Origin: an uncultured Gammaproteobacteria bacterium
Lineage (GTDB): Bacteria; Patescibacteriota; Patescibacteriia; UBA9934
DNA: 64,000 nt
Assembly: GCA_964394565.1 (NCBI GenBank)
Contig: CAYMYA010000001.1
Span: 4,124-68,123, forward strand
Direction: 5' to 3'
The translations under genes were made by a program, and so were the position numbers. This document shows, piece after piece, positions 1 to 64,000 of this stretch. The notes under the pieces are model-generated. The model was not told where the DNA came from and ran no database searches. It saw only the letters and a list, made by a program, of their open reading frames with translations. Positions within the stretch are counted from its first letter, which is position 1. The number at the start of each line of letters is the position of its first letter.

Positions 1-893
1 GTTTCCACGCGGCGTTCGAGAAACGAAACAAGCTTTGCGGCAACAGGAACGCCTGTGGCCTTGCTGATACCTTCTAGTCCTGGGTTGCTATTGACTTCGA
101 TGATTTTGGGTCCATCTTTTGTGCGGAGAATATCGACACCGGCGATATCGAGCCCGAGGAGTAGAGTCGCCTTAATTGCGAGTTTCTTTTCTGCAGCAGA
201 CAGCTCGACGGTGCCAACACTACCGCCTTTGTGAAAGTTTGCACGGAACTCGCCCGGTTTTGCGGAGCGCTCCATGGAAGCGAGGATCTTTTTTCCTGCA
301 ACAAATACACGAATATCTTTCCCCTGTGCTTCCTCGATATATTCTTGAACCTTCACGAAGCCCCGTTCTTTCTTGGTGAGATAGTCGACAATTGGTGCGA
401 GTGAACGCATGGATTCTGCAATAAATACCCCAGTGCCGTGTGTACCGTAAATGCTTTTAATGATGACGGGAAACGTAAATTCCTTGACCGCACTTTCTAA
501 CATTGATGCGTCGCCAACAACATGTGTTTTTGGTACCGGGAGACCGAAGTGGTTGAGCATTTGCAGGGTGCGAATTTTATTCTTTGTACGAAATACTCCA
601 ATGTACGTATTGATGACGTAAAATCCTGCAAGTTGAAATTGTTTAATAATGGAAGCATTGACGCTTGGGTCTGCGGTAAATCCAGGGCGGACGAGAATAA
701 CATCGAAATCTTCCGGATTGATAATTTGACCTTGGTATGTGAGCGTCTTTCCGTTTCCAAAGACAAGGCTGACGTGTTTTGCATAAAGCATCTTGACGCT
801 GTGGCCGCGCTTCTTTGCTTCCGTCACAATACTTGCGGTTCCGACGGCAATATGTTCTTTTCTGGTAACGAAGCTGAGAATTCCGAGACGCAT
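1..893 (-). CDS. rimK: RimK-family ATP-grasp alpha-L-glutamate ligase (C-terminal end cut by window edge)
   Basis: Manual minus-strand translation from ATG at 893-891 gives MRLGILSFVTRKEH...KVQEYIEEAQGKDIRVFVAG...GVDILRTKDGPKIIEVNSNPGLEGISKATG. This is collinear with E. coli RimK (QEYIKEAQGCDIRCLVVG ... GVDILR..GP.V.EVN.SPGLEGIE). The frame runs off the window start, so it is absent from the ORF track. Confidence 0.8.
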   Translation of the reverse strand, partial: MRLGILSFVTRKEHIAVGTASIVTEAKKRGHSVKMLYAKHVSLVFGNGKTLTYQGQIINPEDFDVILVRPGFTADPSVNASIIKQFQLAGFYVINTYIGVFRTKNKIRTLQMLNHFGLPVPKTHVVGDASMLESAVKEFTFPVIIKSIYGTHGTGVFIAESMRSLAPIVDYLTKKERGFVKVQEYIEEAQGKDIRVFVAGKKILASMERSAKPGEFRANFHKGGSVGTVELSAAEKKLAIKATLLLGLDIAGVDILRTKDGPKIIEVNSNPGLEGISKATGVPVAAKLVSFLERRVE

Positions 894-937
894 AGAATGC
901 GGATGAATGGTGAGGGGAATGCCTTGAGGCCGAAAGT

Positions 938-1963
938 TTAGGTTCGTGCGCGGATGTCGTCAAGAATGATGTGGAGCTCCTCCGCGGTTTTTGCAGTCAT
1001 CATGCGCTCTCGGTCGGGCTTCATGTGAGAAATGCCCTTGAAATACCAGCTCATGTGTTTACGAAACGTGGTCACGGCACCTGGACCATATTGCTCGAGG
1101 TGGAGCGCGAGATGGTAGCGAACTACTGCAATACGTTCTTCCAGGCTGACGGGCGTGGGTGTTTCGCCGCGGGCAATCTGCAAGTATTCCCGGAAGATCC
1201 ACGGATTGCCTAGCGCGCCGCGGGCAATAAGTACGCCATCGCAACTGGATGTTTCGAGTGCTTGTGGAATGCGTGCGGAGGTGTGTATGTCACCATTACA
1301 TAATACCGGAATTGAAACTGCGCGCTTGACACGCCCGACCATGTCCCAATCTGCGACACCGGAATAGCCTTGGGTTTTTGTTCTGCCATGCACCGTGAGA
1401 AGATCAACCCCGGAATCTTCAAGAACTTTTGCGAAGAGTATTGCTTCCGTTGGATCGCTCCACCCCAAACGAATCTTCACAGAAAGCGGAACACGGATGA
1501 CGTTCTTGATTGCGCTCACGATGTGTGCAGCAAGTGCGGGTTCTTTCATGAGTGCTGCACCGTTGAAATTGTGCACGATTTTATAGACCGGACAGCCCAT
1601 GTTGATATCAAAACCTTCCGGGTGATGTTCATCGGTAATCATGCGAGCCGCTTCTGCCATGATTACGGGATCGCTTCCAAAAAGCTGCTGCACGAGCGGC
1701 CGTTCGTCTGCGTGTATTTCCGTCATGCCCAACGTTTTATTGTTTTTTCGCACTACTGCTTCACTCGAAACCATTTCTCGAAAAACAATTGGATACTCTC
1801 TACTCGCGCCTCCTTCTTCGTTCATTCGGAGCTTCGGAGGGACAAGCCGTACCTCGTTCTGTGTCACTGCTTTCACGACACGACAAAACGCACTATCCGT
1901 CATGTCTGCCATGGGGGAGAGCGCAATAATGGGTTTTGGGAGTGCGGACCAGTCGAGACGCAT
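938..1963 (-). CDS. dusB: tRNA-dihydrouridine synthase (Dus family)
   Basis: ORF 938..2089. The conserved Dus N-terminus IALSPMADMTDSAF begins at the internal Met (MRLDWS...), so the start is placed at 1963. The protein has a DINMGCP motif and a TIM-barrel Dus signature. Confidence 0.8.
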   Translation of the reverse strand: MRLDWSALPKPIIALSPMADMTDSAFCRVVKAVTQNEVRLVPPKLRMNEEGGASREYPIVFREMVSSEAVVRKNNKTLGMTEIHADERPLVQQLFGSDPVIMAEAARMITDEHHPEGFDINMGCPVYKIVHNFNGAALMKEPALAAHIVSAIKNVIRVPLSVKIRLGWSDPTEAILFAKVLEDSGVDLLTVHGRTKTQGYSGVADWDMVGRVKRAVSIPVLCNGDIHTSARIPQALETSSCDGVLIARGALGNPWIFREYLQIARGETPTPVSLEERIAVVRYHLALHLEQYGPGAVTTFRKHMSWYFKGISHMKPDRERMMTAKTAEELHIILDDIRART

Positions 1964-2176
1964 AGTAAAAGAAGTATACGGTATTGGGCTCAGTTCCCAC
2001 GAAGCGAGAGCGACGAGGGGTATTGGCGCTCGGGTGGCGTCGAGGGAGGCCTCCAGAGGCGCGCAGACCGACTTTGTCGGTTCGAGCACCTATGGAGTCC
2101 GAGACGACAGGATCCGTCAGTATGCTCATACCCCTCGTCGCCCGAGCGAAGCCTCTATCATGATACAATCGTGCAT

Positions 2177-2401
2177 ATGATGCAAAATATTGAATTTTCT
2201 GAGGAAGAACTGTTCGAGACGATCTGTGAAGAGGGTGTGATACAGGGTGTCGCCACGGAAGCAGCCTATGCGGAGCTCGTCGACGAAATCATCGAGGATT
2301 TGCGAAGAGAATCTGAGTTGGACGACGATCAAAATTTGCCAGGACATGCGGATCACCTCAAGTCGCGGTTTGCGGAATACATTTCACGCATAGCGGAATA
2401 A
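2177..2401 (+). CDS. hypothetical small acidic protein (74 aa)
   Basis: ATG at 2177 begins MMQNIEFSEEELFETICEEG...; the stop lies 1 nt before the beta-CASP RNase start. It is the terminal part of a long spurious ORF antisense to dusB, so coding status is uncertain. Confidence 0.3.
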   Translation: MMQNIEFSEEELFETICEEGVIQGVATEAAYAELVDEIIEDLRRESELDDDQNLPGHADHLKSRFAEYISRIAE

Positions 2402-2402
2402 T

Positions 2403-3767
2403 ATGCGGCTGACGTTTCACGGTGGCGTTGAAGACGTGACGGGGTCATGTTTTTTGCTGGAAACGTCAAAAGGAAAATTGTTAATTGATTGTGGGATGCA
2501 TCAGGGTGAACGCATGTGCTCCCAGAAAAATCTTGAGCCGTTTGGGTTCACGCCTGCACATCTGACGTCTGTCGTGGTGACGCATGCGCATTTTGATCAC
2601 ACGGGGCGCATACCGGTAGTAGTCAAAGAAGGATACACGGGAAAAATTTTCATGACGCCACCCACAAAAGCGCTCACACAAATCGTCCTTGAGGATTCCG
2701 TGCACGTCATGGCGGAGAATGCGAAAAAATGTGGTGACCCTGTACCATACGAAGCTCACGATCTCACGGCAATGTTAGAAGCAGTGGTGACGGTGCCGTA
2801 TCATCACGTTATTGAACTGTTTGATGGTGTGACGGCAGAGTTTTTTGATGCGGGGCATATTTTAGGGTCGTCGTTTGTACGTGTGATCGCGACTGACGGT
2901 ATGGAAACAAAATCATTTATTTTTAGTGGCGATATTGGGAATGATGACGTGCCGATTTTGCCCGCCACGGAAGATCGTCCTGCAACGGATTTTGTGGTGT
3001 GCGAAGCCACATATGGCGGAGGAGAGCATGAACCGACGAGCATGCGCGAAGCAAAGCTTGGGGAGTTTGTGAAAAAGATTATTGGTCGCGGCGGAACGGT
3101 ATTGTTGCCAGCATTTTCTGTGGAGCGAACCCAGGAAATTTTATTCGCTTTGGATCAATTACTTCAGCGTGGCGAAATTCCGCACGTGCCGATGTATTTG
3201 GACAGTCCACTCGCGATTAAAGCGACGACGGTATACAGGCATTTTCATGAGTATTTATCGTTTGAACATCCCGCTGCACCCGGGAAGGACGACGACTGGT
3301 TTCGGTTTCCAACATTGACGGAAACGTTATCTGTCGACGCCTCAAAACACATTAACGAAGATCGGCGGCCGAAAGTTATCATTGCGGGAAATGGCATGAT
3401 GACGGGTGGGAGAATTATGCATCATTTGGCGCAGTATGTTGACGACGAAAGATCGGGGATTCTTATTGTGGGCTATCAGGCAAAATACACACTCGGAAAG
3501 ACGATTCAAGGTGGTGCAAAAGAGATTAGGATTTTTGGTGATACGCGAAGTGTTCGGGCAACTGTTGAAACAATTGATGCCTTTTCAGCACACGGGGATC
3601 AGAAAAAGCTCACGCGGTTTATTCGCGGCACGGGGGCGTTGCCAGAAACGGTGTTTTTAGTGCACGGCGAAACGGAAACGAAAGAACAATTTGCTGAACA
3701 TTTGCGCGTGGTGTTGGGCGTGACGGTTGACATTCCACATGTTGAACAGACCTATGAGATTCTCTAA
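2403..3767 (+). CDS. MBL-fold metallo-hydrolase, beta-CASP family RNA-metabolising enzyme (RNase J / CPSF-like)
   Basis: 454 aa with the HAHFDHTG (HxHxDH) metal motif, a beta-CASP region and a C-terminal RNA-specificity domain (FSAHGDQ). Confidence 0.85.
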   Translation: MRLTFHGGVEDVTGSCFLLETSKGKLLIDCGMHQGERMCSQKNLEPFGFTPAHLTSVVVTHAHFDHTGRIPVVVKEGYTGKIFMTPPTKALTQIVLEDSVHVMAENAKKCGDPVPYEAHDLTAMLEAVVTVPYHHVIELFDGVTAEFFDAGHILGSSFVRVIATDGMETKSFIFSGDIGNDDVPILPATEDRPATDFVVCEATYGGGEHEPTSMREAKLGEFVKKIIGRGGTVLLPAFSVERTQEILFALDQLLQRGEIPHVPMYLDSPLAIKATTVYRHFHEYLSFEHPAAPGKDDDWFRFPTLTETLSVDASKHINEDRRPKVIIAGNGMMTGGRIMHHLAQYVDDERSGILIVGYQAKYTLGKTIQGGAKEIRIFGDTRSVRATVETIDAFSAHGDQKKLTRFIRGTGALPETVFLVHGETETKEQFAEHLRVVLGVTVDIPHVEQTYEIL

Positions 3768-4341
3768 GATTGTTCTGGTGACGGGAATCGGGGTTCTCTC
3801 ATATGCGCTTGTCATCGGGCGACATTTTGAGACAACGTGGGCTGGGGGAATGGGATATCGACCACACACGGTGGTGGTGACGGTAGCGGATGAGAAAACG
3901 ATTGACGTTGCGTGCGATCTTGTTGATCCGACTCGAGAGAATATCATCACGTGTTCTGGACAACGAAAAAAAATCACCTTTGGTACTTCTACAATTTGGC
4001 TAGACGAACATACACAACTTGTGGTGACTGAACATAGAGAAGGGTCTGAAGCCCTGACGTTTTACGGTGGGAGAATTGTGGTACAGGGACCAACGGTGCT
4101 TCATGTACGTGATCTTGTGTTTCGTGTGACAGATCGTGCAAGCCTCGTGAATTTCGGCTGGCTCTCAAAACTTGATGTGCACGCTATTTCTGGTGACGTC
4201 ACCGAAGCATCAACAGTCGTTCCTTCCGGAACAGCAGCACGGTTTGATACCCTCGTACCATATGACGACACGGAAGAGATCGCGACGAACTTTGCTGATT
4301 CGAGCGCCGCGGCGTTCTACGCGTGGGTTGAAAGTCACTAA
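3754..4341 (+). CDS. membrane-anchored hypothetical protein with FecR-like domain
   Basis: The ORF has an N-terminal TM helix (IVLVTGIGVLSYALVIG) followed by a FecR-like beta-rich segment. Start is chosen at MRFSKIV; alternative ATGs lie at 3727 and 3739. Confidence 0.4.
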   Translation: MRFSKIVLVTGIGVLSYALVIGRHFETTWAGGMGYRPHTVVVTVADEKTIDVACDLVDPTRENIITCSGQRKKITFGTSTIWLDEHTQLVVTEHREGSEALTFYGGRIVVQGPTVLHVRDLVFRVTDRASLVNFGWLSKLDVHAISGDVTEASTVVPSGTAARFDTLVPYDDTEEIATNFADSSAAAFYAWVESH

Positions 4342-5239
4342 GTTTCACGCAATTGTTTTTGCATGGTTCAAGAAAAACGGTCGTGATCTGCCGTGGCGAA
4401 GAACGAATGATCCATATGCGATTGCACTTTCGGAAATTATGTTGCAACAGACGCAGGTCGATCGCGTGATTCCAAAATGGCGCGCATTTTTGGAGGCATT
4501 TCCCACGTGGAAGGATCTTGCAGAGGCGAAAACGTCGGATGTGCTCCGGTTATGGAAGGGGCTCGGCTACAACCGTCGTGCCGTCATGGTACATCGACTC
4601 GCGAAAGCAGTTGTCGATCAGGACGGGGAATTGCCGAACGATATTGCTGCAATGAAAAAGCTTCCGGGAATCGGTGAATACACCGCGAATGCGGTTGCTG
4701 CGTTTGCATTTTGTAATGCTGATGCCGCTCCCGTCGACACGAATATCATCCGGATTCTTCGGCGCGTATTCCCGCGCCATCGTTCTGATCCAAAATCGAT
4801 GCAGCAGCTAGCACGTCAAATTTCTCCGGGAAGGGTTTACGCAAATGATTCCCGATCGGGAAAGATATGCGTAAGTTCCGATTGGAATGTGTGGACGTGG
4901 AACCACGCATTGATGGATATCGGTGCGCTGCATTGTTCATCGCGGGGCCATGTATGGGGGCTGTGTCCGCTCGCGCCGTTGCACGGGTCGAAGGAGAAGG
5001 CAGAGGAACAAGGGTCTCCGATGATGAAGCGTGTGAAATTTGAAGACACAGACCGGTATTTCCGCGGGCGAATTGTCGATCAACTGCGTGAAGGGCCGAT
5101 GACGCTGAAGGCGTTGCGAGCACTTCCAGTTTTTGATCGTCTCAACGACGAACATTTTGCGACGCTTGTGAAAAGGGTTGTGCACGATGGTGTCGCGGAA
5201 GTACACAAAAATAAGGTATTCTTGAGCGGTGATGGGTAA
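4328..5239 (+). CDS. mutY: A/G-specific adenine DNA glycosylase (MutY / HhH-GPD family)
   Basis: LPWRRTNDPYAIALSEIMLQQTQVDRVIPKWRAFLEAFPT matches the MutY N-terminal helix-hairpin-helix region. A TTG start at 4328 is proposed because the upstream part of ORF 4172.. overlaps the previous gene and has no homology. Confidence 0.7.
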   Translation: MKVTKFHAIVFAWFKKNGRDLPWRRTNDPYAIALSEIMLQQTQVDRVIPKWRAFLEAFPTWKDLAEAKTSDVLRLWKGLGYNRRAVMVHRLAKAVVDQDGELPNDIAAMKKLPGIGEYTANAVAAFAFCNADAAPVDTNIIRILRRVFPRHRSDPKSMQQLARQISPGRVYANDSRSGKICVSSDWNVWTWNHALMDIGALHCSSRGHVWGLCPLAPLHGSKEKAEEQGSPMMKRVKFEDTDRYFRGRIVDQLREGPMTLKALRALPVFDRLNDEHFATLVKRVVHDGVAEVHKNKVFLSGDG

Positions 5240-5302
5240 TGTTAATGCTAAGCTTTGACTTTTTCGTTATGTTGAGTACGGCGAAGACTCTTAAATCGTC
5301 AT

Positions 5303-5605
5303 ATGAACATCAATAAAAAACGAGTGTGGTATGCATTGGGTATTGGGTTCTTTGTTTCGCTCCCGATTCTGTATGTATATCTCGTTGGCGAAGTTCCGGA
5401 GGATACGATAATGGATACGTTAGCGGGCGTACTTATGACCCCGGCGATGCTGCTTGCGATGCCACTGCTCTTCCTTGCACCGTTCTTTGAAAATCCTGAC
5501 TGGTACGTGCTCGGAGTATTTTTTTACATTATTCCTTTTCTGAGCGTTACGATGTACGCTCTGCTTGGATACGCAGGACTCGCGCTGACCGCAAAAAAGA
5601 AATAA
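5303..5605 (+). CDS. small integral membrane protein (hypothetical)
   Basis: 100 aa with three hydrophobic segments. Confidence 0.5.
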   Translation: MNINKKRVWYALGIGFFVSLPILYVYLVGEVPEDTIMDTLAGVLMTPAMLLAMPLLFLAPFFENPDWYVLGVFFYIIPFLSVTMYALLGYAGLALTAKKK

Positions 5606-5607
5606 TT

Positions 5608-5895
5608 ATGGCACTCTTAGAATTTTACGGTGACACATGCCCGCACTGTATTGAGATGAATCCGATGGTGGAGAAAGTTGAGAAGGATCTTGGGGTGACG
5701 ATTGAGAAGCTCGAGGTATGGAATAATGAGGAGAATGCGAAGCGCCTCGAAGGTATCGACAACGGACTGTGTGGCGGTGTGCCGTTTTTCTATAATGAGG
5801 AAACGAAAACGTTTATCTGTGGATCGAGTGATGAAGAAACCGTGACGCGTTGGGCAAAAGGTGAGAAGGGTGAAGGAATCGGCGGAGGAGAGTAA
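5608..5895 (+). CDS. thioredoxin/glutaredoxin-like protein
   Basis: CPHC redox motif near the N-terminus (EFYGDTCPHCIEM) and a small thioredoxin-like fold length. Confidence 0.6.
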   Translation: MALLEFYGDTCPHCIEMNPMVEKVEKDLGVTIEKLEVWNNEENAKRLEGIDNGLCGGVPFFYNEETKTFICGSSDEETVTRWAKGEKGEGIGGGE

Positions 5896-5897
5896 TT

Positions 5898-6218
5898 ATG
5901 ACATTGCGCACATCGATGGTAAAAACACCAAAGCCCCTGGGAGGGCTTTTGGTTGTTTTGTCGATGATGGTGTTGAGTGGCGCTGGCTGTACGACGGTGC
6001 AAAATGCAGAATCGAGCATCGCGACGGCAACCGTCATGATTCAAGAGAAAACTTCTGCGCTTCAAGCTGCCATCGAGAGTGCTCAAGCGACGTACGAAAA
6101 GGCGAAGGCGATGTACGAGATTCTGAATCCGCCAACTGAAGCAGATCCTACTCCATCCGCTCCACCCACCGAGGATCAACCGCAACCTGCAACTGAAGAA
6201 AATACTTCTTCCCAGTAA
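5898..6218 (+). CDS. putative lipoprotein (hypothetical)
   Basis: Signal peptide with lipobox LSGAGC, a GGAGGAG RBS and a low-complexity Pro/Thr/Glu tail; the 3' end overlaps era convergently. Confidence 0.55.
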   Translation: MTLRTSMVKTPKPLGGLLVVLSMMVLSGAGCTTVQNAESSIATATVMIQEKTSALQAAIESAQATYEKAKAMYEILNPPTEADPTPSAPPTEDQPQPATEENTSSQ

Positions 6219-7002
6219 CCGCCTCGAGTTCTCGGCGTGTGGACTGGCCAATTTCCTTAATGCCTCGCCCGCCCGCTCCAATGATCATCGGCTTGTAGCG
6301 TTCGGAGTGCGTAAAAATTGTTGCGTCGACGAATACCGTGCCGTTCTCTTGAATATCGATACTATTCACCTCAACGTGCGTTGAGTATGGCACTTCTTCA
6401 CGTAAGCGGAGGAAAAGTTTTTCGCGAATCAATTCCGCGAGCCACTCCTCATTGCCCATGCTTGTCAGCTGAAATTCAGGATACAAGAATTCGCCTTCAG
6501 GCATCTGTTCCCAAATCCACTTCTCCAGAAGATCCGTGTTTTTCGCAGTCATCGCCGATACCTCCACGTATGCATCGAACTTTTCGCCAAGATCGCGGTA
6601 ATACTCAACGAAATTCTTAGACGCTTTGTCGTCCATTTTGTTGATGACGAGCAGTTTAGGAATCGTAATCTTTTCCACGAGACGGAATGCCTGTTTCTCT
6701 TCGTCACCAATCGGTCGCGTCGGGTCGACGACATACAGCACTGCGTTCACGTCGCGGAGGGAGTCCTTGGCATATGCGTTGAGCTTGTTCGTGAGCGTGT
6801 CGCGAGCCTTCTGCATAATTCCCGGCGTATCCACAAACACCACCTGCCCCTGCGGGCGCGTGATGATTCCTTGGATTGGCCGACGTGTGGTTTGCGGCTT
6901 TGGCGTAGTAATCGCAACTTTTGTTCCAACTAACGTGTTGATGAGCGTGGATTTCCCGACGTTACTTCGTCCCACAATCGCAACCATTCCTGACTTTGGC
7001 AT
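6148..7002 (-). CDS. era: GTPase Era
   Basis: MPKSGMVAIVGRSNVGKSTLIN (G1), DTPG (G3), NKMD (G4) and a C-terminal KH domain are present. The start is placed at the Met aligning with the E. coli Era N-terminus. Confidence 0.9.
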   Translation of the reverse strand: MPKSGMVAIVGRSNVGKSTLINTLVGTKVAITTPKPQTTRRPIQGIITRPQGQVVFVDTPGIMQKARDTLTNKLNAYAKDSLRDVNAVLYVVDPTRPIGDEEKQAFRLVEKITIPKLLVINKMDDKASKNFVEYYRDLGEKFDAYVEVSAMTAKNTDLLEKWIWEQMPEGEFLYPEFQLTSMGNEEWLAELIREKLFLRLREEVPYSTHVEVNSIDIQENGTVFVDATIFTHSERYKPMIIGAGGRGIKEIGQSTRRELEAVTGKKYFLQLQVAVDPRWVERME

Positions 7003-7084
7003 AGGTGATCTTCTGTTCGTCATCCCCGCGAGGCGGAGATCCAGTGAATCCGCTGAAACAGAAACAAAGAATAATGCGCGAAGA

Positions 7085-8320
7085 TTAGCGGGAAAAGCCG
7101 TTCTCGTCAACCGTCTCTATACTCGTCGTTGTTTTATCACCCTTCTTCACTAGCGCTGCCACAAGCTCGACGTGTGGGGTGTGGGGGAACATGTCCACGG
7201 CGCGGATGGCGTCGACGTTGTAGTGTTCGGAGAGCTGAACCATTTCGCGGGCGAAGTTTTTGTAGTTGCAAGAGATGTAGACGATGCGTTCGGGCTTGGC
7301 TGCGACCACGTCGGCGAGCGCTTTGTCGTGCATGCCGGAACGGGGAGGGTCGAGAATAACCACATCCGCGCCGAGTTTCATCCAATCGAAGTTTTCGGTT
7401 TTTGCATCGTGGAAATCGACCGTCACGTCGTTCAGCTCAGCGTTTACCCGAGCGTCCTTGATCGCATCAGCGACGAGTTCGACACCAATCGTCTTCTTTG
7501 CTTCACCGGCAAGCGCGATGCCAAAGAATCCTGTGCCGCAGTACAAATCGAGCAATGTCTTCTCCGTGAGATCGCCCGCAAACTCGCGTACCGTCGAAAG
7601 TAACATCGGTGCGGCGTACGAATTCGTTTGGAAGAATGCGTTTGGAGAAATGCGGAACCGCACGCCCTCGACGGTTTCTTCAATTGTTCCCGGACCGTCA
7701 ATCACGCGCAGCTCGTCGCCAAACGAAAGATCAGAGATGGTGTGATTGATCGACCACACCACCGTGGTGGCGCTGGCTTTCTTTGCGAGGTCGCGTAACG
7801 CGCGTTCGATTTGTGCGGTGTCATTGTTAAAGTCCACGAGTGTTGCTTCATTCTTTTCGCCGAGCTGATTCTCTCCGTTTGGCGCACTCGTCACGATGAT
7901 GATCATCGTTTCGCCCGTCGACGTTGCGCGGATGACGGCGTACCGCAGGGTGCCGATGTTCGATTTTCGATCGAAAAAGGAAAGTCCAGATTCCTTTACC
8001 CATGTTCGAACAATTGGAAAAAGTGCCTCGATCTTTTCGTCGCCTAAGAAACACGGGTGATCGTCGATCACTTTCCACCATTTTCCTTTTTCGCGCAGTC
8101 CCACTTCGCCTTGAAAGTTGATCACGAAATCCATGCGGTTGCGGTAATGTTCCGTTTTCGGGGCCGGAAACATTTCCTCAACACGTAGATCAAGTTTTTT
8201 GATTGCGAACGACCCGTTGATTTCGGAAAGTTTTTGCTGCAGTTGTTTTTCGTACGGGATATGGCTCCACCCACAAGAACCGCAGACGTCAGGGTTTGGG
8301 CACGGGGAAATATTGGTCAT
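7085..8320 (-). CDS. rlmD: 23S rRNA (uracil-5-)-methyltransferase RumA/RlmD-like (TrmA family)
   Basis: N-terminal Cys cluster CPNPDVCGSCGW (4Fe-4S), the SAM motif LDLYCGTGFFG and a catalytic C-terminus. The start at MTNISPC (8320) is chosen over the upstream extension. Confidence 0.8.
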   Translation of the reverse strand: MTNISPCPNPDVCGSCGWSHIPYEKQLQQKLSEINGSFAIKKLDLRVEEMFPAPKTEHYRNRMDFVINFQGEVGLREKGKWWKVIDDHPCFLGDEKIEALFPIVRTWVKESGLSFFDRKSNIGTLRYAVIRATSTGETMIIIVTSAPNGENQLGEKNEATLVDFNNDTAQIERALRDLAKKASATTVVWSINHTISDLSFGDELRVIDGPGTIEETVEGVRFRISPNAFFQTNSYAAPMLLSTVREFAGDLTEKTLLDLYCGTGFFGIALAGEAKKTIGVELVADAIKDARVNAELNDVTVDFHDAKTENFDWMKLGADVVILDPPRSGMHDKALADVVAAKPERIVYISCNYKNFAREMVQLSEHYNVDAIRAVDMFPHTPHVELVAALVKKGDKTTTSIETVDENGFSR

Positions 8321-8380
8321 ATTGGCGCGAAGTGTAGCGGTTTTTGCTCCAATGTGCAATATTTGGCATACTCTTGACGC

Positions 8381-8833
8381 ATGATTGTTCTCGCGCACAA
8401 TATTCGGAGCCTCCATAATGTTGGATCGATTCTTCGGAATGCTGCAGCGTTTGGAGTGGAAAAGGTGTATTTCACTGGATTTACCGGTGTTCCACCACGG
8501 AAGGATATCGCGAAGGTTTCCTTGGGTGCAGAAGATCTTGTGCCATGGGAAGCGGGGGAGATTCATGAGGTCATTGCCACGGTGAAAGCGCATGGGTACG
8601 CCGTGTTGGGGCTCGAGACTGGGCCGGACGCAATGCGCATTGAGGAGATTGTGCGTGCGGGATCTGTGAGAAAGATTGCACTTGTGCTTGGGAATGAAGT
8701 TGACGGAATCGATGCGGATACTCGTGTTATGCTAGATGGGCTTGTGATGATCCCGATGGAGAAAAAACAGTCCTTAAACGTTTCAGTGGCCAGTGGCGTT
8801 GCCATGTACGCGTTGAAATATTTGCACCTGTAG
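8381..8833 (+). CDS. SpoU/TrmH-family (SPOUT) RNA 2'-O-methyltransferase
   Basis: 150 aa with a SPOUT knot signature (LVLGNEVDGI ... LNVSVASGVAMY). Confidence 0.8.
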   Translation: MIVLAHNIRSLHNVGSILRNAAAFGVEKVYFTGFTGVPPRKDIAKVSLGAEDLVPWEAGEIHEVIATVKAHGYAVLGLETGPDAMRIEEIVRAGSVRKIALVLGNEVDGIDADTRVMLDGLVMIPMEKKQSLNVSVASGVAMYALKYLHL

Positions 8834-8900
8834 CTTAGCTGGATAAAGCGCCTCCCTCCGAAGGAGGAGATCGTGCGTTCGAATCGCGCCAGGTGCACCA
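8824..8900 (+). tRNA. tRNA-Arg (anticodon CCG)
   Basis: Hand-folded cloverleaf: 7-bp acceptor GCACCTG/CAGGTGC, D stem GCTT/AAGC, anticodon stem CCTCC/GGAGG with loop CTCCGAA (U33, CCG, A37), T arm GTGCG-TTCGAAT-CGCGC, and an encoded CCA. It overlaps the last 10 nt of the SpoU ORF. Confidence 0.9.
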
Positions 8901-8968
8901 GAGAACTTTCTTATTTTGTCGATTTTGCCTTGTGCCATCCCAAACTCGCCGAAAATAAGAAAGTTCTC
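8901..8968 (+). repeat. perfect 17-bp inverted repeat (GAGAACTTTCTTATTTT ... AAAATAAGAAAGTTCTC) with a 34-nt loop, abutting the tRNA 3' end
   Basis: Read directly: arms at 8901-8917 and 8952-8968. Confidence 0.6.
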
Positions 8969-8980
8969 TACAGTACTCTT

Positions 8981-9694
8981 ATGCCAAAACTTTCCATTGT
9001 TATTCCTGCGAAAAATGAGGAGCGATACCTTCCGAACTTGCTTCAAGAGATTGCAGAACAAACGTTTCAGCCCTTTGAAGTGATTGTTGCTGATGCTCAC
9101 TCGACAGACGGCACGCGTGATGTCGCGCAACGTTTTGGTGCACGAGTCGTGGAAGGAGGATTGCCTTCGGTTGGCCGTAATCGTGGCGCCTTGGCATCCA
9201 CGGGGGAGCTCATATTCTTTTTTGATGCAGATGTCGTATTACAAAATACAACATTTTTAGAACGGGCGGTGAAAGAGTTTGAACAGAAACACTTCGATGT
9301 TGCCACTGCCGATGTCGGGGTAGTTCATGGGACAACGTTCGATGATTTTGCACATGCGTTTTACAATATGTACGTTCGCGTGATGAATCGATTTCATCCG
9401 CACGCACCAGGATTTTGCATTTTGGTGCGGAAAACATTGCACGATGCTATTGGGGGCTTTGATGAAGGTATTGTGTTTTGCGAAGACCACGATTACGCCA
9501 TGCGTGCTTCGAAAAAGGGAACATTCGGTTTGTTGCATTCTGTTGTCGTGTATGCCACGACGCGTCGCCAAGAACGCGACGGCAGAATTTCAATGGCGAT
9601 GAAATATATTCTTGCAGAAATGCACATTCTCTTTCTTGGTCCGATCCGCCACGATAAATTTAAGTACGGATTTGGGTACGAAGAGAAGAAATAA
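8981..9694 (+). CDS. family 2 glycosyltransferase
   Basis: LSIVIPAKNEE...VIVADAHSTDGT ... FFFDADV are GT2 DxD-type motifs. The start is set at MPKLSIV rather than the upstream extension across the tRNA. Confidence 0.8.
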   Translation: MPKLSIVIPAKNEERYLPNLLQEIAEQTFQPFEVIVADAHSTDGTRDVAQRFGARVVEGGLPSVGRNRGALASTGELIFFFDADVVLQNTTFLERAVKEFEQKHFDVATADVGVVHGTTFDDFAHAFYNMYVRVMNRFHPHAPGFCILVRKTLHDAIGGFDEGIVFCEDHDYAMRASKKGTFGLLHSVVVYATTRRQERDGRISMAMKYILAEMHILFLGPIRHDKFKYGFGYEEKK

Positions 9695-9717
9695 GTTGCG
9701 TGTTACAATGGGTGTGT

Positions 9718-10299
9718 ATGTCACGTCCCATTTTGGTTGAAGTCATCCCGTCGCACGTCCATCTTTCCGAAACGCATCATCGGATCCTCTTCGGCGAGCG
9801 GCATTTTGGCACGGTTCACCAGGAATTGAGTCAAACCGGGCAGTTTGCGTACACGGAAACGGTTGATGTAGTGGGGTCGAATGGGAAACAGATCGCGCTG
9901 CGCGTTCTTGGACCCACCCGAAAGACCACGCAGGTTGAGCTGACGCCAACGGAAGCGGCGCTGCTCGGGATCGATGCGCAGGTCGCGATTTCTGGGAATC
10001 TCGTCGGCGCGGCAGATTGTATACTCCGCACGACATTTGGGAGCGTAGAGGCGCAAAAGTCCGTCATTCTTCCGCAGATGCATATCCATCTTTCTGATGC
10101 AGATGCACAAACGCTGCGAGTGCATCACGGTGCAATAGCTCGTGTAGAGGTCATTGGTGGCGGTTCGCGTGTGCTCGAGAACGTTTTGATTCGTGTTCAC
10201 CCAACGTATCGAGCGCGCATGCATGTTCATGCCGACGACGCTCGCGATCTTTGGCTGCATGCGGGGACTCACGTCCGCATTCGTGATATTCAAAAGTAA
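9718..10299 (+). CDS. pduL: PduL/EutD-type phosphate acyltransferase (phosphotransacetylase-like)
   Basis: Two PduL repeats: VGSNGKQIALRVLGPTRKTTQVELTPTEAALLGI and LPQMHIHLSDADAQTLRVHHGAIARVEV align with Salmonella PduL (VGPKGQLKNVRLLGPLR...; AQRHIHMSPLDAL...). Confidence 0.8.
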   Translation: MSRPILVEVIPSHVHLSETHHRILFGERHFGTVHQELSQTGQFAYTETVDVVGSNGKQIALRVLGPTRKTTQVELTPTEAALLGIDAQVAISGNLVGAADCILRTTFGSVEAQKSVILPQMHIHLSDADAQTLRVHHGAIARVEVIGGGSRVLENVLIRVHPTYRARMHVHADDARDLWLHAGTHVRIRDIQK

Positions 10300-10300
10300 T

Positions 10301-11437
10301 ATGATGTATCGACTACGGCAATGTGGTTTTTCTGCCATGTTCGGTGCTGCGATCTTCTTCGGTATGGTGTCGCCAGCCCGCGCGTCGACCGTTGATCTTG
10401 CGTTGGATAGTTCCAGCATTTCTTTTTCCGAAACGACGTTGTATGCGGGTGATGAAATTCGAATTTATGCTCGGGTGAAAAATCTTGGGGACACCGATGC
10501 AAGTGCTTATGTATTGTTTTATCAGGGCGGAATGCTTGTAGGGAAATCTCAGGCGGTTTCACTTCTTGCGAATGGGAATCCGGACGACGTGTATGTTGAT
10601 TTTACTGTCCCAACGGGGAGTTTTAATATTCGCGCGGTATTGCAGGGATCCGCACCACAAGATCAAAATGTTGCGAATGATTCGACGATGACTCCATTGT
10701 ATTCGCCAGTGGTTGATGCAGATCGCGATGGCGTCGTGGACGATGATGATTCGTGTGTGCAAGATGTAAATCCTGATCAGCTCGACACGGATCGCGATGG
10801 ACTGGGAGATGTTTGCGACGGTGACGATGACGGGGATGCGACGCCAGATTCGGAGGATGCCTATCCGTTCGACGCGTCGAAGTCACAAGATGTCGCAGCG
10901 CCTGCTGCTTCAACTCCAACTCCAACTGCGTCTGCAATCACATCGAATACCGCCCCGACCGTTGTGTCGCCAGCGGTACCGAAATCAGATGATGCTGAGG
11001 CAGTGAATACCGCGGATCGTGAAGTCGCGGATGATACGACGGTCGTCGCACCTGCGGCATCGTCAACACTCACCACATCGCCACTCGCTCGGTTTTCCTG
11101 GAAGCAAACAGACTGGCGAACATATGAATTTACTCTCGCAGAGCAACCAGAAGACCATGTACAGTTTAGTTGGGATTTTGGTGACGGTGCGACAAGTGTG
11201 CAGCCACAAATTTTGCACGCATTTTCAGGCCCAGGCACATATACTGTGACACTCGCAATTGTCGACGATGCGGGGAATACATTTTCCGATGCGCAGACGT
11301 TCGATGTGACATTCTTCCATCTGGATAACCCGCAAGTTATCGCGATAATCGTGCTGCTGTTTATTGCGCTGTTTTCGTTCGGCTTTGCGTTTATTCGCCT
11401 CCGCGCATCATATGATCAAAGGACTTCTCACAAGTAA
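10301..11437 (+). CDS. secreted/cell-surface protein with CARDB-like, thrombospondin type-3-like Asp-rich repeats and a PKD domain, C-terminal TM anchor
   Basis: Signal peptide (MFGAAIFFGMVSPARA), Asp-rich Ca-binding-like repeats (DADRDGVVDDDDSC...DTDRDGLGDVCDGDDDGD), PKD signature (WDFGDG...HAFSGPGTYTVTL) and a C-terminal hydrophobic anchor. Confidence 0.7.
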   Translation: MMYRLRQCGFSAMFGAAIFFGMVSPARASTVDLALDSSSISFSETTLYAGDEIRIYARVKNLGDTDASAYVLFYQGGMLVGKSQAVSLLANGNPDDVYVDFTVPTGSFNIRAVLQGSAPQDQNVANDSTMTPLYSPVVDADRDGVVDDDDSCVQDVNPDQLDTDRDGLGDVCDGDDDGDATPDSEDAYPFDASKSQDVAAPAASTPTPTASAITSNTAPTVVSPAVPKSDDAEAVNTADREVADDTTVVAPAASSTLTTSPLARFSWKQTDWRTYEFTLAEQPEDHVQFSWDFGDGATSVQPQILHAFSGPGTYTVTLAIVDDAGNTFSDAQTFDVTFFHLDNPQVIAIIVLLFIALFSFGFAFIRLRASYDQRTSHK

Positions 11438-13019
11438 GACGGCGGGAGTGACGAGCGCCGCGGTGATTATTGGTGGTTTTTCGATGATTTCCCGTTTTGT
11501 CGGCGTGCTTCGTGACAATATTCTTTCAAGCATGTTTGGCGCAGGCGATGTTCTGGATGCATATACAAGCGCATTTCTCATTCCCGACACGTTGTTGCAG
11601 CTCCTCATTCTCGGTGCGTTGTCTGCGAGTTTTATTCCGATTTTCTCAAAATATTACGGAAAGGATGACGCGAAGGCGTGGAAATTTACGAGCACAATCT
11701 TGAACGTGTTTGGCATGGTATTTGCTGTTGTTTCTTTGTTTGCGATTCTCTTTGCCCCATGGTTGACGGCATGGGTGGCGCCGGGATACAGCGCAGAAAA
11801 AATGGAGATGGTGATTTCGATGAGTCGTGTATTGTGTATTGGGGAATTCTTTTTTGCGGCATCCATGGTGTTCGGGTCGGTGCTTCAAGGAACGAAACGG
11901 TTTTTTTTGTATGCCCTCGCGCCGATTGTCAATAACGTTGGTATCATTTTTGGTGCAATTGGTTTTGTGCCAATCATGGGGCCGATTGGCTTGGCATGGG
12001 GTGCGGTGTTTGGCGCTGTGCTTCATGCAACGTTGCAAGGTATCGGTGTGTACGCGCTTGGATACCGCCATACGTTTCGCATCGACTGGCGTGATCCAGA
12101 TTTGCGTACCACGAGCATACAAATGGTGCCACGCGTGCTTGGGCTTGCGGTGAACCAGCTGAATTTTGTTGCGATGGGTGCGCTCGCGACGCTTGGTGTG
12201 GTTGGGTCGGCGACGGTGCTGAAATTTGCGTATACGCTGAACTCATTTCCTATTGGGATTATCGCGATGGCTTATGCCGTCGCATCATTTCCCGCGTTGT
12301 GTGAGCGTGTTTCTGCAAAAGACATTCCGGGTTTTGTGGGCACGTTCAGCCACGCCATTCGGCAGGTATTACTTTGGATCATTCCAGCGTCCGTGATGTT
12401 TTTATTACTGCGTGCCCAACTTGTGCGACTGGCGTTTGGTCGTGGAAAGTTCGATTGGGATGCCACCGTCATGACTGCGGATACGTTGGCATTTTTTGCA
12501 CTGAGCTTTGCGGCGCAGGCGATTATTTATATTGTTGTTCGTGCGTTTTTTGCGCTCGAAGACACGCGGTCCCCGTTTATTGCAGGGGTGGTCGGAACCG
12601 TGACGAACGTGATTCTCGGTTCTTGGCTTGCGCCAATATACGGCGTTGCGGGGCTCGGCGCAGCGTTTTCGTTTTCCGCGATGCTCCAAGTGGCGCTGCT
12701 TTGGGCAATGTTGCGCCATCGTGTCGGGGTGCTTGATGAAGCGCGCATTCTGAAAACCGCTGCGCTCCTTACTATCGCTGGACTCCTTGCAGGCTTCGCA
12801 ACGCAGTGTATGAAGTATATTATTGTCGAGGTTATCTATCTCAATACCTTTATCGGCGTCTTGATTCAGACTGTTATTGCCGGTGGTGTGGGTATGATGG
12901 TGTATTTTGGTGTTGGCTTGCTTTTGCGCAATGAAGAAGTACGCATATTCATCTCTGCATTTCATCGAAAAGTTTTGCGTCAGGTACGGCCGCAAGAAAC
13001 GATTAGCCAAGATGTGTGA
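11412..13019 (+). CDS. murJ: lipid II flippase MurJ
   Basis: 14-TM MOP-family protein. The N-terminus SAAVIIGGFSMISRFVGVLRD is typical of MurJ; the start is set at MIKGLL. Confidence 0.85.
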   Translation: MIKGLLTSKTAGVTSAAVIIGGFSMISRFVGVLRDNILSSMFGAGDVLDAYTSAFLIPDTLLQLLILGALSASFIPIFSKYYGKDDAKAWKFTSTILNVFGMVFAVVSLFAILFAPWLTAWVAPGYSAEKMEMVISMSRVLCIGEFFFAASMVFGSVLQGTKRFFLYALAPIVNNVGIIFGAIGFVPIMGPIGLAWGAVFGAVLHATLQGIGVYALGYRHTFRIDWRDPDLRTTSIQMVPRVLGLAVNQLNFVAMGALATLGVVGSATVLKFAYTLNSFPIGIIAMAYAVASFPALCERVSAKDIPGFVGTFSHAIRQVLLWIIPASVMFLLLRAQLVRLAFGRGKFDWDATVMTADTLAFFALSFAAQAIIYIVVRAFFALEDTRSPFIAGVVGTVTNVILGSWLAPIYGVAGLGAAFSFSAMLQVALLWAMLRHRVGVLDEARILKTAALLTIAGLLAGFATQCMKYIIVEVIYLNTFIGVLIQTVIAGGVGMMVYFGVGLLLRNEEVRIFISAFHRKVLRQVRPQETISQDV

Positions 13020-13024
13020 TCCAT

Positions 13025-13720
13025 ATGACGTATGCTCAGGTTTTGCGGTATCTGCGTCGGAGCATTCTCGTGCTGGGGCTTTTTGGATCAGGCTTTGTGT
13101 TTGTCTGTTTTTCGTTGGTGCAACGTGCGTCTACGTATATTGTCCCGGCAGGTGATATCGCGCCTGCTCCGGTGGGTATTGTGCTCGGAGCGAAAGTACA
13201 GGCGAATGGCCAACCGAGTGACGTGTTACGCGATCGACTGGTGACCGCGGCAGATTTGTATCATCGTGGCATCGTACAGAAGGTTCTTCTTTCCGGCGAT
13301 AACGGGCAGGTGGAGTATGACGAAGTCAACGATATGCGCGTGTTCATGCTTGGTGCCGGTATCCCTCCGGAGGATATTTTTCTTGATCACGCAGGATTCG
13401 ATACATATGACAGCATGGTGCGAGCCCGTGAAGTGTTCGGTATCACGTCGGCAATTGTGGTGACTCAGCAGTTTCATCTGCCCCGTGCACTGTTTCTCGC
13501 GCGTTCGCAGGGCATGACAGCGTATGGCGTTGTGGCAGATCGACAGCGGTATCTTGGGATCGTCCAGCTTCGACTGCGTGAAATTCCTGCGAGTGTGAAG
13601 GCGTGGATAAACGTCCTTTTTGCGGCCGAACCCACATATCTTGGGAACAGCATTGATATCACGGGTGACGGGCGAGTGACGTGGGACGAAGATGCAAATA
13701 TTCTTGACGAAACTGAATAA
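13025..13720 (+). CDS. SanA/YdcF (DUF218) family protein
   Basis: N-terminal TM helix, then a DUF218 core (VLGAKV...SGDNGQ...). A GTG start at 13016 is an alternative. Confidence 0.7.
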   Translation: MTYAQVLRYLRRSILVLGLFGSGFVFVCFSLVQRASTYIVPAGDIAPAPVGIVLGAKVQANGQPSDVLRDRLVTAADLYHRGIVQKVLLSGDNGQVEYDEVNDMRVFMLGAGIPPEDIFLDHAGFDTYDSMVRAREVFGITSAIVVTQQFHLPRALFLARSQGMTAYGVVADRQRYLGIVQLRLREIPASVKAWINVLFAAEPTYLGNSIDITGDGRVTWDEDANILDETE

Positions 13721-13761
13721 AAAGCATAGGATTCTGCCTCATTGATTGATCGCGCTGAGGT

Positions 13762-15600
13762 ATGAACATCACAAAAACTCGTGTCATTATTGCAGGAGGA
13801 TTGCTGCTTGGTATCGGTGGTTTTGCTTGGGGAATGTTCGGATCGGCGCCGACACAAACGTTTGTCACGGACGTCGTGAAGCGCGGAGACCTTCAACACA
13901 CCGTGGAAGTCACCGGTGAGCTGAAGAGTGTTACTGATCTTTCGCTTGCATTTGAAACATCCGGAACTGTTTCTGCCGTTTTCGTGGAAGCGGGCGATTC
14001 CGTGCGTGCAGGGGATGTGTTAGCTGAGCTCGGCACGAGTGAGCTTGGTGCTGCGGCGGAGCAGGCGCGACAAGGCGTTGTGGCAGCCCAAGCCGAACTC
14101 GATTTGCGTCTAACCGGCATTTCTTCGGAGGAGGAAGCTGCGGAGCGTGCAGGAGTCGCGGTTGCGGCAGCGCAGCTGAGCGCCGCATCCACAGATTTGG
14201 ATACAGCACTCCTTACAGAAGCGATGGGGAATGCGCAGGATGCCGCGACCGTCGCGTCGGCGCAATCGGACTTCGATCAAGTCGCCACGCAAAATGCGGA
14301 GGCAACCGAGCAGGCATCGGAAGGGCTTCATGCAGCGCTGAATACCGCGCTGATTATTATTCGTACAGGCCTTGAATCTGCAGACCAAGTTCTCGGCGTC
14401 GAAAACACATTGTTAAATATCGATATCGACGAATATGTCGGCATTTTAGACCGTAACACGCTCACCGATGCGACCGAAGCATTTGTGCTTGCTGCAGATG
14501 CGCGTGACGAAGCTGAAGATCTCGTGTTGGCGCTGACAGAAGACGCTCTCGAAGCCGACGTTCTTCTTGCATATGCAAATGTTTCTTCTGCGATGACGTA
14601 TACATCCAATACACTGTTGTACGTGAGTCGCGCCCTGGATGCCAGCATGAGTGATAGCGGTGACTTTTCGAATGCGGATCTTATTGCGTTGCGTGCAACC
14701 ATTGCTGCTGAACGTACAACAGTGTCTACCGGAATGACCGCCTTGCGTACCGCAAAATATACGTACGATACCGCATTGCGTCAGGCAGATGACCGATTGA
14801 CGGATGCGACGAATGCATTAGCGCTTGCAGAAGCGCAACAGCATTCTGGCGAGGCCACCCGGAGTGCGGCAGTGTTGAAGGCGGAAGCCGCGATTGCGAT
14901 ACAAACAGCAAATATGGCACGTGCAGAAGCGCTTCTCGCGCAAGTTCTTGCTGATCCGCGGGAGATTGATGTTGCGGCCCTTCGTGCGGCAGTGGCGCGC
15001 GCCGATGCCGAATACACCGCAGCACTCGCACGTCTTCGCAAGGCGCAAGTTCGTGCTCCAATTGACGGTGTGGTGACGCGTGTCGCGTTCGATATTGGTG
15101 AACAGGTGAGTGCCGGACAGGAAATGATTGGCGAAATTGCCGGCAACGATACGTACGAAATCATTCTGGATGTTCCTGAGGCAGATATCGCGAGCCTTGC
15201 CACTGGTCAGGTTGCGGACGTCACATTCGATGCGTTTGGAGATCGTGTGATGTTTAGTGGCTCGGTGTATGCGGTGGATCCCGCAGAAAAGGTTATTTCA
15301 GATGTGGTGTTTTACGAAGTGAGTGTTGTGCTGAACACGGATCAAGACGTGAGTATGTTAAAGCCGGGGATGTCTGCAAACGTGACGGTGCATACCCAAG
15401 AACGCACGGACGTGCTCTTTGTCCCAAGCCGCGCAATTTTGGAGCGTGATACCGTGCCGTATGTCCGTGTGCCAAAAAATGAACACGAGTTTGAAGAAGT
15501 TCTCGTGACGGTTGGGCTGCGAGCGGATGATGGTCTGTCAGAAATTGTGAGTGGCGTCGAAGAGGGAACAGCGGTGGTGATTTCCGTTAAAACAGAATAA
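13762..15600 (+). CDS. HlyD-family periplasmic adaptor (MacA-like) with a very long Ala-rich coiled coil
   Basis: N-terminal TM helix, a biotinyl-lipoyl-like segment (VTGELKSV...AGDVLAEL), a ~350-aa Ala/Glu-rich helical region and a C-terminal beta-barrel/MPD (RAPIDGVVTRV...). It lies immediately upstream of a MacB-type ABC pair. Confidence 0.75.
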   Translation: MNITKTRVIIAGGLLLGIGGFAWGMFGSAPTQTFVTDVVKRGDLQHTVEVTGELKSVTDLSLAFETSGTVSAVFVEAGDSVRAGDVLAELGTSELGAAAEQARQGVVAAQAELDLRLTGISSEEEAAERAGVAVAAAQLSAASTDLDTALLTEAMGNAQDAATVASAQSDFDQVATQNAEATEQASEGLHAALNTALIIIRTGLESADQVLGVENTLLNIDIDEYVGILDRNTLTDATEAFVLAADARDEAEDLVLALTEDALEADVLLAYANVSSAMTYTSNTLLYVSRALDASMSDSGDFSNADLIALRATIAAERTTVSTGMTALRTAKYTYDTALRQADDRLTDATNALALAEAQQHSGEATRSAAVLKAEAAIAIQTANMARAEALLAQVLADPREIDVAALRAAVARADAEYTAALARLRKAQVRAPIDGVVTRVAFDIGEQVSAGQEMIGEIAGNDTYEIILDVPEADIASLATGQVADVTFDAFGDRVMFSGSVYAVDPAEKVISDVVFYEVSVVLNTDQDVSMLKPGMSANVTVHTQERTDVLFVPSRAILERDTVPYVRVPKNEHEFEEVLVTVGLRADDGLSEIVSGVEEGTAVVISVKTE

Positions 15601-15602
15601 CT

Positions 15603-16277
15603 ATGACAAGCGATGTCGTGATCGGCATGCGTGGCATTGCAAAGACGTATCGAAATGGAGACGTGGAAACATCTGTGTTGCGCGGCGTAAATTTAGACGT
15701 GCGACGCGGAGAATTCGTTGCGCTCATGGGGCCGTCGGGTTCCGGGAAATCAACCCTCATGCATATCATGGGGTTCTTAGATCAACCGGAAGAGGGGACG
15801 TACACGTTTCAGGGTCGCGATGTCAGCCGTTTAACGTCGGATCAGCTCGCCATGATGCGCCGGGGTGAAGTGGGCTTTGTCTTTCAGGCGTTCCATTTAC
15901 TTCCGCGGCTTACCGTGCTTGAAAATGTCATGCTTCCATTAGCGTACATGAACATTCCCATCGAGGAGCGTCGTACGCGTGCAAAAAAAGTACTTGAGGA
16001 CGTCGGATTAGCTGATCGTGTGACGTACCTGCCGAACCAACTTTCTGGTGGGCAGAAACAACGCGTTGCCATTGCACGTTCGTTGATTACAGACCCCGCG
16101 GTGATTTTTGCAGATGAACCAACGGGAAACCTCGATTCAACATCGAGTGATCAAGTGCTTGGGTTGTTGCGTGATTTGCATCAAGCCGGAAGAACGATTG
16201 TGATGGTGACGCATGAAATGGATGCCGCGGCGTATGCATCGCGCATTATCCGCATGAAGGACGGACTCGTCGCATAA
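15603..16277 (+). CDS. ABC transporter ATP-binding protein (MacB/LolD-type)
   Basis: Walker [10 protein letters not shown], signature LSGGQKQR and Walker [12 protein letters not shown] are all present. Confidence 0.9.
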
Positions 16278-16278
16278 T

Positions 16279-17511
16279 ATGAAAATACAAGATGTACTCA
16301 CAGCATCCGTCGATTCAATTCGGAGAAACACGTCGCGCTCATTGTTGACGGTGCTTGGGATTGTGATTGGTATCGCGGCGGTGATTTTAATGTTGTCCAT
16401 TGGTCAGGGCGCACAGGGGTACGTGCTCAGTCAGGTTGCTGATTTGGGAAGCGATCAAATTTTTGTAGAATCGGGTTCTGGTGATACGACAAGTGGGCCG
16501 CCGAGCCCGTTTACGGCGCAAACGCTCACGCTCGATGACGTGAAAGAGCTCCGGCATCGTGGGCCATTCTCCTTTGTGTCCGCAACGGTTCTTTCAACGG
16601 GTTCGGTGCAAGCGGAAGAGGAGAGTATTTTTGTTGACCTCGCTGGAGTCGATGAACATCAGCTCTCTGTTTTTCCCGCAGAAGTTATTGCTGGGCGATT
16701 TTTAGATGAGTCTGATGTGAATGCATACGCGAATGTTGCGGTATTAGGGTATGACATCGCGGAGAATATTTTTGGTGAACAGGATCCTGTAGGAGAACGT
16801 GTGAAGGTGAAGGGTAAGGGGTATCGTGTGGTTGGCGTGATGGAACCGCAGGGGAGTAAGTTTTTCTCGAATCTGGATAACCGAGTGTATTTGCCGGTAA
16901 CCACAATGCAACGGGAAATTTTGGGAGATGATTATGTGAATTTTATAGCCATGCGAGCCATAGGAGACCTCGACGATGCAAAGGAAGAGGCGCGGTGGAT
17001 TTTGCGTGACACGCACAATATTGATAATCCGAACGGCGAGCTTGCGAAGGATGACTTTGCAATCACCAGTCAGCAAGATGCCGTCGATATCATTGGATCT
17101 GTTGGGTTTGCACTTACCCTACTTCTCGCTGCTATTGCAGCAATTTCCCTGGTGGTTGGCGGCATTGGCATCATGAACATCATGCTCGTGTCCGTTACGG
17201 AACGCACGCGGGAAATTGGGTTGCGAAAGGCAATTGGTGCGACGGAACAGGATATTTTGAAACAGTTTTTAGCAGAAGCGATTATTCTGACTATCGGCGG
17301 CGGTTTACTTGGGGTATTTGTAGGTATTGCAGGCTCGGTCCTTATAGGATTTGTACTGATGCAAGTTGTGGATGGGTGGGTCTTGATCATTCCGCCTTCC
17401 GCCGTGTTCCTCGCTTTTGCTGTTTCTTCAATCGTCGGGTTGGTATTCGGTATCTACCCCGCAAAACGTGCCGCAAAACTCGATCCAATTGAAGCGTTGC
17501 GGTACGAGTAA
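16279..17511 (+). CDS. ABC transporter permease (MacB/FtsX-type)
   Basis: 410 aa with an N-terminal TM helix, a large periplasmic domain and a C-terminal FtsX-like 3-TM bundle. Confidence 0.85.
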   Translation: MKIQDVLTASVDSIRRNTSRSLLTVLGIVIGIAAVILMLSIGQGAQGYVLSQVADLGSDQIFVESGSGDTTSGPPSPFTAQTLTLDDVKELRHRGPFSFVSATVLSTGSVQAEEESIFVDLAGVDEHQLSVFPAEVIAGRFLDESDVNAYANVAVLGYDIAENIFGEQDPVGERVKVKGKGYRVVGVMEPQGSKFFSNLDNRVYLPVTTMQREILGDDYVNFIAMRAIGDLDDAKEEARWILRDTHNIDNPNGELAKDDFAITSQQDAVDIIGSVGFALTLLLAAIAAISLVVGGIGIMNIMLVSVTERTREIGLRKAIGATEQDILKQFLAEAIILTIGGGLLGVFVGIAGSVLIGFVLMQVVDGWVLIIPPSAVFLAFAVSSIVGLVFGIYPAKRAAKLDPIEALRYE

Positions 17512-17573
17512 CAGGATAAACAGTACGTTTTGGCAACATCGGGGGAATCGGTTACACTCCTTGCATTCCTTCT

Positions 17574-19457
17574 ATGCTTTCTACAAACGATATTCGTCAA
17601 AAGTACCTTGAGTTTTTCCAGCAGCACGGCCACGTCGTCGTACCATCGTCGTCGCTCGTGCCAGAGAACGATCCCACGACACTCTTCACTGGCTCTGGCA
17701 TGCAGCCGATGATTTCGTATTTACTCGGTGAGCCACACCCTGCGGGAACGCGCATCGCGGACAGCCAGAAGTGTTTTCGTTCTGGAGATATTGAAGAAGT
17801 TGGCGACAATCGTCACACGACGTTCTTCGAGATGCTCGGGAACTGGAGCTTGGGCGATTACTTTAAGAGCGAACAGATCCCGTGGATGTATGAGTTCTTG
17901 ACGAGTGAGTTAAAACTCGACCCGAAACATTTGTACGTCACAGTGTTCCGTGGAAGCCCGGAGATTGCCGTTGCTCGTGATGACGAAGCGATTGCGCTCT
18001 GGACGAAATGCTTCGCAACCGCGGGCATCGATGCGAAGCTCGTCGAGAATGCCGAGGTTGGCGGAATACAAGGCGGACGAATTTTCTCGTATCCAGAAAA
18101 GAAAAATTGGTGGAGCCGTGCTGGCGTTCCGGGAAACATGCCTGTTGGTGAGCCCGGTGGGCCAGATACGGAAATGTTTTGGGATTTTGGGGAAGCGTTG
18201 GGTTTGCACGAATCGTCACCGTTCGCAGACCCCGTTTGCCATGTGAATTGTGACTGCGGACGATTCCTCGAAATAGGGAACAACGTGTTCATGCAATATA
18301 AGAAAACGGCAGATGGATTCGTTGAACTCCCTCAGCGTAATGTGGATTTTGGCGGCGGTCTCGAGCGTCTTGCTGCGGCAGCGAACAATGATCCTGATGT
18401 TTTTACGATCGATGTATTCACTCCATTTTTCGATGGAGTAAAGAACAGCTTTGGTTGGGATTATAAAACTGCGACTCCAGAAATGCAGAAAACCCTTCGT
18501 ATTATCGCTGATCATTTACGTGCGAGTATTTTCTTGATCGGTGATGGGATTCTTCCTACGAATAAGGATCAGGGATACTTTGTGCGCCGCTTACTTCGAC
18601 GTGCCATTCTTCGTTCGTGGAAATTGGGTCGCGGTTCATCGAATCTTTATCCATTAGTTCGAGCCTTTACGACAGTATATGCAGACGCTTACCCATATTT
18701 GTTAGAAAAGACAAAAGAAATTCAAACAATCGTCGAAACTGAAGAGACAAAGTTTGCGAAGACGATTGAGCAGGGTCTTCGTGAGCTGAAGAAGATTGTT
18801 GATCGCGGAAATGGCGTGACAGGAACGGATGCATTTAATTTGTATCAATCGTACGGCTTTCCACTGGAGTTGACCACGGAGGAATTGGAACGGTCGCACA
18901 ATCTCAAAATCGATGCAGATCAGTTCGCGGCTGATTTCAAAAAACATCAAGACTTGTCGCGTGCAGGAAGCGAGCAAAAGTTTGCTGGAGGACTTGCGGA
19001 TCATTCGGTAGAAACGACGAAGTTGCACACGGCCACGCATTTGCTGCACCAGGCGCTCCGCATGGTGTTAGGTGATCACGTCGCGCAAAAAGGAAGCAAC
19101 ATCACGGCAGAACGGTTGCGGTTTGATTTTTCACATGGCGAGAAAATGACGTCAGAGCAGTTGGTCGAGGTTGAAAAAATTATAAACGAGCAGATTGCAA
19201 AAGATCTTCCAGTCTCGTTTGATATGTTGACGGTTGAGGAGGCGAAGGCGCGGGGTGCTATCGGGCTTTTTGAAGATAAGTACGCGCAGGTTGGCGATAA
19301 GATCAAAGTGTATTCGGTTGGCGATTTTAGTAAGGAAATTTGTGGCGGTCCGCACGTGGAGCACACGGGGGAGCTGGGAGGAATCACGATTGTGAAGGAA
19401 GAAGCCGTTTCCGCTGGTGTGCGGCGAATCAAGGCTGTGCTTGGGAAACGGGTGTAA
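17574..19457 (+). CDS. alaS: alanine--tRNA ligase (short form lacking the C-Ala domain)
   Basis: Class II catalytic core (FTGSGMQP, FFEMLGNWSLGDYF) plus the editing-domain HxxxH/CGGPH motifs. Length is 627 aa versus about 875 aa for E. coli AlaRS. Confidence 0.9.
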   Translation: MLSTNDIRQKYLEFFQQHGHVVVPSSSLVPENDPTTLFTGSGMQPMISYLLGEPHPAGTRIADSQKCFRSGDIEEVGDNRHTTFFEMLGNWSLGDYFKSEQIPWMYEFLTSELKLDPKHLYVTVFRGSPEIAVARDDEAIALWTKCFATAGIDAKLVENAEVGGIQGGRIFSYPEKKNWWSRAGVPGNMPVGEPGGPDTEMFWDFGEALGLHESSPFADPVCHVNCDCGRFLEIGNNVFMQYKKTADGFVELPQRNVDFGGGLERLAAAANNDPDVFTIDVFTPFFDGVKNSFGWDYKTATPEMQKTLRIIADHLRASIFLIGDGILPTNKDQGYFVRRLLRRAILRSWKLGRGSSNLYPLVRAFTTVYADAYPYLLEKTKEIQTIVETEETKFAKTIEQGLRELKKIVDRGNGVTGTDAFNLYQSYGFPLELTTEELERSHNLKIDADQFAADFKKHQDLSRAGSEQKFAGGLADHSVETTKLHTATHLLHQALRMVLGDHVAQKGSNITAERLRFDFSHGEKMTSEQLVEVEKIINEQIAKDLPVSFDMLTVEEAKARGAIGLFEDKYAQVGDKIKVYSVGDFSKEICGGPHVEHTGELGGITIVKEEAVSAGVRRIKAVLGKRV

Positions 19458-19810
19458 ATGATCATTATAGAAAGTGCTACGGCCGGCCACCTGGGGAAGG
19501 TGGCCGGCCGTTCGTGAGCGGGGGGCTAGCGGCGCTTGTCAGCGTCCGCGCGCTCCCCGGTGGGGAAGAGACGGGGCGCAGTCATCCGGAGCACGTCCGG
19601 GTGACCGGCAAGAGCCGCTTTACGGCTCTTGCCGTTGGGAGGCCGGGCTTCGGCGAGGCGGAGGGCCTCGGCCGGGGACGGGGGGGAGCAGTGGGAAGCG
19701 CAGTGGCGCGCTCCCCGGTGGGCGGCAGACGATCTGCGACTCATCAGCGTGGAACTCCAAATGGAGTAGCGGGATATACCGCCATAGCCCTGGTCAAGAC
19801 GGCCAAGACT
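19458..19810 (+). ncRNA. GC-rich (~70%) highly structured intergenic element, candidate ncRNA of unknown class
   Basis: The segment has a sharp GC excess over flanking sequence, two perfect 12-bp hairpins (19481-19509, 19605-19634), further GC stems and a 17-nt direct repeat GCGCGCTCCCCGGTGGG at 19548-19564 and 19706-19722. Its only ORFs are GC-artefact ORFs rich in Gly/Arg/Pro. It sits between the alaS stop and the infA promoter. Confidence 0.35.
19481..19509 (+). terminator. perfect 12-bp GC hairpin (GGCCGGCCACCT-GGGGA-AGGTGGCCGGCC) 24 nt after the alaS stop; possible terminator, no U-tract
   Basis: Read directly from the sequence. Confidence 0.45.
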
Positions 19811-19869
19811 TAAAAATAATAGCATATTTTGAAGAAAAATCAAAATTTGGCCAATCTGGGGGTAAATTC

Positions 19870-19897
19870 TTGACAGGTTGGGGGGATTTGTTACACT
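19870..19897 (+). promoter_or_regulatory. sigma70-like promoter (TTGACA-16 nt-TACACT) with upstream A/T-rich UP-like tract, driving infA-rpmJ-rpsM operon
   Basis: -35 TTGACA at 19870-19875 and -10 TACACT at 19892-19897, separated by a 16-nt spacer, with an AT-rich 19801-19860 upstream. Confidence 0.5.
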
Positions 19898-19960
19898 TTC
19901 GTCGCTTTACTCAGCGGTTCGTGCGCCCGCGCGAGCGGATGTGGTACGATATCGCAAGTT

Positions 19961-20176
19961 ATGGCGGAAAAAGACTTTATTGAAATGCGCGGTGAGATTC
20001 TGGAAAGTCTTCCCTCGGGAAGCTTTCGCGTGAAACTCGAAAACGACCGCGAAGTCATTGGGCACTTGGCAGGCAAGCTGCGAAAAAATCGCATCCGCGT
20101 TCTGCCAGGCGATGACGTCAAAGTTGAGATCAGTCCATATGATCTCACAAAAGCACGAATCACGTTCCGTTTCTAG
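19961..20176 (+). CDS. infA: translation initiation factor IF-1
   Basis: 71 aa ([70 protein letters not shown]), a full-length IF-1 S1-like fold. Confidence 0.95.
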
Positions 20177-20269
20177 CGGATCGGCATCTCGAGCTTCGAC
20201 CCAATCATCCCTCAATATTTTGGATGATTTTGTCTTATTCCGTTCCGTCGCTAATTCATCAGTCGCATT

Positions 20270-20383
20270 ATGAAAGTTCGCGCTTCCGTCAAAAAGATGT
20301 GCCGCGATTGCCAGGTCATCCGTCGAGAAGGCCGTGTTCGCGTCATTTGTAAGACTCCTAAACATAAGCAGCGACAAGGCTAA
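20270..20383 (+). CDS. rpmJ: 50S ribosomal protein L36
   Basis: Manual translation gives [37 protein letters not shown], near-identical in pattern to E. coli L36. It is absent from the ORF track because it is shorter than 60 aa. Confidence 0.9.
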
Positions 20384-20386
20384 TCT

Positions 20387-20773
20387 ATGGCACGTATTGC
20401 TGGTGTAACTCTTCCGTCGCAGAAGCGTCTCGTGATTGCTCTGCAGTATATTTACGGCGTTGGTGAAAAGCGCGCCATGGATATTTTAGATCGCGCAAAG
20501 GTTAGCGGTGATGTCCGAGTGAAAGATCTGTCACCCGAGCAAGAAAACGCCGTTCGTACTATTGTGGAAAAAGAATATCGTGTCGAAGGTGAGTTGCGCC
20601 GCGATGTGATGTCGAACATTAAGCGCTTGAAGGATGTTGCTGCGTACCGCGGCGTGCGTCACATGAAAGGACTTCCTGTCCGTGGACAGCGTACAAAATC
20701 CAATTCACGAACTGTGCGCGGCAACGTGCGCAAGACTGCAGGAAGCGGTCGTCGTGTTCTTGCAAAGACCTAA
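20387..20773 (+). CDS. rpsM: 30S ribosomal protein S13
   Basis: [26 protein letters not shown]... is the S13 signature. Confidence 0.95.
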
Positions 20774-20776
20774 GCT

Positions 20777-21229
20777 ATGACTGAAGAAACCATCATCGAG
20801 ACCCCAGCAGTAGAAATGACTGCTGCAGAAGCGTCCAATGCAAAGAAGGCTGCCGCCAAGGGAAAAAAGAAGGCGGTGCGTCAAATCCCACAGGGTCGCG
20901 CATACGTTCATGCAAGTTTCAATAACACGATCGTGTCGTTGACGGATGCAAATGGAAACGTGATTGCGTGGTCGAGCGCTGGAAATTGTGGCTTCAAGGG
21001 TCCAAAGAAGGCAACGCCATACGCTGCAAGCGTGATTGTGAAGAAGATCACGGAGAAGTGCGAGCCGTACGGACTGAAAGATCTTCACGTCTTTGTGACG
21101 GGGATCGGAAATGGTCGTGATGCCGCAGTTCGTGCACTGAATACATCAGGGTTTAACGTGCTCTCCATTAAGGACACGACGCCGGTACCACACAATGGTT
21201 GCCGCCCGCGCCGTGCTCGTCGCATGTAA
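20777..21229 (+). CDS. rpsK: 30S ribosomal protein S11
   Basis: GRAYVHASFNNTIVSLTD...LHVFVTGIGNGRDAAVRAL is the S11 signature. Confidence 0.95.
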   Translation: MTEETIIETPAVEMTAAEASNAKKAAAKGKKKAVRQIPQGRAYVHASFNNTIVSLTDANGNVIAWSSAGNCGFKGPKKATPYAASVIVKKITEKCEPYGLKDLHVFVTGIGNGRDAAVRALNTSGFNVLSIKDTTPVPHNGCRPRRARRM

Positions 21230-21232
21230 TCT

Positions 21233-21853
21233 ATGGGAAAGAATTTGAGCCCAATGGGCAAAATGAGTCGTCGCGAAGGGGTTGCGCTGTCAACGTCGAT
21301 GTCGACGCTCAAAGTGATGCAGAAGCGACCATACATTCCTGGTGTGCACGGCAAGGCCGGCATGCGCCCAGCGAAGGTATCGGTTTTCGGTACGCAGTTG
21401 CGCGAGAAACAAAAAGCAAAGCGTTTGTACGGTATTTTGGAGCGTCAGTTCCGGAACTACTTTACAAAAGCAACGAGCATGCCGGGCAACACGGGTGAAA
21501 ATCTTGGTCGATTGCTGGAGATGCGGTTGGATAACGTGGTATTTCGTCTCGGATTTGCAAAGACGCGTCCACAGGCTCGTCAAATGGTAAGCCATTGCAT
21601 GTTCCTGGTGAATGGGCAAAAAGTAAACATCGCATCATATTCCGTGAAGGTGAATGATACGATTGAGATCAAGGCGAACAAAAAGGCGAAGAAGGTTTTT
21701 TCAGATCTTGATGAACGCCTGAAAACACACCGTGTTCCAGGGTGGCTGCACCGCGAGGGTGAGGTCGGTAAAGTGGTGAGTCTTCCAATGGGGGATGATC
21801 TGAAGGAAGCATACGATCCAAAGCTCATTATCGAGTTCTACTCGATGCGCTAA
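21233..21853 (+). CDS. rpsD: 30S ribosomal protein S4
   Basis: The S4 N-terminus and the S4 RNA-binding domain (RLDNVVFRLGFAKTRPQARQMVSHCMFLVNGQKVNIASY) are present. Confidence 0.95.
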   Translation: MGKNLSPMGKMSRREGVALSTSMSTLKVMQKRPYIPGVHGKAGMRPAKVSVFGTQLREKQKAKRLYGILERQFRNYFTKATSMPGNTGENLGRLLEMRLDNVVFRLGFAKTRPQARQMVSHCMFLVNGQKVNIASYSVKVNDTIEIKANKKAKKVFSDLDERLKTHRVPGWLHREGEVGKVVSLPMGDDLKEAYDPKLIIEFYSMR

Positions 21854-21878
21854 ACGCTTAGTCCCATAATTTCTCACT

Positions 21879-22628
21879 ATGGAGACCATCTTCCTTCCCT
21901 CAAAAATGCATTTCGCGCCAGGCGCTGCGATGCATGAAAGTATTCTCACCATTGAGCCGTTGCATCATGGGTACGGCACAACGGTGGGCAATGCGCTACG
22001 TCGTGTCATGCTTTCTTCACTTCCTGGTGCGGCAGTGACCGCCATGAAAATCAAAGGTGTTCAGCATGAGTTTTCTACGGTGCCCGGTGTAAAAGAGGAC
22101 GTACTCGATATCATGCTGAACTTAAAGAAGTTACGCATGAAGGTACACTCAGAGGAGCCGGTGACGTTGAAGCTCGTTGCAAACAAGGAAGGCGTGGTGA
22201 CTGCGGAAGCATTTGAAAAGAATGCAGATGTGGAAATCGCAAACGCCGATCTTGAGCTCGCAACGATTACTGACGCAAAGGCGGTACTCGATTTGGAAAT
22301 CACGGTTTCCCGCGGACGCGGTTATGTTCCAACAGAGGAGCGAGACAGCGCACCAACAGAAATCGGTGTGATCTCTATTGATGCGATGTTCAGCCCAGTA
22401 CGAAACGTCGGATTCCGTGTTGAGAACACTCGTGTTGGAGAAATCACCAACTACGACAAGCTCATCATGAATATCACCACTGATGGCACCGTGACACCGC
22501 AAGAAGCTGTTGAACAGACCACAAAAATTTTACTCAATCACTTCACGTGGATTCAGGGTCAACTCAACCACGCAAGTCTCACTGAACAGATTGCCCGTGC
22601 ATCGGAGGACGCCGAGCCAACCGAGTAA
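21879..22628 (+). CDS. rpoA: DNA-directed RNA polymerase alpha subunit, N-terminal domain only (no alpha-CTD)
   Basis: TIEPLHHGYGTTVGNALRRVMLSSLPG aligns with the E. coli alpha NTD. The protein ends at 249 aa with an acidic tail and rplQ follows directly, so no CTD is encoded here. Confidence 0.9.
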   Translation: METIFLPSKMHFAPGAAMHESILTIEPLHHGYGTTVGNALRRVMLSSLPGAAVTAMKIKGVQHEFSTVPGVKEDVLDIMLNLKKLRMKVHSEEPVTLKLVANKEGVVTAEAFEKNADVEIANADLELATITDAKAVLDLEITVSRGRGYVPTEERDSAPTEIGVISIDAMFSPVRNVGFRVENTRVGEITNYDKLIMNITTDGTVTPQEAVEQTTKILLNHFTWIQGQLNHASLTEQIARASEDAEPTE

Positions 22629-22633
22629 ATCGT

Positions 22634-22984
22634 ATGCGTCATCGAAATAAAACAAAAACACTGGGCCGCAAGGCTGCTCCACGGAAGGCGCTTATTCGCG
22701 ACTTGGTTACCGCAATGGTAACGTATGAGCGCATTGAGGTCACTGCAGGTAAGGCACGTGTTGCCCGTCCAGTTGTGGAAAAAATGATCACGATTGCGAA
22801 GAAGAACACTCTCGCATCTCGTCGCCAGCTTTTGGCATACTTCACCACGGAGCAGCCAGTGAAAAAGCTCATTGAAGTTCTTGCGCCACGATTTAAAGAT
22901 CGCAATGGTGGGTATACGCGCATGACCAAGATGGGAACGCGTCAGGGCGATGCTGCAGAAACGGCAATGATTGAATTTGTCTAA
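22634..22984 (+). CDS. rplQ: 50S ribosomal protein L17
   Basis: MRHRNKTKTLGRKAAPRKALIRDLV... is the L17 signature. Confidence 0.95.
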   Translation: MRHRNKTKTLGRKAAPRKALIRDLVTAMVTYERIEVTAGKARVARPVVEKMITIAKKNTLASRRQLLAYFTTEQPVKKLIEVLAPRFKDRNGGYTRMTKMGTRQGDAAETAMIEFV

Positions 22985-22985
22985 T

Positions 22986-23342
22986 ATGGCAACCCCAACA
23001 CGAAAAACCTATACAGTTGATGCATCGGGAAAGATTCTCGGGCGTCTTGCGACGGATATTGCAATGCACCTCATGGGCAAGACGAGTGCGGTGTTTCAGC
23101 CGAACATCGATGCTGGTGACGAAGTTGTCGTGACGAACGTTGCGAAGATTAAGGTGACCGGAAAGAAGTACGAGCAGAAGAAGTACTATACACACTCAGG
23201 TCAGCCGGGTGGTTTGAAAACAAAAACCATGCGCCAGATTTGGGAAAAAGAGCCAGCAGAAGTTCTGCGGCAAGCGGTTTCACGCATGTTACCGAAGAAC
23301 AAGCACCGCACGGCACGCATGATTCGTCTCACTATCTCGTAA
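22986..23342 (+). CDS. rplM: 50S ribosomal protein L13
   Basis: MATPTRKTYTVDASGKILGRLAT...: L13 family, a short 118-aa version. Confidence 0.9.
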   Translation: MATPTRKTYTVDASGKILGRLATDIAMHLMGKTSAVFQPNIDAGDEVVVTNVAKIKVTGKKYEQKKYYTHSGQPGGLKTKTMRQIWEKEPAEVLRQAVSRMLPKNKHRTARMIRLTIS

Positions 23343-23343
23343 T

Positions 23344-23736
23344 ATGGCAACCAAGTATTTTCAAGCAATTGGTCGCCGCAAGACGGCAACCGCACAGGTG
23401 CGCATTTCTGTAGGATCTGGGAAGATTGTCGTGAACGGGAAGCCGTTCGAAACATTTTTCACGACTGAAGAACTTCGCGGTGTTGTGGTGCGCCCACTGA
23501 AGGAAGTAGGGAAGGCGGATGCATTTGACGTGAGTATTAAAACGGTTGGTGGCGGTATGGTTGGTCAGGCCGATGCATCACGCCTCGGTATTGCTCGTGC
23601 CCTTGTTGAAATGGAGGCAGAGCTCAAGACGGCACTCAAGGCCGCTGGTCTCATGACCCGTGATCCACGAAAGAAGGAGCGCAAGAAGTTCGGAAAGCGC
23701 GGCGCACGCCGCAGCCCACAGTGGCGCAAGCGTTAA
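23344..23736 (+). CDS. rpsI: 30S ribosomal protein S9
   Basis: The C-terminal GARRSPQWRKR and a GGGMVGQA core are the S9 signature. Confidence 0.95.
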   Translation: MATKYFQAIGRRKTATAQVRISVGSGKIVVNGKPFETFFTTEELRGVVVRPLKEVGKADAFDVSIKTVGGGMVGQADASRLGIARALVEMEAELKTALKAAGLMTRDPRKKERKKFGKRGARRSPQWRKR

Positions 23737-23750
23737 TTACGGAAACAGAT

Positions 23751-23783
23751 CCCTCTCGTCAGCTCGGGAGGGATTTGTTATTG
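23751..23783 (+). terminator. rho-independent terminator after rpsI
   Basis: Stem CCCTCTCG / CGGGAGGG (8 bp, one G-U) with loop TCAGCT, followed by ATTTGTTATTG. Confidence 0.6.
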
Positions 23784-23792
23784 TGGTGACGT

Positions 23793-23951
23793 ATGAAGTT
23801 TTCTGAAATCGTTAGAGCTGTTCGGCGCATTGGAAAGGGAAGGAATAAAGCTTTTGAAACAAAACCTATTTCGCGCGATCAGCTGAAGAAGGCGGCAGAA
23901 AGATTTTCTACCAACTATGGTGGTGTCATTAAGGATCTTTCTAGAGAATAG
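23793..23951 (+). CDS. putative antitoxin (Phd-like partner of Doc), 52 aa
   Basis: Small ORF MKFSEIVRAVRRIGKGRNKAFETKPISRDQLKKAAERFSTNYGGVIKDLSRE ending 2 nt before the Doc-family gene. It is below the ORF-track size cut-off, and the antitoxin call is positional. Confidence 0.4.
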   Translation: MKFSEIVRAVRRIGKGRNKAFETKPISRDQLKKAAERFSTNYGGVIKDLSRE

Positions 23952-23953
23952 GT

Positions 23954-24370
23954 GTGAAACTTGTTTATCCCACGCGTCCTGAGATCGAAGAGTGGGCGAC
24001 TTGGGTTGGGAATTCGGGTTCACTGTATAAATACTTGCCAATTGTAGATGCCCGTTGGGCTAAGATAATTGAGGGTGAGTTTCAACTTACGGCATTAAGT
24101 CAGGACAGAAATGACGCGTTGAGATTTTCGGCGAGGCTGTTCTATCGAATAATAAAAAATCACAGATTTGTTGACGGGAATAAACGATCGTCTCTGGTAA
24201 ATGTTTATCTTTTCTTATCGATGAATGGGCTAGAATTAATGATTCCTCCGAGGTTACTTTATCACCTCGCAAAACAAGTTGCTGGTTCAGACGACGATCA
24301 AGAAGTCGTGATCAATATGATCGCAAAACGGTTTGGGGAAGATATTAAGGTTTGGGTAAATAAAGACTAG
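23954..24370 (+). CDS. doc: Doc/Fic-family toxin (death-on-curing)
   Basis: The Fic/Doc active-site motif HRFVDGNKRSSL (HxFx[D/N]GNKR) is present; the gene is 138 aa with a GTG start. Confidence 0.8.
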   Translation: MKLVYPTRPEIEEWATWVGNSGSLYKYLPIVDARWAKIIEGEFQLTALSQDRNDALRFSARLFYRIIKNHRFVDGNKRSSLVNVYLFLSMNGLELMIPPRLLYHLAKQVAGSDDDQEVVINMIAKRFGEDIKVWVNKD

Positions 24371-24381
24371 CTCACAGATGT

Positions 24382-24696
24382 ATGAAAAGTTTAAGGGTAT
24401 ATATTGAAGATCGAAAGATGTTTCTAGAGACGAAAATGGATGAGCCCAAGTGGGAAGGAATAGCTCTTTCGGAGTCTTTGTCCTGGGATGAGATACTTGT
24501 TCTGGTCCCTGGAAGAATACTTGATACAGATTTTGACGAGGATGTTTTTAGACGATTAATGAGCTTGACTCGCTCTCTACCTGTCATCTCAAAATATCAA
24601 TACAAAGATGATTTACAGGCATTGATGTGTGAATTTCGAAACCAGGGGACTATCGGGATAGTTAACTATATTTTCAATCTCTATAGTTTGAAGTAA
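24382..24696 (+). CDS. hypothetical protein (104 aa) in AT-rich islet
   Basis: Clean ORF with no recognisable motifs and lower GC than its surroundings. Confidence 0.5.
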   Translation: MKSLRVYIEDRKMFLETKMDEPKWEGIALSESLSWDEILVLVPGRILDTDFDEDVFRRLMSLTRSLPVISKYQYKDDLQALMCEFRNQGTIGIVNYIFNLYSLK

Positions 24697-24726
24697 ATGT
24701 TTTAGAAGCGTTAAACACGAGCAAGG

Positions 24727-24748
24727 AGTCCCCGAAAGGGGATTTTTT
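24727..24748 (+). terminator. rho-independent terminator (GTCCCC-GAAA-GGGGAT followed by TTTTTTG)
   Basis: Read directly from the sequence. Confidence 0.55.
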
Positions 24749-24868
24749 GATACGCAAATATAGTCTGATCGGGAAACATATGCGTAATATGTTTTACGAC
24801 ACTTGCAGAAATGGTATATACTCATTAAGCATTACTGAATCTCAGATTGCGTAACACTTGATTTTTTT

Positions 24869-25516
24869 ATGGCACTTGAAGCAACACACGTTCGGTTCGC
24901 GCTTGATCTCTTACCAGTACTGCCGGTTGTCGACATTGGCGGATATTGTGCCGGGGCAGTGTACCCGGATACTCGATATGTCACTCGAGTCGATCGGAAC
25001 GTCACACACGGTCTTGATTGCCCTCATGATCCGTTCGCGGAGGGTCTTACTGACTTTCAGCGTGGCTGGGCGACGCATTTGTTATATGATCACTTGGCGG
25101 GCGACGCGATGAAGCAGTATTTATCGCCCGAACTCGGTTCGTTATCAGCGGGCTCTCCGGCATGGGTAGAATTCACTGCCATGAAAGTCGTTGAAGATTT
25201 GGAGACACTACGCAGACGGCCAGATGTCCTTGATCATCTCCGGAGACTCTCGATCCGAAAGTCACCCTCAGGCGAGTCACTCGAGCAGCTGCAGTTACAT
25301 TTTTCGCTTACGTCTACACTCTATCGCTCGGTTCCAGAGTTTCGTGAGTACAGTCAATGGTTTTGTGCTATTGGTGCTCCGAAAGATCTCACGTACGGCA
25401 TTGCGGGGCTAGCGCAAAGCATGGTCGAGAATGCTGAACTTTTTGCGAATCTTACGGCAATTTATGAGCAGACGCTTGCGGGTGTTTTGGTTGATCAACT
25501 GCATAAAACAGCGTAA
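24869..25516 (+). CDS. hypothetical protein (215 aa); weak zinc-dependent phospholipase C / P1-nuclease-like His pattern
   Basis: ATHVRFALDL ... HLLYDHL His-containing motifs; no confident family. It is the first gene of the glycan cluster. Confidence 0.5.
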   Translation: MALEATHVRFALDLLPVLPVVDIGGYCAGAVYPDTRYVTRVDRNVTHGLDCPHDPFAEGLTDFQRGWATHLLYDHLAGDAMKQYLSPELGSLSAGSPAWVEFTAMKVVEDLETLRRRPDVLDHLRRLSIRKSPSGESLEQLQLHFSLTSTLYRSVPEFREYSQWFCAIGAPKDLTYGIAGLAQSMVENAELFANLTAIYEQTLAGVLVDQLHKTA

Positions 25517-25525
25517 ACTGCTTCC

Positions 25526-27013
25526 ATGGCTTCATTGGCAAAAAACACCGCAATGCTTACGGTTGCGTCGATGTTGCAGAAGGCGGTTGCGTTCGTGTAT
25601 TTTGCGGCGATTGCTCGCATGATTGGCACCGAAAATACCGGCTCGTATTTTCTTGCGCTCACCCTCGTCACCACGATTGGCGTGTTGACGGATCTTGGGC
25701 TGAACTCAGTGCTTATCCGTGATAGCGCACGGGATCAGGAACATACGGTCATGCTTCTGCGCCGCGTGTTTAGCCTGAAGCTTATTGCAGCGCCAATAGC
25801 AGGCTTTGTGGCCGCCGTACTCCCGCACGTGCTCGGATATGATGCCGAGACGACATTCCTTATTCTCCTCGCGATACCTGTGATGCTCGCAGACTCAATT
25901 TCGTTAACGATGTATGGTGCACTTCGTGGCGCTCAAGAGTTGCGGTATGAGGCACTGGGAATTTTTCTCGGGCAAGTGTTTACGACGATTATCGGCATCG
26001 TCGTGCTGTTTTGGATTGACGCATCGCTTCCCATGCTTATTCTCGCGCTTTTCGTTGGGAGTTCATGGAATGCGGCGTTTTCCGCGTATCATGTTGGAAA
26101 GCGATTTGGGTTTCACACGTTCATCCCATCTTTTACTGAGTGGCGTTCATTATCCCTCGCCGCACTCCCATTTTTTCTTGCTGCAGTGTTTGTCAAAATC
26201 TATTCCTTTATCGATTCATACATGCTTGGCATCGTGATCGGCGCTACTGCGGCTGGTCTGTACAGCGTCGCATACAAACTCACGTATGCATTTCAATTCC
26301 TTCCGCTCGCATTCATTGGTGCCCTGTACCCCAAAATGGCATCATTAACTGGAAAACCGGAAGAACTCAAAAAAGTATTTTTGAATGCAGAATGGTATCT
26401 TGCCCTTCTTGTTTCTCCGATTGTTTTTGGTATTTTTGCGCTTGCTCCAGAAATCATCACGCTGGTATACGGTACGGAATACGCTGGATCTGTATTGCCA
26501 CTCTCTGTTCTCATCTTTGTGCTTATTCCAATTTTTTTCGATTTTCCAATCGGCTCGTTGCTGAATGCAAGCGGACGACAACATGTGAAAACAGTCATTA
26601 TGGGGGTCACGATGGCAGTGAATATCCTTGCAAATATCTTTTTGATTCGTTGGTATGGGGTGCTCGGCGCTTCGCTCGCTGGCTGCGTCAGCTTCGTGGT
26701 CATGTTTTGTCTCGGCGCCCTTATGATCCGAGGGCAAATTGCGATTACTGTAAAAGATTGGTTCCAGTCTGTCGGAGGGTTTCTTTTGTCTGGATTCATC
26801 ATGGCTACAGCAATTCTTCTTGTAAAATCAGTGTTTCCAATGGCAGATAACGGTATATCTCGCTACCTTTGGATCGCGCTTATCCCATTTGGAGCGATGA
26901 TATTTACTGGAGTTGCATATGGTACTGGTACCTTTACAACAGCGCATTTTTCTCAAATCCGATCATTTTTCCGTAAAACTTCTTATGGAACGACTCCTGT
27001 TGCCCACGAGTGA
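25526..27013 (+). CDS. wzx: oligosaccharide flippase (Wzx / MOP polysaccharide-biosynthesis family)
   Basis: 495 aa with about 12-14 TM helices and a typical Wzx topology. Confidence 0.8.
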   Translation: MASLAKNTAMLTVASMLQKAVAFVYFAAIARMIGTENTGSYFLALTLVTTIGVLTDLGLNSVLIRDSARDQEHTVMLLRRVFSLKLIAAPIAGFVAAVLPHVLGYDAETTFLILLAIPVMLADSISLTMYGALRGAQELRYEALGIFLGQVFTTIIGIVVLFWIDASLPMLILALFVGSSWNAAFSAYHVGKRFGFHTFIPSFTEWRSLSLAALPFFLAAVFVKIYSFIDSYMLGIVIGATAAGLYSVAYKLTYAFQFLPLAFIGALYPKMASLTGKPEELKKVFLNAEWYLALLVSPIVFGIFALAPEIITLVYGTEYAGSVLPLSVLIFVLIPIFFDFPIGSLLNASGRQHVKTVIMGVTMAVNILANIFLIRWYGVLGASLAGCVSFVVMFCLGALMIRGQIAITVKDWFQSVGGFLLSGFIMATAILLVKSVFPMADNGISRYLWIALIPFGAMIFTGVAYGTGTFTTAHFSQIRSFFRKTSYGTTPVAHE

Positions 27014-28712
27014 TTTTGCCCCGAAACGTGGTGGCGTGGCACGTATGCTGTCGGCGCTCGTCGACATGGTTCCTGATGTGCGGCCACTTGTTGTCGCAGA
27101 AACTGAACCGCATCTCTCGCTATTGAAAAGATTTTGGCACCATCGTGTGTTGTTTGATGCAATATTTGTGAGTCATGTTTTGCCCATAGGTACAGCGGCG
27201 TTTGTATACCGATTGTGTACTGGAACACCGTATGACGTATTACTGCATGGTATGGATTTTGATCGCGCACGATCGAAGAAGAAAAAATCCATACTGATGT
27301 GGTGTGTTTTGCGCGGTGCACGTCGTGTTTTTGCGAATTCTCATGCACTCGCAATGGAAGTTTCGGCATTTTCTAGACGACATTGCGATGTGTTATACCC
27401 GTGTATTTCGCAGAAATTTATTGAAGTGGCAGCAGTGATTGGTGAAAGGCAGGGGAATGGCATGCGATTGCTGACGGTGGGTCGGCTCGTTGAACGGAAA
27501 GGGCACAGAAAGGTCTTAGCTGCTATGTCGCAGATTCCTGATGTAACGTACACCATTGTCGGGGATGGGCCGATGAAACGTATTCTTGAAGATGACGTCC
27601 GTCGATATGGTTTGGAAGGCCGGGTGACATTTGTTCAGGGTGTTTCCGACGGAAAATTACCCGAGATCTACGCATCTCATGACATTTTTGTGATGCCGAC
27701 AACGAAAACACCGACGGATCGAGAAGGGTTCGGTATTGTGTATCTTGAAGCGGGACTTTTTGGGTTACCAGTGATCGCAACACGTCAGAGTGGTGTCGAT
27801 GAAGCGGTGATCCATCAGGAAACTGGCATCCTGATTGAGGATTCGGTGCAGGAGCTTGTTCAGGCAATTCGCACAGTCGTGGCCGATCCCATCCTCCGCG
27901 AACGTCTTGGTCGTCACGCACGAGCGCGAGTGCTTACAGGGTTTACTGGCGCGCAAACATTTCACGCGCTTGGCGCGCGACCTAACACGTCATCACAACC
28001 ATGGTCTCGTATTTCCGTCATTATTCCAACATATCAGCACGCACGAGCGCTTCCTGCGTGTTTACGTTCGGTATTTGCACAGACATATCCGAATGTTGAA
28101 ATCATCGTTGTTGACGATGGCTCGACGGATCACACGCAGGACGTGTTACGAGAGTACGGTACTCGCATCACTATTGTGCATCAACAGAATCAGGGTGGAA
28201 ACGCGGCGAGAAATCGTGGTCTTTCCATTGCAACCGGAGAGTACGTGATATTCGTTGATGCTGATGTTGTCATGAAACCCGCGATGCTTGATGTTATGTA
28301 TGCTATGTTACGAGCGCATCCAGAAGCCTCGTATGCCTATAGTGGTTTCCGGTTTGGTTGGAAATATTTTTCCGGTGTTCCGTTTGATGTGGATCGTTTG
28401 CGACGATCGAATTTTGTGATGACGACATCACTCGTCCGTCGAAAAGATTTTCCCGGTTTTGATCCCACGTTACGTCGATTCCAGGACTGGGATGTTTGGT
28501 TGACGATGCTCGAACAGGGAAAGACGGGGGTACTCATGCCGGGGACGTGGTTCTCAGTGGTCATTGATGGGGAATCACGAACGGGATCGTCTTGGCTTCC
28601 TTCGTTCGTGTACGATGTTCCGTGGCCAATCGTTGGGTACACGCCAAAACGCATCAGAAAATATCAGGAAGCACGTGAAATTATCGTGAAAAAACACCAT
28701 TTGCCGATATGA
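26985..28712 (+). CDS. bifunctional glycosyltransferase: N-terminal GT4 (GT1-fold) fused to C-terminal GT2
   Basis: N-terminal half carries the GT4 EX7E-type motif (PTTKTPTDREGFGIVYLEAGLFGLPVIATRQSG). The C-terminal half carries GT2 motifs (ISVIIPTYQHA ... IVVDDGSTD ... FVDADV). The start is set at MERLLLPTS, overlapping the wzx end. Confidence 0.8.
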   Translation: MERLLLPTSDFAPKRGGVARMLSALVDMVPDVRPLVVAETEPHLSLLKRFWHHRVLFDAIFVSHVLPIGTAAFVYRLCTGTPYDVLLHGMDFDRARSKKKKSILMWCVLRGARRVFANSHALAMEVSAFSRRHCDVLYPCISQKFIEVAAVIGERQGNGMRLLTVGRLVERKGHRKVLAAMSQIPDVTYTIVGDGPMKRILEDDVRRYGLEGRVTFVQGVSDGKLPEIYASHDIFVMPTTKTPTDREGFGIVYLEAGLFGLPVIATRQSGVDEAVIHQETGILIEDSVQELVQAIRTVVADPILRERLGRHARARVLTGFTGAQTFHALGARPNTSSQPWSRISVIIPTYQHARALPACLRSVFAQTYPNVEIIVVDDGSTDHTQDVLREYGTRITIVHQQNQGGNAARNRGLSIATGEYVIFVDADVVMKPAMLDVMYAMLRAHPEASYAYSGFRFGWKYFSGVPFDVDRLRRSNFVMTTSLVRRKDFPGFDPTLRRFQDWDVWLTMLEQGKTGVLMPGTWFSVVIDGESRTGSSWLPSFVYDVPWPIVGYTPKRIRKYQEAREIIVKKHHLPI

Positions 28713-30292
28713 CGCATGCGCTGAAACAATGGTTTGACCGGAATACTGCATACAGCCTTCTTGGTTTACTGGTGCTCCATGGCGTGGCATGGCTGACCCA
28801 ACACACGGCGTGGACCGCGATTCCATTCGCAATCATTGTCATTGCCACGCTCATCGTCTCGTGCAAATCGTTGACGTGGGGATTCGCGATTGCAATGCTT
28901 GAGATTATTATCGGCGGCCACGGACATCTCATCGATATCTCACTCGGCATGACGGTTGGTTTACGTCTTGGTATCTTCGGGGCGGTGATGGTCAGCGTGC
29001 TCTATCATCTCTTGGTGAAGAAGGTTCGGCCGGTGTTTGTGTTCGAGCGTGATATGCCGATTCTCGTGATTCTCGGGGCGGTGATCATCGGATCGATGAT
29101 TGGTGTAGCGAACAATCCGTTCGGCCAGGTGTTCGATGACGCGAACGCATTTGTGACGTTGCTGTACCTGCTTCCAGTCTCGATGATTGTGTGGACAAAT
29201 GAGGCGAAGCGGATTGTACTTTGGACATTCGCACTCGGCGCGACATGGGTGGCAGGATCGTCGCTGTTCTTGTTGTATTACTTCACACATTCAAGTCCCG
29301 ATGCAATCTGGGCGATGTATCACTTTATCCGCGATGCGAGACTCGCTGAAGTAACATTGCTTTCTGGCCCGTCGTGGCTTGTGGCAACGTTCCCGAATGG
29401 CCCGTGGTTTTTTCGGGTGTTTGAGCCCGCGCAGGCATTTGTGATGCTGTTTACGTTTGTACTGTGTTCGATGGTGTGTTACGTGGCAAAAACTTGGAAA
29501 TATCGATTAATGATGACCATTCCTCTTGCGCTGATGTTCGCAGTCGATTTGAGCGGACAGTCGCGGAGTTTTTGGATCGGTTTGATCGTCGGCGGCATCG
29601 CTCTTGCTGGTGCGGTGCTGTACGAACGTCCGAGTGCGCGTGAGGTCATCCGAATGAAGGCGACCGGTGTCATCGCGATCGTTATTGCGATCGTCATGAT
29701 GTGGGTTGCAATTGTGTTGCCATTACCATCACGTCCTGATGTATCCAACTCTCCATATTACAAAGGACAAGATGATGATACGCGCGATCTTGCGGTTTCG
29801 AGCCGTTGGAATTTGTTGACGCCGATGATGGAGAGTATAGGTAAATCCCCGGTGTGGGGAACGGGGTTCGGAACCACGGTGACATTTATTTCGGACGATC
29901 CGCGTGTGCGCGCAACCAACCCAAATGGCGAGTGGACGACGTATCGATTCGAGTGGGGATTCCATGATATTTGGATGAAGATGGGACTCCTCGGGCTCTT
30001 TGCATTTGCGTGGTACTTTTTCTCGGTATTGCGTGCAGCGACACGATCGATTCGATCGAAACAGGAAACGCGTTGGCTGACGGTGTCACTTGCAGTTGGT
30101 GTTGTGGCAATTTTTGCATCACACGCATTTTCGCCGTATTTGAACCACCCAATCGGACTCGGATTTATGGTTATGATCTTGCCGTTTATGCCGTGGCAAA
30201 AAAAGGATTTGCCAACGATGGCGTCGGTGATCGATGCCGTTCCAAAAGTGAGTGTTCCTCAAGCACGAAAACCGATCACCGTGCGAGAATAA
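28709..30292 (+). CDS. O-antigen ligase / polymerase family membrane protein (Wzy/WaaL-like)
   Basis: 527 aa, polytopic, with a large periplasmic loop and an O-antigen-ligase-like core (SGQSRSFWIGL). Confidence 0.7.
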   Translation: MTHALKQWFDRNTAYSLLGLLVLHGVAWLTQHTAWTAIPFAIIVIATLIVSCKSLTWGFAIAMLEIIIGGHGHLIDISLGMTVGLRLGIFGAVMVSVLYHLLVKKVRPVFVFERDMPILVILGAVIIGSMIGVANNPFGQVFDDANAFVTLLYLLPVSMIVWTNEAKRIVLWTFALGATWVAGSSLFLLYYFTHSSPDAIWAMYHFIRDARLAEVTLLSGPSWLVATFPNGPWFFRVFEPAQAFVMLFTFVLCSMVCYVAKTWKYRLMMTIPLALMFAVDLSGQSRSFWIGLIVGGIALAGAVLYERPSAREVIRMKATGVIAIVIAIVMMWVAIVLPLPSRPDVSNSPYYKGQDDDTRDLAVSSRWNLLTPMMESIGKSPVWGTGFGTTVTFISDDPRVRATNPNGEWTTYRFEWGFHDIWMKMGLLGLFAFAWYFFSVLRAATRSIRSKQETRWLTVSLAVGVVAIFASHAFSPYLNHPIGLGFMVMILPFMPWQKKDLPTMASVIDAVPKVSVPQARKPITVRE

Positions 30293-30305
30293 ATAACACT
30301 TGCAC

Positions 30306-31229
30306 CTATTTTTTCAAATACCCTCGCACGAAATCTGCACCGGACATGCTCTTAGTATTTGCGGGCTGTAGGGTGAAAATTTCAAATGGCATATCGCCCG
30401 CCATGCAGAATAATCGACCGTCGGTACTGGACGGCCCTGTGGTAGCCGATCGATCCAACTGCGGTGCAGGAGCACCGCTGAGGATTTTTACGAGCGTTTC
30501 GGTTCCGTTGAGACTCCAGGTGGTCCATGTCCCTGGCCAGGGGGTGTACGCGCGAATCTTTCGGTCGATCACGGCCGCGGGCTGTGTCCAGTCGATACGT
30601 CCATCCTCTTTGGAGAGTAATGCGCAGACAGAGATGCCACGAGTGGGCTGAGCGACAGGCATGAGCGACCCAGCGACGTATCCTTTGAGGGAATCGATGA
30701 GGAGTGGCGCGGCAATGGCAACGACTTTTTCGGTGAGCGATTGGGTTGTTTCGTCTGGCGCGATCGGAATTGACGCTTGTGCGAGGAGTGGGCCAGTGTC
30801 CATGCCCTCGTCGATGGTCATAATTGAAACTCCCGTCACAGTGTCTCCAGCGGCAATGGCGGCTTGCATTGGGGAGGGGCCGCGGTATTTTGGTAATAGG
30901 GAAGGGTGAACGTTCACAAAACCCTTCGGAATACGCTCAAGAAGAACCTTCGGGAGAATACGGCCATATGCTACGATCACTGCGACATCGGCGCGTGTTG
31001 CATCGAGTGCTTCAAGAAATGCTTCGTCGCGTAGCTTGATTGGCTGGAAAACAGGAATGTTGTGTGTGAGCGCAAATTGCTTGGTCGGCGGTGCGGTGAG
31101 GATTTTTTTCCGTCCAACATGTTTGTCTGACTGGCATACCACTCCAACAATGGAACATTCAGGATCTGCATGGACAGCGGCGAGAATTTCCGCGGAAAAT
31201 GCTGGAGTACCGAAAAAAAGAACGCGCAT
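30306..31229 (-). CDS. fmt: methionyl-tRNA formyltransferase
   Basis: MRVLFFGTPAFS ... SLLPKYRGPSPMQAAI are Fmt motifs; the gene sits in a def-fmt arrangement. Confidence 0.9.
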   Translation of the reverse strand: MRVLFFGTPAFSAEILAAVHADPECSIVGVVCQSDKHVGRKKILTAPPTKQFALTHNIPVFQPIKLRDEAFLEALDATRADVAVIVAYGRILPKVLLERIPKGFVNVHPSLLPKYRGPSPMQAAIAAGDTVTGVSIMTIDEGMDTGPLLAQASIPIAPDETTQSLTEKVVAIAAPLLIDSLKGYVAGSLMPVAQPTRGISVCALLSKEDGRIDWTQPAAVIDRKIRAYTPWPGTWTTWSLNGTETLVKILSGAPAPQLDRSATTGPSSTDGRLFCMAGDMPFEIFTLQPANTKSMSGADFVRGYLKK

Positions 31230-31232
31230 ACG

Positions 31233-31703
31233 CTAAAGTGTGGACGCTTTCTTAATATTTTCCGCACGATCGATAAACAAGATGCCATCCAGGTGATCAA
31301 TTTCATGCTGAAAGATCGTTGCGAGTAGACCCTGTGCCTTGATGACGACTGCACCCCCGTTTTCGACGATTGCATTGACGGTGACAGAGCGGTGGCGCTT
31401 CACGATGCCCCAACATCCTGGAACTGAGAGGCAGCCTTCTTCGCTCTCTATCATGCGAAATGATCGTTCCGTGATGCGGGGATTTATGTATGCCGTAGGA
31501 ATTCCATCGTTCTCTACAATAATGACTCTGTCGTGGACACCAATTTGTGGCGCAGCAATACCAACGCCGTTTTCTTTCTTCATGGTTTCCTTCAGTTCAT
31601 CGATGAGCAGCTGCATTTCTGGTGTAACAATACGATCAACGGACACTGCTTCGCTGACCTTGCGCAGATTGTCATTGGGTTCATGGAGGACGGGTCTTGA
31701 CAT
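31233..31703 (-). CDS. def: peptide deformylase
   Basis: GVGIAAPQIG, EGCLSVPG and HEIDHLDG are the three PDF motifs. Confidence 0.9.
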   Translation of the reverse strand: MSRPVLHEPNDNLRKVSEAVSVDRIVTPEMQLLIDELKETMKKENGVGIAAPQIGVHDRVIIVENDGIPTAYINPRITERSFRMIESEEGCLSVPGCWGIVKRHRSVTVNAIVENGGAVVIKAQGLLATIFQHEIDHLDGILFIDRAENIKKASTL

Positions 31704-31706
31704 AGG

Positions 31707-33488
31707 TTACTGTTGAATACGAATATTGATGTGATCAGGAATTTCTGGAAAATGGCGTTGCCATGTGTGAAAGATTTCTCGTGAGATTTTTGCCGTAAGC
31801 ATTCCGTGACGTTCGACAAGATGAGGGATGAATATCGAGGGGAGATCTTCGCGTGACGCGTGTTCAAATGTGACGATGACGCCAAATGGTGGAAGGAGAT
31901 ATGTCTGTCGCATTGCACATTCGTGCATGAGCACGTGCTCTGGTCCAAGCAATGTCAGGAGCCGATCGCGTGCGATGGTTTGAATGATGCATTCGGCATG
32001 TTCTCGTGCGGCGAAATGTTGGAGTCGCTGAATTTTCCGTGCAGTCTTTTCGGCACCACGAAAATCTCCCGGGGTATAACCTACGTCGGCGAGGAGTTCG
32101 GCGACAAGCCCGAACCCATAGGTGTGGAAGGGAATGAGCACACTGCTCCAAAAATATTCCGTCACGACAACGATATCAGCAGTGAGATCTATACGCCCTT
32201 TCTCGATCTGTCCGATGCTGTGAGAAGGGAATACGACTTTGAGATCGTCGACAATGCGCGCACCGCCCACAAGCCTTGGTCCTACTTTCTGTGAGCCACA
32301 GGCGGGACATGTTGTTGGCTTCCACATTTCCGCACCGCAGGCTTCGCAAAGAAGATCTTGCAGCCGCACGACGGGAAGGTTTCCGCACGTTCCGCAAAAT
32401 GGCACATGGCCACAGTCTTTACACTCTAGACGTTTTGCAACGCCTTTGCGGTTTAAAGAGAGTAGCACTCTTTTTCCGCTATGTAAAGCCGTTTTTATGG
32501 CCTCTAAGAGTGTTTGTGAGAGGAGTGGATAGCCGCTTGATTCTCCGCGGTTTGTGGTGTCAAGAATTTGCGGCGCAGAAGCCTGATATTGAGCGGAGAG
32601 ATGTTCTTGACGCGGTGTCTGATCAGCGCGCGCACACGAATGCTCGGTTATTGGTGGAAGAGCATCGGTAAGAACAAGACGCGCCCCGTGAAGCGCTGCG
32701 AGTGCCGTTGCGGTACGGACGGCATCGATGTGGGGATTCCGCAGTACACTCCCATGATCTTCACACGCCGCTTGAACCACAAGAATGGTTTCCAGAGACT
32801 TTGGTTCAATCAGTACCGTCTGTCGTGTACCGACAAGGAGTTGATGATCGCCGCGCTTCCATGTGCGAAGTACTGCATTCCGATCCGATGGTTTTGTTTT
32901 CCCCGTAAGGAGCATGGGACGGAACGGGCTCAGGAGCTTTTCAAAAAAACGTGCATCACGTTCTCGCGGGACAAGAATGATGGTTTGGCCACGAGCAGAG
33001 GTTGTGAGCGCATGAGCGAGGACGGCGACGGTTTCGTCATCTGTCGCGAAAGATGCATATGGGGATTCGCGGATAATTTTCAGCATGCTGCGTACCACCG
33101 TGATGATATCTTTTGGTATGGAAAATGAAGGGGAGGCTCCGGGATTCTGAACCGAGAACGATGCGTCATATGGCAGAAATCCCTCAAACGCAACACTAAG
33201 AATAGACGACATCGATTGTCCGAGCTCAGTTGCAATGGTGTGCAGATGCTTTCGTTGCGTTGCGCTGACGGAAAACAGTGCAGGCGATGGTGACAGTTCG
33301 ATCACACGTGGCTCTGCGGTCGTCTCGCAGATTTCTTGAATGAGGCCAAACATTGGACGGTGGCGGAAGGAAATATTGACGATATCGCCAACGCGAACAG
33401 GACTTCCGTTTGGGATACGGTAATCGAATGCCCCAAACCGTCGGGGAAGTTTCAAGATCGGGTATATTTTTGCGAACACAATCATCAA
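31707..33488 (-). CDS. priA: primosomal protein N' (PriA)-like, Walker A (P-loop) degenerate
   Basis: A PriA-like N-terminal 3'-DNA-binding domain and a helicase-core alignment to E. coli PriA (GQTIILVP ~ GKQALVMVP; LLVGTRQTVL ~ IVIGTRSALF) are present. So is the Cys-rich zinc region (CKDCGHVPFCGTCGN...CEACG...CPACG). The GxxGSGKT motif is absent. Confidence 0.75.
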   Translation of the reverse strand: MMIVFAKIYPILKLPRRFGAFDYRIPNGSPVRVGDIVNISFRHRPMFGLIQEICETTAEPRVIELSPSPALFSVSATQRKHLHTIATELGQSMSSILSVAFEGFLPYDASFSVQNPGASPSFSIPKDIITVVRSMLKIIRESPYASFATDDETVAVLAHALTTSARGQTIILVPRERDARFFEKLLSPFRPMLLTGKTKPSDRNAVLRTWKRGDHQLLVGTRQTVLIEPKSLETILVVQAACEDHGSVLRNPHIDAVRTATALAALHGARLVLTDALPPITEHSCARADQTPRQEHLSAQYQASAPQILDTTNRGESSGYPLLSQTLLEAIKTALHSGKRVLLSLNRKGVAKRLECKDCGHVPFCGTCGNLPVVRLQDLLCEACGAEMWKPTTCPACGSQKVGPRLVGGARIVDDLKVVFPSHSIGQIEKGRIDLTADIVVVTEYFWSSVLIPFHTYGFGLVAELLADVGYTPGDFRGAEKTARKIQRLQHFAAREHAECIIQTIARDRLLTLLGPEHVLMHECAMRQTYLLPPFGVIVTFEHASREDLPSIFIPHLVERHGMLTAKISREIFHTWQRHFPEIPDHINIRIQQ

Positions 33489-34273
33489 ATACGCAGCTCT
33501 GCAAGGAGTAGTCCAACCCCAAATGGCGCTTCATGCGAAAGGACGGCGCTCTCGACCGGAGACCCATCTAAGGTGCCGAAAAGCATCACGATTTGGCGAT
33601 ACGATGCATCTTTCGCGTTTGCTAAAATGTTCGGATCGATTTGTAAGAGCCCTGCAGAATTTTTTTGCGCAACCAGCGTTGCTAACTGATCATCAAAGAT
33701 TTTTCCGTCTTCATGAAATTCGCCCGGAGCATCCTCGGATCGCGTGTGGGAGCCGTCGCCACAAGCCAAAACCGCAATACGCTTCGAGCTACTCATGAGC
33801 GATTCTCGTAATGCAGTACCGAAATCGAAGTGTTCTTTTGGTGTTTTGTTACATGGTGCAATCGGTAAAATACAAACGTCAGGCAGGTGTTCAGCCAGGA
33901 AGGCTAAAGGAACCGTTGCAGAAAATGGAAGTTCTTTTTCTGTTTCAAGTGTTATTGCATGTCCAAGACGACGCATGTTCCGTTGTATTGTGTCCGCAAG
34001 CATGAAATCTGTGGTATAGGTTTTGCTGTACCCTAAATCCCCAAATTCTGCTAATCCAGCATGATACGGATCAGCGACATTGATTGCGAATGCATCGACA
34101 GGCGTTTCTGTGTGATCACAGAACAACACAATCGTTTCTGGTTTTGTAGCAAAGAGTTCTTCTGAAAGAATCGTAAACGCGTTTCTGGTTTTTGCTGCAG
34201 CGTTCACTCGTTCTGGGTTGACCGATTCGATCAAGAGTGGCGTGCAGGGAACTATTGCGGCGAAAACAATCAT
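33485..34273 (-). CDS. Memo/LigB-superfamily protein (AmmeMemoRadiSam protein B-like / class III extradiol dioxygenase subunit B-like)
   Basis: 262 aa with His-rich motifs (CDHTETP, CGDGSHT) in the arrangement of the Memo/LigB fold; family assignment is tentative. Confidence 0.45.
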   Translation of the reverse strand: MIVFAAIVPCTPLLIESVNPERVNAAAKTRNAFTILSEELFATKPETIVLFCDHTETPVDAFAINVADPYHAGLAEFGDLGYSKTYTTDFMLADTIQRNMRRLGHAITLETEKELPFSATVPLAFLAEHLPDVCILPIAPCNKTPKEHFDFGTALRESLMSSSKRIAVLACGDGSHTRSEDAPGEFHEDGKIFDDQLATLVAQKNSAGLLQIDPNILANAKDASYRQIVMLFGTLDGSPVESAVLSHEAPFGVGLLLAELRI

Positions 34274-34278
34274 ATGCG

Positions 34279-35646
34279 TTACTCGACGGCACCAAGATCT
34301 GCGCCGACCTTGTGAAGATTTAACACGTCATCGCTCACAAAGACAATATTTTCCCACGCGTACCCATAATCATTGAAGGTTTGTTCGCTATCGATTGCGT
34401 GACGCTTTCCTTCAGCAACAACGTACACCGTTGGATTTTCCATGGAACGCACGAGTGTTCCATCGGGAAGTTTCAGAAACGCCCCTTCGCGGTATTGTTC
34501 AATTTCTACTGGTTCTGCGGATTCTATGCGTGCACTCGGCATTTGCGCTTCAAGAATCGCGGGATCCAAAATTGCCATGCGCTGGCCGTCTTTGAGGAGA
34601 AACATTGCTCCGTTTTTCAGCTGCACCACGCGACCTGACGGATCTTGTGTCGCTGCAGTGATTGGTTCGCCAACTTCGTATGTGGCAACTTCTTGTGCGG
34701 TAATCTCAATGAGTTCCGCTTCAGAAAAGCCTATTGAACGAAATGCTTCCATGGATTCAATATGTCGCATGGCATCGTCAACAAGCAGATAAATATTTCC
34801 ATGTTCATCCTTGACAAGAGAATAATTTGCTAACGATATTTCATCGCCGACCGGATATTGCTCAAGAACTGTGGATGCAACCGTAATGATGAGACGAGCA
34901 TTATAGCGCGACGTCAGTGCGCTTTGGCTGGTGATGGGTCGGCGATACCCTTGTTCAATACGCCACACGCCGCTTTCACCCGCAGCCTGCAGCAGTGTTC
35001 CAGTCGGATATTCTTTTCCGAACCATGCATCCCAAATTTTCACAAAGTTTTCATTGCCGTGCAAATGGGGCGTATATGCATACATTGCTGCAGTCGCAGC
35101 ATTGAATGGTACGACCGTGGTTCCGTCAATGTTCACGGGGACATTCGTGCCATATTTTCCCGCGGTCACTCCGTACGTTTCGATGTCCGCTAAATATCCC
35201 TCGATAAATTGCAATGAAGCAGAGTTGATTTGCTTTCCAAATCCCTGCCAACGCGAAACACCGGCATCGGTCATGGAACAATCGTCACATACACCGTAAC
35301 CTGTCGCCCAATCGTATTGTTTTTCAGTGGGATCTTGATCTTCAACGAGACTCTGCTCTTTTTGCAGGAGGACTAAGAGGAAGCGAGGATTGATGCCGTG
35401 TTGTTGTGCGGCGCGCCAAATAATGTCTGCTGCATTGCGTGTAACGCCTTCCCAGTCTGCGGTGCGATACTCTGCGAGTGTCCCGCGTTCCAAAAATGCT
35501 TGGATCTGATTTCGATCCATCGCTTGAGCATCCTGAAGTTCTTCATCTGAAATGATATAATTTGGATTAAATGCCAAAGCGCTGGCTGGCAAAAGGAGGG
35601 CAAAAAATCCCCCAATGGTACTAAGAAGCAGTGATCGTATAATCAT
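34279..35646 (-). CDS. secreted hypothetical protein (possible cell-wall hydrolase-like)
   Basis: The start is set at MIIRSLLLSTIGGFFALLLPASALA (signal peptide), with a ~430-aa mature region and no clear motif. Confidence 0.55.
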   Translation of the reverse strand: MIIRSLLLSTIGGFFALLLPASALAFNPNYIISDEELQDAQAMDRNQIQAFLERGTLAEYRTADWEGVTRNAADIIWRAAQQHGINPRFLLVLLQKEQSLVEDQDPTEKQYDWATGYGVCDDCSMTDAGVSRWQGFGKQINSASLQFIEGYLADIETYGVTAGKYGTNVPVNIDGTTVVPFNAATAAMYAYTPHLHGNENFVKIWDAWFGKEYPTGTLLQAAGESGVWRIEQGYRRPITSQSALTSRYNARLIITVASTVLEQYPVGDEISLANYSLVKDEHGNIYLLVDDAMRHIESMEAFRSIGFSEAELIEITAQEVATYEVGEPITAATQDPSGRVVQLKNGAMFLLKDGQRMAILDPAILEAQMPSARIESAEPVEIEQYREGAFLKLPDGTLVRSMENPTVYVVAEGKRHAIDSEQTFNDYGYAWENIVFVSDDVLNLHKVGADLGAVE

Positions 35647-35742
35647 ACGTTCACAGTATAGCGAACCCCTCGTGCGTTGACACGTTTCGCCTGGGGAAGC
35701 ATTATTTGGCCGTAGGATACGTATAATTTTCTTCATCACATT

Positions 35743-36330
35743 ATGGCAAACCTTTCCGTTCCAATTCAAAAATTTATGCCGAATTTGCTCCATCTTTTGT
35801 CGCCTTGGGCAAATGAGGAAAAGCGTATTCTCAATGGTTTGATCGAGGTAAATGCGCGAAGCATTAACAAATATGAGTTCATTACAGAAACAGGCCACCT
35901 AAAGCTCGACCGGGTTGGTTACTCAACACTGTCGTATCCTGGAGCATACGGATTGATTCCTCAAACGTGGGACCAGGATAACGACATGCTGGATTTTATT
36001 CTTGCGAATGTCACGGAAACGCTTGTCCCTGGATCGCTCGTGGAATTGCGCGTGATTGGGATTATGAAGTTTGAGGACGGCGGAGAAATTGATGACAAAA
36101 TTATTTGCGTTCCTGCCGACGATAAACGATCTGATCACATCGTTTCGTATAAAGATTTGGGTGCGCATTGGGAAAAGGAAACTGCACATTACTTTGAGTA
36201 TTACAAACACTTGAAAAAGCCAGGAACATGCAAGGTACTCGGATTTTTCGAGGCCGACGAAGCGGTAAACGTCATTCGCGAATGCACTGAAAGGTATCGT
36301 ACAGAAATCCTTCCGAAGATCGAGGGGTAG
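35743..36330 (+). CDS. ppa: inorganic pyrophosphatase (family I)
   Basis: NKYEFITETGHLKLDRVGYSTLSYPGAYGLIPQTWDQDNDMLDFIL matches the family I PPase core. Confidence 0.85.
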   Translation: MANLSVPIQKFMPNLLHLLSPWANEEKRILNGLIEVNARSINKYEFITETGHLKLDRVGYSTLSYPGAYGLIPQTWDQDNDMLDFILANVTETLVPGSLVELRVIGIMKFEDGGEIDDKIICVPADDKRSDHIVSYKDLGAHWEKETAHYFEYYKHLKKPGTCKVLGFFEADEAVNVIRECTERYRTEILPKIEG

Positions 36331-36360
36331 AATCAAACATAAAAAAAAGAGTGTCAAACT

Positions 36361-36401
36361 GAAGACCGCACCCCGAGAGCGAACGCCCGGGGGCGGTCTT
36401 C
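36361..36401. terminator. GC-rich hairpin between convergent ppa and small Cys-rich ORF (possible bidirectional terminator)
   Basis: GAAGACCGC...GCGGTCTTC outer stem with inner CCCCG/CGGGG; A-run on one side and T-run (minus strand) on the other. Confidence 0.5.
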
Positions 36402-36435
36402 TTAGAGTGCGGCAGCGCGTTGTAGGTTGACTGTC

Positions 36436-36606
36436 CTACCGCCCGATCTCCCCGCAGGGGCTCGGGCAGGGTGCGAAGCACTTCGGCTCCTCACACTTTC
36501 CACCGATCCCACCGCAGCAGAGCGCGATGAGGATTGAGATCACTACGGTGGCTGCGATCAGCCACCCGCATCCGTTGCCCGAGGTTTCTGCTCCACTGCC
36601 TGACAT
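36436..36606 (-). CDS. small Cys-rich membrane peptide (56 aa), hypothetical
   Basis: MSGSGAETSGNGCGWLIAATVVISILIALCCGGIGGKCEEPKCFAPCPSPCGEIGR has a GGAGG RBS 5 nt upstream of its ATG. It has a Gly/Ser-rich N-terminus, one TM helix and a tail with 7 Cys, and its local GC is elevated. Confidence 0.45.
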   Translation of the reverse strand: MSGSGAETSGNGCGWLIAATVVISILIALCCGGIGGKCEEPKCFAPCPSPCGEIGR

Positions 36607-36731
36607 CGTTGCCTCCATGGTTGTGCAACTGGATACAATAGCATAAAAATGAGGAAAAGTCCAGCAATTAATCCAAATAAGCCCAAATTATTGGGTGTTT
36701 GAGAAGGGGAGGGGGCGTGAAACACTGTCGA

Positions 36732-39356
36732 CTAAACAAACGTCACGGTATCCTTTTTGACGTCAACGGTGACAGAGGAATCGATGGCGATGTTGCCCTT
36801 TACAATTTCCAGGGCGAGGGGATCGAGAATTTTGGATTGAATGACGCGCTTTAATGGGCGAGCGCCGTACAAGACGTCGAATCCTTGTTCCGCGAGATAT
36901 TTCTTGGCGCGATCAGTGAATGTTACAGCGATATTTCGTGCTGTTTTTAGCCGTTCCACTACGAGGGCGAGCTGGAGATTGACAATAGAAACGATGTCGT
37001 CCTTGCTCAGCGCGTGGAACACAATAGTTTCATCAATGCGGTTGAGGAATTCTGGACGGAAATGATCGCGCAACATGTCCAATACTTTTTCTTTTGTCGC
37101 TTCATGTTTCGCACCATCGTCTTCCGCGAAGCCAATTTTGCGCCCACTGTTCAGGATGACTTCGCTGCCGATATTCGACGTCATGATGATAATGGTATTT
37201 TTGAAATTCACCACACGCCCTTTTGCATCCGTCATGCGGCCGTCATCCAGAATTTGCAAAAGCATATTGAACACATCCGGATGGGCTTTTTCGACTTCAT
37301 CCAAAAGCACAACAGAGTAGGGGTGTTTGCGAATCTTTTCTGCAAGCTGGCCGCCTTCCTCATATCCAACATAGCCCGGAGGTGAACCGATCATTTTGCT
37401 GACGCTATGTTTTTCCATGTATTCGCTCATGTCTAGGCGAATGAGCGATTTCTCATCATTAAACATGAATGCCGCGAGTGCGCGTGCCAGTTCCGTTTTT
37501 CCAACACCAGTCGGTCCAAGGAAGATGAACGAACCGATCGGTTTTTTTTCTTCAGAAAGTCCAGCACGAGAACGACGCAACGCATTACTAACGGCAGTGA
37601 TAGCTTCGTCCTGCCCAACAACGTGCTTGCGAAGCTCTTCTTCCATACGTGCGAGTTTCTCCATATCACTTTCAAGCATTTTGGACACTGGAATATGCGT
37701 CCAACGGCCGACGACCGTCGCGATGTCTTCTTCGGTAATCACTTCTTTCAACAAGCCGCGTTCTGCTTGAAATTTTTTGAGTTCTTGTTCCTTTGCGGTG
37801 AGATCCTCACGTTTTGCTGGAAGTTCTGCATAGCGAATTTCCGCCACGCGTTCAAGGTTCCCGCGACGCTCTTCGTATTCCGCTTCGTTGGTGAGTTTAT
37901 CAATTTCACCTTTGCGCTCACGAATCGTTGCGATTAATTGTTTTTCGTTCGTCCATCGTAGTGACACTTCTGCAGAACGTTCCTTGCTATCGGCAATGAG
38001 TTTTTCAATTTCCTTGAGGCGCTCTTTCGACGCTTTGTCGTCTTCTTTTAATAACGCTTGCCGTTCAATTTGGAGACGCATCTCTTCGCGCGTCATCCGG
38101 TCCAAATCTTCTGGCATGGAATCGATTTGTAGCCGGAGACCTGCAGCGGCTTCGTCGATTAAATCAATCGCTTTATCCGGCAACTGCCGATCAGAAATGT
38201 ATCGCGCAGAAAGTGTTGCAGCGGCAACAATAGCGTTATCGGAAATGCGAACACCGTGATGAATTTCATAGCGCTCTTTAATACCGCGCAAGATAGCAAT
38301 CGCGTCCTCCACCGACGGCTCTTCAACCATAATGGGCTGGAATCGGCGCTCGAGTGCTTGATCTTTTTCAATATGTCGCTGATATTCCTTGGTAGTTGTC
38401 GCGCCAATAACACGCAGTTCGCCTCGCGCTAATGCCGGCTTCAGAAGATTGCTCGCGTCCATAGGTGACTCGTCACCTTTTCCGGCGCCGACCAGCATGT
38501 GAAGTTCGTCGATGAAGAGGATGTACTTGCCTTCGGACTGCGTGACTTCTTTCATGACGGCCTTGAGACGCTCCTCAAATTCTCCACGAAATTTTGTGCC
38601 AGCAATTAATGCGCCAAGGTCGAGTGAAACGATTTCTTTTTGCTTCAGTGTTTCTGGAACGTCGCCCGCCACAACACGAAGAGCCAAGCCTTCTACAATC
38701 GCTGTTTTTCCAACCCCAGCCTCGCCAATGAGGACAGGGTTATTTTTTGTACGACGAGAAAGCACCTGCATGACACGACGAATTTCTTCATCCCGACCAA
38801 TCACGGGATCAAGCTTTCCATGTCGCGCGCGTTCAGTAAGATTTTGACTGTATTTTTCGATCGCCTGATATTTTGCTTCAGGATCCTGCGAATCAACACG
38901 TTGACTGCCACGAAGATCCTTCAGAGCTTGAAGAATGAGCGCTTCAGTAACCTGATGCTCAGCAAGCATGGCCGCGATCGGTCGATCAATGAGCAGACCA
39001 AGTAATAAATGTTCAGTAGAAATATACTCGTCACCAAATTGTTTTGCGGTTTTCGCAGAGGCTTCAAGCACATGCGCGAGGGCAGGGGTAAGAATGATTT
39101 GGCCAATGCCGCCACGCTCGCGCTTGCCGTGCTTTGGGAGGCTATCGCACATCCGATCAATATCGCCCAATAGTGCAGGAAGACTCGTGGCCATTTTTTG
39201 AAAAATTGTCACCACAAAACCGCCCTCTTGACGGGCAAGTGCCGCGAGAAGATGAATCGGTTCAACGCCCTGTTGTCCGTTTTCGTCGGCAAACATTTGC
39301 GCACTCTGGATTGCTTCTTGCGATTTGCTGGTGAAATTGTTGGGAATCATAGCCAA
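36732..39356 (-). CDS. clpB: ATP-dependent chaperone ClpB
   Basis: 874 aa with two AAA+ modules ([18 protein letters not shown]), a middle coiled coil and a Clp N-domain. Confidence 0.95.
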
Positions 39357-39363
39357 ATTTTCA

Positions 39364-39400
39364 CGGTATTAGCACTCACCATGATAGAGTGCTAATACCG
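39364..39400. promoter_or_regulatory. CIRCE operator (HrcA box) immediately upstream of clpB
   Basis: TTAGCACTC-N9-GAGTGCTAA at 39369-39395 is a perfect match to the CIRCE consensus, and the inverted repeat extends to 14 bp. Confidence 0.8.
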
Positions 39401-39458
39401 AATCGTCAACGGTGTGGTTATTCACAGGTTGGGAAAAATATGCTAACATTGGCGCTAT

Positions 39459-39890
39459 ATGCGTCGTTTTCTTCCGTCATTATTTTGGATATGTCTCGTG
39501 TTCGCCGCTAACGCTGTTGCACTTGTGCTGGATTTGTATGCGCAATTTCTGTGGCTCGATATCCCTATGCATTTTTTCGGGGGCTATACGGTTGCATTAT
39601 TGGGTTTGGCGATTTATGAGTGGATGAAAGATCGTGTAACAATTCGCCGCACATCCCATCCGCAAAGTCGTATTGCGCTATTCCTTCTTGAAGGCTTTGT
39701 GGTGATCGGATTTGTGCTTTGTATCAGCGTAGCATGGGAGATTTGGGAGTTTCTGATGGATCAGTATGCAACCGCATTTGTTGAGCGATTCGGCGCGACA
39801 CAGCCTGGTATGGCAGATACCATGGACGATTTTCTGAACGACACGATCGGTGCGGTGACGGGCTGGTTGCTCTGGCGGACGAAAACATAA
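39459..39890 (+). CDS. hypothetical integral membrane protein
   Basis: 143 aa with 4 predicted TM helices. Confidence 0.5.
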   Translation: MRRFLPSLFWICLVFAANAVALVLDLYAQFLWLDIPMHFFGGYTVALLGLAIYEWMKDRVTIRRTSHPQSRIALFLLEGFVVIGFVLCISVAWEIWEFLMDQYATAFVERFGATQPGMADTMDDFLNDTIGAVTGWLLWRTKT

Positions 39891-39892
39891 TT

Positions 39893-40711
39893 ATGCGTGC
39901 ATATTCGATATTCGGTATTCCGTTACACGATGTCACGCCCGAGGAGCTTGCGGACATTTTTCTGCATATTCATGGTCTGATTGTGACGCCAAACCCGGAA
40001 ATTCTTCTTGCAGCTCGGAGAAACGATGCGTATGGTGCACTCCTTCGTTCCGCAGCGCTTGCACTTCCTGACGGCATTGCAACAGTATTCGCAGTCGCAG
40101 CGTTGCACGACGTCTCCACACTTCGTCGTTACCCCGGGGTCGATACTGTTTCGATGATCGCGACTGCCGCAAAACACAACAAGGAAACATTGCTCGTGAT
40201 TGGCGGGTATAAAGAGGATTACGATCGTTTACTCGAACGTCTGCGACGTGTACATCCAGAACTCCGCGTGATGTGTATCGATCCGGGCGTCATTAACGAG
40301 GAACGCCCCATGTTGAGCGAAGAGCAATGCGATGCACTCCGGCATGTCGGTTCTTCAGTGGCGATTGTTGCCCTAGGGCAGGGAAGGGGTCGTCATCAGG
40401 GCAAACAGGAACACGTAGCCGCTGACCTTTGCACGCGTCTTCCAAATGTTCGTTTTGCGATTGGCGTGGGAGGTGCGGTGGATGTATTGTCCGGGCGTGT
40501 GGTACGTGCACCGAAATCATTCCAAGTATGGGGATTTGAGTGGCTGTGGCGACTTTGCACACAGCCGTGGAGGTTCGTGCGAATCGTTCGCGCGGTGATT
40601 GTCTTTCCAACGCTCGTGGCTTGGGATACACTGAGACAGGGTCGTTTTCTTCGCGCATGTCATTCGGTTTTTCGCGCATTCATTGTGCATTTCTTCTCAA
40701 TATCTGTATGA
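39893..40711 (+). CDS. tagA: WecB/TagA/CpsF-family glycosyltransferase (UDP-ManNAc-type transferase)
   Basis: MRAYSIFGIPLHDVT...LIVTPNPEIL and the characteristic length and pattern of the family. Confidence 0.75.
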   Translation: MRAYSIFGIPLHDVTPEELADIFLHIHGLIVTPNPEILLAARRNDAYGALLRSAALALPDGIATVFAVAALHDVSTLRRYPGVDTVSMIATAAKHNKETLLVIGGYKEDYDRLLERLRRVHPELRVMCIDPGVINEERPMLSEEQCDALRHVGSSVAIVALGQGRGRHQGKQEHVAADLCTRLPNVRFAIGVGGAVDVLSGRVVRAPKSFQVWGFEWLWRLCTQPWRFVRIVRAVIVFPTLVAWDTLRQGRFLRACHSVFRAFIVHFFSISV

Positions 40712-42171
40712 ACGTTCGTACCCGTCTCGCTCCATCACCAACAGGAAAAATGCACATTGGTACGCTACGTACGGCATTATTTGATTATTTTCTCGCCAAG
40801 CAACACAATGGGCAGTTTATTATTCGTATAGAAGATACGGATCAAGGACGTCGTGTGCCGGGCGCGGTAGAAAATCTTTTGGAAATGTTTGCCGCAGTAC
40901 ATATTGTGCATGATGAAGGGCCGTATCTTACCGCGGAAGGCACAATTGCGGAAAAGGGCGAATTTGGGCCGTATGTGCAATCTGCTCGTCTGCCATTATA
41001 CAAACGTTATGCAGATGAATTAGTCGCGAAAGGATTTGCATACCCATGCTTTTGTACCGTTGAGCGATTAGACGAAATGCGTAAAGCACAGATCGCAGTG
41101 AAGCAGACAACCAAGTACGATCGACACTGTTTGTCACTTACTGCGTCCGATGCGATGCGACGCATCTCTGCGGGTGAAAGTCACGTGATTCGCATGAAGA
41201 TTCCAGAAGGTAAAACGGAATTTGTTGATGCGATCCGTGGCGCGATTGTCTTTGATCACCATGAAGTTGACGACGCGATCATTATGAAGTCCGACGGTTT
41301 TCCGACGTATTTCTTAGCGTGTGTCGTCGACGATCATTTCATGCAGATTTCTCATATTCTTCGTGGTGAAGAATGGATTTCATCTACGCCGAAGTCGCTT
41401 ATATTGAGTCAGATGCTCGGATGGGATTCGCCGATATTTGCTCATGTACCGGTACTCCTTGGCCCGGACAAGAAAAAGCTCTCTAAACGCACTGGCGATA
41501 CCGCGGTTGAGGAATACTTTAAGCATGGATATCTCGCAGAAGCTCTTGTGAATTTTATTGGTACGTTGGGATTTAATCCTTCGGGAGAACGGGAAATCTT
41601 TACGCTTGATGAATTGGTTGAGAGCTTTGATTTAAGCAAAGTCAATTCTGCGGGCGCTATTTTAAACATAGAAAAATTAGATTGGATGAACCGTTATTAC
41701 TTGATGCAGTTATCTCAGGAGGATCTCGTACGTCGTGCGGCAGCATTTGTCCACGCAGATTGTTCAGATATTCGTGTGCAACGTGCGCTTTTTGTGGAAC
41801 GTTCCCGTGTTTCACGGTTAACGGAGTTTGATCAGGCCATAGCGCCATATCTGCAGCTTCCCACGTATCATCCGCATGTACTTATTTGGAAAAAGGCTGA
41901 TCAAAATGATGCAATTGCCCAACTCTCTGCTATACGCGATGTTCTTCATGCACTTGGCGAAAAAGATTTTGAACAGCCTGATCTCCTCGAAACGAGCATT
42001 AAGGAGTATATTCTTCAGGGAGGGCTTCAAAATGGCAATGTCTTGTGGCCACTTCGCGTCGCACTCTCCGGTGCGGAAAAATCTGCAACGCCGTTTGAGT
42101 TATTATGGGTATTAGGAAAACAGGAATCACTTGAACGCATTTCCGTAGCGCTTAAGCGGCTTCACGAATAA
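40708..42171 (+). CDS. gltX: glutamate--tRNA ligase
   Basis: The start is at MNVRTRLAPSPTGKMHIGTLRTALF (HIGH motif) and a KLSKR motif is present; it makes a 4-nt ATGA overlap with tagA. Confidence 0.9.
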   Translation: MNVRTRLAPSPTGKMHIGTLRTALFDYFLAKQHNGQFIIRIEDTDQGRRVPGAVENLLEMFAAVHIVHDEGPYLTAEGTIAEKGEFGPYVQSARLPLYKRYADELVAKGFAYPCFCTVERLDEMRKAQIAVKQTTKYDRHCLSLTASDAMRRISAGESHVIRMKIPEGKTEFVDAIRGAIVFDHHEVDDAIIMKSDGFPTYFLACVVDDHFMQISHILRGEEWISSTPKSLILSQMLGWDSPIFAHVPVLLGPDKKKLSKRTGDTAVEEYFKHGYLAEALVNFIGTLGFNPSGEREIFTLDELVESFDLSKVNSAGAILNIEKLDWMNRYYLMQLSQEDLVRRAAAFVHADCSDIRVQRALFVERSRVSRLTEFDQAIAPYLQLPTYHPHVLIWKKADQNDAIAQLSAIRDVLHALGEKDFEQPDLLETSIKEYILQGGLQNGNVLWPLRVALSGAEKSATPFELLWVLGKQESLERISVALKRLHE

Positions 42172-42181
42172 CGTTCTTTTT

Positions 42182-43387
42182 ATGGAGGGAAGGGGAGTGA
42201 GGGCAATTCAGGGAGCGATATTCATGGGGTGTCTGTTATTGACGCCGATATTTGCGATTGCCGCCGAGGACGTCACGCAGTTGCAACAAACCATTACGCA
42301 AAAGAAAAATGAAATTCAAGCGCTAAATGCGCAATTAGATCAATATAAGGCAAAAATTCGGGAATTAGCAGGGAAGGGCGCGTCGTTACAGAACGATATC
42401 GCGCTCCTTGAAAACGAAATTGCCATGGGGCAACTTGATATCGCAGCAACACAAAATGCAATCGATCAAGAAACGCTTGAATTACGTATTATCGATGATC
42501 AAATTGGGCAAGTTGAACAAGAGCTTGCTGATCGCCGCGCAATGCTGGCGGATGTGTTGTTCGCCATGAACAAAACTGATGGGCAAGGTGTACTTGATGT
42601 CGTGCTCAATATTGGTTCCATGGGAGATGTATTCGACGCTGCGCAGCAAATTGCCAGCGTGAACGAAACCATGAAATCAGCTCTGGAGGCGACGAAAAAT
42701 ACGAGACAATCGCTTGTAGATCGTCAAACCGAACATGAAGCAAAGGTGACGGATCTTTCAGAGGTGCAGCGAGAACTTGCGCGGAAAACTCAGAATCTTG
42801 ATTTACGAAAGAGTGCAAAAGTTGTTCTCGCACAGGCGACATCGGAATCCGAGAATGAATACCGAACATTAATGAGCGAAATTCGCTCAGAACAGCAGGC
42901 AATCGCGAATGAAGTTGCGGCATTGCAAGACGACGTGCAGAGCAAGCTAAAATCCTTAGACGGGTACGAGGGCGAAACGACCTTTACGTGGCCAGTACAT
43001 GGAGTGATCACTGCATTATTTCACGACCCATCCTATCCGTTCAGGAACCTCTTCGAACATGCTGGGGTAGATATCGCAGTACCACAAGGGACGGCGATTG
43101 AGGCAGCTGCACCTGGATTTGTAGCGCGTGTGTACAAAGGTCAAGATTACGGCTACTACGTGTTGATTATTCATGCAAATGGTTTTGCAACGCTCTATGC
43201 GCATATGTCGCGCATCGACGTGGAATTAGATCAATACGTTTCTCGTGGGCAAAGTATTGGTCTCTCTGGCGGCCGACCTGGAACACCCGGTGCCGGCTTT
43301 TCTACAGGCCCTCACACGCATTTTGAAATTCGATTAAATGGAATTCCGGTCAATCCTTTAGCATACCTTGATATGAGCCAGTTCTAG
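42182..43387 (+). CDS. M23-family peptidase with N-terminal coiled coil (EnvC-like murein hydrolase activator/endopeptidase)
   Basis: Signal/TM segment, a long coiled coil and a C-terminal M23 domain (HAGVDIAVPQGTAI...GYYVLIIHANGFATLYAH...GPHTHFEI). Confidence 0.8.
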   Translation: MEGRGVRAIQGAIFMGCLLLTPIFAIAAEDVTQLQQTITQKKNEIQALNAQLDQYKAKIRELAGKGASLQNDIALLENEIAMGQLDIAATQNAIDQETLELRIIDDQIGQVEQELADRRAMLADVLFAMNKTDGQGVLDVVLNIGSMGDVFDAAQQIASVNETMKSALEATKNTRQSLVDRQTEHEAKVTDLSEVQRELARKTQNLDLRKSAKVVLAQATSESENEYRTLMSEIRSEQQAIANEVAALQDDVQSKLKSLDGYEGETTFTWPVHGVITALFHDPSYPFRNLFEHAGVDIAVPQGTAIEAAAPGFVARVYKGQDYGYYVLIIHANGFATLYAHMSRIDVELDQYVSRGQSIGLSGGRPGTPGAGFSTGPHTHFEIRLNGIPVNPLAYLDMSQF

Positions 43388-43879
43388 CGCCCTTCATGAT
43401 GCGTTATGTTGCGTTCTTTGAAAAAAGAGCCACTAGAGTAGCCTTATTTTAACACAGCGCATTTAAATGCGTCTGGATTTGGGTCATCCTGAGGGTCGGC
43501 GCGCGAGGATAAGCAAGTAGGTATTGGAGCGAAGAGCGACTTCAACCATCGAGGCCAAAGGCTCTCAGCCATTGCGAGGAAAACGTCACCGTCGACGAAG
43601 CACGTTGAGCTGACACCTGACGTTGATCTCCAAGATGAGAGAGTTTAGAGGGACACGTATTACGGTTTTTCAATGACCGAGAAAGTGTAGGAAGAACACG
43701 AGTCGGTCATTATTGATTTGATGGTTATCAATAACCTCACAAAGCGTCGTAAATGATATATTGTACGACGCCAGATATTCTATTGCAATATACCTACTCT
43801 TCTCCGTTCTACTCCCCGCATACCTTCCCGATCACATGCACATCAATACTCACAAGTTTCTTCAGATACACTTTACGAG

Positions 43880-44335
43880 CTATTTTTCTTGTAGATCCAC
43901 GAGATCTTGTAATACTTCATCTACGTGACCCGAAACCTTTACATCATCGTATCGTTTCACCATCTCCCCTACTGGATCGATGATCACTGTGGTGCGCACA
44001 ATGCCTTCATATGAACGTCCCATAAACTTTTTCATTTTCCATACTCCATACGCTTCACAGACTGCATGATTTTCATCTGCGAGCAGGGTAAATTGTAATG
44101 ATTGCTGTTTTGCAAACTTTTCATGTCGAGCCACACTATCTGCAGAAATTCCCAGGACAACCGCTCCGTGTTGCGCTAATCGATTCATGTTGTCACGAAA
44201 ACTGCACGCCTCAATAGTGCACCCAGGAGTCATATCTTTCGGGTAAAAATAGAGCACAACCCACTTCCCTGCGTAATCACTCAAGGTGTGCATGACCGCA
44301 TGTTGATCGGGTAAAGTGAAATTTGGCGCTAGCAT
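43880..44335 (-). CDS. bcp: thioredoxin-dependent thiol peroxidase (peroxiredoxin Bcp)
   Basis: MLAPNFTLPDQ...VVLYFYPKDMTPGCTIEAC aligns to E. coli Bcp; the start is placed at the internal Met. Confidence 0.85.
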   Translation of the reverse strand: MLAPNFTLPDQHAVMHTLSDYAGKWVVLYFYPKDMTPGCTIEACSFRDNMNRLAQHGAVVLGISADSVARHEKFAKQQSLQFTLLADENHAVCEAYGVWKMKKFMGRSYEGIVRTTVIIDPVGEMVKRYDDVKVSGHVDEVLQDLVDLQEK

Positions 44336-44345
44336 AAAGAAAGAT

Positions 44346-45230
44346 TTATTTTGTATAAACGTACGCACCAAACCTGAGGTCAATGTACTGATCTGGTAGG
44401 ACAGAAGTATCTGCAGCAATCACTGCTCGAAGTGCATCCATTTGCTCAGTGATACTGCGTGTCGCGATATCGACATACAAATCATACTCCGCCGTAGTAT
44501 CAATGCGAACAAATGGCGCGTCAATGCCATCGAGAAAAAAAGCAACTGCATGGAGTCCATTCATAGGCAGTTGTTCGGAGAGAGTAAGAAGCGCCAGGGT
44601 TTTTTGTGCTGAAAGTGCAGGTGTTGGATCGTTTTTTGTATTCACAACAATTGGCATGTCGACCTGAAGTGGAAAAAGATATTCTTCTGGTAATGGGGTT
44701 GCACTACCCATACGGATATCGATTGCCCGTGACTCTTCCGTGGTAGCATCTCGTATATACACCCCAGACACATCGAGCATGACCGTTTTTTCTTTTGTTC
44801 GCAGGGCGATCGTGGTGATTCTTTCCACGACGTCAATGTCAAATTCCTGTCCGTTTCGGCGAATCGTGACGGATTGCAGGGGGTATTGTTGAGAAAGCCT
44901 ATCAGCCAGAGTGGCGAGTCGCACACTGTATATATTGGTTTCCGATGTGAACGGAAACCGTGATTGGCGCATGCTCTCCCACACTGATTGTGATAGTGCA
45001 GATGGATCAAGGGTCACAACGCCGCGTATGTTCACCGAGCGGAGTTGGAATATTGGAATGTAGGTTATGCCAATCCCACAGGCAACGAGAAAGACGGTTC
45101 CCAAAACGATACCCAAGCCAATACGCCATTTTGGAGTTTTGATCTTTAAAAATAGTGGGTTTTTAAGTGTGCCGTCATCGTGCGCTTTAGCATGGCGGAG
45201 CCGAAGGAAATTTCTGGAGTGTTTTACCAT
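44346..45230 (-). CDS. ftsQ: cell division protein FtsQ/DivIB
   Basis: N-terminal TM helix then a POTRA-like region; sits in an ftsQ-alr neighbourhood. Confidence 0.7.
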   Translation of the reverse strand: MVKHSRNFLRLRHAKAHDDGTLKNPLFLKIKTPKWRIGLGIVLGTVFLVACGIGITYIPIFQLRSVNIRGVVTLDPSALSQSVWESMRQSRFPFTSETNIYSVRLATLADRLSQQYPLQSVTIRRNGQEFDIDVVERITTIALRTKEKTVMLDVSGVYIRDATTEESRAIDIRMGSATPLPEEYLFPLQVDMPIVVNTKNDPTPALSAQKTLALLTLSEQLPMNGLHAVAFFLDGIDAPFVRIDTTAEYDLYVDIATRSITEQMDALRAVIAADTSVLPDQYIDLRFGAYVYTK

Positions 45231-46366
45231 ATCACTCGCGGAAGCGAGGAGGCAATGCGGGTTACCACCTCATAATGAATTGTACCGAGATGCGCCGCGA
45301 TATCATCTGCACTAACGGTATGCATTCCATCACGACCGAGTAATGTCACTTCGTCGTCAATGGCGACTGACGGAACCGCGGAGACATCGGCCATACACAC
45401 GTTCATACATATATTACCGACGATCGAGCATTTTCGTCCACGAATAATCACCTCTCCCCTGTTTGAAAGCCCACGATCATACCCATCAGCATAGCCGACT
45501 GGCAACACCGCGATCCGAAGCGGCCGATTTGCGACATGAGTGCCGCCGTACCCAATAGCACTGCCTGGCGGAACGTCTTTGACCTGTGCGATGCGTGTCT
45601 TCCATTGTAGCACCGGAGAAAGCTCGATATTTTGGCGTCCCAATACGACGTGTCGTTTATGTTGTTTGCTTGCCCAAAGTCCGTACAACACAATGCCGTA
45701 GCGTACCATCGTTCCCTGCACATCTGGATTGGTCATAGCTGCAGCAGAACCTGCGATGTGCTGATATTGAGGATGGAATCCAGCAGCGTGTATTGCTTCA
45801 AGCGCGAGGGAAAAATTCTGTACTTGAAACGCATTCATCGGATCTGTTGGCTCCTCTGCATTCGCAAAATGCGACGCAGCACTCATAAGCACCACTCGGC
45901 CTTCTGTACGCGAAATAAACTCTAAAAGATTTGCGGCTCCCCTCGGTCCGACGCCTTGGCGATGAAGACCGGTTTCGATCTTTAATGAAACCCGTGCGGG
46001 GCATTCTGTAGTTCCGTATTTGCTCAATTCACGAATTGTGCGTTCGTCGTATACGGTTTGGATCGCGCCAATACTCACAACGTCTTTCAGTCGTTCAGGG
46101 ACGGTGTAATTGAGAATAAACACTGTTGCTGCTGGCGCGTGTGTTGCAAGAAGTATTGCTTCATCAATCGAATCAACGGCAAAATGCGTTACCCCTGATT
46201 CGAGGAGCAGTGCAGTCATTTCTTGCTGACCATGCCCATAAGCATTTGCCTTAATGACTGCACAAAATTCGACCCCAGGAACGAGGAAACTTCGAAGTGC
46301 GGCGATGTTATTTTCCACCGCCGCACGCGAAATCTCGACCCATGTTTTGTGTCCGTGAAGAACCAT
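45224..46366 (-). CDS. alr: alanine racemase
   Basis: The PLP lysine motif AVIKANAYGHG is present in a 380-aa protein. Confidence 0.9.
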   Translation of the reverse strand: MVLHGHKTWVEISRAAVENNIAALRSFLVPGVEFCAVIKANAYGHGQQEMTALLLESGVTHFAVDSIDEAILLATHAPAATVFILNYTVPERLKDVVSIGAIQTVYDERTIRELSKYGTTECPARVSLKIETGLHRQGVGPRGAANLLEFISRTEGRVVLMSAASHFANAEEPTDPMNAFQVQNFSLALEAIHAAGFHPQYQHIAGSAAAMTNPDVQGTMVRYGIVLYGLWASKQHKRHVVLGRQNIELSPVLQWKTRIAQVKDVPPGSAIGYGGTHVANRPLRIAVLPVGYADGYDRGLSNRGEVIIRGRKCSIVGNICMNVCMADVSAVPSVAIDDEVTLLGRDGMHTVSADDIAAHLGTIHYEVVTRIASSLPRVIW

Positions 46367-46367
46367 G

Positions 46368-47639
46368 CTATTTGCGTTTTTCTATGACGTCCTGACCGCC
46401 CATGTACGGACGGAGGACTTCTGGAATACGCACAGAACCATCGGCATTTTGATAATTCTCAAGAATTGCCACGAGCGTTCGCCCGATCGCAAATGCGGTG
46501 CCATTTAATGTGTGTACAAACGCCATTGTGCCAGCTTCTGTTCGATAGCGTGTATTCAAGCGACGGGACTGGAAATCTGTACACGTACTTGTGGAATGCG
46601 TTTCTCGGAACGTTTCTTGTGTAGGAATCCACGTTTCAATATCAAACTTTCTCGCAGCAGGAAGACCAAGATCGCCGGTGCATTGTTTAATAACGCGGTA
46701 ATGCAGCCCAAGCCCCTGCATGAGCTCTTCTTCGATACTGCGCAACAACAGATGCTCTGCGTCCGACTCTTCCGGCGTTGTGAAGCTGAACATTTCAACC
46801 TTATCGAACTGGTGCATGCGGAGAATCCCACGAGTATCCTTCCCGTAACTTCCCGCTTCACGACGGAAGCACGCGGAAATCCCAACATACCGAATTGGCA
46901 ATGAGGAACGCTCGAGAATTTCATCCGCGTGGAACGCACCGAGAGGCTGCTCTGCGGTACCAATGAGGTATAGGTTATCTTTCTGGAAGTGATAGATTTC
47001 ATCCTGTCCACCGTGTTCCAAGTACCCCATGGCGCGCATAATATTCTCGTTCACCATGTCTGGCACGATCATCGGCGTAAAACCGTGTTTTGCGGTTCTC
47101 GACATGGCGTAAGAAATCAGCGCCATTTGTAACCGTGCGCCGTCGCCAATAAGGTACGTAAACCGCGATGCTGCCGCCTTGGCGCCACGATCGACGTCAA
47201 TAATGCCGAGTGCTTCGCCGAGGGCGAGGTGATCCTTTGGCTCAAAATCGAATGCTGGGCGCACACCAACCGTATCGAGGACTTCATTTTCTGAATCGTC
47301 TTTGCCAACCTTCACATCAGGAAGTGCAGGGTTCGGTATTCTGTACAACAGCTCCCGCAATTCTTCTTCAAGTGGCGTGAGCTCTGCATATAATGTTTCG
47401 GCCTTCTGGTCGACTGCGCGCATTTCTTCAATGAGACGCTTGCGTTCATCGGGCTCCGCCTTTGCAATCACACCGGAAGAAGCATTCTTCTGTGCTTTAA
47501 TTGCTTCGACTTCTCCCGTCAATGAACGAACGCGCCGATCGAGGTCGAGCAAGCGCTCAACATCAACGGTGACGCCTTTTGCGAGAGATCGTTCTGCAAG
47601 TTCTGTGCTATGTTCACGTAAATATTTCATGTCGATCAT
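46368..47639 (-). CDS. serS: serine--tRNA ligase
   Basis: N-terminal coiled coil plus class II motifs (FRRE, GLP..R). Confidence 0.9.
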   Translation of the reverse strand: MIDMKYLREHSTELAERSLAKGVTVDVERLLDLDRRVRSLTGEVEAIKAQKNASSGVIAKAEPDERKRLIEEMRAVDQKAETLYAELTPLEEELRELLYRIPNPALPDVKVGKDDSENEVLDTVGVRPAFDFEPKDHLALGEALGIIDVDRGAKAAASRFTYLIGDGARLQMALISYAMSRTAKHGFTPMIVPDMVNENIMRAMGYLEHGGQDEIYHFQKDNLYLIGTAEQPLGAFHADEILERSSLPIRYVGISACFRREAGSYGKDTRGILRMHQFDKVEMFSFTTPEESDAEHLLLRSIEEELMQGLGLHYRVIKQCTGDLGLPAARKFDIETWIPTQETFRETHSTSTCTDFQSRRLNTRYRTEAGTMAFVHTLNGTAFAIGRTLVAILENYQNADGSVRIPEVLRPYMGGQDVIEKRK

Positions 47640-48043
47640 AGAGGGTTCAGCAAGGATGATTTATAACGTTCAGGTTCGAAAGCATCGAGCACGATCAGTT
47701 TGGGTGACGATGTTCGATCCGAATAAAATCGCTCAAGATCTTTTTTGAGTGCACGTTGGTCGTACCCAAGAAGAATAACGTCCGGATGAATGGTATCGAG
47801 AACGTGGTATTCGCCGTCTTGTTCATCGCCCATCACGACGTCGTCGACGAGCATGGATTCACGGAGTGTATCCGCACGAACTTGCCAAGGCTGTTGTGGT
47901 GCGTGACCTTTCAGGCGTATCACACTCGCATCGTTTGGGACGACGGCGATGCATCGATCCACCCGAAAACGCGCTTGTTCAAGCATGGCGCGATGCCCTT
48001 CGTGCAAACCGTCAAACACGCCGAATACGACTCCAGTATTCAT
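47636..48043 (-). CDS. cytidylyltransferase-like nucleotidyltransferase (RibL/TagD-like)
   Basis: GVFDGLHEGH is the (H/T)xGH nucleotidyltransferase motif; the protein is 135 aa and stand-alone. Confidence 0.55.
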   Translation of the reverse strand: MNTGVVFGVFDGLHEGHRAMLEQARFRVDRCIAVVPNDASVIRLKGHAPQQPWQVRADTLRESMLVDDVVMGDEQDGEYHVLDTIHPDVILLGYDQRALKKDLERFYSDRTSSPKLIVLDAFEPERYKSSLLNPL

Positions 48044-48046
48044 ACG

Positions 48047-49546
48047 TCACGATTCATCCGTAGCGCCGCCTCGCTCACTTTTTGGCTTCAGCGTCGGGAA
48101 CGCAATAACTTCTTTCAAATTTGGAGCTCCGGTGATAAACGCAACTAACCGATCGATACCAATCCCTACCCCACTCGTTGGCGGCATCGCGTATTCCAGC
48201 GCAGTGAGAAATTCTTCATCTAAAAATTGCGCCTCCTCGCTTCCCTTTTCACGGAGCGATTCTTGTTCTACAAACCGCGCGCGCTGATCTAGCGGATTAT
48301 TGAGCTCATGGTAGTACAAATTCACAATCTCCGCACCCATCATGACGAGCTGTGCACACGCGCTCTTTGTTGGATCGGCAGGATTTTGCCGCGCAAGTGG
48401 CTTTAAATCTGCAGGGTAATCAAACACCCACGTTGGTGCAACAATAGAGGCGCGACCAGTTTTTTTATACAGGGCATCCAAATATTCTCCGAATCCATGG
48501 CAATCCTTGAAATCAATGGCGAGATTTTTTTCTTTTGCTGCCTGGAGCACAGCTTCTACATCCTTCAGCGTATCGATATCGATGCCGCTGGCTTCAAGAA
48601 TGGTTTCCCGGAACGTTTTCCTTGGGAATGTCTGGGAAAAATCGAGCGTGATTCCCTCGATCGTCACCACCGTTGTACCAAGACCACCCTGAACCCCCTC
48701 GCGAATCATTGCTTCGTTCAGTGTAATAAACGCTTCTTTCGTGGTGTACGCGTGGTACAGTTCAAGCATGGTGAATTCTGGGTTATGCGCGTAGTCGATA
48801 CCTTCATTGCGAAAACACCGACCGATTTCATAAATCTTTTCCATGCCACCCACGACGAGTCGTTTTAAATACAATTCTGGAGCGACTCGCAAGTAAAAGT
48901 CCGTGTTCAGCGCGTTGTGATGCGTGATGAATGGCCGTGCACTTGCGCCGCCCGGAATGGGCTGAAGCATTGGCGTTTCAACTTCAAGGAAACCCGCGTC
49001 GTCCAGAAAACGACGCATGGCCGCAATAAGCTTTGAACGAACGAGCAGCCGTTTGCGAGATTCTGGGTTGGAAATTAGATCAAGTTCACGCTGCCTGTAG
49101 CGTATTTCTACATCCTGAAGTCCATGCCACTTCTCCGGAAGTGGCTTCAGCGCCTTCGCAAGCAAACGGAGCACTTTCGTGAGTATAGACTTTTCACCCG
49201 TCCGCGTGAGATATGCTGTTCCTTCAACTTCAAGAATATCACCGACATCTAACGGCGCGACCATTTCGGTATATCCGTCCGGAAAATCTTCCTGACGGAT
49301 AACAATCTGCATGTCGCCAGAATTGTCCGCAATCCGCAGAAATGTGAGCGCACCAATATTGCGCAATGCCATCACGCGCCCAGCAACCGTTTCCTGTGCT
49401 GCTGACTCGACGCGTTGATCAAAGGTCTGAAGAAACTCTGCAATCGTCACGGTTCTGTTACTGCCAGCTGGATATGCCTCAATGCCCTGCGCAGTAAGTT
49501 GCGCGAGCCTGTCGCGTCGCATCTGTTCTTCCGCAGTCATGGTCAT
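48047..49546 (-). CDS. lysS: lysine--tRNA ligase (class II)
   Basis: OB-fold N-domain and class II core (FRNEG, GGMEKIYEIGRCFRNE, GIGIDRL). Confidence 0.95.
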   Translation of the reverse strand: MTMTAEEQMRRDRLAQLTAQGIEAYPAGSNRTVTIAEFLQTFDQRVESAAQETVAGRVMALRNIGALTFLRIADNSGDMQIVIRQEDFPDGYTEMVAPLDVGDILEVEGTAYLTRTGEKSILTKVLRLLAKALKPLPEKWHGLQDVEIRYRQRELDLISNPESRKRLLVRSKLIAAMRRFLDDAGFLEVETPMLQPIPGGASARPFITHHNALNTDFYLRVAPELYLKRLVVGGMEKIYEIGRCFRNEGIDYAHNPEFTMLELYHAYTTKEAFITLNEAMIREGVQGGLGTTVVTIEGITLDFSQTFPRKTFRETILEASGIDIDTLKDVEAVLQAAKEKNLAIDFKDCHGFGEYLDALYKKTGRASIVAPTWVFDYPADLKPLARQNPADPTKSACAQLVMMGAEIVNLYYHELNNPLDQRARFVEQESLREKGSEEAQFLDEEFLTALEYAMPPTSGVGIGIDRLVAFITGAPNLKEVIAFPTLKPKSERGGATDES

Positions 49547-49551
49547 ACGAT

Positions 49552-50013
49552 TTATTTCACTTCGAGAATTTTGTATGTGCTTGTACCTGATGGGAGTACG
49601 ACATCCACCGATTCCCCATCCTTCGCACCCATGAAGACACTGCCCAGCGGCGATACGTTACTAATTTTTCCCGACATTGGATCCGCTTCATTCGCGCCGA
49701 CGATTTCAAACGTTTTCTTTACGCCATTTGATTCTGCAACAAACGTCGAACCAAGACCGATTTTTCCCCCACTCTTCTCTTCAACCACCACAGCGTCAAC
49801 AATCATTTCTTGCAGCTGTACAATACGCGTTTCGTTTTGTGCCTGCTGCTCCTTTGCTTCGTGGTATGCAAAATTTTCGGAAAGGTCTCCCATTTCCTTG
49901 GCATCAGAGATTTTCTGTGCAATTTCCGGGCGCAACACCTTCATACGGTGCTGTAATTCTTCCTTCATAGACTGAAGGCCGGCTGCTGAAGTATATGTGA
50001 CAAGATTTTCCAT
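49552..50013 (-). CDS. greA: transcription elongation factor GreA
   Basis: MENLVTYTSAAGLQSMKEELQHR...RPEI...GDLSENFAYH aligns with E. coli GreA from its N-terminus; the start is at 50013. Confidence 0.85.
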   Translation of the reverse strand: MENLVTYTSAAGLQSMKEELQHRMKVLRPEIAQKISDAKEMGDLSENFAYHEAKEQQAQNETRIVQLQEMIVDAVVVEEKSGGKIGLGSTFVAESNGVKKTFEIVGANEADPMSGKISNVSPLGSVFMGAKDGESVDVVLPSGTSTYKILEVK

Positions 50014-50060
50014 AAGATATGCGAGATAGTGTACCGTATTCATTCGATTAAGGTGTCTCC

Positions 50061-50086
50061 AAAAACAATCCCGCCAAAAGTGGCGG
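50061..50086 (-). terminator. promoter-proximal hairpin + U-tract in the greA leader (attenuator/terminator, GraL-like)
   Basis: Minus strand reads CCGCCACTTTTGGCGG followed by GATTGTTTTTGG; it lies between the candidate promoter and the greA ATG. Confidence 0.5.
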
Positions 50087-50097
50087 TACGTAAAAAG

Positions 50098-50126
50098 AGT
50101 ATCCCATGCCCACGAATGAGGGTCAA
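50098..50126 (-). promoter_or_regulatory. candidate sigma70-like promoter for greA (TTGACC-17 nt-GATACT)
   Basis: On the minus strand: -35 TTGACC (complement of 50121-50126) and -10 GATACT (complement of 50098-50103). Confidence 0.45.
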
Positions 50127-50283
50127 GACGAACCAAAAAACCTGAAATATCCTCAAAAGAAACAGCGCACCCACGGAAGTCAAGATTCGCCTTACTCCCC
50201 TCGGGCTAGCCACCGCCTCAGTATGAAGTGGAGTGCCGAGCTCTCACGTCATGCCTCACCACGTCGTCAGCTTCGTCAGCGTG

Positions 50284-50970
50284 TTATTGAGTTAGAGCAC
50301 AACCTTCTTTTGAAAGAATGAGCGTGGCAGGACTAAATTTGTATGTGTCCCCAGCATGAGTTTGGGGGATGAGAATGGCTTGCTGATTTACACCTGAATC
50401 GTGTAGTCTCTTTTGGATAGTGGCAAATGTATTCTTATCTGAGAAGAGTACTAATTTACCTTGAGCAGATAATGCTTGATAACTAGCTCTGGCAAGTTGA
50501 ACAAAAAGCCCACCATTGTCGTCTGGACCAAATGTAAATGCGGTGATCAGACTAATTCCTCCATGCAGTGAATGAAGAATGTCCAAGCCATCTTCGGTGT
50601 GAACAATAATTTTCGGTAAAACCTTTCTGAGTTGTGCCAACTGTGTCGGGTTGGTTTCGAGCGCTTCAACGCTTCCACCAGCGATATTGCAAATTTCATT
50701 GAGCATAAAAGTCGGTCCGCCACCACCTGATCCAAAATCCATCACTCTTCTAAAATCGGATAAATTAAGGTGACCATGCTTAATGGCCTCTTGCATAGCA
50801 TGTAGTGAATATCTAGAACCATCTCTTTGCCATGTAAAAGCAGGATCAGATCGGAATTGGGGAAACTGTGCTACATCTAAATTTAATATTTGAGCCAGCT
50901 TCAAAGACTCGATCCTAGCCCTATCTGCTTTATCAAACCCTTTATGATCTAAGTCTTGTTTAAAATCCAT
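50284..50970 (-). CDS. class I SAM-dependent methyltransferase
   Basis: Motif I VMDFGSGGGGPT is present. The segment is AT-rich relative to its neighbours and is followed by its own terminator. Confidence 0.7.
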   Translation of the reverse strand: MDFKQDLDHKGFDKADRARIESLKLAQILNLDVAQFPQFRSDPAFTWQRDGSRYSLHAMQEAIKHGHLNLSDFRRVMDFGSGGGGPTFMLNEICNIAGGSVEALETNPTQLAQLRKVLPKIIVHTEDGLDILHSLHGGISLITAFTFGPDDNGGLFVQLARASYQALSAQGKLVLFSDKNTFATIQKRLHDSGVNQQAILIPQTHAGDTYKFSPATLILSKEGCALTQ

Positions 50971-51029
50971 ATTGCTTACAATACATCATACAACTATTTC
51001 GGTTTCTGTGGATTTAACCCTGATTCGCC

Positions 51030-52949
51030 CTATTCCCCTCGCGAGCGATTCGCGAACCACCAGGCAAAGATTTCTTTAGCGATTGGGGTGGTGTAGTAGG
51101 CGTTACCAGCTTGTTCTACAATCACGGTGACGGCGATTTCGGGTTTTGCGAAAGGACCAAAGCCGGTGAACCAGGTGTGCTCCGCCTTCCCCGTCGCCCA
51201 TTGCGCGGTACCGGTTTTTCCCGCAACAGGCTCGGCGAGATCTTGCATAATCGTCGCACTGCCGTATGTGATTGTTGCGCGCATCGCGTCGCGAATAACG
51301 TTTGCGATATCTTCTGGCATAATGCGTTCTCCGGATGAAGTTTGGTTCAATGCCAAGTGCGGCGTCATCATCGTCCCCCAGTTCGCAAATGTTGCGGTGG
51401 TGCGGTTCATTTGAAGCGGTGTGACGAGCAAATCTCCTTGGCCAATGGAAACGTTATAGGTGTCTCCGATATACCAGGGTTCGCCTTTTGCGCTCAGTTT
51501 CCATTCTTTTGACGGCAAAAATCCAACCGCTTCGTTTGGAAGGTCAACGCCTGACGGTTCCCCAAGCCCAAACAAATTCGCGTACCGCATTAAACGCTCA
51601 ATACCAAGCCCTTCAAATGCCTCATTACCGCCACCGATAATGTAAAAGAACGTATTCACGGAATCGGCAATTGCGTGATACACGTTTGTGGAGCCGTGCC
51701 CGGCAGAACGCCAATCGGGAAAGAATCGCGAGCCAAGCCAAAGGCCACCCGTGGAAAGGAAACTTGTTGACGGCGTGATAATCCCTTCCATCAACGCAGC
51801 AGCGGCATACACCGGCTTCATCGTGGAACCAGCGGGATATTCCCCCTGCGTTGCCCGAGGGAATAGTGGAGCGTCAGGGTTCTCGAGCAACGCAGAATAT
51901 TCCTCCTGCGTAATGCCACGCGCAAACATGTTCACATCGTAGGACGGGTACGAAAGCATGGCGAGAATCTCCCCAGTGTTTGGATTGGTGACAACAGCTG
52001 CAGCACGCTTGATTTCTGCATTTTCGAGAGAAGTATTGAGAATCGCCTCAATGGCTCTTGTGAATTCCGCATCGATGGTGAGCGATACGTTTTCGCCCTG
52101 CACGGCATCGGTCTTTTTTAGTGTACGCAGCGGCACGCCCTCAGCATCCACTTCGACAATTTCAACTCCTGGCGTACCGCGAAGGACGCGCTCATATTCT
52201 GCTTCAATCCCCTGCCGTCCGATACTATCGAATCTGCGGTACCCCTCCGCACGTAACGTTTCAACGTCATCTGGCGGAATGCTCCCAGTAAAACCGAGCA
52301 CGTGTGAGAGCGTCGGCATCCACGTGGTGGCATACGAACGTGTGGACGCGAGTTCAACAGTGAGCCCCGGGTGTTCTTCGTGCGTTGCGAGGTATGCGAG
52401 GGCTTGCAGGTATGGCACGTCGTCTGCAAGCAACACCGTAGCATCGTGTTGCGCGGCAAGATATCGTGATTCAAACTCGTTCACCGAAACCGTAAATTGA
52501 GCACCAAGTTCAGCAAAATATTTTGCGCGAAGTAATTGATCCGTGGGAATATCGGCAACGCTAACGACAAGATGAAACCTCGGCGTGTTCCATGCAAGCG
52601 TCTCACCCCGACGATCTGTAATGACTCCACGGTTCGGAATGACGACTTTCGTACGGGTACGATTATTATCCGCAATCGCGCGATACACCTTACCTTCCAC
52701 AATTTGCCACTGGCCAATACGAACAAGAAAAATACTGAACGTCACAACGAGCAAATACAGACCAATCTTCTTTGCGCGTGCTGAGACGATATTCCCAACA
52801 TAACTCCCCGTTGATAGTTCTGAGGTTGATCGTTGTGCAAGAACGTCATCAAACGTTTCGTCCATCGCACCAAATGCCAATGTTCCGATCGCGTCATCGT
52901 CGGCCAACGGAAATACGGTACGTTCTTTTTTCTGTCGACGAAACATCAT
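51030..52949 (-). CDS. mrdA: penicillin-binding protein 2 (peptidoglycan D,D-transpeptidase MrdA)
   Basis: SXXK (STMKP), SXN and KTG (KTGTA) motifs plus a PBP dimerisation domain. The start is set at MMFRRQKK, which makes an ATGATG/TGA overlap with the mreD stop. Confidence 0.85.
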   Translation of the reverse strand: MMFRRQKKERTVFPLADDDAIGTLAFGAMDETFDDVLAQRSTSELSTGSYVGNIVSARAKKIGLYLLVVTFSIFLVRIGQWQIVEGKVYRAIADNNRTRTKVVIPNRGVITDRRGETLAWNTPRFHLVVSVADIPTDQLLRAKYFAELGAQFTVSVNEFESRYLAAQHDATVLLADDVPYLQALAYLATHEEHPGLTVELASTRSYATTWMPTLSHVLGFTGSIPPDDVETLRAEGYRRFDSIGRQGIEAEYERVLRGTPGVEIVEVDAEGVPLRTLKKTDAVQGENVSLTIDAEFTRAIEAILNTSLENAEIKRAAAVVTNPNTGEILAMLSYPSYDVNMFARGITQEEYSALLENPDAPLFPRATQGEYPAGSTMKPVYAAAALMEGIITPSTSFLSTGGLWLGSRFFPDWRSAGHGSTNVYHAIADSVNTFFYIIGGGNEAFEGLGIERLMRYANLFGLGEPSGVDLPNEAVGFLPSKEWKLSAKGEPWYIGDTYNVSIGQGDLLVTPLQMNRTTATFANWGTMMTPHLALNQTSSGERIMPEDIANVIRDAMRATITYGSATIMQDLAEPVAGKTGTAQWATGKAEHTWFTGFGPFAKPEIAVTVIVEQAGNAYYTTPIAKEIFAWWFANRSRGE

Positions 52950-53437
52950 GAGAGCGGTTTTAATGCGACGCGTGAGCCGATCGTGCGGCGAAATGACCGA
53001 ATGAGCATCGTTCCCAAATAAAGCGTTGGAATCAGGAGGAGTTCCTGAATCCATAGTGTTGAAAAAGAAATGTTCCACGTGACGTGAAAGAGTCCATGCA
53101 CAAAGCCATGAATCACCCACAATATCACGATACCAAACCCATGCGCGACGAGCCCAACACCAAGCAAGGCATACAACGAGCGTGTGCTAAAAATTTTAAT
53201 CATGAAGAGTGGCCCCAACATGGCGATGATCGCCGAAACAAAATCCCCTCGCAATATGGCAAGCGCGAGAAACCAGACAATCCCCTCAGGAATACCAACG
53301 CGCTGTAAGACGAGAAGCCCTGACGTCATCATCAGTGGAATGAACGCGATCCAATCGTCGAAAACCCAAAGGACGGACGTCTCCAGGGCGAGCAGTATAC
53401 AAAATGTTAGCGTGAGCACTATTGAAGACCGAATCAT
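52946..53437 (-). CDS. mreD: rod shape-determining protein MreD
   Basis: About 160 aa, polytopic, positioned between mreC and mrdA. Confidence 0.7.
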   Translation of the reverse strand: MIRSSIVLTLTFCILLALETSVLWVFDDWIAFIPLMMTSGLLVLQRVGIPEGIVWFLALAILRGDFVSAIIAMLGPLFMIKIFSTRSLYALLGVGLVAHGFGIVILWVIHGFVHGLFHVTWNISFSTLWIQELLLIPTLYLGTMLIRSFRRTIGSRVALKPLS

Positions 53438-54255
53438 AGTTCTGGAACAATGTGTTGAATGACCAAAACAACATTCCACGCCCGCGGATCATGAATTGGC
53501 GTCACTGTTGCGGTCACAAATGGCGCGCTTTCTTCAGTCGTCACCGTTTCCACAATGCCAATAAGTAACCCCTCGGGAATATTCCCTCCAAGCCCACTGG
53601 TCACCACGCTGTCGCCAATCGCAATCGTGGCATCCTGCGGAACGTACTGCAATGATAATACCGCCCCCTCATTCCCTACCACGAGCCCAAGAGTTTTTTC
53701 TTGCCCAAGTATCGTTGCAGTAATCGCACTTTGAGGATCTTCTATGAGCCGAACAGTCGCTTGCGTCTCCTGAACACGTATAATGGTACCGAGCAAATAT
53801 CCTTCCCCAATGACGACGGCATTGCCGATACGAATACCGTCGCGTTCCCCACGATCGATGATGATATCTGAGGACGCTAAGACCCCGCGTGCGATCACGC
53901 GCGCTGCAACCTTTTGCAGATTCTCCGATGTTCGTTCATATGCGAACAATTGTCTCCACTGAGCAACTTCGTCTTCTGCACTCGCGAGACGAGTGTTTCG
54001 TGCAACCTGATCTACCAACGTTTCCACGCACGCATTCAATCGATGCATTGTGCTATCGTCATTCGCGAAAACACGTGATGTCATTTGCGCAACGGTGTTT
54101 GCTACCGCATACATGCCTCCAGAAATACGGTGTAGTGCACCTGCAATCAGCGGAATACGCGATACCATCCAAAAAACGAGTAACGCAGCAAAAAAACCCG
54201 CAAACCGCTTCACGGCAACCTGGGCTTTTTCCGAAAAATACCATGCACGAGGCAT
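53434..54255 (-). CDS. mreC: rod shape-determining protein MreC
   Basis: N-terminal TM helix, coiled coil and a C-terminal beta domain (VVTSGLGGNIPEGLLIG). Confidence 0.8.
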   Translation of the reverse strand: MPRAWYFSEKAQVAVKRFAGFFAALLVFWMVSRIPLIAGALHRISGGMYAVANTVAQMTSRVFANDDSTMHRLNACVETLVDQVARNTRLASAEDEVAQWRQLFAYERTSENLQKVAARVIARGVLASSDIIIDRGERDGIRIGNAVVIGEGYLLGTIIRVQETQATVRLIEDPQSAITATILGQEKTLGLVVGNEGAVLSLQYVPQDATIAIGDSVVTSGLGGNIPEGLLIGIVETVTTEESAPFVTATVTPIHDPRAWNVVLVIQHIVPEL

Positions 54256-54263
54256 ACGGGAAA

Positions 54264-55316
54264 TTATCGGCGACGCTCAGCACCCGTTGCAGGAAGCATC
54301 ACGTCGTGTAAAAGCCCCTCGTCGCCGAGCAAAATTCCGCACCCGCGCACAACCGCAGTTTGCGGATCTTCAGCAAGGTGCACAGGAATATCCGTTTCTT
54401 TTGCAATTGAGCGCTCAAGACCACGCAGCAAACTTCCTCCGCCAACGAGCGTAATACCGCGCTCATAAATGTCTGCGACCAGTTCGGGAGGCGTGAGCTC
54501 AATCGTAGATTTAATATTTTCGATAATCGTACGCACTGACCGCGCAATGGCTTCACGAATTTGCGTATCTGTCACAGTTACTTCTTTTGGCAAGCCAGTG
54601 ATCAAATCTCTTCCACGCATGGTCATACGCAAGTTGTCTCCTAAATCCAACGTGCTCCCGATTCTACATTTCACTTCCTCCGCAACACGTTCACCAAGTA
54701 AGAGATTAAAAACATCGCGCGCATATTGCAAAACATTTTTCGTCATTTCATCACCAGCAATGGTGAGCGATTTCCATGTCACAATCCCAGAAAGCGAAAT
54801 AACGGCAATTTCCGTGGTGCCTCCACCGATATCTACCACCATGTTTCCGAGAGAGTCTTCAATGGGCAACCCTGCGCCAACTGCAGCGGCGATGGGTGCT
54901 TCAACAAGAATAGCCTGCCGTGCGCCGCCGGAAAGCGCGGCGTCTTCAACTGCTTTGCGTTCAACCTCGGTAATTTCCATTGGCACACTCATGACGATAC
55001 GCGGACGCGGCACGAAGGTGAAGGATTGATCGTGAATTTTATCAATGAAATATTTCAACATTTTTTCCGTCACTTCAAAATCTGAAATCACGCCTTTACT
55101 CAATGGCTTGGTAATATGAATATGTGGCGGTGTTTTGCCGAGCATATCCTTCGCAGTTTTCCCTACTGCGAGAATATGATTGGTTCGCGTATTGATCGCA
55201 ACCACCGACGGCTCGTTCATGACAATCCCTTTTTCTCGCACAAAAACGCGCGTTGTTGACGTGCCTAAATCTATCCCAAGATCTTCCGAAAACTTCCCAA
55301 AAAACCGATCAAACAT
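54264..55316 (-). CDS. mreB: rod shape-determining protein MreB
   Basis: MFDRFFGKFSEDLGIDLGTSTTRVFV...EPSVVA aligns with E. coli MreB from its N-terminus. Confidence 0.95.
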   Translation of the reverse strand: MFDRFFGKFSEDLGIDLGTSTTRVFVREKGIVMNEPSVVAINTRTNHILAVGKTAKDMLGKTPPHIHITKPLSKGVISDFEVTEKMLKYFIDKIHDQSFTFVPRPRIVMSVPMEITEVERKAVEDAALSGGARQAILVEAPIAAAVGAGLPIEDSLGNMVVDIGGGTTEIAVISLSGIVTWKSLTIAGDEMTKNVLQYARDVFNLLLGERVAEEVKCRIGSTLDLGDNLRMTMRGRDLITGLPKEVTVTDTQIREAIARSVRTIIENIKSTIELTPPELVADIYERGITLVGGGSLLRGLERSIAKETDIPVHLAEDPQTAVVRGCGILLGDEGLLHDVMLPATGAERRR

Positions 55317-55400
55317 AGCACGGGCATGTTCCCACACCGCGCCATTTCAAACCACACGTCTATCCACACCAATGGGTACGCTATCGTGAGACGACAGGGT

Positions 55401-55790
55401 TTAAATTTCCCGTGCTCCCGCGGTCATACTGAGAAACAGTGCCTCAACAAGTGCTGCAAGCACGACAAGAATCAGCATCGTTCCTAAAGAAAACAACTCC
55501 TGAGCGAGCAAGATGAGCGACGTCATACACAATAAGGCAAGCACAATGCCCTGACGTAATGAACGTGCCACAGCCTGATCGATGGGCTTTTCAGGCGCTC
55601 TCCAGGCACGAAACACTGTGCCCGCCATGGTGCACACACCAGCGACGCCAGCACCAAGAGTGAGATAAAAAACACCATACGCCAATAACCCTGCGGTAAC
55701 AGGGTCGATAGCGAGCATTACAATGCACCAAGACGAAATGCTCATTGCGGTACCCAGTGCGAGTACCACAAGATATTGTCGAAGCGTCAT
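55401..55790 (-). CDS. hypothetical integral membrane protein
   Basis: 129 aa with 4 TM helices. Confidence 0.45.
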   Translation of the reverse strand: MTLRQYLVVLALGTAMSISSWCIVMLAIDPVTAGLLAYGVFYLTLGAGVAGVCTMAGTVFRAWRAPEKPIDQAVARSLRQGIVLALLCMTSLILLAQELFSLGTMLILVVLAALVEALFLSMTAGAREI

Positions 55791-55807
55791 ACTGCGAACA
55801 GTATACT

Positions 55808-56149
55808 CTAAAATCTGCCACGCTCAATCTGCACTCGTGGTGTGATGGTGTGTACTTCTGCCTCAGGAACCTCTTCTCCTAATCGGGCAAGAATTTGTGG
55901 CGTCATCCCGTCGAGATCATATGATGCCCCCGCATTATCGCATCCAATGACGAGAACGCCATTCGCGTAACTAATGACCCGAATATCACGACATAAGACA
56001 CTATCACCCAGCAATTCATCTAAAATCTCATTCGCACGATCAACAATAATCGCCGCGGTGACTTGCTTCGTCACACCATGACGACGTAGCGCACCGTCAA
56101 GTAAACTACCAAGTTTTGTCAGCGAAGCACGGCGCTTAGATTTTTGCAT
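55808..56149 (-). CDS. DUF721 (DciA-like) domain protein
   Basis: About 113 aa from MQKSKRRASL with the DUF721 pattern (LGSLLDGALRRHG...IVDRANEIL...GVLVIGCDNAGAS). Confidence 0.5.
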   Translation of the reverse strand: MQKSKRRASLTKLGSLLDGALRRHGVTKQVTAAIIVDRANEILDELLGDSVLCRDIRVISYANGVLVIGCDNAGASYDLDGMTPQILARLGEEVPEAEVHTITPRVQIERGRF

Positions 56150-59069
56150 ATGGGCAAATATCTTTAAAATCACAAAATTGACATTGCGGACCAGGCGTTG
56201 CTTCAAATGTAGAGGTGCGGATACGTTCCATCGTTTCACGAATTTGCAATTTGAGCTTTTCTTTATCTTTATCTGTTGGCTCAAAACTCACGGCAGTATT
56301 GGATTCGATGTAATAGAACGTGAGTTTTTTAACGTGCAGTGGCGGGACAAAACTTTCTTCACCGGCGATAGCGTAAAGAATTAATTGTCGACGATCATCC
56401 CAATCAAGCGTTTTTTTCGGGCTCCCGGTTTTATAATCGATTATTTCTACACCGCCGGGCACAGTATCGATACGGTCGATGCGCCCCTTTACCAAGACGT
56501 CTCCAACTTTCAAGGTAAAGCCTTTTTCTAAATATTTTGGAGACGGAGGGTTTTTTACAAGCATGGCGTAATATTCTTTCAGATATATCCTGCCACGTTC
56601 ACGATAATCGTCACGCGTCGCAGAGTCGGGATACCATTCGTCGATCCATGCCGCATCATACATCTCCATGAGGTCATGCAATGTCGGCATCGCAACACGT
56701 TCAGATGGTGCACCAAAAAGCGACGACTGCATGAGCGCGGTATTCGCAAGAATACGCTCCATGAATCGCTGTAACGTATCGTGCACGGATTTTCCAAAGC
56801 TCATTTGGTGTTTGCCGTATGATGGAACGCCAATAATATGCGCATATTTATATTGTTGCGGGCAATTCGAGAACGCGGCAATTTGCGAAAAGCTGATTTT
56901 ATCAGGAACATGGATGTTTGCATTCCCTGCAGCCGACAGTTTTGCATCACCAACGATATCGTTCATAGCATTCCCGCGCAAAGGCGCTGTGATCGTTGGA
57001 GAATACTCAAGCTCGGTCAGAAAACGTGATATCTTTTTCTTTCGCGCCCCTCCGTAATCTTCTGCGCTCATCAGATACACGCCTTCCTTTGCACGTGTAA
57101 TCGCAACGTAAAACAGCCGACGCTCCTCTGCGATATGATCGTCGAGCGCAACATTCGTCTCAAGTAGCCCTGGTGGAAAATCTATTGCATGTGAACGCCC
57201 GACTGACGGGAATCGCTGTTCGACTAAGTTTACTAAAAAGACATAACGAAATTCCAAACCTTTTGAACCATGTACCGTCATGACCGAAACAACATCCGGT
57301 CCTTCTTCTGGGTTTTGCATTACCGCACCACTTTCTCCAGCTGCACGCTCGGCGTCAAATTCGTCTAAAAATCTCGCGAGCGTGACGTCGTCATTCGTGA
57401 CAGAAAATCGCTTCAATCGTGCAAGAAACCGGTTCAGAAGCCGATAAAGCTCCTGTTGTTCGAGCTCAGAAAACGCCTGACAATCCGCAAGGAGTCCTGT
57501 TTCTTTCACGGTTGCCACAAAAAGCTCAATAACAGGAAGACGTTTCGCGCGATCACGTAATGCACCGATAGTGCCAACGATATCCAAAATTCGGTTCCGC
57601 CCATCCATACTTATTCCAGCGGCATCAGCGTACGAGAGTAAATCAAACAAAGACATCCCCTTGCGTTTTGCATAAAACATCAACGCGGCAAGGTCACCCT
57701 GCATCAGTCCAAGTCTCGGATGAGAAAGGATACGGTACAGTGATGGGCTATCGTGAGGCGCATGAATGACGCGCAAATACGCAAGCGCGTCTAAAATAAT
57801 CGGTTTTGTATACAATCCAGACATCGCAAGAAATCGATATGGAATTCCGGCGCGCTCGAGCGCTTCGAGAAATGGGTCTGCATGATCATTGCCACGAACG
57901 AGAATCGCCACATCGCTCCATGCCGCTCCCTGGGTATCGTGCAGTGTTGCGATCGTGTGTACCGTTGTTTCTACCTCTTCTTCAAGCGTTGCGGCATGAA
58001 TATGGTGTACGAACCCCTCATGCGCAGTGTGAGAACGCAATTGTTTCGATAACCCCTCTGTGATTTCCAGACGATGCGGATTGTTTCCAGAAATCAAGCT
58101 ATACGCCAAATCTAAAATCACTTTCCCGCTTCGGTAATTATGTACAAGAACAATCTTTGTCGTCTCCGGATAATCTTCCCGGAACCGAAGAATATTTGCG
58201 AGCGCGGCACCACGGAATTTATAAATTGCCTGATCATCATCACCAACAATCGTGAGATTATTTTTGGGAGCAGCGAGGAGTCGCACAAGTTCATACTGCA
58301 CACTATTCGTGTCTTGAAACTCATCGACGACAATATATGAATATTGTTCCCGATATTTCGCAAGAATATTTGGTCGTGTACGAAAAAGTTCGACGGTGTA
58401 CGCAAGCAAATCGCCGAAATCGAGCGCGCTTTCCCGAAGCAAGACGTTCTGATATGTCGCGTAGGCCTGTGCAACTTCCTGATATTTTTCCAGTTCAAGT
58501 CGCTCCTCTTCTGGCAGCGCAAGGACGTTCCGTGCATCGCCGTCTGTCGCACGTTCAATCATCTTCTCGACGTATTTTTTGTATTGATCAGGCGAAATAC
58601 CTTCATCTTTTGCACGTGAAAAATGCCCGAGTAGTACACGAAAAAATTTTGTCGGGTTCCCACGCGGACGGTAATACTCCAATGCGAAATCCGCAATATG
58701 CTTTCGCATCATGAGCCATGTATCGACTTCGGAAGCAACAGTAAAATCCTGCGGTATCCCAATGTCCACACCGTGTTCACGTAATACACGTTCGCAAAAG
58801 GCATGAAACGTAGAAATGGAAAGATCAACATACCCAAGCGGCAGAAGCCGATCGACGCGTTCCTCCATTTCATTCGCCGCTTTATCCGTAAATGTGAGCG
58901 CAAGTATACCGTCTGGCGTCACCTTCCCTTCTGCAATGAGCCATGCGATACGTTTGGTAATGACCGTGGTTTTTCCCGTTCCTGCACCAGCAATAATCAT
59001 GAGCGGCCCCTCTCCATGGGTTACCGCTTTGACCTGCTCGTCGTTCAGGCCGTCTAAAAGTACATTCAT
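56136..59069 (-). CDS. UvrD/PcrA-family DNA helicase fused to C-terminal PD-(D/E)XK Cas4-like (4-Cys) nuclease domain
   Basis: Walker A AGAGTGKTT and UvrD motifs. The C-terminus has GRIDRID...EIIDYKTG plus the Cys pattern C-x(n)-CQFCDFKDIC. The start is set at MNVLLDGLNDEQ. Confidence 0.85.
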   Translation of the reverse strand: MNVLLDGLNDEQVKAVTHGEGPLMIIAGAGTGKTTVITKRIAWLIAEGKVTPDGILALTFTDKAANEMEERVDRLLPLGYVDLSISTFHAFCERVLREHGVDIGIPQDFTVASEVDTWLMMRKHIADFALEYYRPRGNPTKFFRVLLGHFSRAKDEGISPDQYKKYVEKMIERATDGDARNVLALPEEERLELEKYQEVAQAYATYQNVLLRESALDFGDLLAYTVELFRTRPNILAKYREQYSYIVVDEFQDTNSVQYELVRLLAAPKNNLTIVGDDDQAIYKFRGAALANILRFREDYPETTKIVLVHNYRSGKVILDLAYSLISGNNPHRLEITEGLSKQLRSHTAHEGFVHHIHAATLEEEVETTVHTIATLHDTQGAAWSDVAILVRGNDHADPFLEALERAGIPYRFLAMSGLYTKPIILDALAYLRVIHAPHDSPSLYRILSHPRLGLMQGDLAALMFYAKRKGMSLFDLLSYADAAGISMDGRNRILDIVGTIGALRDRAKRLPVIELFVATVKETGLLADCQAFSELEQQELYRLLNRFLARLKRFSVTNDDVTLARFLDEFDAERAAGESGAVMQNPEEGPDVVSVMTVHGSKGLEFRYVFLVNLVEQRFPSVGRSHAIDFPPGLLETNVALDDHIAEERRLFYVAITRAKEGVYLMSAEDYGGARKKKISRFLTELEYSPTITAPLRGNAMNDIVGDAKLSAAGNANIHVPDKISFSQIAAFSNCPQQYKYAHIIGVPSYGKHQMSFGKSVHDTLQRFMERILANTALMQSSLFGAPSERVAMPTLHDLMEMYDAAWIDEWYPDSATRDDYRERGRIYLKEYYAMLVKNPPSPKYLEKGFTLKVGDVLVKGRIDRIDTVPGGVEIIDYKTGSPKKTLDWDDRRQLILYAIAGEESFVPPLHVKKLTFYYIESNTAVSFEPTDKDKEKLKLQIRETMERIRTSTFEATPGPQCQFCDFKDICPYAKI

Positions 59070-59076
59070 GCAAATA

Positions 59077-60339
59077 TTATAACGTTGAAAGTCCTTGTGC
59101 GATGTCAACAAAGAACCGAATGCCATTTTGCGTCCCAATATACCAACTGAGGGCAAACAATGCGCCGCATTGGAGCACGACAACGATCGGGGAAATCTTC
59201 CACCGCACCGGCAGGAGCACAAGGGCGTCATCGTGCATACTCATACGCAGTGCAAGGACTCGTGCAGCAACAGAGCTCATCACGACAATCCAGGCACACA
59301 TCAAGACGGCCGTTGCGATAATATGAAACTGCAATCCGTACCCCATGCCGATCATCATGCTCATAAACATGCCAGAAACTGGCATACCTATACTTCCCAA
59401 GAGTACAAACACGAGCGCGCCAGCTGTAAGCGGCAGAAGCGAGAACGTATTTCGCAAACCAGAAAACTTCGTCGTTTTATACGTTGCGTGCAATATTCCG
59501 GACAGCGCAAACATCGACGAGCCCAATACCGCAGTTGCGGAAAGATGCATCAGAGCGGGAATCGTGCCTGCAACACCCATCCCCATAAAGGCAATCAGAA
59601 TGCCCACATGAAACATCAACAGTTCTGCAAAATATTTCTTGTAATTCTTTTGCCACACCAGTGTTCCGGCAAGCACAACAACAGTGAGCACACCGAAAAA
59701 CAACAATATTCCGCCGGTCCATACCCCGCCGTCAGCAAGCATGCCGTCTACCACGATACGCAGGCGGAGCATACCGTAGACGCCAAGAATGGTTGTAAGC
59801 GGAGCAACGAGCGCAGCAATGGGAGACGGAATTTTGCTGTACAGTTCCGCGAGCCCTGCGTGCATTGGCGCAAGACCGAGCGAAACCCCGTACCCAAGAA
59901 GGGTGCAGACGAATGCCGTACGTGCAACAAGCTCCATTGATCCAAATTGTAATGGGTTATACGTCAACACCACCAACCCAAATGCGCTCAACAATGCACC
60001 GAGCAACAGCCGCACGCTCAAGCGTCGCGCAATAACCCCGTTCGTATTGCGTTCATACAAGGATAGGCTACAAACCGAAATTGCCCCAAGCGCATGGATA
60101 CTAATCCATATCGCGACTGCGTGCGAAAGCAGCGTGCCGATCGCACCCGCAATCACCGCCCCCGCAACACAAAATACCGCGTACATTCTGTGCTTCGGAG
60201 CAATAGCGCCGGCACTTCCTTCGTGTCGAAATACGTTTATACTCATCAGAACCCCTGATAGCGCGACACACCCTGCCAGCACCGCTACAGCAATGCTCGC
60301 GAGATCTGGGTTCCACAGGGCAAGAAAAAAATTATTCAT
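59077..60339 (-). CDS. divergent proton-antiporter-like membrane subunit (complex I NuoN/MrpD/HyfF family, PF00361-like)
   Basis: 420 aa, about 14 TM. LGLAPMHAGLAELYSKIPSPIAALVAPL aligns with the NuoN/M motif GxKLxAVPFHxWxPDxYxGAPTPVSA, with substitutions. Confidence 0.55.
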   Translation of the reverse strand: MNNFFLALWNPDLASIAVAVLAGCVALSGVLMSINVFRHEGSAGAIAPKHRMYAVFCVAGAVIAGAIGTLLSHAVAIWISIHALGAISVCSLSLYERNTNGVIARRLSVRLLLGALLSAFGLVVLTYNPLQFGSMELVARTAFVCTLLGYGVSLGLAPMHAGLAELYSKIPSPIAALVAPLTTILGVYGMLRLRIVVDGMLADGGVWTGGILLFFGVLTVVVLAGTLVWQKNYKKYFAELLMFHVGILIAFMGMGVAGTIPALMHLSATAVLGSSMFALSGILHATYKTTKFSGLRNTFSLLPLTAGALVFVLLGSIGMPVSGMFMSMMIGMGYGLQFHIIATAVLMCAWIVVMSSVAARVLALRMSMHDDALVLLPVRWKISPIVVVLQCGALFALSWYIGTQNGIRFFVDIAQGLSTL

Positions 60340-60341
60340 AT

Positions 60342-61109
60342 TTACACGTTAGGGAACCATAGTGTCACCAGAATTGAGAGAACAGCCAGTGCAGTCGCAA
60401 AACGCATCATGCGCACTGGCGATACCGTCATAAAGCGTTTCACCGCCATTCCCAATGCATCCATCAAGACAACACTCACAAGCACTTTACCCCCCAAGAT
60501 GCCGATGGCCAAAACCCAGACGTCGTGTGTGATTGAAGTTCCCATCGTGATCATCGCAAGAGCATTGACAAAAAGTACGCCAAACGCTGCCCGCAAAAGC
60601 ATGGTGACATCGCGCGTATGATCAGACGGTTTCTCCAACGCGACGGCTAGCAGGAAGAGGGCAAACGCAACAAGAGCAAGAACCACCCCAAACGTTGGAG
60701 TTTGTGCAAGGAGAGCAAGCACCTGACCAGTACGTAATTGTGCTGTTGCAACCCCAAACGCGAGAAACACCGTGCCAAATCCACACAATGCCAACGGCAA
60801 TACCGACGTCCTCTCAATTACCGCAATGCTACCCCCAATAAGCGCGAAGAGTGCAATAAACGTCAAAATATTTCCGTCGCTTGCTTGATCAACTGGTACG
60901 TGGATGAGCGGCAAAAGTGCGAGAGAAACCGCTGTCGCACCGAATGCAAGTGCAGCAACCGGAGACGGGACTCGTCGATACGCAACCCACGGGGGAATCC
61001 AGGTTTTGTGCTGTATCACGGAAACAAAAGTTTCCCAAAGTCCTGCCGCAGATGGCGCAAGGATGAGAAGAGCGAGTGTCTGAAGAACCGAGAATTCTAA
61101 AAATGTCAT
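60342..61109 (-). CDS. hypothetical polytopic membrane protein (between the two antiporter-like subunits)
   Basis: 255 aa with about 7 TM helices, sharing an operon with its neighbours (4-nt overlaps). Confidence 0.5.
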   Translation of the reverse strand: MTFLEFSVLQTLALLILAPSAAGLWETFVSVIQHKTWIPPWVAYRRVPSPVAALAFGATAVSLALLPLIHVPVDQASDGNILTFIALFALIGGSIAVIERTSVLPLALCGFGTVFLAFGVATAQLRTGQVLALLAQTPTFGVVLALVAFALFLLAVALEKPSDHTRDVTMLLRAAFGVLFVNALAMITMGTSITHDVWVLAIGILGGKVLVSVVLMDALGMAVKRFMTVSPVRMMRFATALAVLSILVTLWFPNV

Positions 61110-62833
61110 AACGCAATTGCGAAAGTAAGAATAACCGCGAGCATCATGAACACGAGCGAAGGTGTGACGACTCTCGTTACATAGCGGTCATGCCATGCGT
61201 ACAATGTTCGCCACTGTTCTTGCGCGGGTACCGCAATGTATTGAATACACAATTTCCGTACCTCTCGGAAAAATATATGAATACGTGCATCGGGAACAGG
61301 AGCATGTACCTGCTCCTTTGCATCCACGAAATTTCCCATCTCAATACGCAATGTTTTGTCGCGAAGCGCCCAATATGCCAGACTGCACACCATGATCCCG
61401 AGCGCGAGAACGGCCGGACGAAGCAAGGCACCCCCTGCAACAACGGCTCCCTGCCACGTCTGTGCATCTTGCGTTAAGGGCTCTGCGCCAATCGCGTACA
61501 ACGCAAACGGAACAAACACGGCTCCAACCACAGAAAATCCAGATGTCAGTATTGCTGCAACGTTCCGCCATGCAAAACGTTGTTTTGCATGAACGGCCGT
61601 CCGAATATTCTCGATGATGGCATACCCCTGACGGACAAGTGAGCCAAGTACGATCAAAAAACCCAGGGCAAGCGCGAGTGCAAATGTGCGTGGCAGAAGT
61701 GTGAACTGTAACACCATCACGCTCCCGAACATCCATTGGCTCACAAACAGAAGCGAAAGAGGAACCCCTAACCGAGCAACCCCGGAGATTGCGTACTCGA
61801 TGCCACCACCTGTCTCGTCACCAGAATTTCCCCCAAGCACCACACCGATACTCTGAATAATCGTTGCGAAAAGCACGATATTCATGGCTTCATACATGTT
61901 CAGAGATTGGAAAAGCATCGTCGCACTCAACATGAAGAGGACGAAACCGACACCATGAACACATGAGATGCCGCCAAATGCATGACGTTTAGATGCGTAC
62001 CGTGTAACAGAAAGAATCGTCATGATGCCAAGAAGTCCAACAGGAAGCGCAAACCATATATCGAGTGGTGGAAATACAAAAAGTAAGAGCCGAAGAAAAA
62101 GGTACAGCGGCGCAAGAAACCATGCCGTTTGCATGAGTGCCCGTATAGCTCCCCCAGGCACGCTACCACCATCTGCACTCGCCATGCGTGCAAATGGCCA
62201 TGCGCCGGAACACGCCAAAACACCGAGAACGATTGCACTAAATGCCCCAATCAACCGCGGGAAATCAAGTTCAGCAGCAATGTATGCCAACGTCGCAAAG
62301 TCATTAAACAATGCACCAGAAGAAAGGATGAAGAGTCCCGCCGCTATGAAAAGCACACCGATCCCCCTCACCACGAACATCCTGATGCGCTTAAACACCA
62401 CGCACGCCTCTGCACACATCAACAGCATCAATGCCGCAAGAACGCCAAGAATGTTCGTGGACAATACGAGCCACGTCATGCCGAACGAAAGCAGTGCGAT
62501 ACCGAACACGGTGAGAAACGCTTGTTCCTGAGTTTTTCGGTGAACATACCACTCTACCCCGAGTGCGAGCATCACAAGGCTAAACGGGAATATAAACATC
62601 GCCGCAAACGTATCGAGTGTTGCAACCATGCTAAAAAATGCGTTCGTTGGCAACAAAAAAGGATCGGGAGATATCACACCAAAAACACTAGCAAGCACTC
62701 CAGCGACTCCCACTGCCGCAAAAATCAACGCATTCGCACGCTGTGCCTGTTCCTGTGCAAGAAACCACATACCGATCACCGCAATAATCGGCCCAAGCAT
62801 CACCACAGCCATCGACCATTCCCAAGGCGTCAT
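61106..62833 (-). CDS. divergent proton-antiporter-like membrane subunit (NuoL/MrpA/HyfB-like)
   Basis: 575 aa, about 16 TM. AWPFARMASADGGSVPGGAIRALMQTA is a degenerate version of the [25 protein letters not shown] motif. Confidence 0.5.
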   Translation of the reverse strand: MTPWEWSMAVVMLGPIIAVIGMWFLAQEQAQRANALIFAAVGVAGVLASVFGVISPDPFLLPTNAFFSMVATLDTFAAMFIFPFSLVMLALGVEWYVHRKTQEQAFLTVFGIALLSFGMTWLVLSTNILGVLAALMLLMCAEACVVFKRIRMFVVRGIGVLFIAAGLFILSSGALFNDFATLAYIAAELDFPRLIGAFSAIVLGVLACSGAWPFARMASADGGSVPGGAIRALMQTAWFLAPLYLFLRLLLFVFPPLDIWFALPVGLLGIMTILSVTRYASKRHAFGGISCVHGVGFVLFMLSATMLFQSLNMYEAMNIVLFATIIQSIGVVLGGNSGDETGGGIEYAISGVARLGVPLSLLFVSQWMFGSVMVLQFTLLPRTFALALALGFLIVLGSLVRQGYAIIENIRTAVHAKQRFAWRNVAAILTSGFSVVGAVFVPFALYAIGAEPLTQDAQTWQGAVVAGGALLRPAVLALGIMVCSLAYWALRDKTLRIEMGNFVDAKEQVHAPVPDARIHIFFREVRKLCIQYIAVPAQEQWRTLYAWHDRYVTRVVTPSLVFMMLAVILTFAIAL

Positions 62834-63022
62834 ATCACAAATCGCTAGGATTCAATGGGCAAAGTGTATGCTCAACTGCACAGAATTCATAGAAGTGTTG
62901 TGGACGAAGCAAAATGTCATATATTCTTTTTACTAGTGTCGTAAAATATTCGTGCCCGTCGAGTTCCCTCGTATGTTGCAAATACAAAAGCCCGAGTCAT
63001 GCCCGAGCTTTTGACGGAACAA

Positions 63023-63469
63023 CTATTCTTCCCTTCGGTGTTGCCTGACCTTTCCTTTTTTCATCGCAACCCTGTACCGCGCGATTTCACGCTCCAAATG
63101 CGCAGCAGCGTCGGCATATGAAACATCATTTCGGTGACGCGCCTCTACCAGGGCCGCTTCTGCCCGTTTACGGGCTTCGTCGATTGCCGACAATTCGAGC
63201 TCTTCCACACGCTCTGCGGTATCCGCGAGCACCACGACAGAACCATCCTGGCGCACTTCGAACATCCCTGTCGACGTTGCAAGAAGTTCAAGTTCACCAC
63301 CCTTTCGTACGCGCATTTCACCCGCTTTCATCAACGTCAACAATGGAATATGGTGCGGCAATACCGTAATTTCACCCGTGCTCGTCATGATGGAAATGCT
63401 CTCGGCATCGCCTTCAAAAACCAGACGTTCTGGTGTGACAACCACATAATGGAGTGTGAGTTTCGACAT
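63023..63469 (-). CDS. atpC: F0F1 ATP synthase subunit epsilon
   Basis: N-terminal beta-sandwich (LHYVVVTPERLVFEGDAESISIMTSTGEITVLPHHIPLLT) and a C-terminal helical hairpin. Confidence 0.9.
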   Translation of the reverse strand: MSKLTLHYVVVTPERLVFEGDAESISIMTSTGEITVLPHHIPLLTLMKAGEMRVRKGGELELLATSTGMFEVRQDGSVVVLADTAERVEELELSAIDEARKRAEAALVEARHRNDVSYADAAAHLEREIARYRVAMKKGKVRQHRREE

Positions 63470-63491
63470 AGAGACTACTAATGAACTCTCA

Positions 63492-64000
<509 letters not shown>

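What the first reader, a model, noticed from the sequence alone, without database searches (positions are those of the whole stretch)
21879..22628. RNA polymerase alpha subunit lacks the C-terminal domain
rpoA ends at residue 249, just after the NTD, with an acidic tail (ASEDAEPTE). rplQ starts 6 nt later, so no alpha-CTD is encoded here, although the NTD aligns well with E. coli alpha. The alpha-CTD normally contacts UP elements and many activators. Its absence implies altered promoter architecture or regulation, or a CTD encoded elsewhere.
Basis: partly seen in the sequence, partly recalled or inferred. Interest (0 to 1): 0.5.

Follow-up and report, generated by a model that had tools for sequence, protein, structure and literature searches.

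The report
RNA polymerase alpha naturally lacking CTD
This ultra-small (Uhrbacteria-type, candidate phyla radiation) bacterium encodes an RNA polymerase alpha subunit that has only the assembly domain and has lost the DNA- and activator-binding C-terminal domain; the loss is shared by all of its sampled relatives and has so far been mentioned in print only in a single sentence.

Summary
ORF 21879-22628 (+) encodes a 249-aa RpoA with both N-terminal-domain Pfam families and no alpha-CTD. It stops (TAA) inside the former interdomain linker. A complete rplQ starts 5 nt after the stop codon, in another frame.

It is not an artefact. All 120 closest database homologues (73-96% identity) are 232-253 aa and NTD-only. 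All 80 GTDB species-representative loci (56-92% identity; Uhrbacteria, Falkowbacteria, Buchananbacteria, other Parcubacteria) encode 227-296-aa alphas without a CTD. A CTD profile found nothing in six frames of 1.38 Mb (the window plus 82 loci).

Other Patescibacteria keep the CTD, so this is a secondary, lineage-wide loss.

Residues 226-241 (QGQLNHASLTEQIARA) are under purifying selection. The last 8 residues vary but stay acidic.

Most likely this alpha is only the assembly scaffold, and promoter use relies on sigma alone. That is an inference.

A stand-alone CTD elsewhere in the genome could not be excluded.

Side finding: sister lineages carry a Lys-rich or AT-hook (KRGRPKK) tail in place of the CTD.

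The parts
21879..22628 (+). rpoA: RNA polymerase alpha subunit, 249 aa, N-terminal domain only, TAA stop at 22626-22628
   Evidence: ORF. Pfam PF01193 and PF01000, no PF03118. NCBIfam TIGR02027 261.8 bits (cutoff 227.8) and NF003519 284.4 bits (cutoff 277). AF2 model pLDDT 89.9. Foldseek TM 0.8-0.9 and rmsd 1.6-2.5 A to alpha NTD chains in RNAP structures.
21879..22553 (+). Residues 1-225: alpha NTD (dimerisation domain plus insert domain), including GNALRR (residues 37-42)
   Evidence: Invariant columns R41, R42, H63, E64, D74, G146, G148, D168, P173 and T201 in a 36-sequence alignment.
22554..22601 (+). Residues 226-241 (QGQLNHASLTEQIARA): clade-conserved extension of the last NTD helix, aligned with the start of the interdomain linker of B. 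subtilis alpha
   Evidence: The motif is present in 116 of 120 close homologues. Only 19% of differing codons change the amino acid, against 37% in the core, over 20 loci. Predicted helix 207-244 with falling pLDDT. Aligns to B. subtilis residues about 227-243.
22602..22625 (+). Residues 242-249 (SEDAEPTE): short, variable, acidic C-terminal tip
   Evidence: 87% of differing codons change the amino acid. Mean net charge of the last 9 residues is -2.1 in 120 homologues.
22634..22984 (+). rplQ (ribosomal protein L17), complete, starting 5 nt after the rpoA stop codon, which leaves no room for a CTD
   Evidence: PF01196 positions 1-97 of 97, E 2.8e-34. Same arrangement in L001 and L002.
19961..21853 (+). 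Upstream genes of the same cluster: infA 19961-20176, rpmJ 20270-20383, rpsM 20387-20773, rpsK 20777-21229, rpsD 21233-21853
   Evidence: ORFs. rpsD Pfam. Identical order with Pfam labels in L001 and L002.
22977..23736 (+). Downstream genes: rplM (ATG 22977, to 23342) and rpsI (23344-23736)
   Evidence: ORFs. L13 and S9 at the same position in L001 and L002.

Best explanation
The gene natively encodes a CTD-less alpha subunit. An ancestor of this Uhrbacteria-type lineage (Parcubacteria group, Patescibacteria/CPR) lost the folded alpha C-terminal domain. The reading frame now ends inside the former interdomain linker. What remains is the complete N-terminal domain, a conserved 16-residue helical extension and a short acidic tip. 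By analogy with E. coli alpha truncated at about residue 235, the NTD should be enough to dimerise and nucleate assembly of the alpha2-beta-beta' core and to support basal, sigma-directed transcription. The enzyme should therefore be unable to read UP elements through alpha or to be recruited by activators that contact the alpha-CTD. Promoter strength would then be set by sigma-DNA contacts alone. This fits the very small regulatory repertoire of these reduced, probably episymbiotic bacteria. Shown here: the domain content, the fold, the conservation of the truncation and the selection pattern. Inferred: assembly competence and the consequences for promoter use.
For: Domain content. No CTD in any frame of the window or of 82 related loci, 1.38 Mb in all (best E 1.4, a helix-hairpin-helix match inside ribosomal protein S13). 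All 120 closest homologues are NTD-only and 232-253 aa. All 80 GTDB loci at 56-92% identity have 227-296-aa alphas without a CTD. Synteny infA-rpmJ-rpsM-rpsK-rpsD-rpoA(247 aa)-rplQ-rplM-rpsI holds on an 839-kb contig and on an independent MAG. The NTD is intact: AF2 pLDDT 89.9 and TM 0.8-0.9 to alpha NTDs in solved RNAPs; 40-47% identity to B. subtilis, Thermus and E. coli alpha. There is purifying selection on residues 226-241 and a free but acidic tip. CTD-containing alphas exist in other Patescibacteria (P0130, P0143 and P0148 with PF03118), so the state here is a secondary loss. Literature: the NTD suffices for assembly and basal transcription, the CTD is needed for UP elements and activators, and CTD loss is reported for Hodgkinia, Tremblaya and, in one sentence, Parcubacteria (PMC8321222). 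Ligand-binding CRP/FNR regulators are notably absent from CPR (PMC12531629).
Against: No biochemical data exist for any CPR RNA polymerase. Only 64 kb of this genome and about 20 kb around rpoA in relatives could be searched, so a detached or fused CTD, or a second full-length rpoA paralogue elsewhere, is not excluded. An A/T-rich tract lies upstream of the promoter-like site before infA (19808-19848). This shows that A/T-rich upstream DNA is not absent, although the tract lies further upstream than a canonical UP element. The strong conservation of residues 226-241 suggests the remnant does something more than end the protein.
Confidence: 0.85

Rival explanations
1. Sequencing or assembly artefact, or a pseudogene: a frameshift or premature stop cut off a normal CTD.
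For: None found. MAG-derived sequence can carry such errors in general, and about half of the CTD-less entries among the 150 distant representatives do look like frameshifted or chimeric predictions.
Against: A complete rplQ starts 5 nt after the stop codon, so there is no downstream DNA for a CTD. The same end point (247-251 aa) is found in more than 100 independent assemblies and in 80 GTDB species. The remaining tail is under purifying selection.
Confidence: 0.01
2. Split gene: the alpha-CTD is encoded elsewhere in the genome, either as a separate small protein or fused to another protein, and acts in trans.
For: This cannot be excluded, because only 64 kb of the genome and the rpoA neighbourhoods of relatives were searchable.
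Against: No CTD-like sequence in six frames of the window or of 82 related loci, 1.38 Mb in all. CTD function depends on its tether to the NTD (established knowledge of alpha). Sister lineages have replaced the CTD on the same polypeptide by short basic tails rather than relocating it.
Confidence: 0.07
3. A second, full-length rpoA paralogue exists elsewhere in the genome, as with the two alphas of Francisella, and the NTD-only copy forms heterodimers with it.
For: There is precedent for two alpha paralogues in one bacterium (PDB 6wmp chains A and B, 'subunit alpha 1' and 'alpha 2', listed).
Against: The NTD-only gene sits in the canonical rpsD-rpoA-rplQ position. None of the 80 best GTDB loci carries a CTD. 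Genomes of about 0.8-1 Mb rarely keep paralogues of core genes (inference).
Confidence: 0.03
4. The remnant is not passive: the conserved helical extension (226-241) plus the acidic tip is a new functional module, for example a docking site for another factor or a DNA-mimicking acidic tail that modulates upstream contacts.
For: Residues 226-241 are at least as constrained as the NTD core: 19% against 37% amino-acid-changing codon differences. The motif is in 116 of 120 homologues. The tip always stays acidic.
Against: The segment aligns with the beginning of the ordinary linker of B. subtilis alpha. Its conservation could simply reflect capping of the last NTD helix. More distant CTD-less relatives lack the motif. 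Model confidence falls to 64-74 there.
Confidence: 0.2

Closest known systems
Canonical bacterial RpoA (e.g. B. subtilis, 314 aa, PDB 6wvj_A; E. coli, 329 aa)
   Same: Same NTD. Pfam PF01193 and PF01000. The B. subtilis match has E 1.9e-61 over query 24-244, with about 47% identity in the Foldseek structural alignment to 6wvj_A. TM 0.8-0.9 to alpha NTDs in solved RNAPs. Same position in the rpsM-rpsK-rpsD-rpoA-rplQ cluster.
   Different: Lacks the helix-hairpin-helix C-terminal domain (PF03118) of about 70 residues and most of the flexible linker. It ends at the equivalent of about residue 248 of B. subtilis alpha.
Laboratory C-terminal truncations of E. coli alpha (about residues 1-235), as summarised in PMC8321222 with its refs 64-67
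   Same: Same architecture, NTD only. Those proteins assemble core enzyme and give basal transcription but do not respond to UP elements or CTD-dependent activators.
   Different: Those are engineered proteins. Here the truncation is the natural and only detected form, it is fixed in a clade, and it carries a conserved 16-residue extension.
Natural CTD-less alphas of extremely reduced endosymbionts (Candidatus Hodgkinia, Candidatus Tremblaya), plus the statement that Parcubacteria also lost the CTD (PMC8321222). Euglena plastid rpoA is cited there too.
   Same: Natural loss of the alpha-CTD with retention of the NTD in organisms with reduced genomes. Uhrbacteria belong to the Parcubacteria group.
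   Different: The window's organism is not an intracellular endosymbiont with a tiny (<0.2 Mb) genome. Related contigs reach 0.8-1.0 Mb. The Parcubacteria statement is a single sentence. The paper it cites, Nelson & Stegen 2015, only lists rpoA as a core gene and never mentions the CTD. The Euglena paper could not be read.
Archaeal RpoD / eukaryotic Rpb3 alpha-like subunits
   Same: Also scaffold subunits made of a dimerisation domain plus an insert domain, without a bacterial-type CTD.
   Different: Sequence affiliation is clearly bacterial. The archaeal RpoD model NF001988 scores 19.6 bits against a cutoff of 153. There is no Fe-S or zinc module.

Membership tests
Bacterial RNA polymerase alpha subunit (RpoA; TIGR02027 / COG0202) | N-terminal domain: Rpb3/Rpb11-type dimerisation domain (PF01193) interrupted by the RpoA insert domain (PF01000) | tested here: met
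   PF01193 residues 26-222, E 4.8e-23. PF01000 residues 57-172, E 1.1e-30.
Bacterial RNA polymerase alpha subunit (RpoA; TIGR02027 / COG0202) | Whole-protein score above the curated equivalog cutoff | tested here: met
   TIGR02027 261.8 bits against 227.8. NF003519 284.4 bits against 277. The other RpoA sub-models fall below their cutoffs because the C-terminal third is missing.
Bacterial RNA polymerase alpha subunit (RpoA; TIGR02027 / COG0202) | Three-dimensional fold of the alpha NTD | tested here: met
   AF2 pLDDT 89.9. Foldseek E about 1e-27, TM 0.8-0.93, rmsd 1.6-2.5 A to alpha chains of E. coli, Thermus, Mycobacterium and Staphylococcus RNAP.
Bacterial RNA polymerase alpha subunit (RpoA; TIGR02027 / COG0202) | Conserved genomic position rpsM-rpsK-rpsD-rpoA-rplQ | tested here: met
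Bacterial RNA polymerase alpha subunit (RpoA; TIGR02027 / COG0202) | C-terminal DNA- and activator-binding domain (PF03118) on a flexible linker | tested here: not met
   No PF03118 at E<=1. The profile match stops at position 245 of 320. No CTD in any frame of the window.
Bacterial RNA polymerase alpha subunit (RpoA; TIGR02027 / COG0202) | Forms the alpha2 dimer that nucleates beta and beta' assembly | not testable with these tools
   Inferred from the intact NTD and conserved GNALRR / HEF / EDV motifs. Needs reconstitution.
Naturally CTD-less alpha subunits (Hodgkinia, Tremblaya, 'Parcubacteria' per PMC8321222) | Reading frame ends after the NTD or within the linker, with no PF03118 | tested here: met
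Naturally CTD-less alpha subunits (Hodgkinia, Tremblaya, 'Parcubacteria' per PMC8321222) | Truncation is inherited and conserved in the lineage, not a one-off lesion | tested here: met
   120 of 120 close homologues and 80 of 80 GTDB loci. Purifying selection on the remnant.
Naturally CTD-less alpha subunits (Hodgkinia, Tremblaya, 'Parcubacteria' per PMC8321222) | No CTD encoded anywhere else in the genome | tested here: inconclusive
   Absent from 64 kb of this genome and from 82 related loci, 1.38 Mb in all. Whole genomes could not be fetched.
Archaeal RpoD / eukaryotic Rpb3 alpha-like subunits | Sequence membership (NF001988 RpoD model) | tested here: not met
   19.6 bits against a cutoff of 153.

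The most novel reading that the evidence does not exclude
Within the Parcubacteria-type CPR bacteria the upstream-DNA-contacting module of RNA polymerase has been remodelled repeatedly. The folded alpha-CTD was lost. In some lineages it was replaced, on the same acidic linker, by a minimal minor-groove binder: a Lys-rich tail that often ends in the AT-hook core KRGRPKK, and in one case two SAP/Rho_N-like motifs. In the window's Uhrbacteria clade it was dropped altogether. If the basic tails really bind A/T-rich upstream DNA, a 10-residue AT-hook would be a natural functional substitute for the alpha-CTD/UP-element contact. The window's organism would then represent a bacterial RNA polymerase with no alpha-mediated upstream contact at all.
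Probability: 0.3. Interest if true: 0.6.

Novelty: new member of a known kind. Interest (0 to 1): 0.4.

Why it matters
The alpha-CTD is usually treated as a universal part of bacterial RNA polymerase. It is the route by which UP elements and many activators (for example the CRP class) raise promoter strength. A large, environmentally widespread clade that has fixed an NTD-only alpha shows that this whole layer of control is dispensable outside extreme endosymbionts. It also predicts sigma-only promoter architecture in these organisms.

This matters in three practical ways. It affects promoter prediction and the interpretation of CPR (meta)transcriptomes. It bears on any attempt to reconstitute or engineer CPR transcription. 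It also helps annotation, because NTD-only rpoA in these lineages should not be flagged as partial or as a pseudogene.

The finding itself is an extension of something already stated briefly in the literature, so its stand-alone novelty is modest. The systematic picture is apparently undescribed: clade-wide loss, a conserved remnant, and AT-hook or Lys-rich replacements in sister lineages.

Tried and rejected
1. Frameshift or read-through rescue. Translation past the TAA gives 31 unrelated codons. Six-frame HMM and tblastn searches for a CTD were negative.

2. Literature. Searches combining rpoA, CTD or RNA polymerase with Patescibacteria, candidate phyla radiation or the CPR group names found nothing specific. 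A search for PF03118 alone also found nothing relevant. The only statement found is one sentence in PMC8321222. Its cited source, Nelson & Stegen 2015, has no word 'polymerase' in the main text and only lists rpoA in a core-gene table. Meheust 2019 does not mention the CTD. No paper linking AT-hooks to alpha was found. The Euglena rpoA paper is not held.

4. Phylogenetic mapping of CTD presence. The NJ tree timed out. Average-linkage clustering of 140 NTDs put nearly everything at 45-55% identity with CTD+ and CTD- forms interleaved. The number of independent losses cannot be stated.

5. Does the basic-tail type go with A/T-rich genomes? Median GC is 41% for basic tails against 49% for acidic or short tails, Mann-Whitney p = 0.20, not corrected for phylogeny. 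This gives no support.

6. Exact look-up of the window's RpoA in the assembly collection: not on record.

7. A database search with a CTD query for stand-alone CTD proteins was considered and not run. Only the best 120 hits are listed, so ordinary full-length RpoAs would swamp any stand-alone CTD, and contig-end fragments would mimic one.

8. About half of the 73 CTD-less entries among the 150 distant representatives are frameshifted or chimeric predictions (Arg/Ala/Pro-rich or foreign-domain tails). They were not counted as genuine.

Full report
**What is in the sequence**

The ORF at 21879-22628 on the + strand starts with ATG, encodes 249 residues and stops at TAA (22626-22628).
- Pfam finds the two families that make up the alpha N-terminal domain: PF01193 (residues 26-222) and PF01000 (residues 57-172). 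It finds no alpha-CTD (PF03118), even at E<=1.
- NCBIfam's rpoA equivalogs are matched only over their first three quarters (positions 20-245 of 320 for NF003519; 3-226 of 298 for TIGR02027). The scores still exceed the curated cutoffs of those two models.
- The best solved relative is B. subtilis alpha (314 aa). Query residues 24-244 align to its residues 24-243, so the protein ends inside what is the interdomain linker in Firmicutes. E. coli alpha aligns over 17-220 with E 1.4e-48.
- A complete L17 gene (PF01196, positions 1-97 of 97) starts at 22634, 5 nt after the stop codon and in another frame.
- Reading through the stop gives only 31 unrelated codons.
- tblastn with E. coli, B. subtilis and Thermus CTDs, and an HMM I built from 77 diverse CTDs, find nothing in any frame of the 64-kb window.

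**It is a real, inherited feature**

The 120 closest proteins in a 5.8-billion-sequence collection (73-96% identity) are all 232-253 aa and carry only the two NTD families. Those with names are 'Patescibacteria group bacterium' or 'Candidatus Uhrbacteria bacterium'.

A relative at 74% identity lies on an 839-kb contig and on an independent MAG. Both have exactly the same order: infA-rpmJ-rpsM-rpsK-rpsD-rpoA(247 aa)-rplQ-rplM-rpsI.

A scan of one genome per GTDB species returned 80 loci at 56-92% identity. They are mostly Uhrbacteria, with Falkowbacteria, Buchananbacteria and other Parcubacteria.
- In all 80 the alpha ORF is 227-296 aa.
- The CTD HMM finds nothing better than E = 1.4 in six frames of the window plus 82 loci, 1.38 Mb in all. 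The weak hits are the helix-hairpin-helix of ribosomal protein S13.
- NCBI places Uhrbacteria in the Parcubacteria group of the Patescibacteria group.

**It is a secondary loss**

I searched 1.84 billion cluster representatives and examined the best 150.
- 77 carry a recognisable CTD and 73 do not.
- About half of the 73 are obvious frameshifted or chimeric predictions. The rest are genuine short alphas.
- Pfam confirms the split: PF03118 in P0130, P0133 and P0143, and none in P0122, P0125, P0129, P0140, P0229 and P0219.
- Several CTD-containing representatives are themselves labelled Patescibacteria (P0130, P0143, P0148).

Both states therefore exist within the phylum, and the window's lineage has lost the domain. 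Clustering of the NTDs did not resolve how many times this happened.

**Anatomy of what remains**

The AlphaFold model (pLDDT 89.9) superposes on alpha NTDs from E. coli, Thermus, Mycobacterium and Staphylococcus RNA polymerases with TM 0.8-0.93 and rmsd 1.6-2.5 A. The GNALRR, HEF and EDV motifs are conserved.

The last NTD helix is predicted to continue to residue 244, with falling confidence.

Residues 226-241 (QGQLNHASLTEQIARA) are present in 116 of 120 close homologues. Across 20 related loci only 19% of differing codons in this segment change the amino acid, against 37% in the NTD core. The final eight residues change freely (87%) but stay acidic. The remnant of the linker is therefore constrained, for reasons unknown.

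**How it most likely works**

It is established for E. coli that the NTD alone dimerises, assembles core enzyme and supports basal transcription. The CTD is needed for UP-element recognition and for activators that contact it (summarised with primary references in PMC8321222).

By that logic this alpha is an assembly scaffold only, and promoter recognition rests on sigma. This fits the reduced regulatory repertoire of CPR bacteria. For example, ligand-binding CRP/FNR regulators are notably absent from the CPR clade (PMC12531629).

These functional steps are inference. Nothing about assembly or promoter use was or could be tested here.

A promoter-like site (TTGACA-16-TG-TACACT, 19870-19897) precedes infA, but such matches are no more frequent than in shuffled sequence.

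**Rivals**
- An artefact is excluded by conservation and by the abutting rplQ.
- A CTD encoded elsewhere, or a second full-length alpha as in Francisella, found no support. Neither can be excluded, because whole genomes could not be retrieved. I give them about 0.07 and 0.03.
- The conserved extension might be a small functional module of its own. I give that about 0.2, and it is compatible with the main explanation.

**Comparison with what is known**

The protein passes every membership test for bacterial RpoA except the CTD.

Natural CTD-less alphas are documented for Hodgkinia and Tremblaya. [quoted passage not shown] The paper it cites there never mentions RNA polymerase in its text and only lists rpoA as a core gene. 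Five further literature searches found no other treatment.

The window is therefore a new, well-supported member of a known but barely described kind.

**Side finding**

Eighteen of the 80 GTDB loci, and about 26 of the distant representatives, carry an acidic linker followed by a lysine-rich end in place of the CTD. Six of these 44 tails end in the exact AT-hook core KRGRPKK. None of 2000 composition-preserving shuffles reached that count. Pfam's AT_hook model gives a sub-threshold hit in P0140.

One representative (P0147) instead has two SAP/Rho_N-like motifs, also sub-threshold.

These look like minimal DNA-binding replacements for the CTD. The window's clade has none. Tail type does not track GC content significantly (p = 0.20), so the DNA-binding reading remains a hypothesis.

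**Verdict**

The kind is known but the instance is new. Interest is moderate (0.4).

Noticed in passing
Related loci L037, L044, L047, L048, L057, L059, L060, L062, L063, L065-L067, L070, L072, L076, L078, L081, L082 (rpoA 3' ends); proteins P0129, P0132, P0140, P0229: In sister Parcubacteria-type lineages the alpha-CTD is replaced by an acidic linker plus a Lys-rich C-terminus. Six of 44 such tails end in the exact AT-hook core KRGRPKK, and 0 of 2000 shuffles reach that count. This could be a minimal substitute for UP-element (minor-groove A/T) binding. No paper describing it was found.
   Followed up: partly
Protein P0147 (332 aa, representative library), residues about 255-332: A CTD-less alpha whose tail is two tandem repeats resembling SAP/Rho_N/Ish1 helix-extension-helix DNA-binding motifs. 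PF18953 gives E 8e-5, below the curated cutoff.
   Followed up: no
window 19470-19800 (+), between alaS and infA: A spacer of about 330 nt that is very G+C-rich within a 49.6% GC window. It folds into a string of near-perfect hairpins (MFE -198.8 kcal/mol, z = -7.5). It has no Rfam family at threshold. It is not repeated in the window and not conserved in 82 related loci. The 169-aa ORF over it (19474-19983) has no Pfam hit.
   Followed up: partly
window 19808-19897 (+): A promoter-like site TTGACA-16 nt-TG-TACACT (19870-19897) lies about 60 nt before infA. An A/T-rich tract (19808-19848) lies upstream of it, further upstream than a canonical UP element. Such consensus matches are not enriched over shuffles.
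   Followed up: no
window 23793-24370 (+); L001 11920-12512 (-): A 52-aa ORF followed by a 138-aa Fic/Doc-family gene (PF02661) sits directly after rpsI. The same small-ORF plus Fic pair is at the same place in a 74%-identical relative, but on the opposite strand. This looks like a Phd/Doc-type toxin-antitoxin pair kept next to the ribosomal protein cluster.
   Followed up: no
window 17574-23736 (+): The alpha operon is detached from the S10/spc ribosomal protein operons. alaS and a spacer lie upstream of infA, and rplM-rpsI are joined directly downstream of rplQ (the annotated rplM ORF overlaps the rplQ end). The same holds in L001 and L002.
   Followed up: partly
Loci L007, L008, L011, L019, L022, L023, L025, L031, L033, L073 (OZ246408.1) and others: Many GTDB-representative MAG records whose rpoA region is plainly Uhrbacteria/Patescibacteria are titled 'uncultured Gammaproteobacteria bacterium' in the public record.
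   Followed up: no
window 31707-33488 (-), 34279-35898 (-), 61106-62833 (-), 1370-2401 (+): Four large ORFs (593, 539, 575 and 343 aa) have no Pfam match at E<=1e-5.
   Followed up: no

Follow-up and report, generated by a model that had tools for sequence, protein, structure and literature searches.

The CPR/Patescibacteria have an F-type ATP synthase and as a rule lack an electron transport chain. How these bacteria energize their membranes is an open question, and any complex-I-like module encoded next to the atp operon is an apparent candidate for the answer. The closest described system is the energy-converting-hydrogenase-related (Ehr) complex, the concept of which has been summarized (PMC6349859) and of which a CPR clade has been recognized from its large subunit (PMC7304191, 2020). 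Another is provided by the DAB (DabA-DabB) and cyanobacterial Cup-NDH-1 vectorial carbonic anhydrases, in which a PF00361-type membrane module pairs with a soluble protein resembling beta-carbonic anhydrase (CA) in place of a redox arm (PMC13144422; bioRxiv 10.1101/476713). Ehr remnants consisting of a membrane arm only are not described in the literature searched, which covers the large-subunit clade. Here, we describe three genes, A, B and C, in a 64-kb stretch of DNA (the window, meaning the whole of the stretch analyzed) that probably encode such an arm.

The gene order in the window is atpC-A-B-C-UvrD-DciA-129aa-MreB-MreC, and the open reading frames of the trio, which are co-directional, are found exactly where the first-pass annotation had placed them (Table 1). 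Judged from sequence, they keep the gene order of the membrane arm of a Hyf-type group-4 hydrogenase. The 4-nt overlaps reported earlier hold for the A/B junction, where an ATGA suggests translational coupling, but not for the B/C junction, where a 2-nt spacer (TAA-AT-ATG) separates stop from start. HyfB and HyfC of the related Patescibacteria contig L013 overlap by the same 4 nt, as do A and B in every other locus. The trio does lie downstream of atpC as had been noted, but across a spacer, in which promoter and terminator scans gave nothing above chance level. Additional genes occupy this position in relatives: a CA-like gene of 378 aa and a NuoB-like gene in L013, an orphan of 187 aa in L014 and a CA-like gene of 337 aa in L018. 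At the other end, the UvrD/AddA-like gene starts (59069) 7 nt past the end of C. Gene callers place the start of A at Met8 (568 aa), but the 575-aa form is favored because its N-terminus, MTPWEW, is conserved in homologues. Orthologous A-B-C trios are present on at least 10 other contigs, and thus the three genes are not chance ORFs.

Table 1. Features of the locus, all on the minus strand, in window coordinates.
Feature	Position	Strand	Length	Description and basis
atpC (F-ATPase epsilon)	63023-63469	minus		Upstream context; ORF; PF02823 recorded on the identical contig L001
atpC-A spacer	62834-63022	minus	189 nt	Read off the sequence
Gene A	61106-62833	minus	575 aa	ORF; degenerate HyfB/HycC/NuoL-type antiporter-like subunit
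Degenerate TM7 motif of A, AWPFARMASADGGSVPGGAIRAL	62135-62203	minus		Residues 211-233; aligns with canonical HyfB-like TM7
Long C-terminal helix (517-552) and terminal TM (558-574) of A	61112-61285	minus		AF2 secondary structure
A/B stop/start overlap (ATGA)	61106-61109	minus	4 nt	Read off the sequence; putative translational coupling
Gene B	60342-61109	minus	255 aa	ORF; shrunken HyfC/HycD/NuoH-type subunit
Gene C	59077-60339	minus	420 aa	ORF; degenerate HyfF-type (NuoM/N-like) antiporter-like subunit
Degenerate TM7 motif of C, LAPMHAGLAELYSKIPSPIAAL	59809-59874	minus		Residues 156-177; aligns with GTKxGLAPMHTWLPDAHSxAPxPxSALLSG
UvrD/AddA-like helicase-nuclease	56136-59069	minus		Downstream context; ORF and Pfam domains of orthologues

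A kinship with antiporter subunits had been proposed for all three products; it is borne out for A and C. The C protein belongs to PF00361 (36 bits against a gathering cut-off of 21.5). Its top NCBIfam model is HyfF, with a score of 81 bits that is far under the cut-off of 543 for that model, and its sequence matches in the PDB are NdhD and MBS subunits. Residues 60-494 of the HyfF-like protein of L013 match it by tblastn (28% identity, E 3e-39), and its N-terminus is shorter by about 50 residues. The A protein has no direct match in Pfam, NCBIfam or the PDB. It is tied to PF00361 through profile search and predicted fold: a profile of its family reaches HyfB-like PF00361+PF00662 proteins with E-values from 1e-17 to 1e-9, two intermediate members of the family (P0041 and P0044) pass PF00361 at 52-55 bits (cut-off 21.5), and an AF2 model (pLDDT 84, pTM 0.82) has the 14-TM core in which TM7 and TM12 are discontinuous, with breaks at 210-214 and 356-360. 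Foldseek places this model closest to E. coli HycC (7z0t_C, TM 0.69, E 3e-11), with HycC, MrpD and NuoL all at probability 1.0. In the model, the C-terminus forms a long helix and a terminal TM that resemble the lateral helix and the anchor found in HycC/NuoL. Both R517 and R523 are invariant, conservation extends to the terminal TM, and canonical HyfB has about 30 additional residues in this region.

The motif strings quoted in the first-pass annotation are present verbatim and stand in register with the TM7 motif of canonical relatives, GxKxGxxPxHxWLPxAHxxAPxPxSAL, and alignment with those relatives confirms that the signature residues are degenerate. To our knowledge, the TM5 Glu/TM7 Lys pair and the TM12 Glu/Lys are required in all antiporter-like subunits studied. 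In A, every canonical relay residue is substituted, whereas the canonical and L013 homologues retain the full set: the Lys and His of TM7 are replaced by Ser and Ala215 and the WLPEAH stretch is gone, the TM5 Glu is Met136, the TM8 Lys is Gly287, the TM11 His/Lys are Val331 and Gly335, and the TM12 Glu is Gln366. In C, the TM7 Lys is Ser153, Trp is Gly, Asp is Glu165 and the second His is Tyr; the TM5 Glu has become His82, the TM11 Lys Gly273 and the TM12 Glu Met328. Only H160 (TM7), K234 (TM8) and H265 (TM11) are left of its canonical relay residues, and H244 is also present. The earlier statement that the downstream Lys is not evident is therefore right for A, but C keeps the TM8 Lys while its TM12 Glu/Lys position is Met. 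Neither protein carries the central charged axis of a proton-translocating subunit (TM5 Glu, TM7 Lys, TM8 Lys/His, TM11 His/Lys, TM12 Lys/Glu). A has D74, and an E142 in TM5 that is kept in seven of eight close relatives but is not conserved in P0008 or L009-L012.

The middle gene B is not an antiporter-type subunit but a homologue of NuoH/HycD, which makes the trio a membrane arm of the Hyf/Ehr type and not an Mrp-like set. Its own Pfam search gave no match; membership of PF00146 follows from full-length homology of its family to the PF00146 protein of L013 (hhalign probability 97.5%, E 6.7e-12). The intermediate B of L014 finds L013 HyfC by BLASTP (8e-21), and a profile of B matches HycD (7z0s_D) with an E-value of 4e-10. 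The AF2 model of B (pLDDT 82), the only confident one of five and built from a shallow alignment including one canonical HyfC, has HycD as its best fold match (TM 0.65), with NuoH/ND1 chains next. It is through the TM1-2 loop and the acidic TM5-6 loop that NuoH/HycD contacts the peripheral arm in complex I and FHL, and these loops also line the cavity and the E-channel. Both of them, the TM5-6 loop being Glu-rich (EAExE...EYSG), are retained in L013 HyfC and in HycD, but deleted in B and its close relatives.

The partner subunits are missing as well. The hydrophilic Ehr subunits and HyfE of L013 found no tblastn match in the 64-kb window or in 10 syntenic loci, each searched over up to 20 kb around the trio, and a Pfam survey of the window's ORFs found no other complex I, hydrogenase, respiratory or Mrp genes in the 64 kb, as the first-pass annotation had said. 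The window thus holds no large and small subunits to accompany the membrane subunits as in a group-4 [NiFe]-hydrogenase or Ehr complex; where an Mrp antiporter has the seven-gene set mrpA-G, the locus has only the three genes A, B and C, lying between atpC and uvrD; and no DabA (PF10070) gene adjoins the PF00361 gene.

Where did this arm come from? L013, which shares the atpC...UvrD-MreB synteny with the window and other related contigs, has a full Ehr cluster at the chromosomal position of the trio: atpC-[378 aa]-NuoB-like-HyfB-HyfC-HyfE-HyfF-HycE-like-UvrD-...-MreB-MreC. The top NCBIfam models of its membrane subunits are HyfF, HyfB and HyfE. This cluster does not encode a true group-4 [NiFe]-hydrogenase, which would carry RxCGxC...DPCxxC and a four-Cys proximal FeS site. 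Aligned with HycE, its NuoCD/HycE-like large subunit lacks all four NiFe cysteines (ERISGDAAVSH and NLSYSGTD in place of DRVCGICGFAH and DPCYSCTD), and in an alignment with MbhJ at least three of the four FeS cysteines are missing from its small subunit. These losses match the CPR Ehr clade (PMC7304191). In a UvrD tree, L013 is the outgroup, followed by the intermediate L014 and then by the degenerate clades. From the full through the intermediate form to the window, A declines from 677 to 615 to 575 aa, B from 317 to 289 to 255 aa and C from 498 to 439 to 420 aa, and relay residues disappear stepwise in the same order. In L010-L012, B is gone altogether, leaving a two-gene A-C form in which A also lacks its terminal TM. 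Very divergent trios in a different context (L018 and L019) still show the trio architecture. The position of the L013 cluster, together with the UvrD tree, shows that the trio derives, by decay in place, from a CPR Ehr complex.

The trio is the fastest-evolving set of genes in its neighborhood. Between genomes, identity is 46-51% for A, 33-41% for B and 54-56% for C, as against 82% for UvrD and 93-95% for MreB in the same genomes. For the closest pair, dN/dS is 0.08 for A and 0.12 for C, compared with 0.01-0.02 for UvrD, MreB and AtpD and 0.06 for MreC; values of about 0.1-0.3 are seen across lineages, all of them being rough since dS is saturated (>1.2) in every pair. The open reading frames of 575, 255 and 420 codons persist across lineages with dS >1.5, and are intact on at least 12 contigs. 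Motifs restricted to the reduced forms (FQxLxxYEAMNxxLFA and GAxPLT..TW) indicate new constraint. On these estimates A, B and C are under purifying selection, with a rough dN/dS of about 0.1 at saturated dS.

The reading we favor, and think probable, is that the trio is the vestigial membrane arm of a CPR-type Ehr complex, devoid of its peripheral arm, and a structural or docking module of the membrane rather than a pump. An ancestor of this Patescibacteria lineage had a complete Ehr cluster of the Hyf type lying between the atp operon and uvrD, from which the NiFe site and three or more of the four FeS cysteines were already missing. The lineage of the window then lost the NuoB-like, NuoCD/HycE-like and HyfE subunits, and the remaining three genes shrank and shed nearly all residues of the proton-relay axis, with their reading frames still intact and under purifying selection. 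The retained fold, together with the helix breaks and the lateral helix of A, suggests that A, B and C still assemble as a complex-I-like membrane subcomplex. This subcomplex would no longer be a redox-driven pump or a canonical cation/proton antiporter, and its retained role would be independent of the relay residues, most plausibly that of a structural or docking platform. The stand-alone, probably non-pumping module offered among the earlier readings is thus the one that the evidence favors, its putative function being deduced from what was lost. The three axis residues in C and E142 of A in most close relatives count against a non-pumping role, and the trio may conduct some ions.

It is unlikely, but the foremost of the alternatives, that the trio still translocates ions, either as a divergent antiporter (Na+/H+ or K+/H+) or as a proton leak or channel, working on non-canonical residues, which might serve or balance the neighboring ATP synthase. 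The antiporter fold with discontinuous TM7 and TM12 in the model of A, the residues H160, K234, H244 and H265 of C, D74 and the frequent E142 of A, the purifying selection and the place beside the atp operon, conserved in most loci, would all suit such an activity. But the TM5 Glu/TM7 Lys pair and the TM12 Glu/Lys are missing from both A and C, E142 is not generally conserved, HyfE (NuoJ/K-like) has been lost, as has B's Glu-rich loop, and there are no MrpC/E/F/G genes in the 64-kb window, so that the divergent Na+/H+ antiporter suggested at first is unlikely. Nor is adjacency to atpC evidence for a functional tie to ATP synthase, because it belongs to a larger inherited synteny with UvrD-DciA-MreB and is broken in L018.

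A more speculative extension of the preferred reading, to which we give a small chance, concerns the CA-like neighbors. A CsoSCA-like CA homologue is encoded directly upstream of Ehr or trio genes in L013, L018 and L019; it has no Pfam match, and an HMM of the L013/L018 proteins found nothing in the 64-kb window, the gene being absent from the closest relatives too. The CPR Ehr lineage, with no NiFe and little or no FeS site, could be a DAB/Cup-like machine, in which a CA homologue docks on a complex-I-type arm, rather than a redox enzyme. Arm-only trios, including that of the window, could then be a new functional class of charge-depleted antiporter-fold complexes, retained not as ion pumps but as a membrane platform, or a conduit, for a partner of this kind or for the neighboring ATP synthase.

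Might the genes instead be functionless remnants on their way to deletion, little or not expressed and intact by inertia? Their rapid evolution, the progressive shortening of all three and the complete loss of B in L010-L012 would fit; the loss of B and of the terminal TM of A in these contigs indicates a partly dispensable module and is also compatible with slow decay. However, we consider this improbable: long frames have stayed open over saturated synonymous divergence with dN/dS well under 1, invariant and newly derived motifs and the ATGA overlap are conserved, and the architecture survives in very divergent lineages and other contexts. CPR genomes are strongly streamlined, and dead DNA would be expected to vanish from them quickly. 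Less probable still is a complete Ehr split across loci, with the trio working with NuoB-like and HycE-like peripheral subunits or other partners encoded elsewhere. Split operons are known to occur, and 64 kb was examined of a genome of roughly 1 Mb; however, B is without the loops that form the peripheral-arm interface, none of about 10 syntenic contigs has such genes, and the complete form in L013 has every subunit in one cluster. An ordinary Mrp antiporter or complex I fragment, for which the PF00361 match of C might speak, can be dismissed, as the best models are Hyf subunits and not Mrp or Nuo (all scores being far under family cut-offs), Mrp has no NuoH/HycD-like gene, the window has no MrpB/C/E/F/G or Nuo genes and the signature residues are missing.

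As a stripped Ehr remnant without canonical pumping residues, the module should be annotated neither as an antiporter nor as subunits of hydrogenase-4, and it should not be taken for a source of proton-motive force. The contigs form a natural dissection of a complex-I-type arm, from full Ehr through arm-only with the residues and arm-only without them to the two-gene form. They show that selection can maintain an antiporter fold whose charged axis is gone, a finding relevant to the other roles that antiporter-like subunits can play, and the CA-like neighbor seen in relatives leads to a testable proposal on what cofactor-less CPR Ehr complexes do.

Compared with known systems, the locus is closest to the CPR Ehr complex: the HyfB-, HyfC- and HyfF-like subunits of L013 have their orthologues in A, B and C, in the same position and order, but the large, small and HyfE subunits are absent and the charged residues of the L013 subunits are lost. 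HycC and HycD of E. coli formate hydrogenlyase (PDB 7z0s/7z0t) are the best structural matches of A and B, and the order hyfB-hyfC-...-hyfF of E. coli hydrogenase-4 (HyfB/C/E/F) is that of A-B-C; unlike Hyc and Hyf, the trio has no catalytic module, the relay residues are missing, HycD's Glu-rich loop has no counterpart in it, and identity is only 12-16%. With MrpA/MrpD of the Mrp (CPA3) antiporters it shares the PF00361 fold, and Mrp also works without a redox module; however, Mrp needs MrpA-G and an intact Glu/Lys relay and has no NuoH-like subunit. The CsoSCA-like genes beside Ehr or trio genes in the three relatives resemble the DAB and Cup pairing, whereas the window and its closest relatives have no CA-like gene, the relatives' CA-like protein is not DabA, and DabB keeps its charged residues.

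The three membrane-protein genes A, B and C next to the ATP synthase genes very probably represent what remains of the membrane arm of an energy-converting-hydrogenase-related (Ehr) complex of Patescibacteria (CPR). The first-pass annotation had described three tightly packed, co-directional, antiporter-like ORFs, and these are indeed found (see the table of features); its 4-nt overlaps hold for A and B, which are coupled by ATGA at all loci, but not for B and C, which are separated by a 2-nt gap. The end of atpC, on the upstream side, lies 189 nt from A, and a UvrD/AddA-like helicase gene starts 7 nt past C. In public gene calls, A begins at Met8 and has 568 aa. We favour the 575-aa start at 62833 because the MTPWEW(S/A) N-terminus upstream of Met8 (window 62812-62833) is conserved in many A homologues. 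All three proteins are strongly hydrophobic (GRAVY about 1.0-1.2). Promoter and terminator scans around the cluster yielded no more than chance, and an Rfam scan of the window found a single tRNA and nothing else.

Coordinates of the features discussed (window positions unless a related contig is named)
Feature	Location	Strand	Length	Remark
A	61106-62833	-	575 aa	HyfB/HycC-type
B	60342-61109	-	255 aa	HyfC/HycD/NuoH-type
C	59077-60339	-	420 aa	HyfF-type
Predicted membrane protein	55401-55790	-	129 aa	no Pfam family
PduL-type phosphate acyltransferase	9700-10299	+		PF06130, E 7e-47
Large ORF	31707-33488	-	593 aa	beside LigB-family gene
Large ORF	34279-35898	-	539 aa	beside LigB-family gene
F-ATPase c subunit	L001:871-1077			same organism, just past window end
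CA-like soluble protein	L013:826-1962		378 aa	without annotation; directly upstream of Ehr cluster
NuoB-like small subunit	L013:2140-2676
HyfB (L013)			677 aa	485 bits to HyfB model
HyfC (L013)			317 aa	PF00146
HyfE (L013)			219 aa
HyfF (L013)			498 aa
NuoC-NuoD/HycE-like large subunit	L013:7816-9432		538 aa
CA-like soluble protein	L018:1776-2789			directly upstream of very degenerate trio
CA-like soluble protein	L019:1-609			directly upstream of very degenerate trio
Orphan ORF	L014:9307-9870; L015:632-1195		187 aa	between atpC and A; no Pfam match
Two-gene A-C loci	L010:6272-9199; L011:10001-12964; L012:10001-12868			A directly followed by C

The PF00361 assignment put forward for checking holds for C (36 bits; cut-off 21.5). 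Among NCBIfam models, hydrogenase-4 subunit F fits C best, though its 81 bits stay well short of the cut-off of 543. Direct sequence searches of Pfam, NCBIfam and PDB gave no match for A or B, and the homology of these two is drawn from family profiles, synteny and structure only. Relatives of A numbered only eight among 5.8 billion clusters, and a profile of its family matched 24 proteins among 1.84 billion representatives; the matches form a graded series, some of which pass PF00361 (the relatives P0041 and P0044, 52-55 bits), with 660-677-aa HyfB/NuoL-type proteins carrying PF00361 and PF00662 at its far end (E 1e-17 to 1e-9). An AlphaFold model of A (pLDDT 84, pTM 0.82) keeps the discontinuous TM7 and TM12 helices and shows, at its C-terminus, a long helix and then a terminal TM; its best PDB fold match is HycC of Escherichia coli formate hydrogenlyase (FHL; 7z0t_C, TM 0.69, E 3e-11), and MrpD and NuoL come next. 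A word-indexed homologue search with B returned only B itself, and its orthologues were taken from syntenic loci. A PF00146 (NuoH/HyfC) protein of a related contig, which the intermediate 289-aa B matches by BLASTP (8e-21), aligns with the whole length of the B family (hhalign probability 97.5%, E 6.7e-12). HycD is both a profile match (7z0s_D, 4e-10) and the best match of the B model (TM 0.65), followed by NuoH/ND1 chains, with only one of five models confident and one canonical HyfC included in the alignment. On this evidence the three genes are HyfB, HyfC and HyfF, arranged as in a Hyf-type membrane arm.

Gene neighbourhood, another point marked for checking, proved to be conserved across the related contigs: atp operon (except in L018), A-B-C, UvrD, DciA, a 129-aa membrane protein, MreB, MreC, MreD and PBP2. 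The 129-aa protein between DciA and MreB occurs in every related contig at 57-78% identity, better conserved than A, B and C. Trio contigs are labelled Patescibacteria, one of them Candidatus Uhrbacteria; the label 'uncultured Gammaproteobacteria bacterium' of L008 and L010, despite clear Patescibacteria-type synteny, is probably an error of taxonomic labelling in the source records. In contig L013, reached via the most distant A relatives, the same flanks enclose a complete Ehr cluster between atpC and UvrD, which belongs to the Ehr clade that Jaffe et al. 2020 (PMC7304191) reported as specific to CPR. All relay residues are still present in its membrane subunits. An alignment with HycE shows all four NiFe cysteines missing from its large subunit, and one with MbhJ shows the loss of at least three of four FeS cysteines from its small subunit; because of these losses, even the full CPR Ehr complex would be unlikely to carry out redox chemistry.

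In a UvrD tree, L013 stands outside all trio-bearing contigs, L014 branches next, and two clades follow, one of the window with L004-L006 and L009, the other of L010-L012. Gene states follow this order: full Ehr with all subunits (L013); an intermediate arm-only form, with membrane subunits but no hydrophilic peripheral subunits (L014 and L016; A/B/C of 615-624/281-289/439-440 aa), in which many key residues are intact; the degenerate arm-only form of the window clade, in which they are mostly lost; and a two-gene form (L010-L012) with A of 571-578 aa without its terminal TM, no B, and C of 376-405 aa. In this last clade A has a more canonical TM7 motif (FPMHRW...VPAH) and C has lost the motif altogether, the reverse of the window. 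The trios of L018 and L019 are more divergent still and match no Pfam family. Intermediate-state contigs carry a 187-aa orphan ORF at the position that is occupied in L013 by the CA-like and NuoB-like genes, to which it has no detected similarity. CPR Ehr large subunits are already known (PMC7304191). An arm-only charge-stripped trio or pair, an in-place decay series and a CA-like neighbour were not found in the searchable literature, which is incomplete, so that this is absence of evidence only.

The window proteins were compared with canonical relatives, the L013 subunits among them, at the columns where these have an invariant Glu, Lys or His.

Relay positions in canonical relatives and in the window proteins
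Helix	Canonical	A	C
TM5	Glu	Met136	His82
TM7	Lys	Ser	Ser153
TM7	His	Ala215	His160 (kept)
TM8	Lys	Gly287	Lys234 (kept)
TM11	His	Val331	His265 (kept)
TM11	Lys	Gly335	Gly273
TM12	Glu	Gln366	Met328

Both TM7 strings quoted in the first-pass annotation are present, in register with the TM7 signature that marks antiporter-like subunits, and the degeneracy it saw there is borne out by this comparison; the downstream Lys, which it called not evident, is absent from A but present in C. The loss is graded, since the intermediates keep many of these residues. Missing from B are two loops that in NuoH/HycD of complex I and FHL lie towards the peripheral arm and form the beginning of the E-channel: the TM1-2 loop and the acidic EAExE...EYSG loop. 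With these losses and that of HyfE, the trio has no canonical ion path and no redox-arm docking surface. We consider it reasonably probable, taking the mechanism as a whole, that the trio is a remnant without peripheral arm, that it would still form a complex-I-like membrane subcomplex, and that it is kept as a structural or docking element, not as an ion pump. Residual non-canonical ion conduction or antiport, on which both the residues kept in C and those replaced in the two proteins bear, is rather unlikely.

Between the same genome pairs, compared gene by gene, identities are 46-51% for A, 33-41% for B and 54-56% for C, against 82% for UvrD, 83-85% for AtpC, 93-95% for MreB and 66-69% for MreC, so that constraint on the trio is clearly relaxed. 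In at least a dozen contigs the trio-type ORFs nevertheless remain intact. Nei-Gojobori dN/dS for the closest pair (L011-L012, two-gene clade) is 0.08 for A and 0.12 for C, rough values with saturated dS, compared with 0.01-0.02 for UvrD, MreB and AtpD and 0.06 for MreC; further pairs range from 0.1 to 0.3, equally rough yet far from neutrality, and pairs including the window itself are uninformative, dS being saturated or undefined. Reduced forms share derived motifs absent from canonical HyfB (FQxLxxYEAMNxxLFA; GAxPLT..TW) and keep ancestral structural motifs (GLFILSSGALFxDF, YGxxR). We conclude from the sequences that the trio proteins appear to be produced and under constraint, though for something other than canonical pumping; functionless decay, to be weighed between relaxed constraint and intact ORFs, is improbable.

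A split complex, with partners encoded elsewhere in the genome, is more doubtful still; neither in the window nor in the syntenic loci did tblastn detect the hydrophilic subunits or HyfE of L013, and when 40 further ORFs of the window were surveyed with Pfam, the genes recognised were all for housekeeping, cell wall or glycosylation, none of them for complex I, Mrp or hydrogenase. That the trio is an ordinary Mrp antiporter or a fragment of complex I is scarcely credible, and membership tests rejected both, as well as a DAB and a true hydrogenase.

As for the remnant without peripheral arm favoured here, its adjacency to atpC is shared with the UvrD-MreB synteny and applied already to the full Ehr; L018 breaks it, with a SulP gene and the CA-like gene upstream instead. 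The adjacency is thus inherited synteny and alone no evidence of coupling to the ATP synthase. The F-ATPase c subunit (contig L001) has its carboxylate in an AEAIAIY context, without Ser/Thr beside the Glu and without the helix-1 Gln; judged by the Na+-binding signature, the ring is presumably H+-type rather than Na+-type. The PduL-type gene fits a fermentative metabolism with substrate-level phosphorylation, as expected for CPR without a respiratory chain. The two large ORFs flanking the LigB-family gene match no Pfam family at E<=1e-5.

The 378-aa protein of L013 has homologues in L018 (BLASTP 1e-10) and L019 (hmmsearch 7e-6). A profile of the L013 and L018 copies matched beta-class carbonic anhydrases in PDB (3las_A, E 1.4e-4) and, over ~137 residues, carboxysomal CsoSCA (2fgy_A, 9skx_A; E 4e-4 to 2e-3), the beta-CA superfamily accounting for nine of the 11 top matches. 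By these matches the protein is a predicted beta-carbonic-anhydrase homologue, closest to CsoSCA. Its conserved C34-x-D36-x-R38, H90 and C100 (motifs CxDxR, His and GCAYW) align with the zinc site and Asp-Arg dyad of CsoSCA. A profile search found no such gene in the window or its closest relatives, so that the finding concerns the ancestral system, and the window trio only indirectly. DAB and Cup systems combine an antiporter-fold membrane module with a CA-like protein that sits on it (PMC13144422; bioRxiv 10.1101/476713). The gene arrangement of L013, L018 and L019, a CA-like gene beside an antiporter-fold module, resembles these systems, and by analogy it suggests a DAB/Cup-like function for the cofactor-less CPR Ehr.
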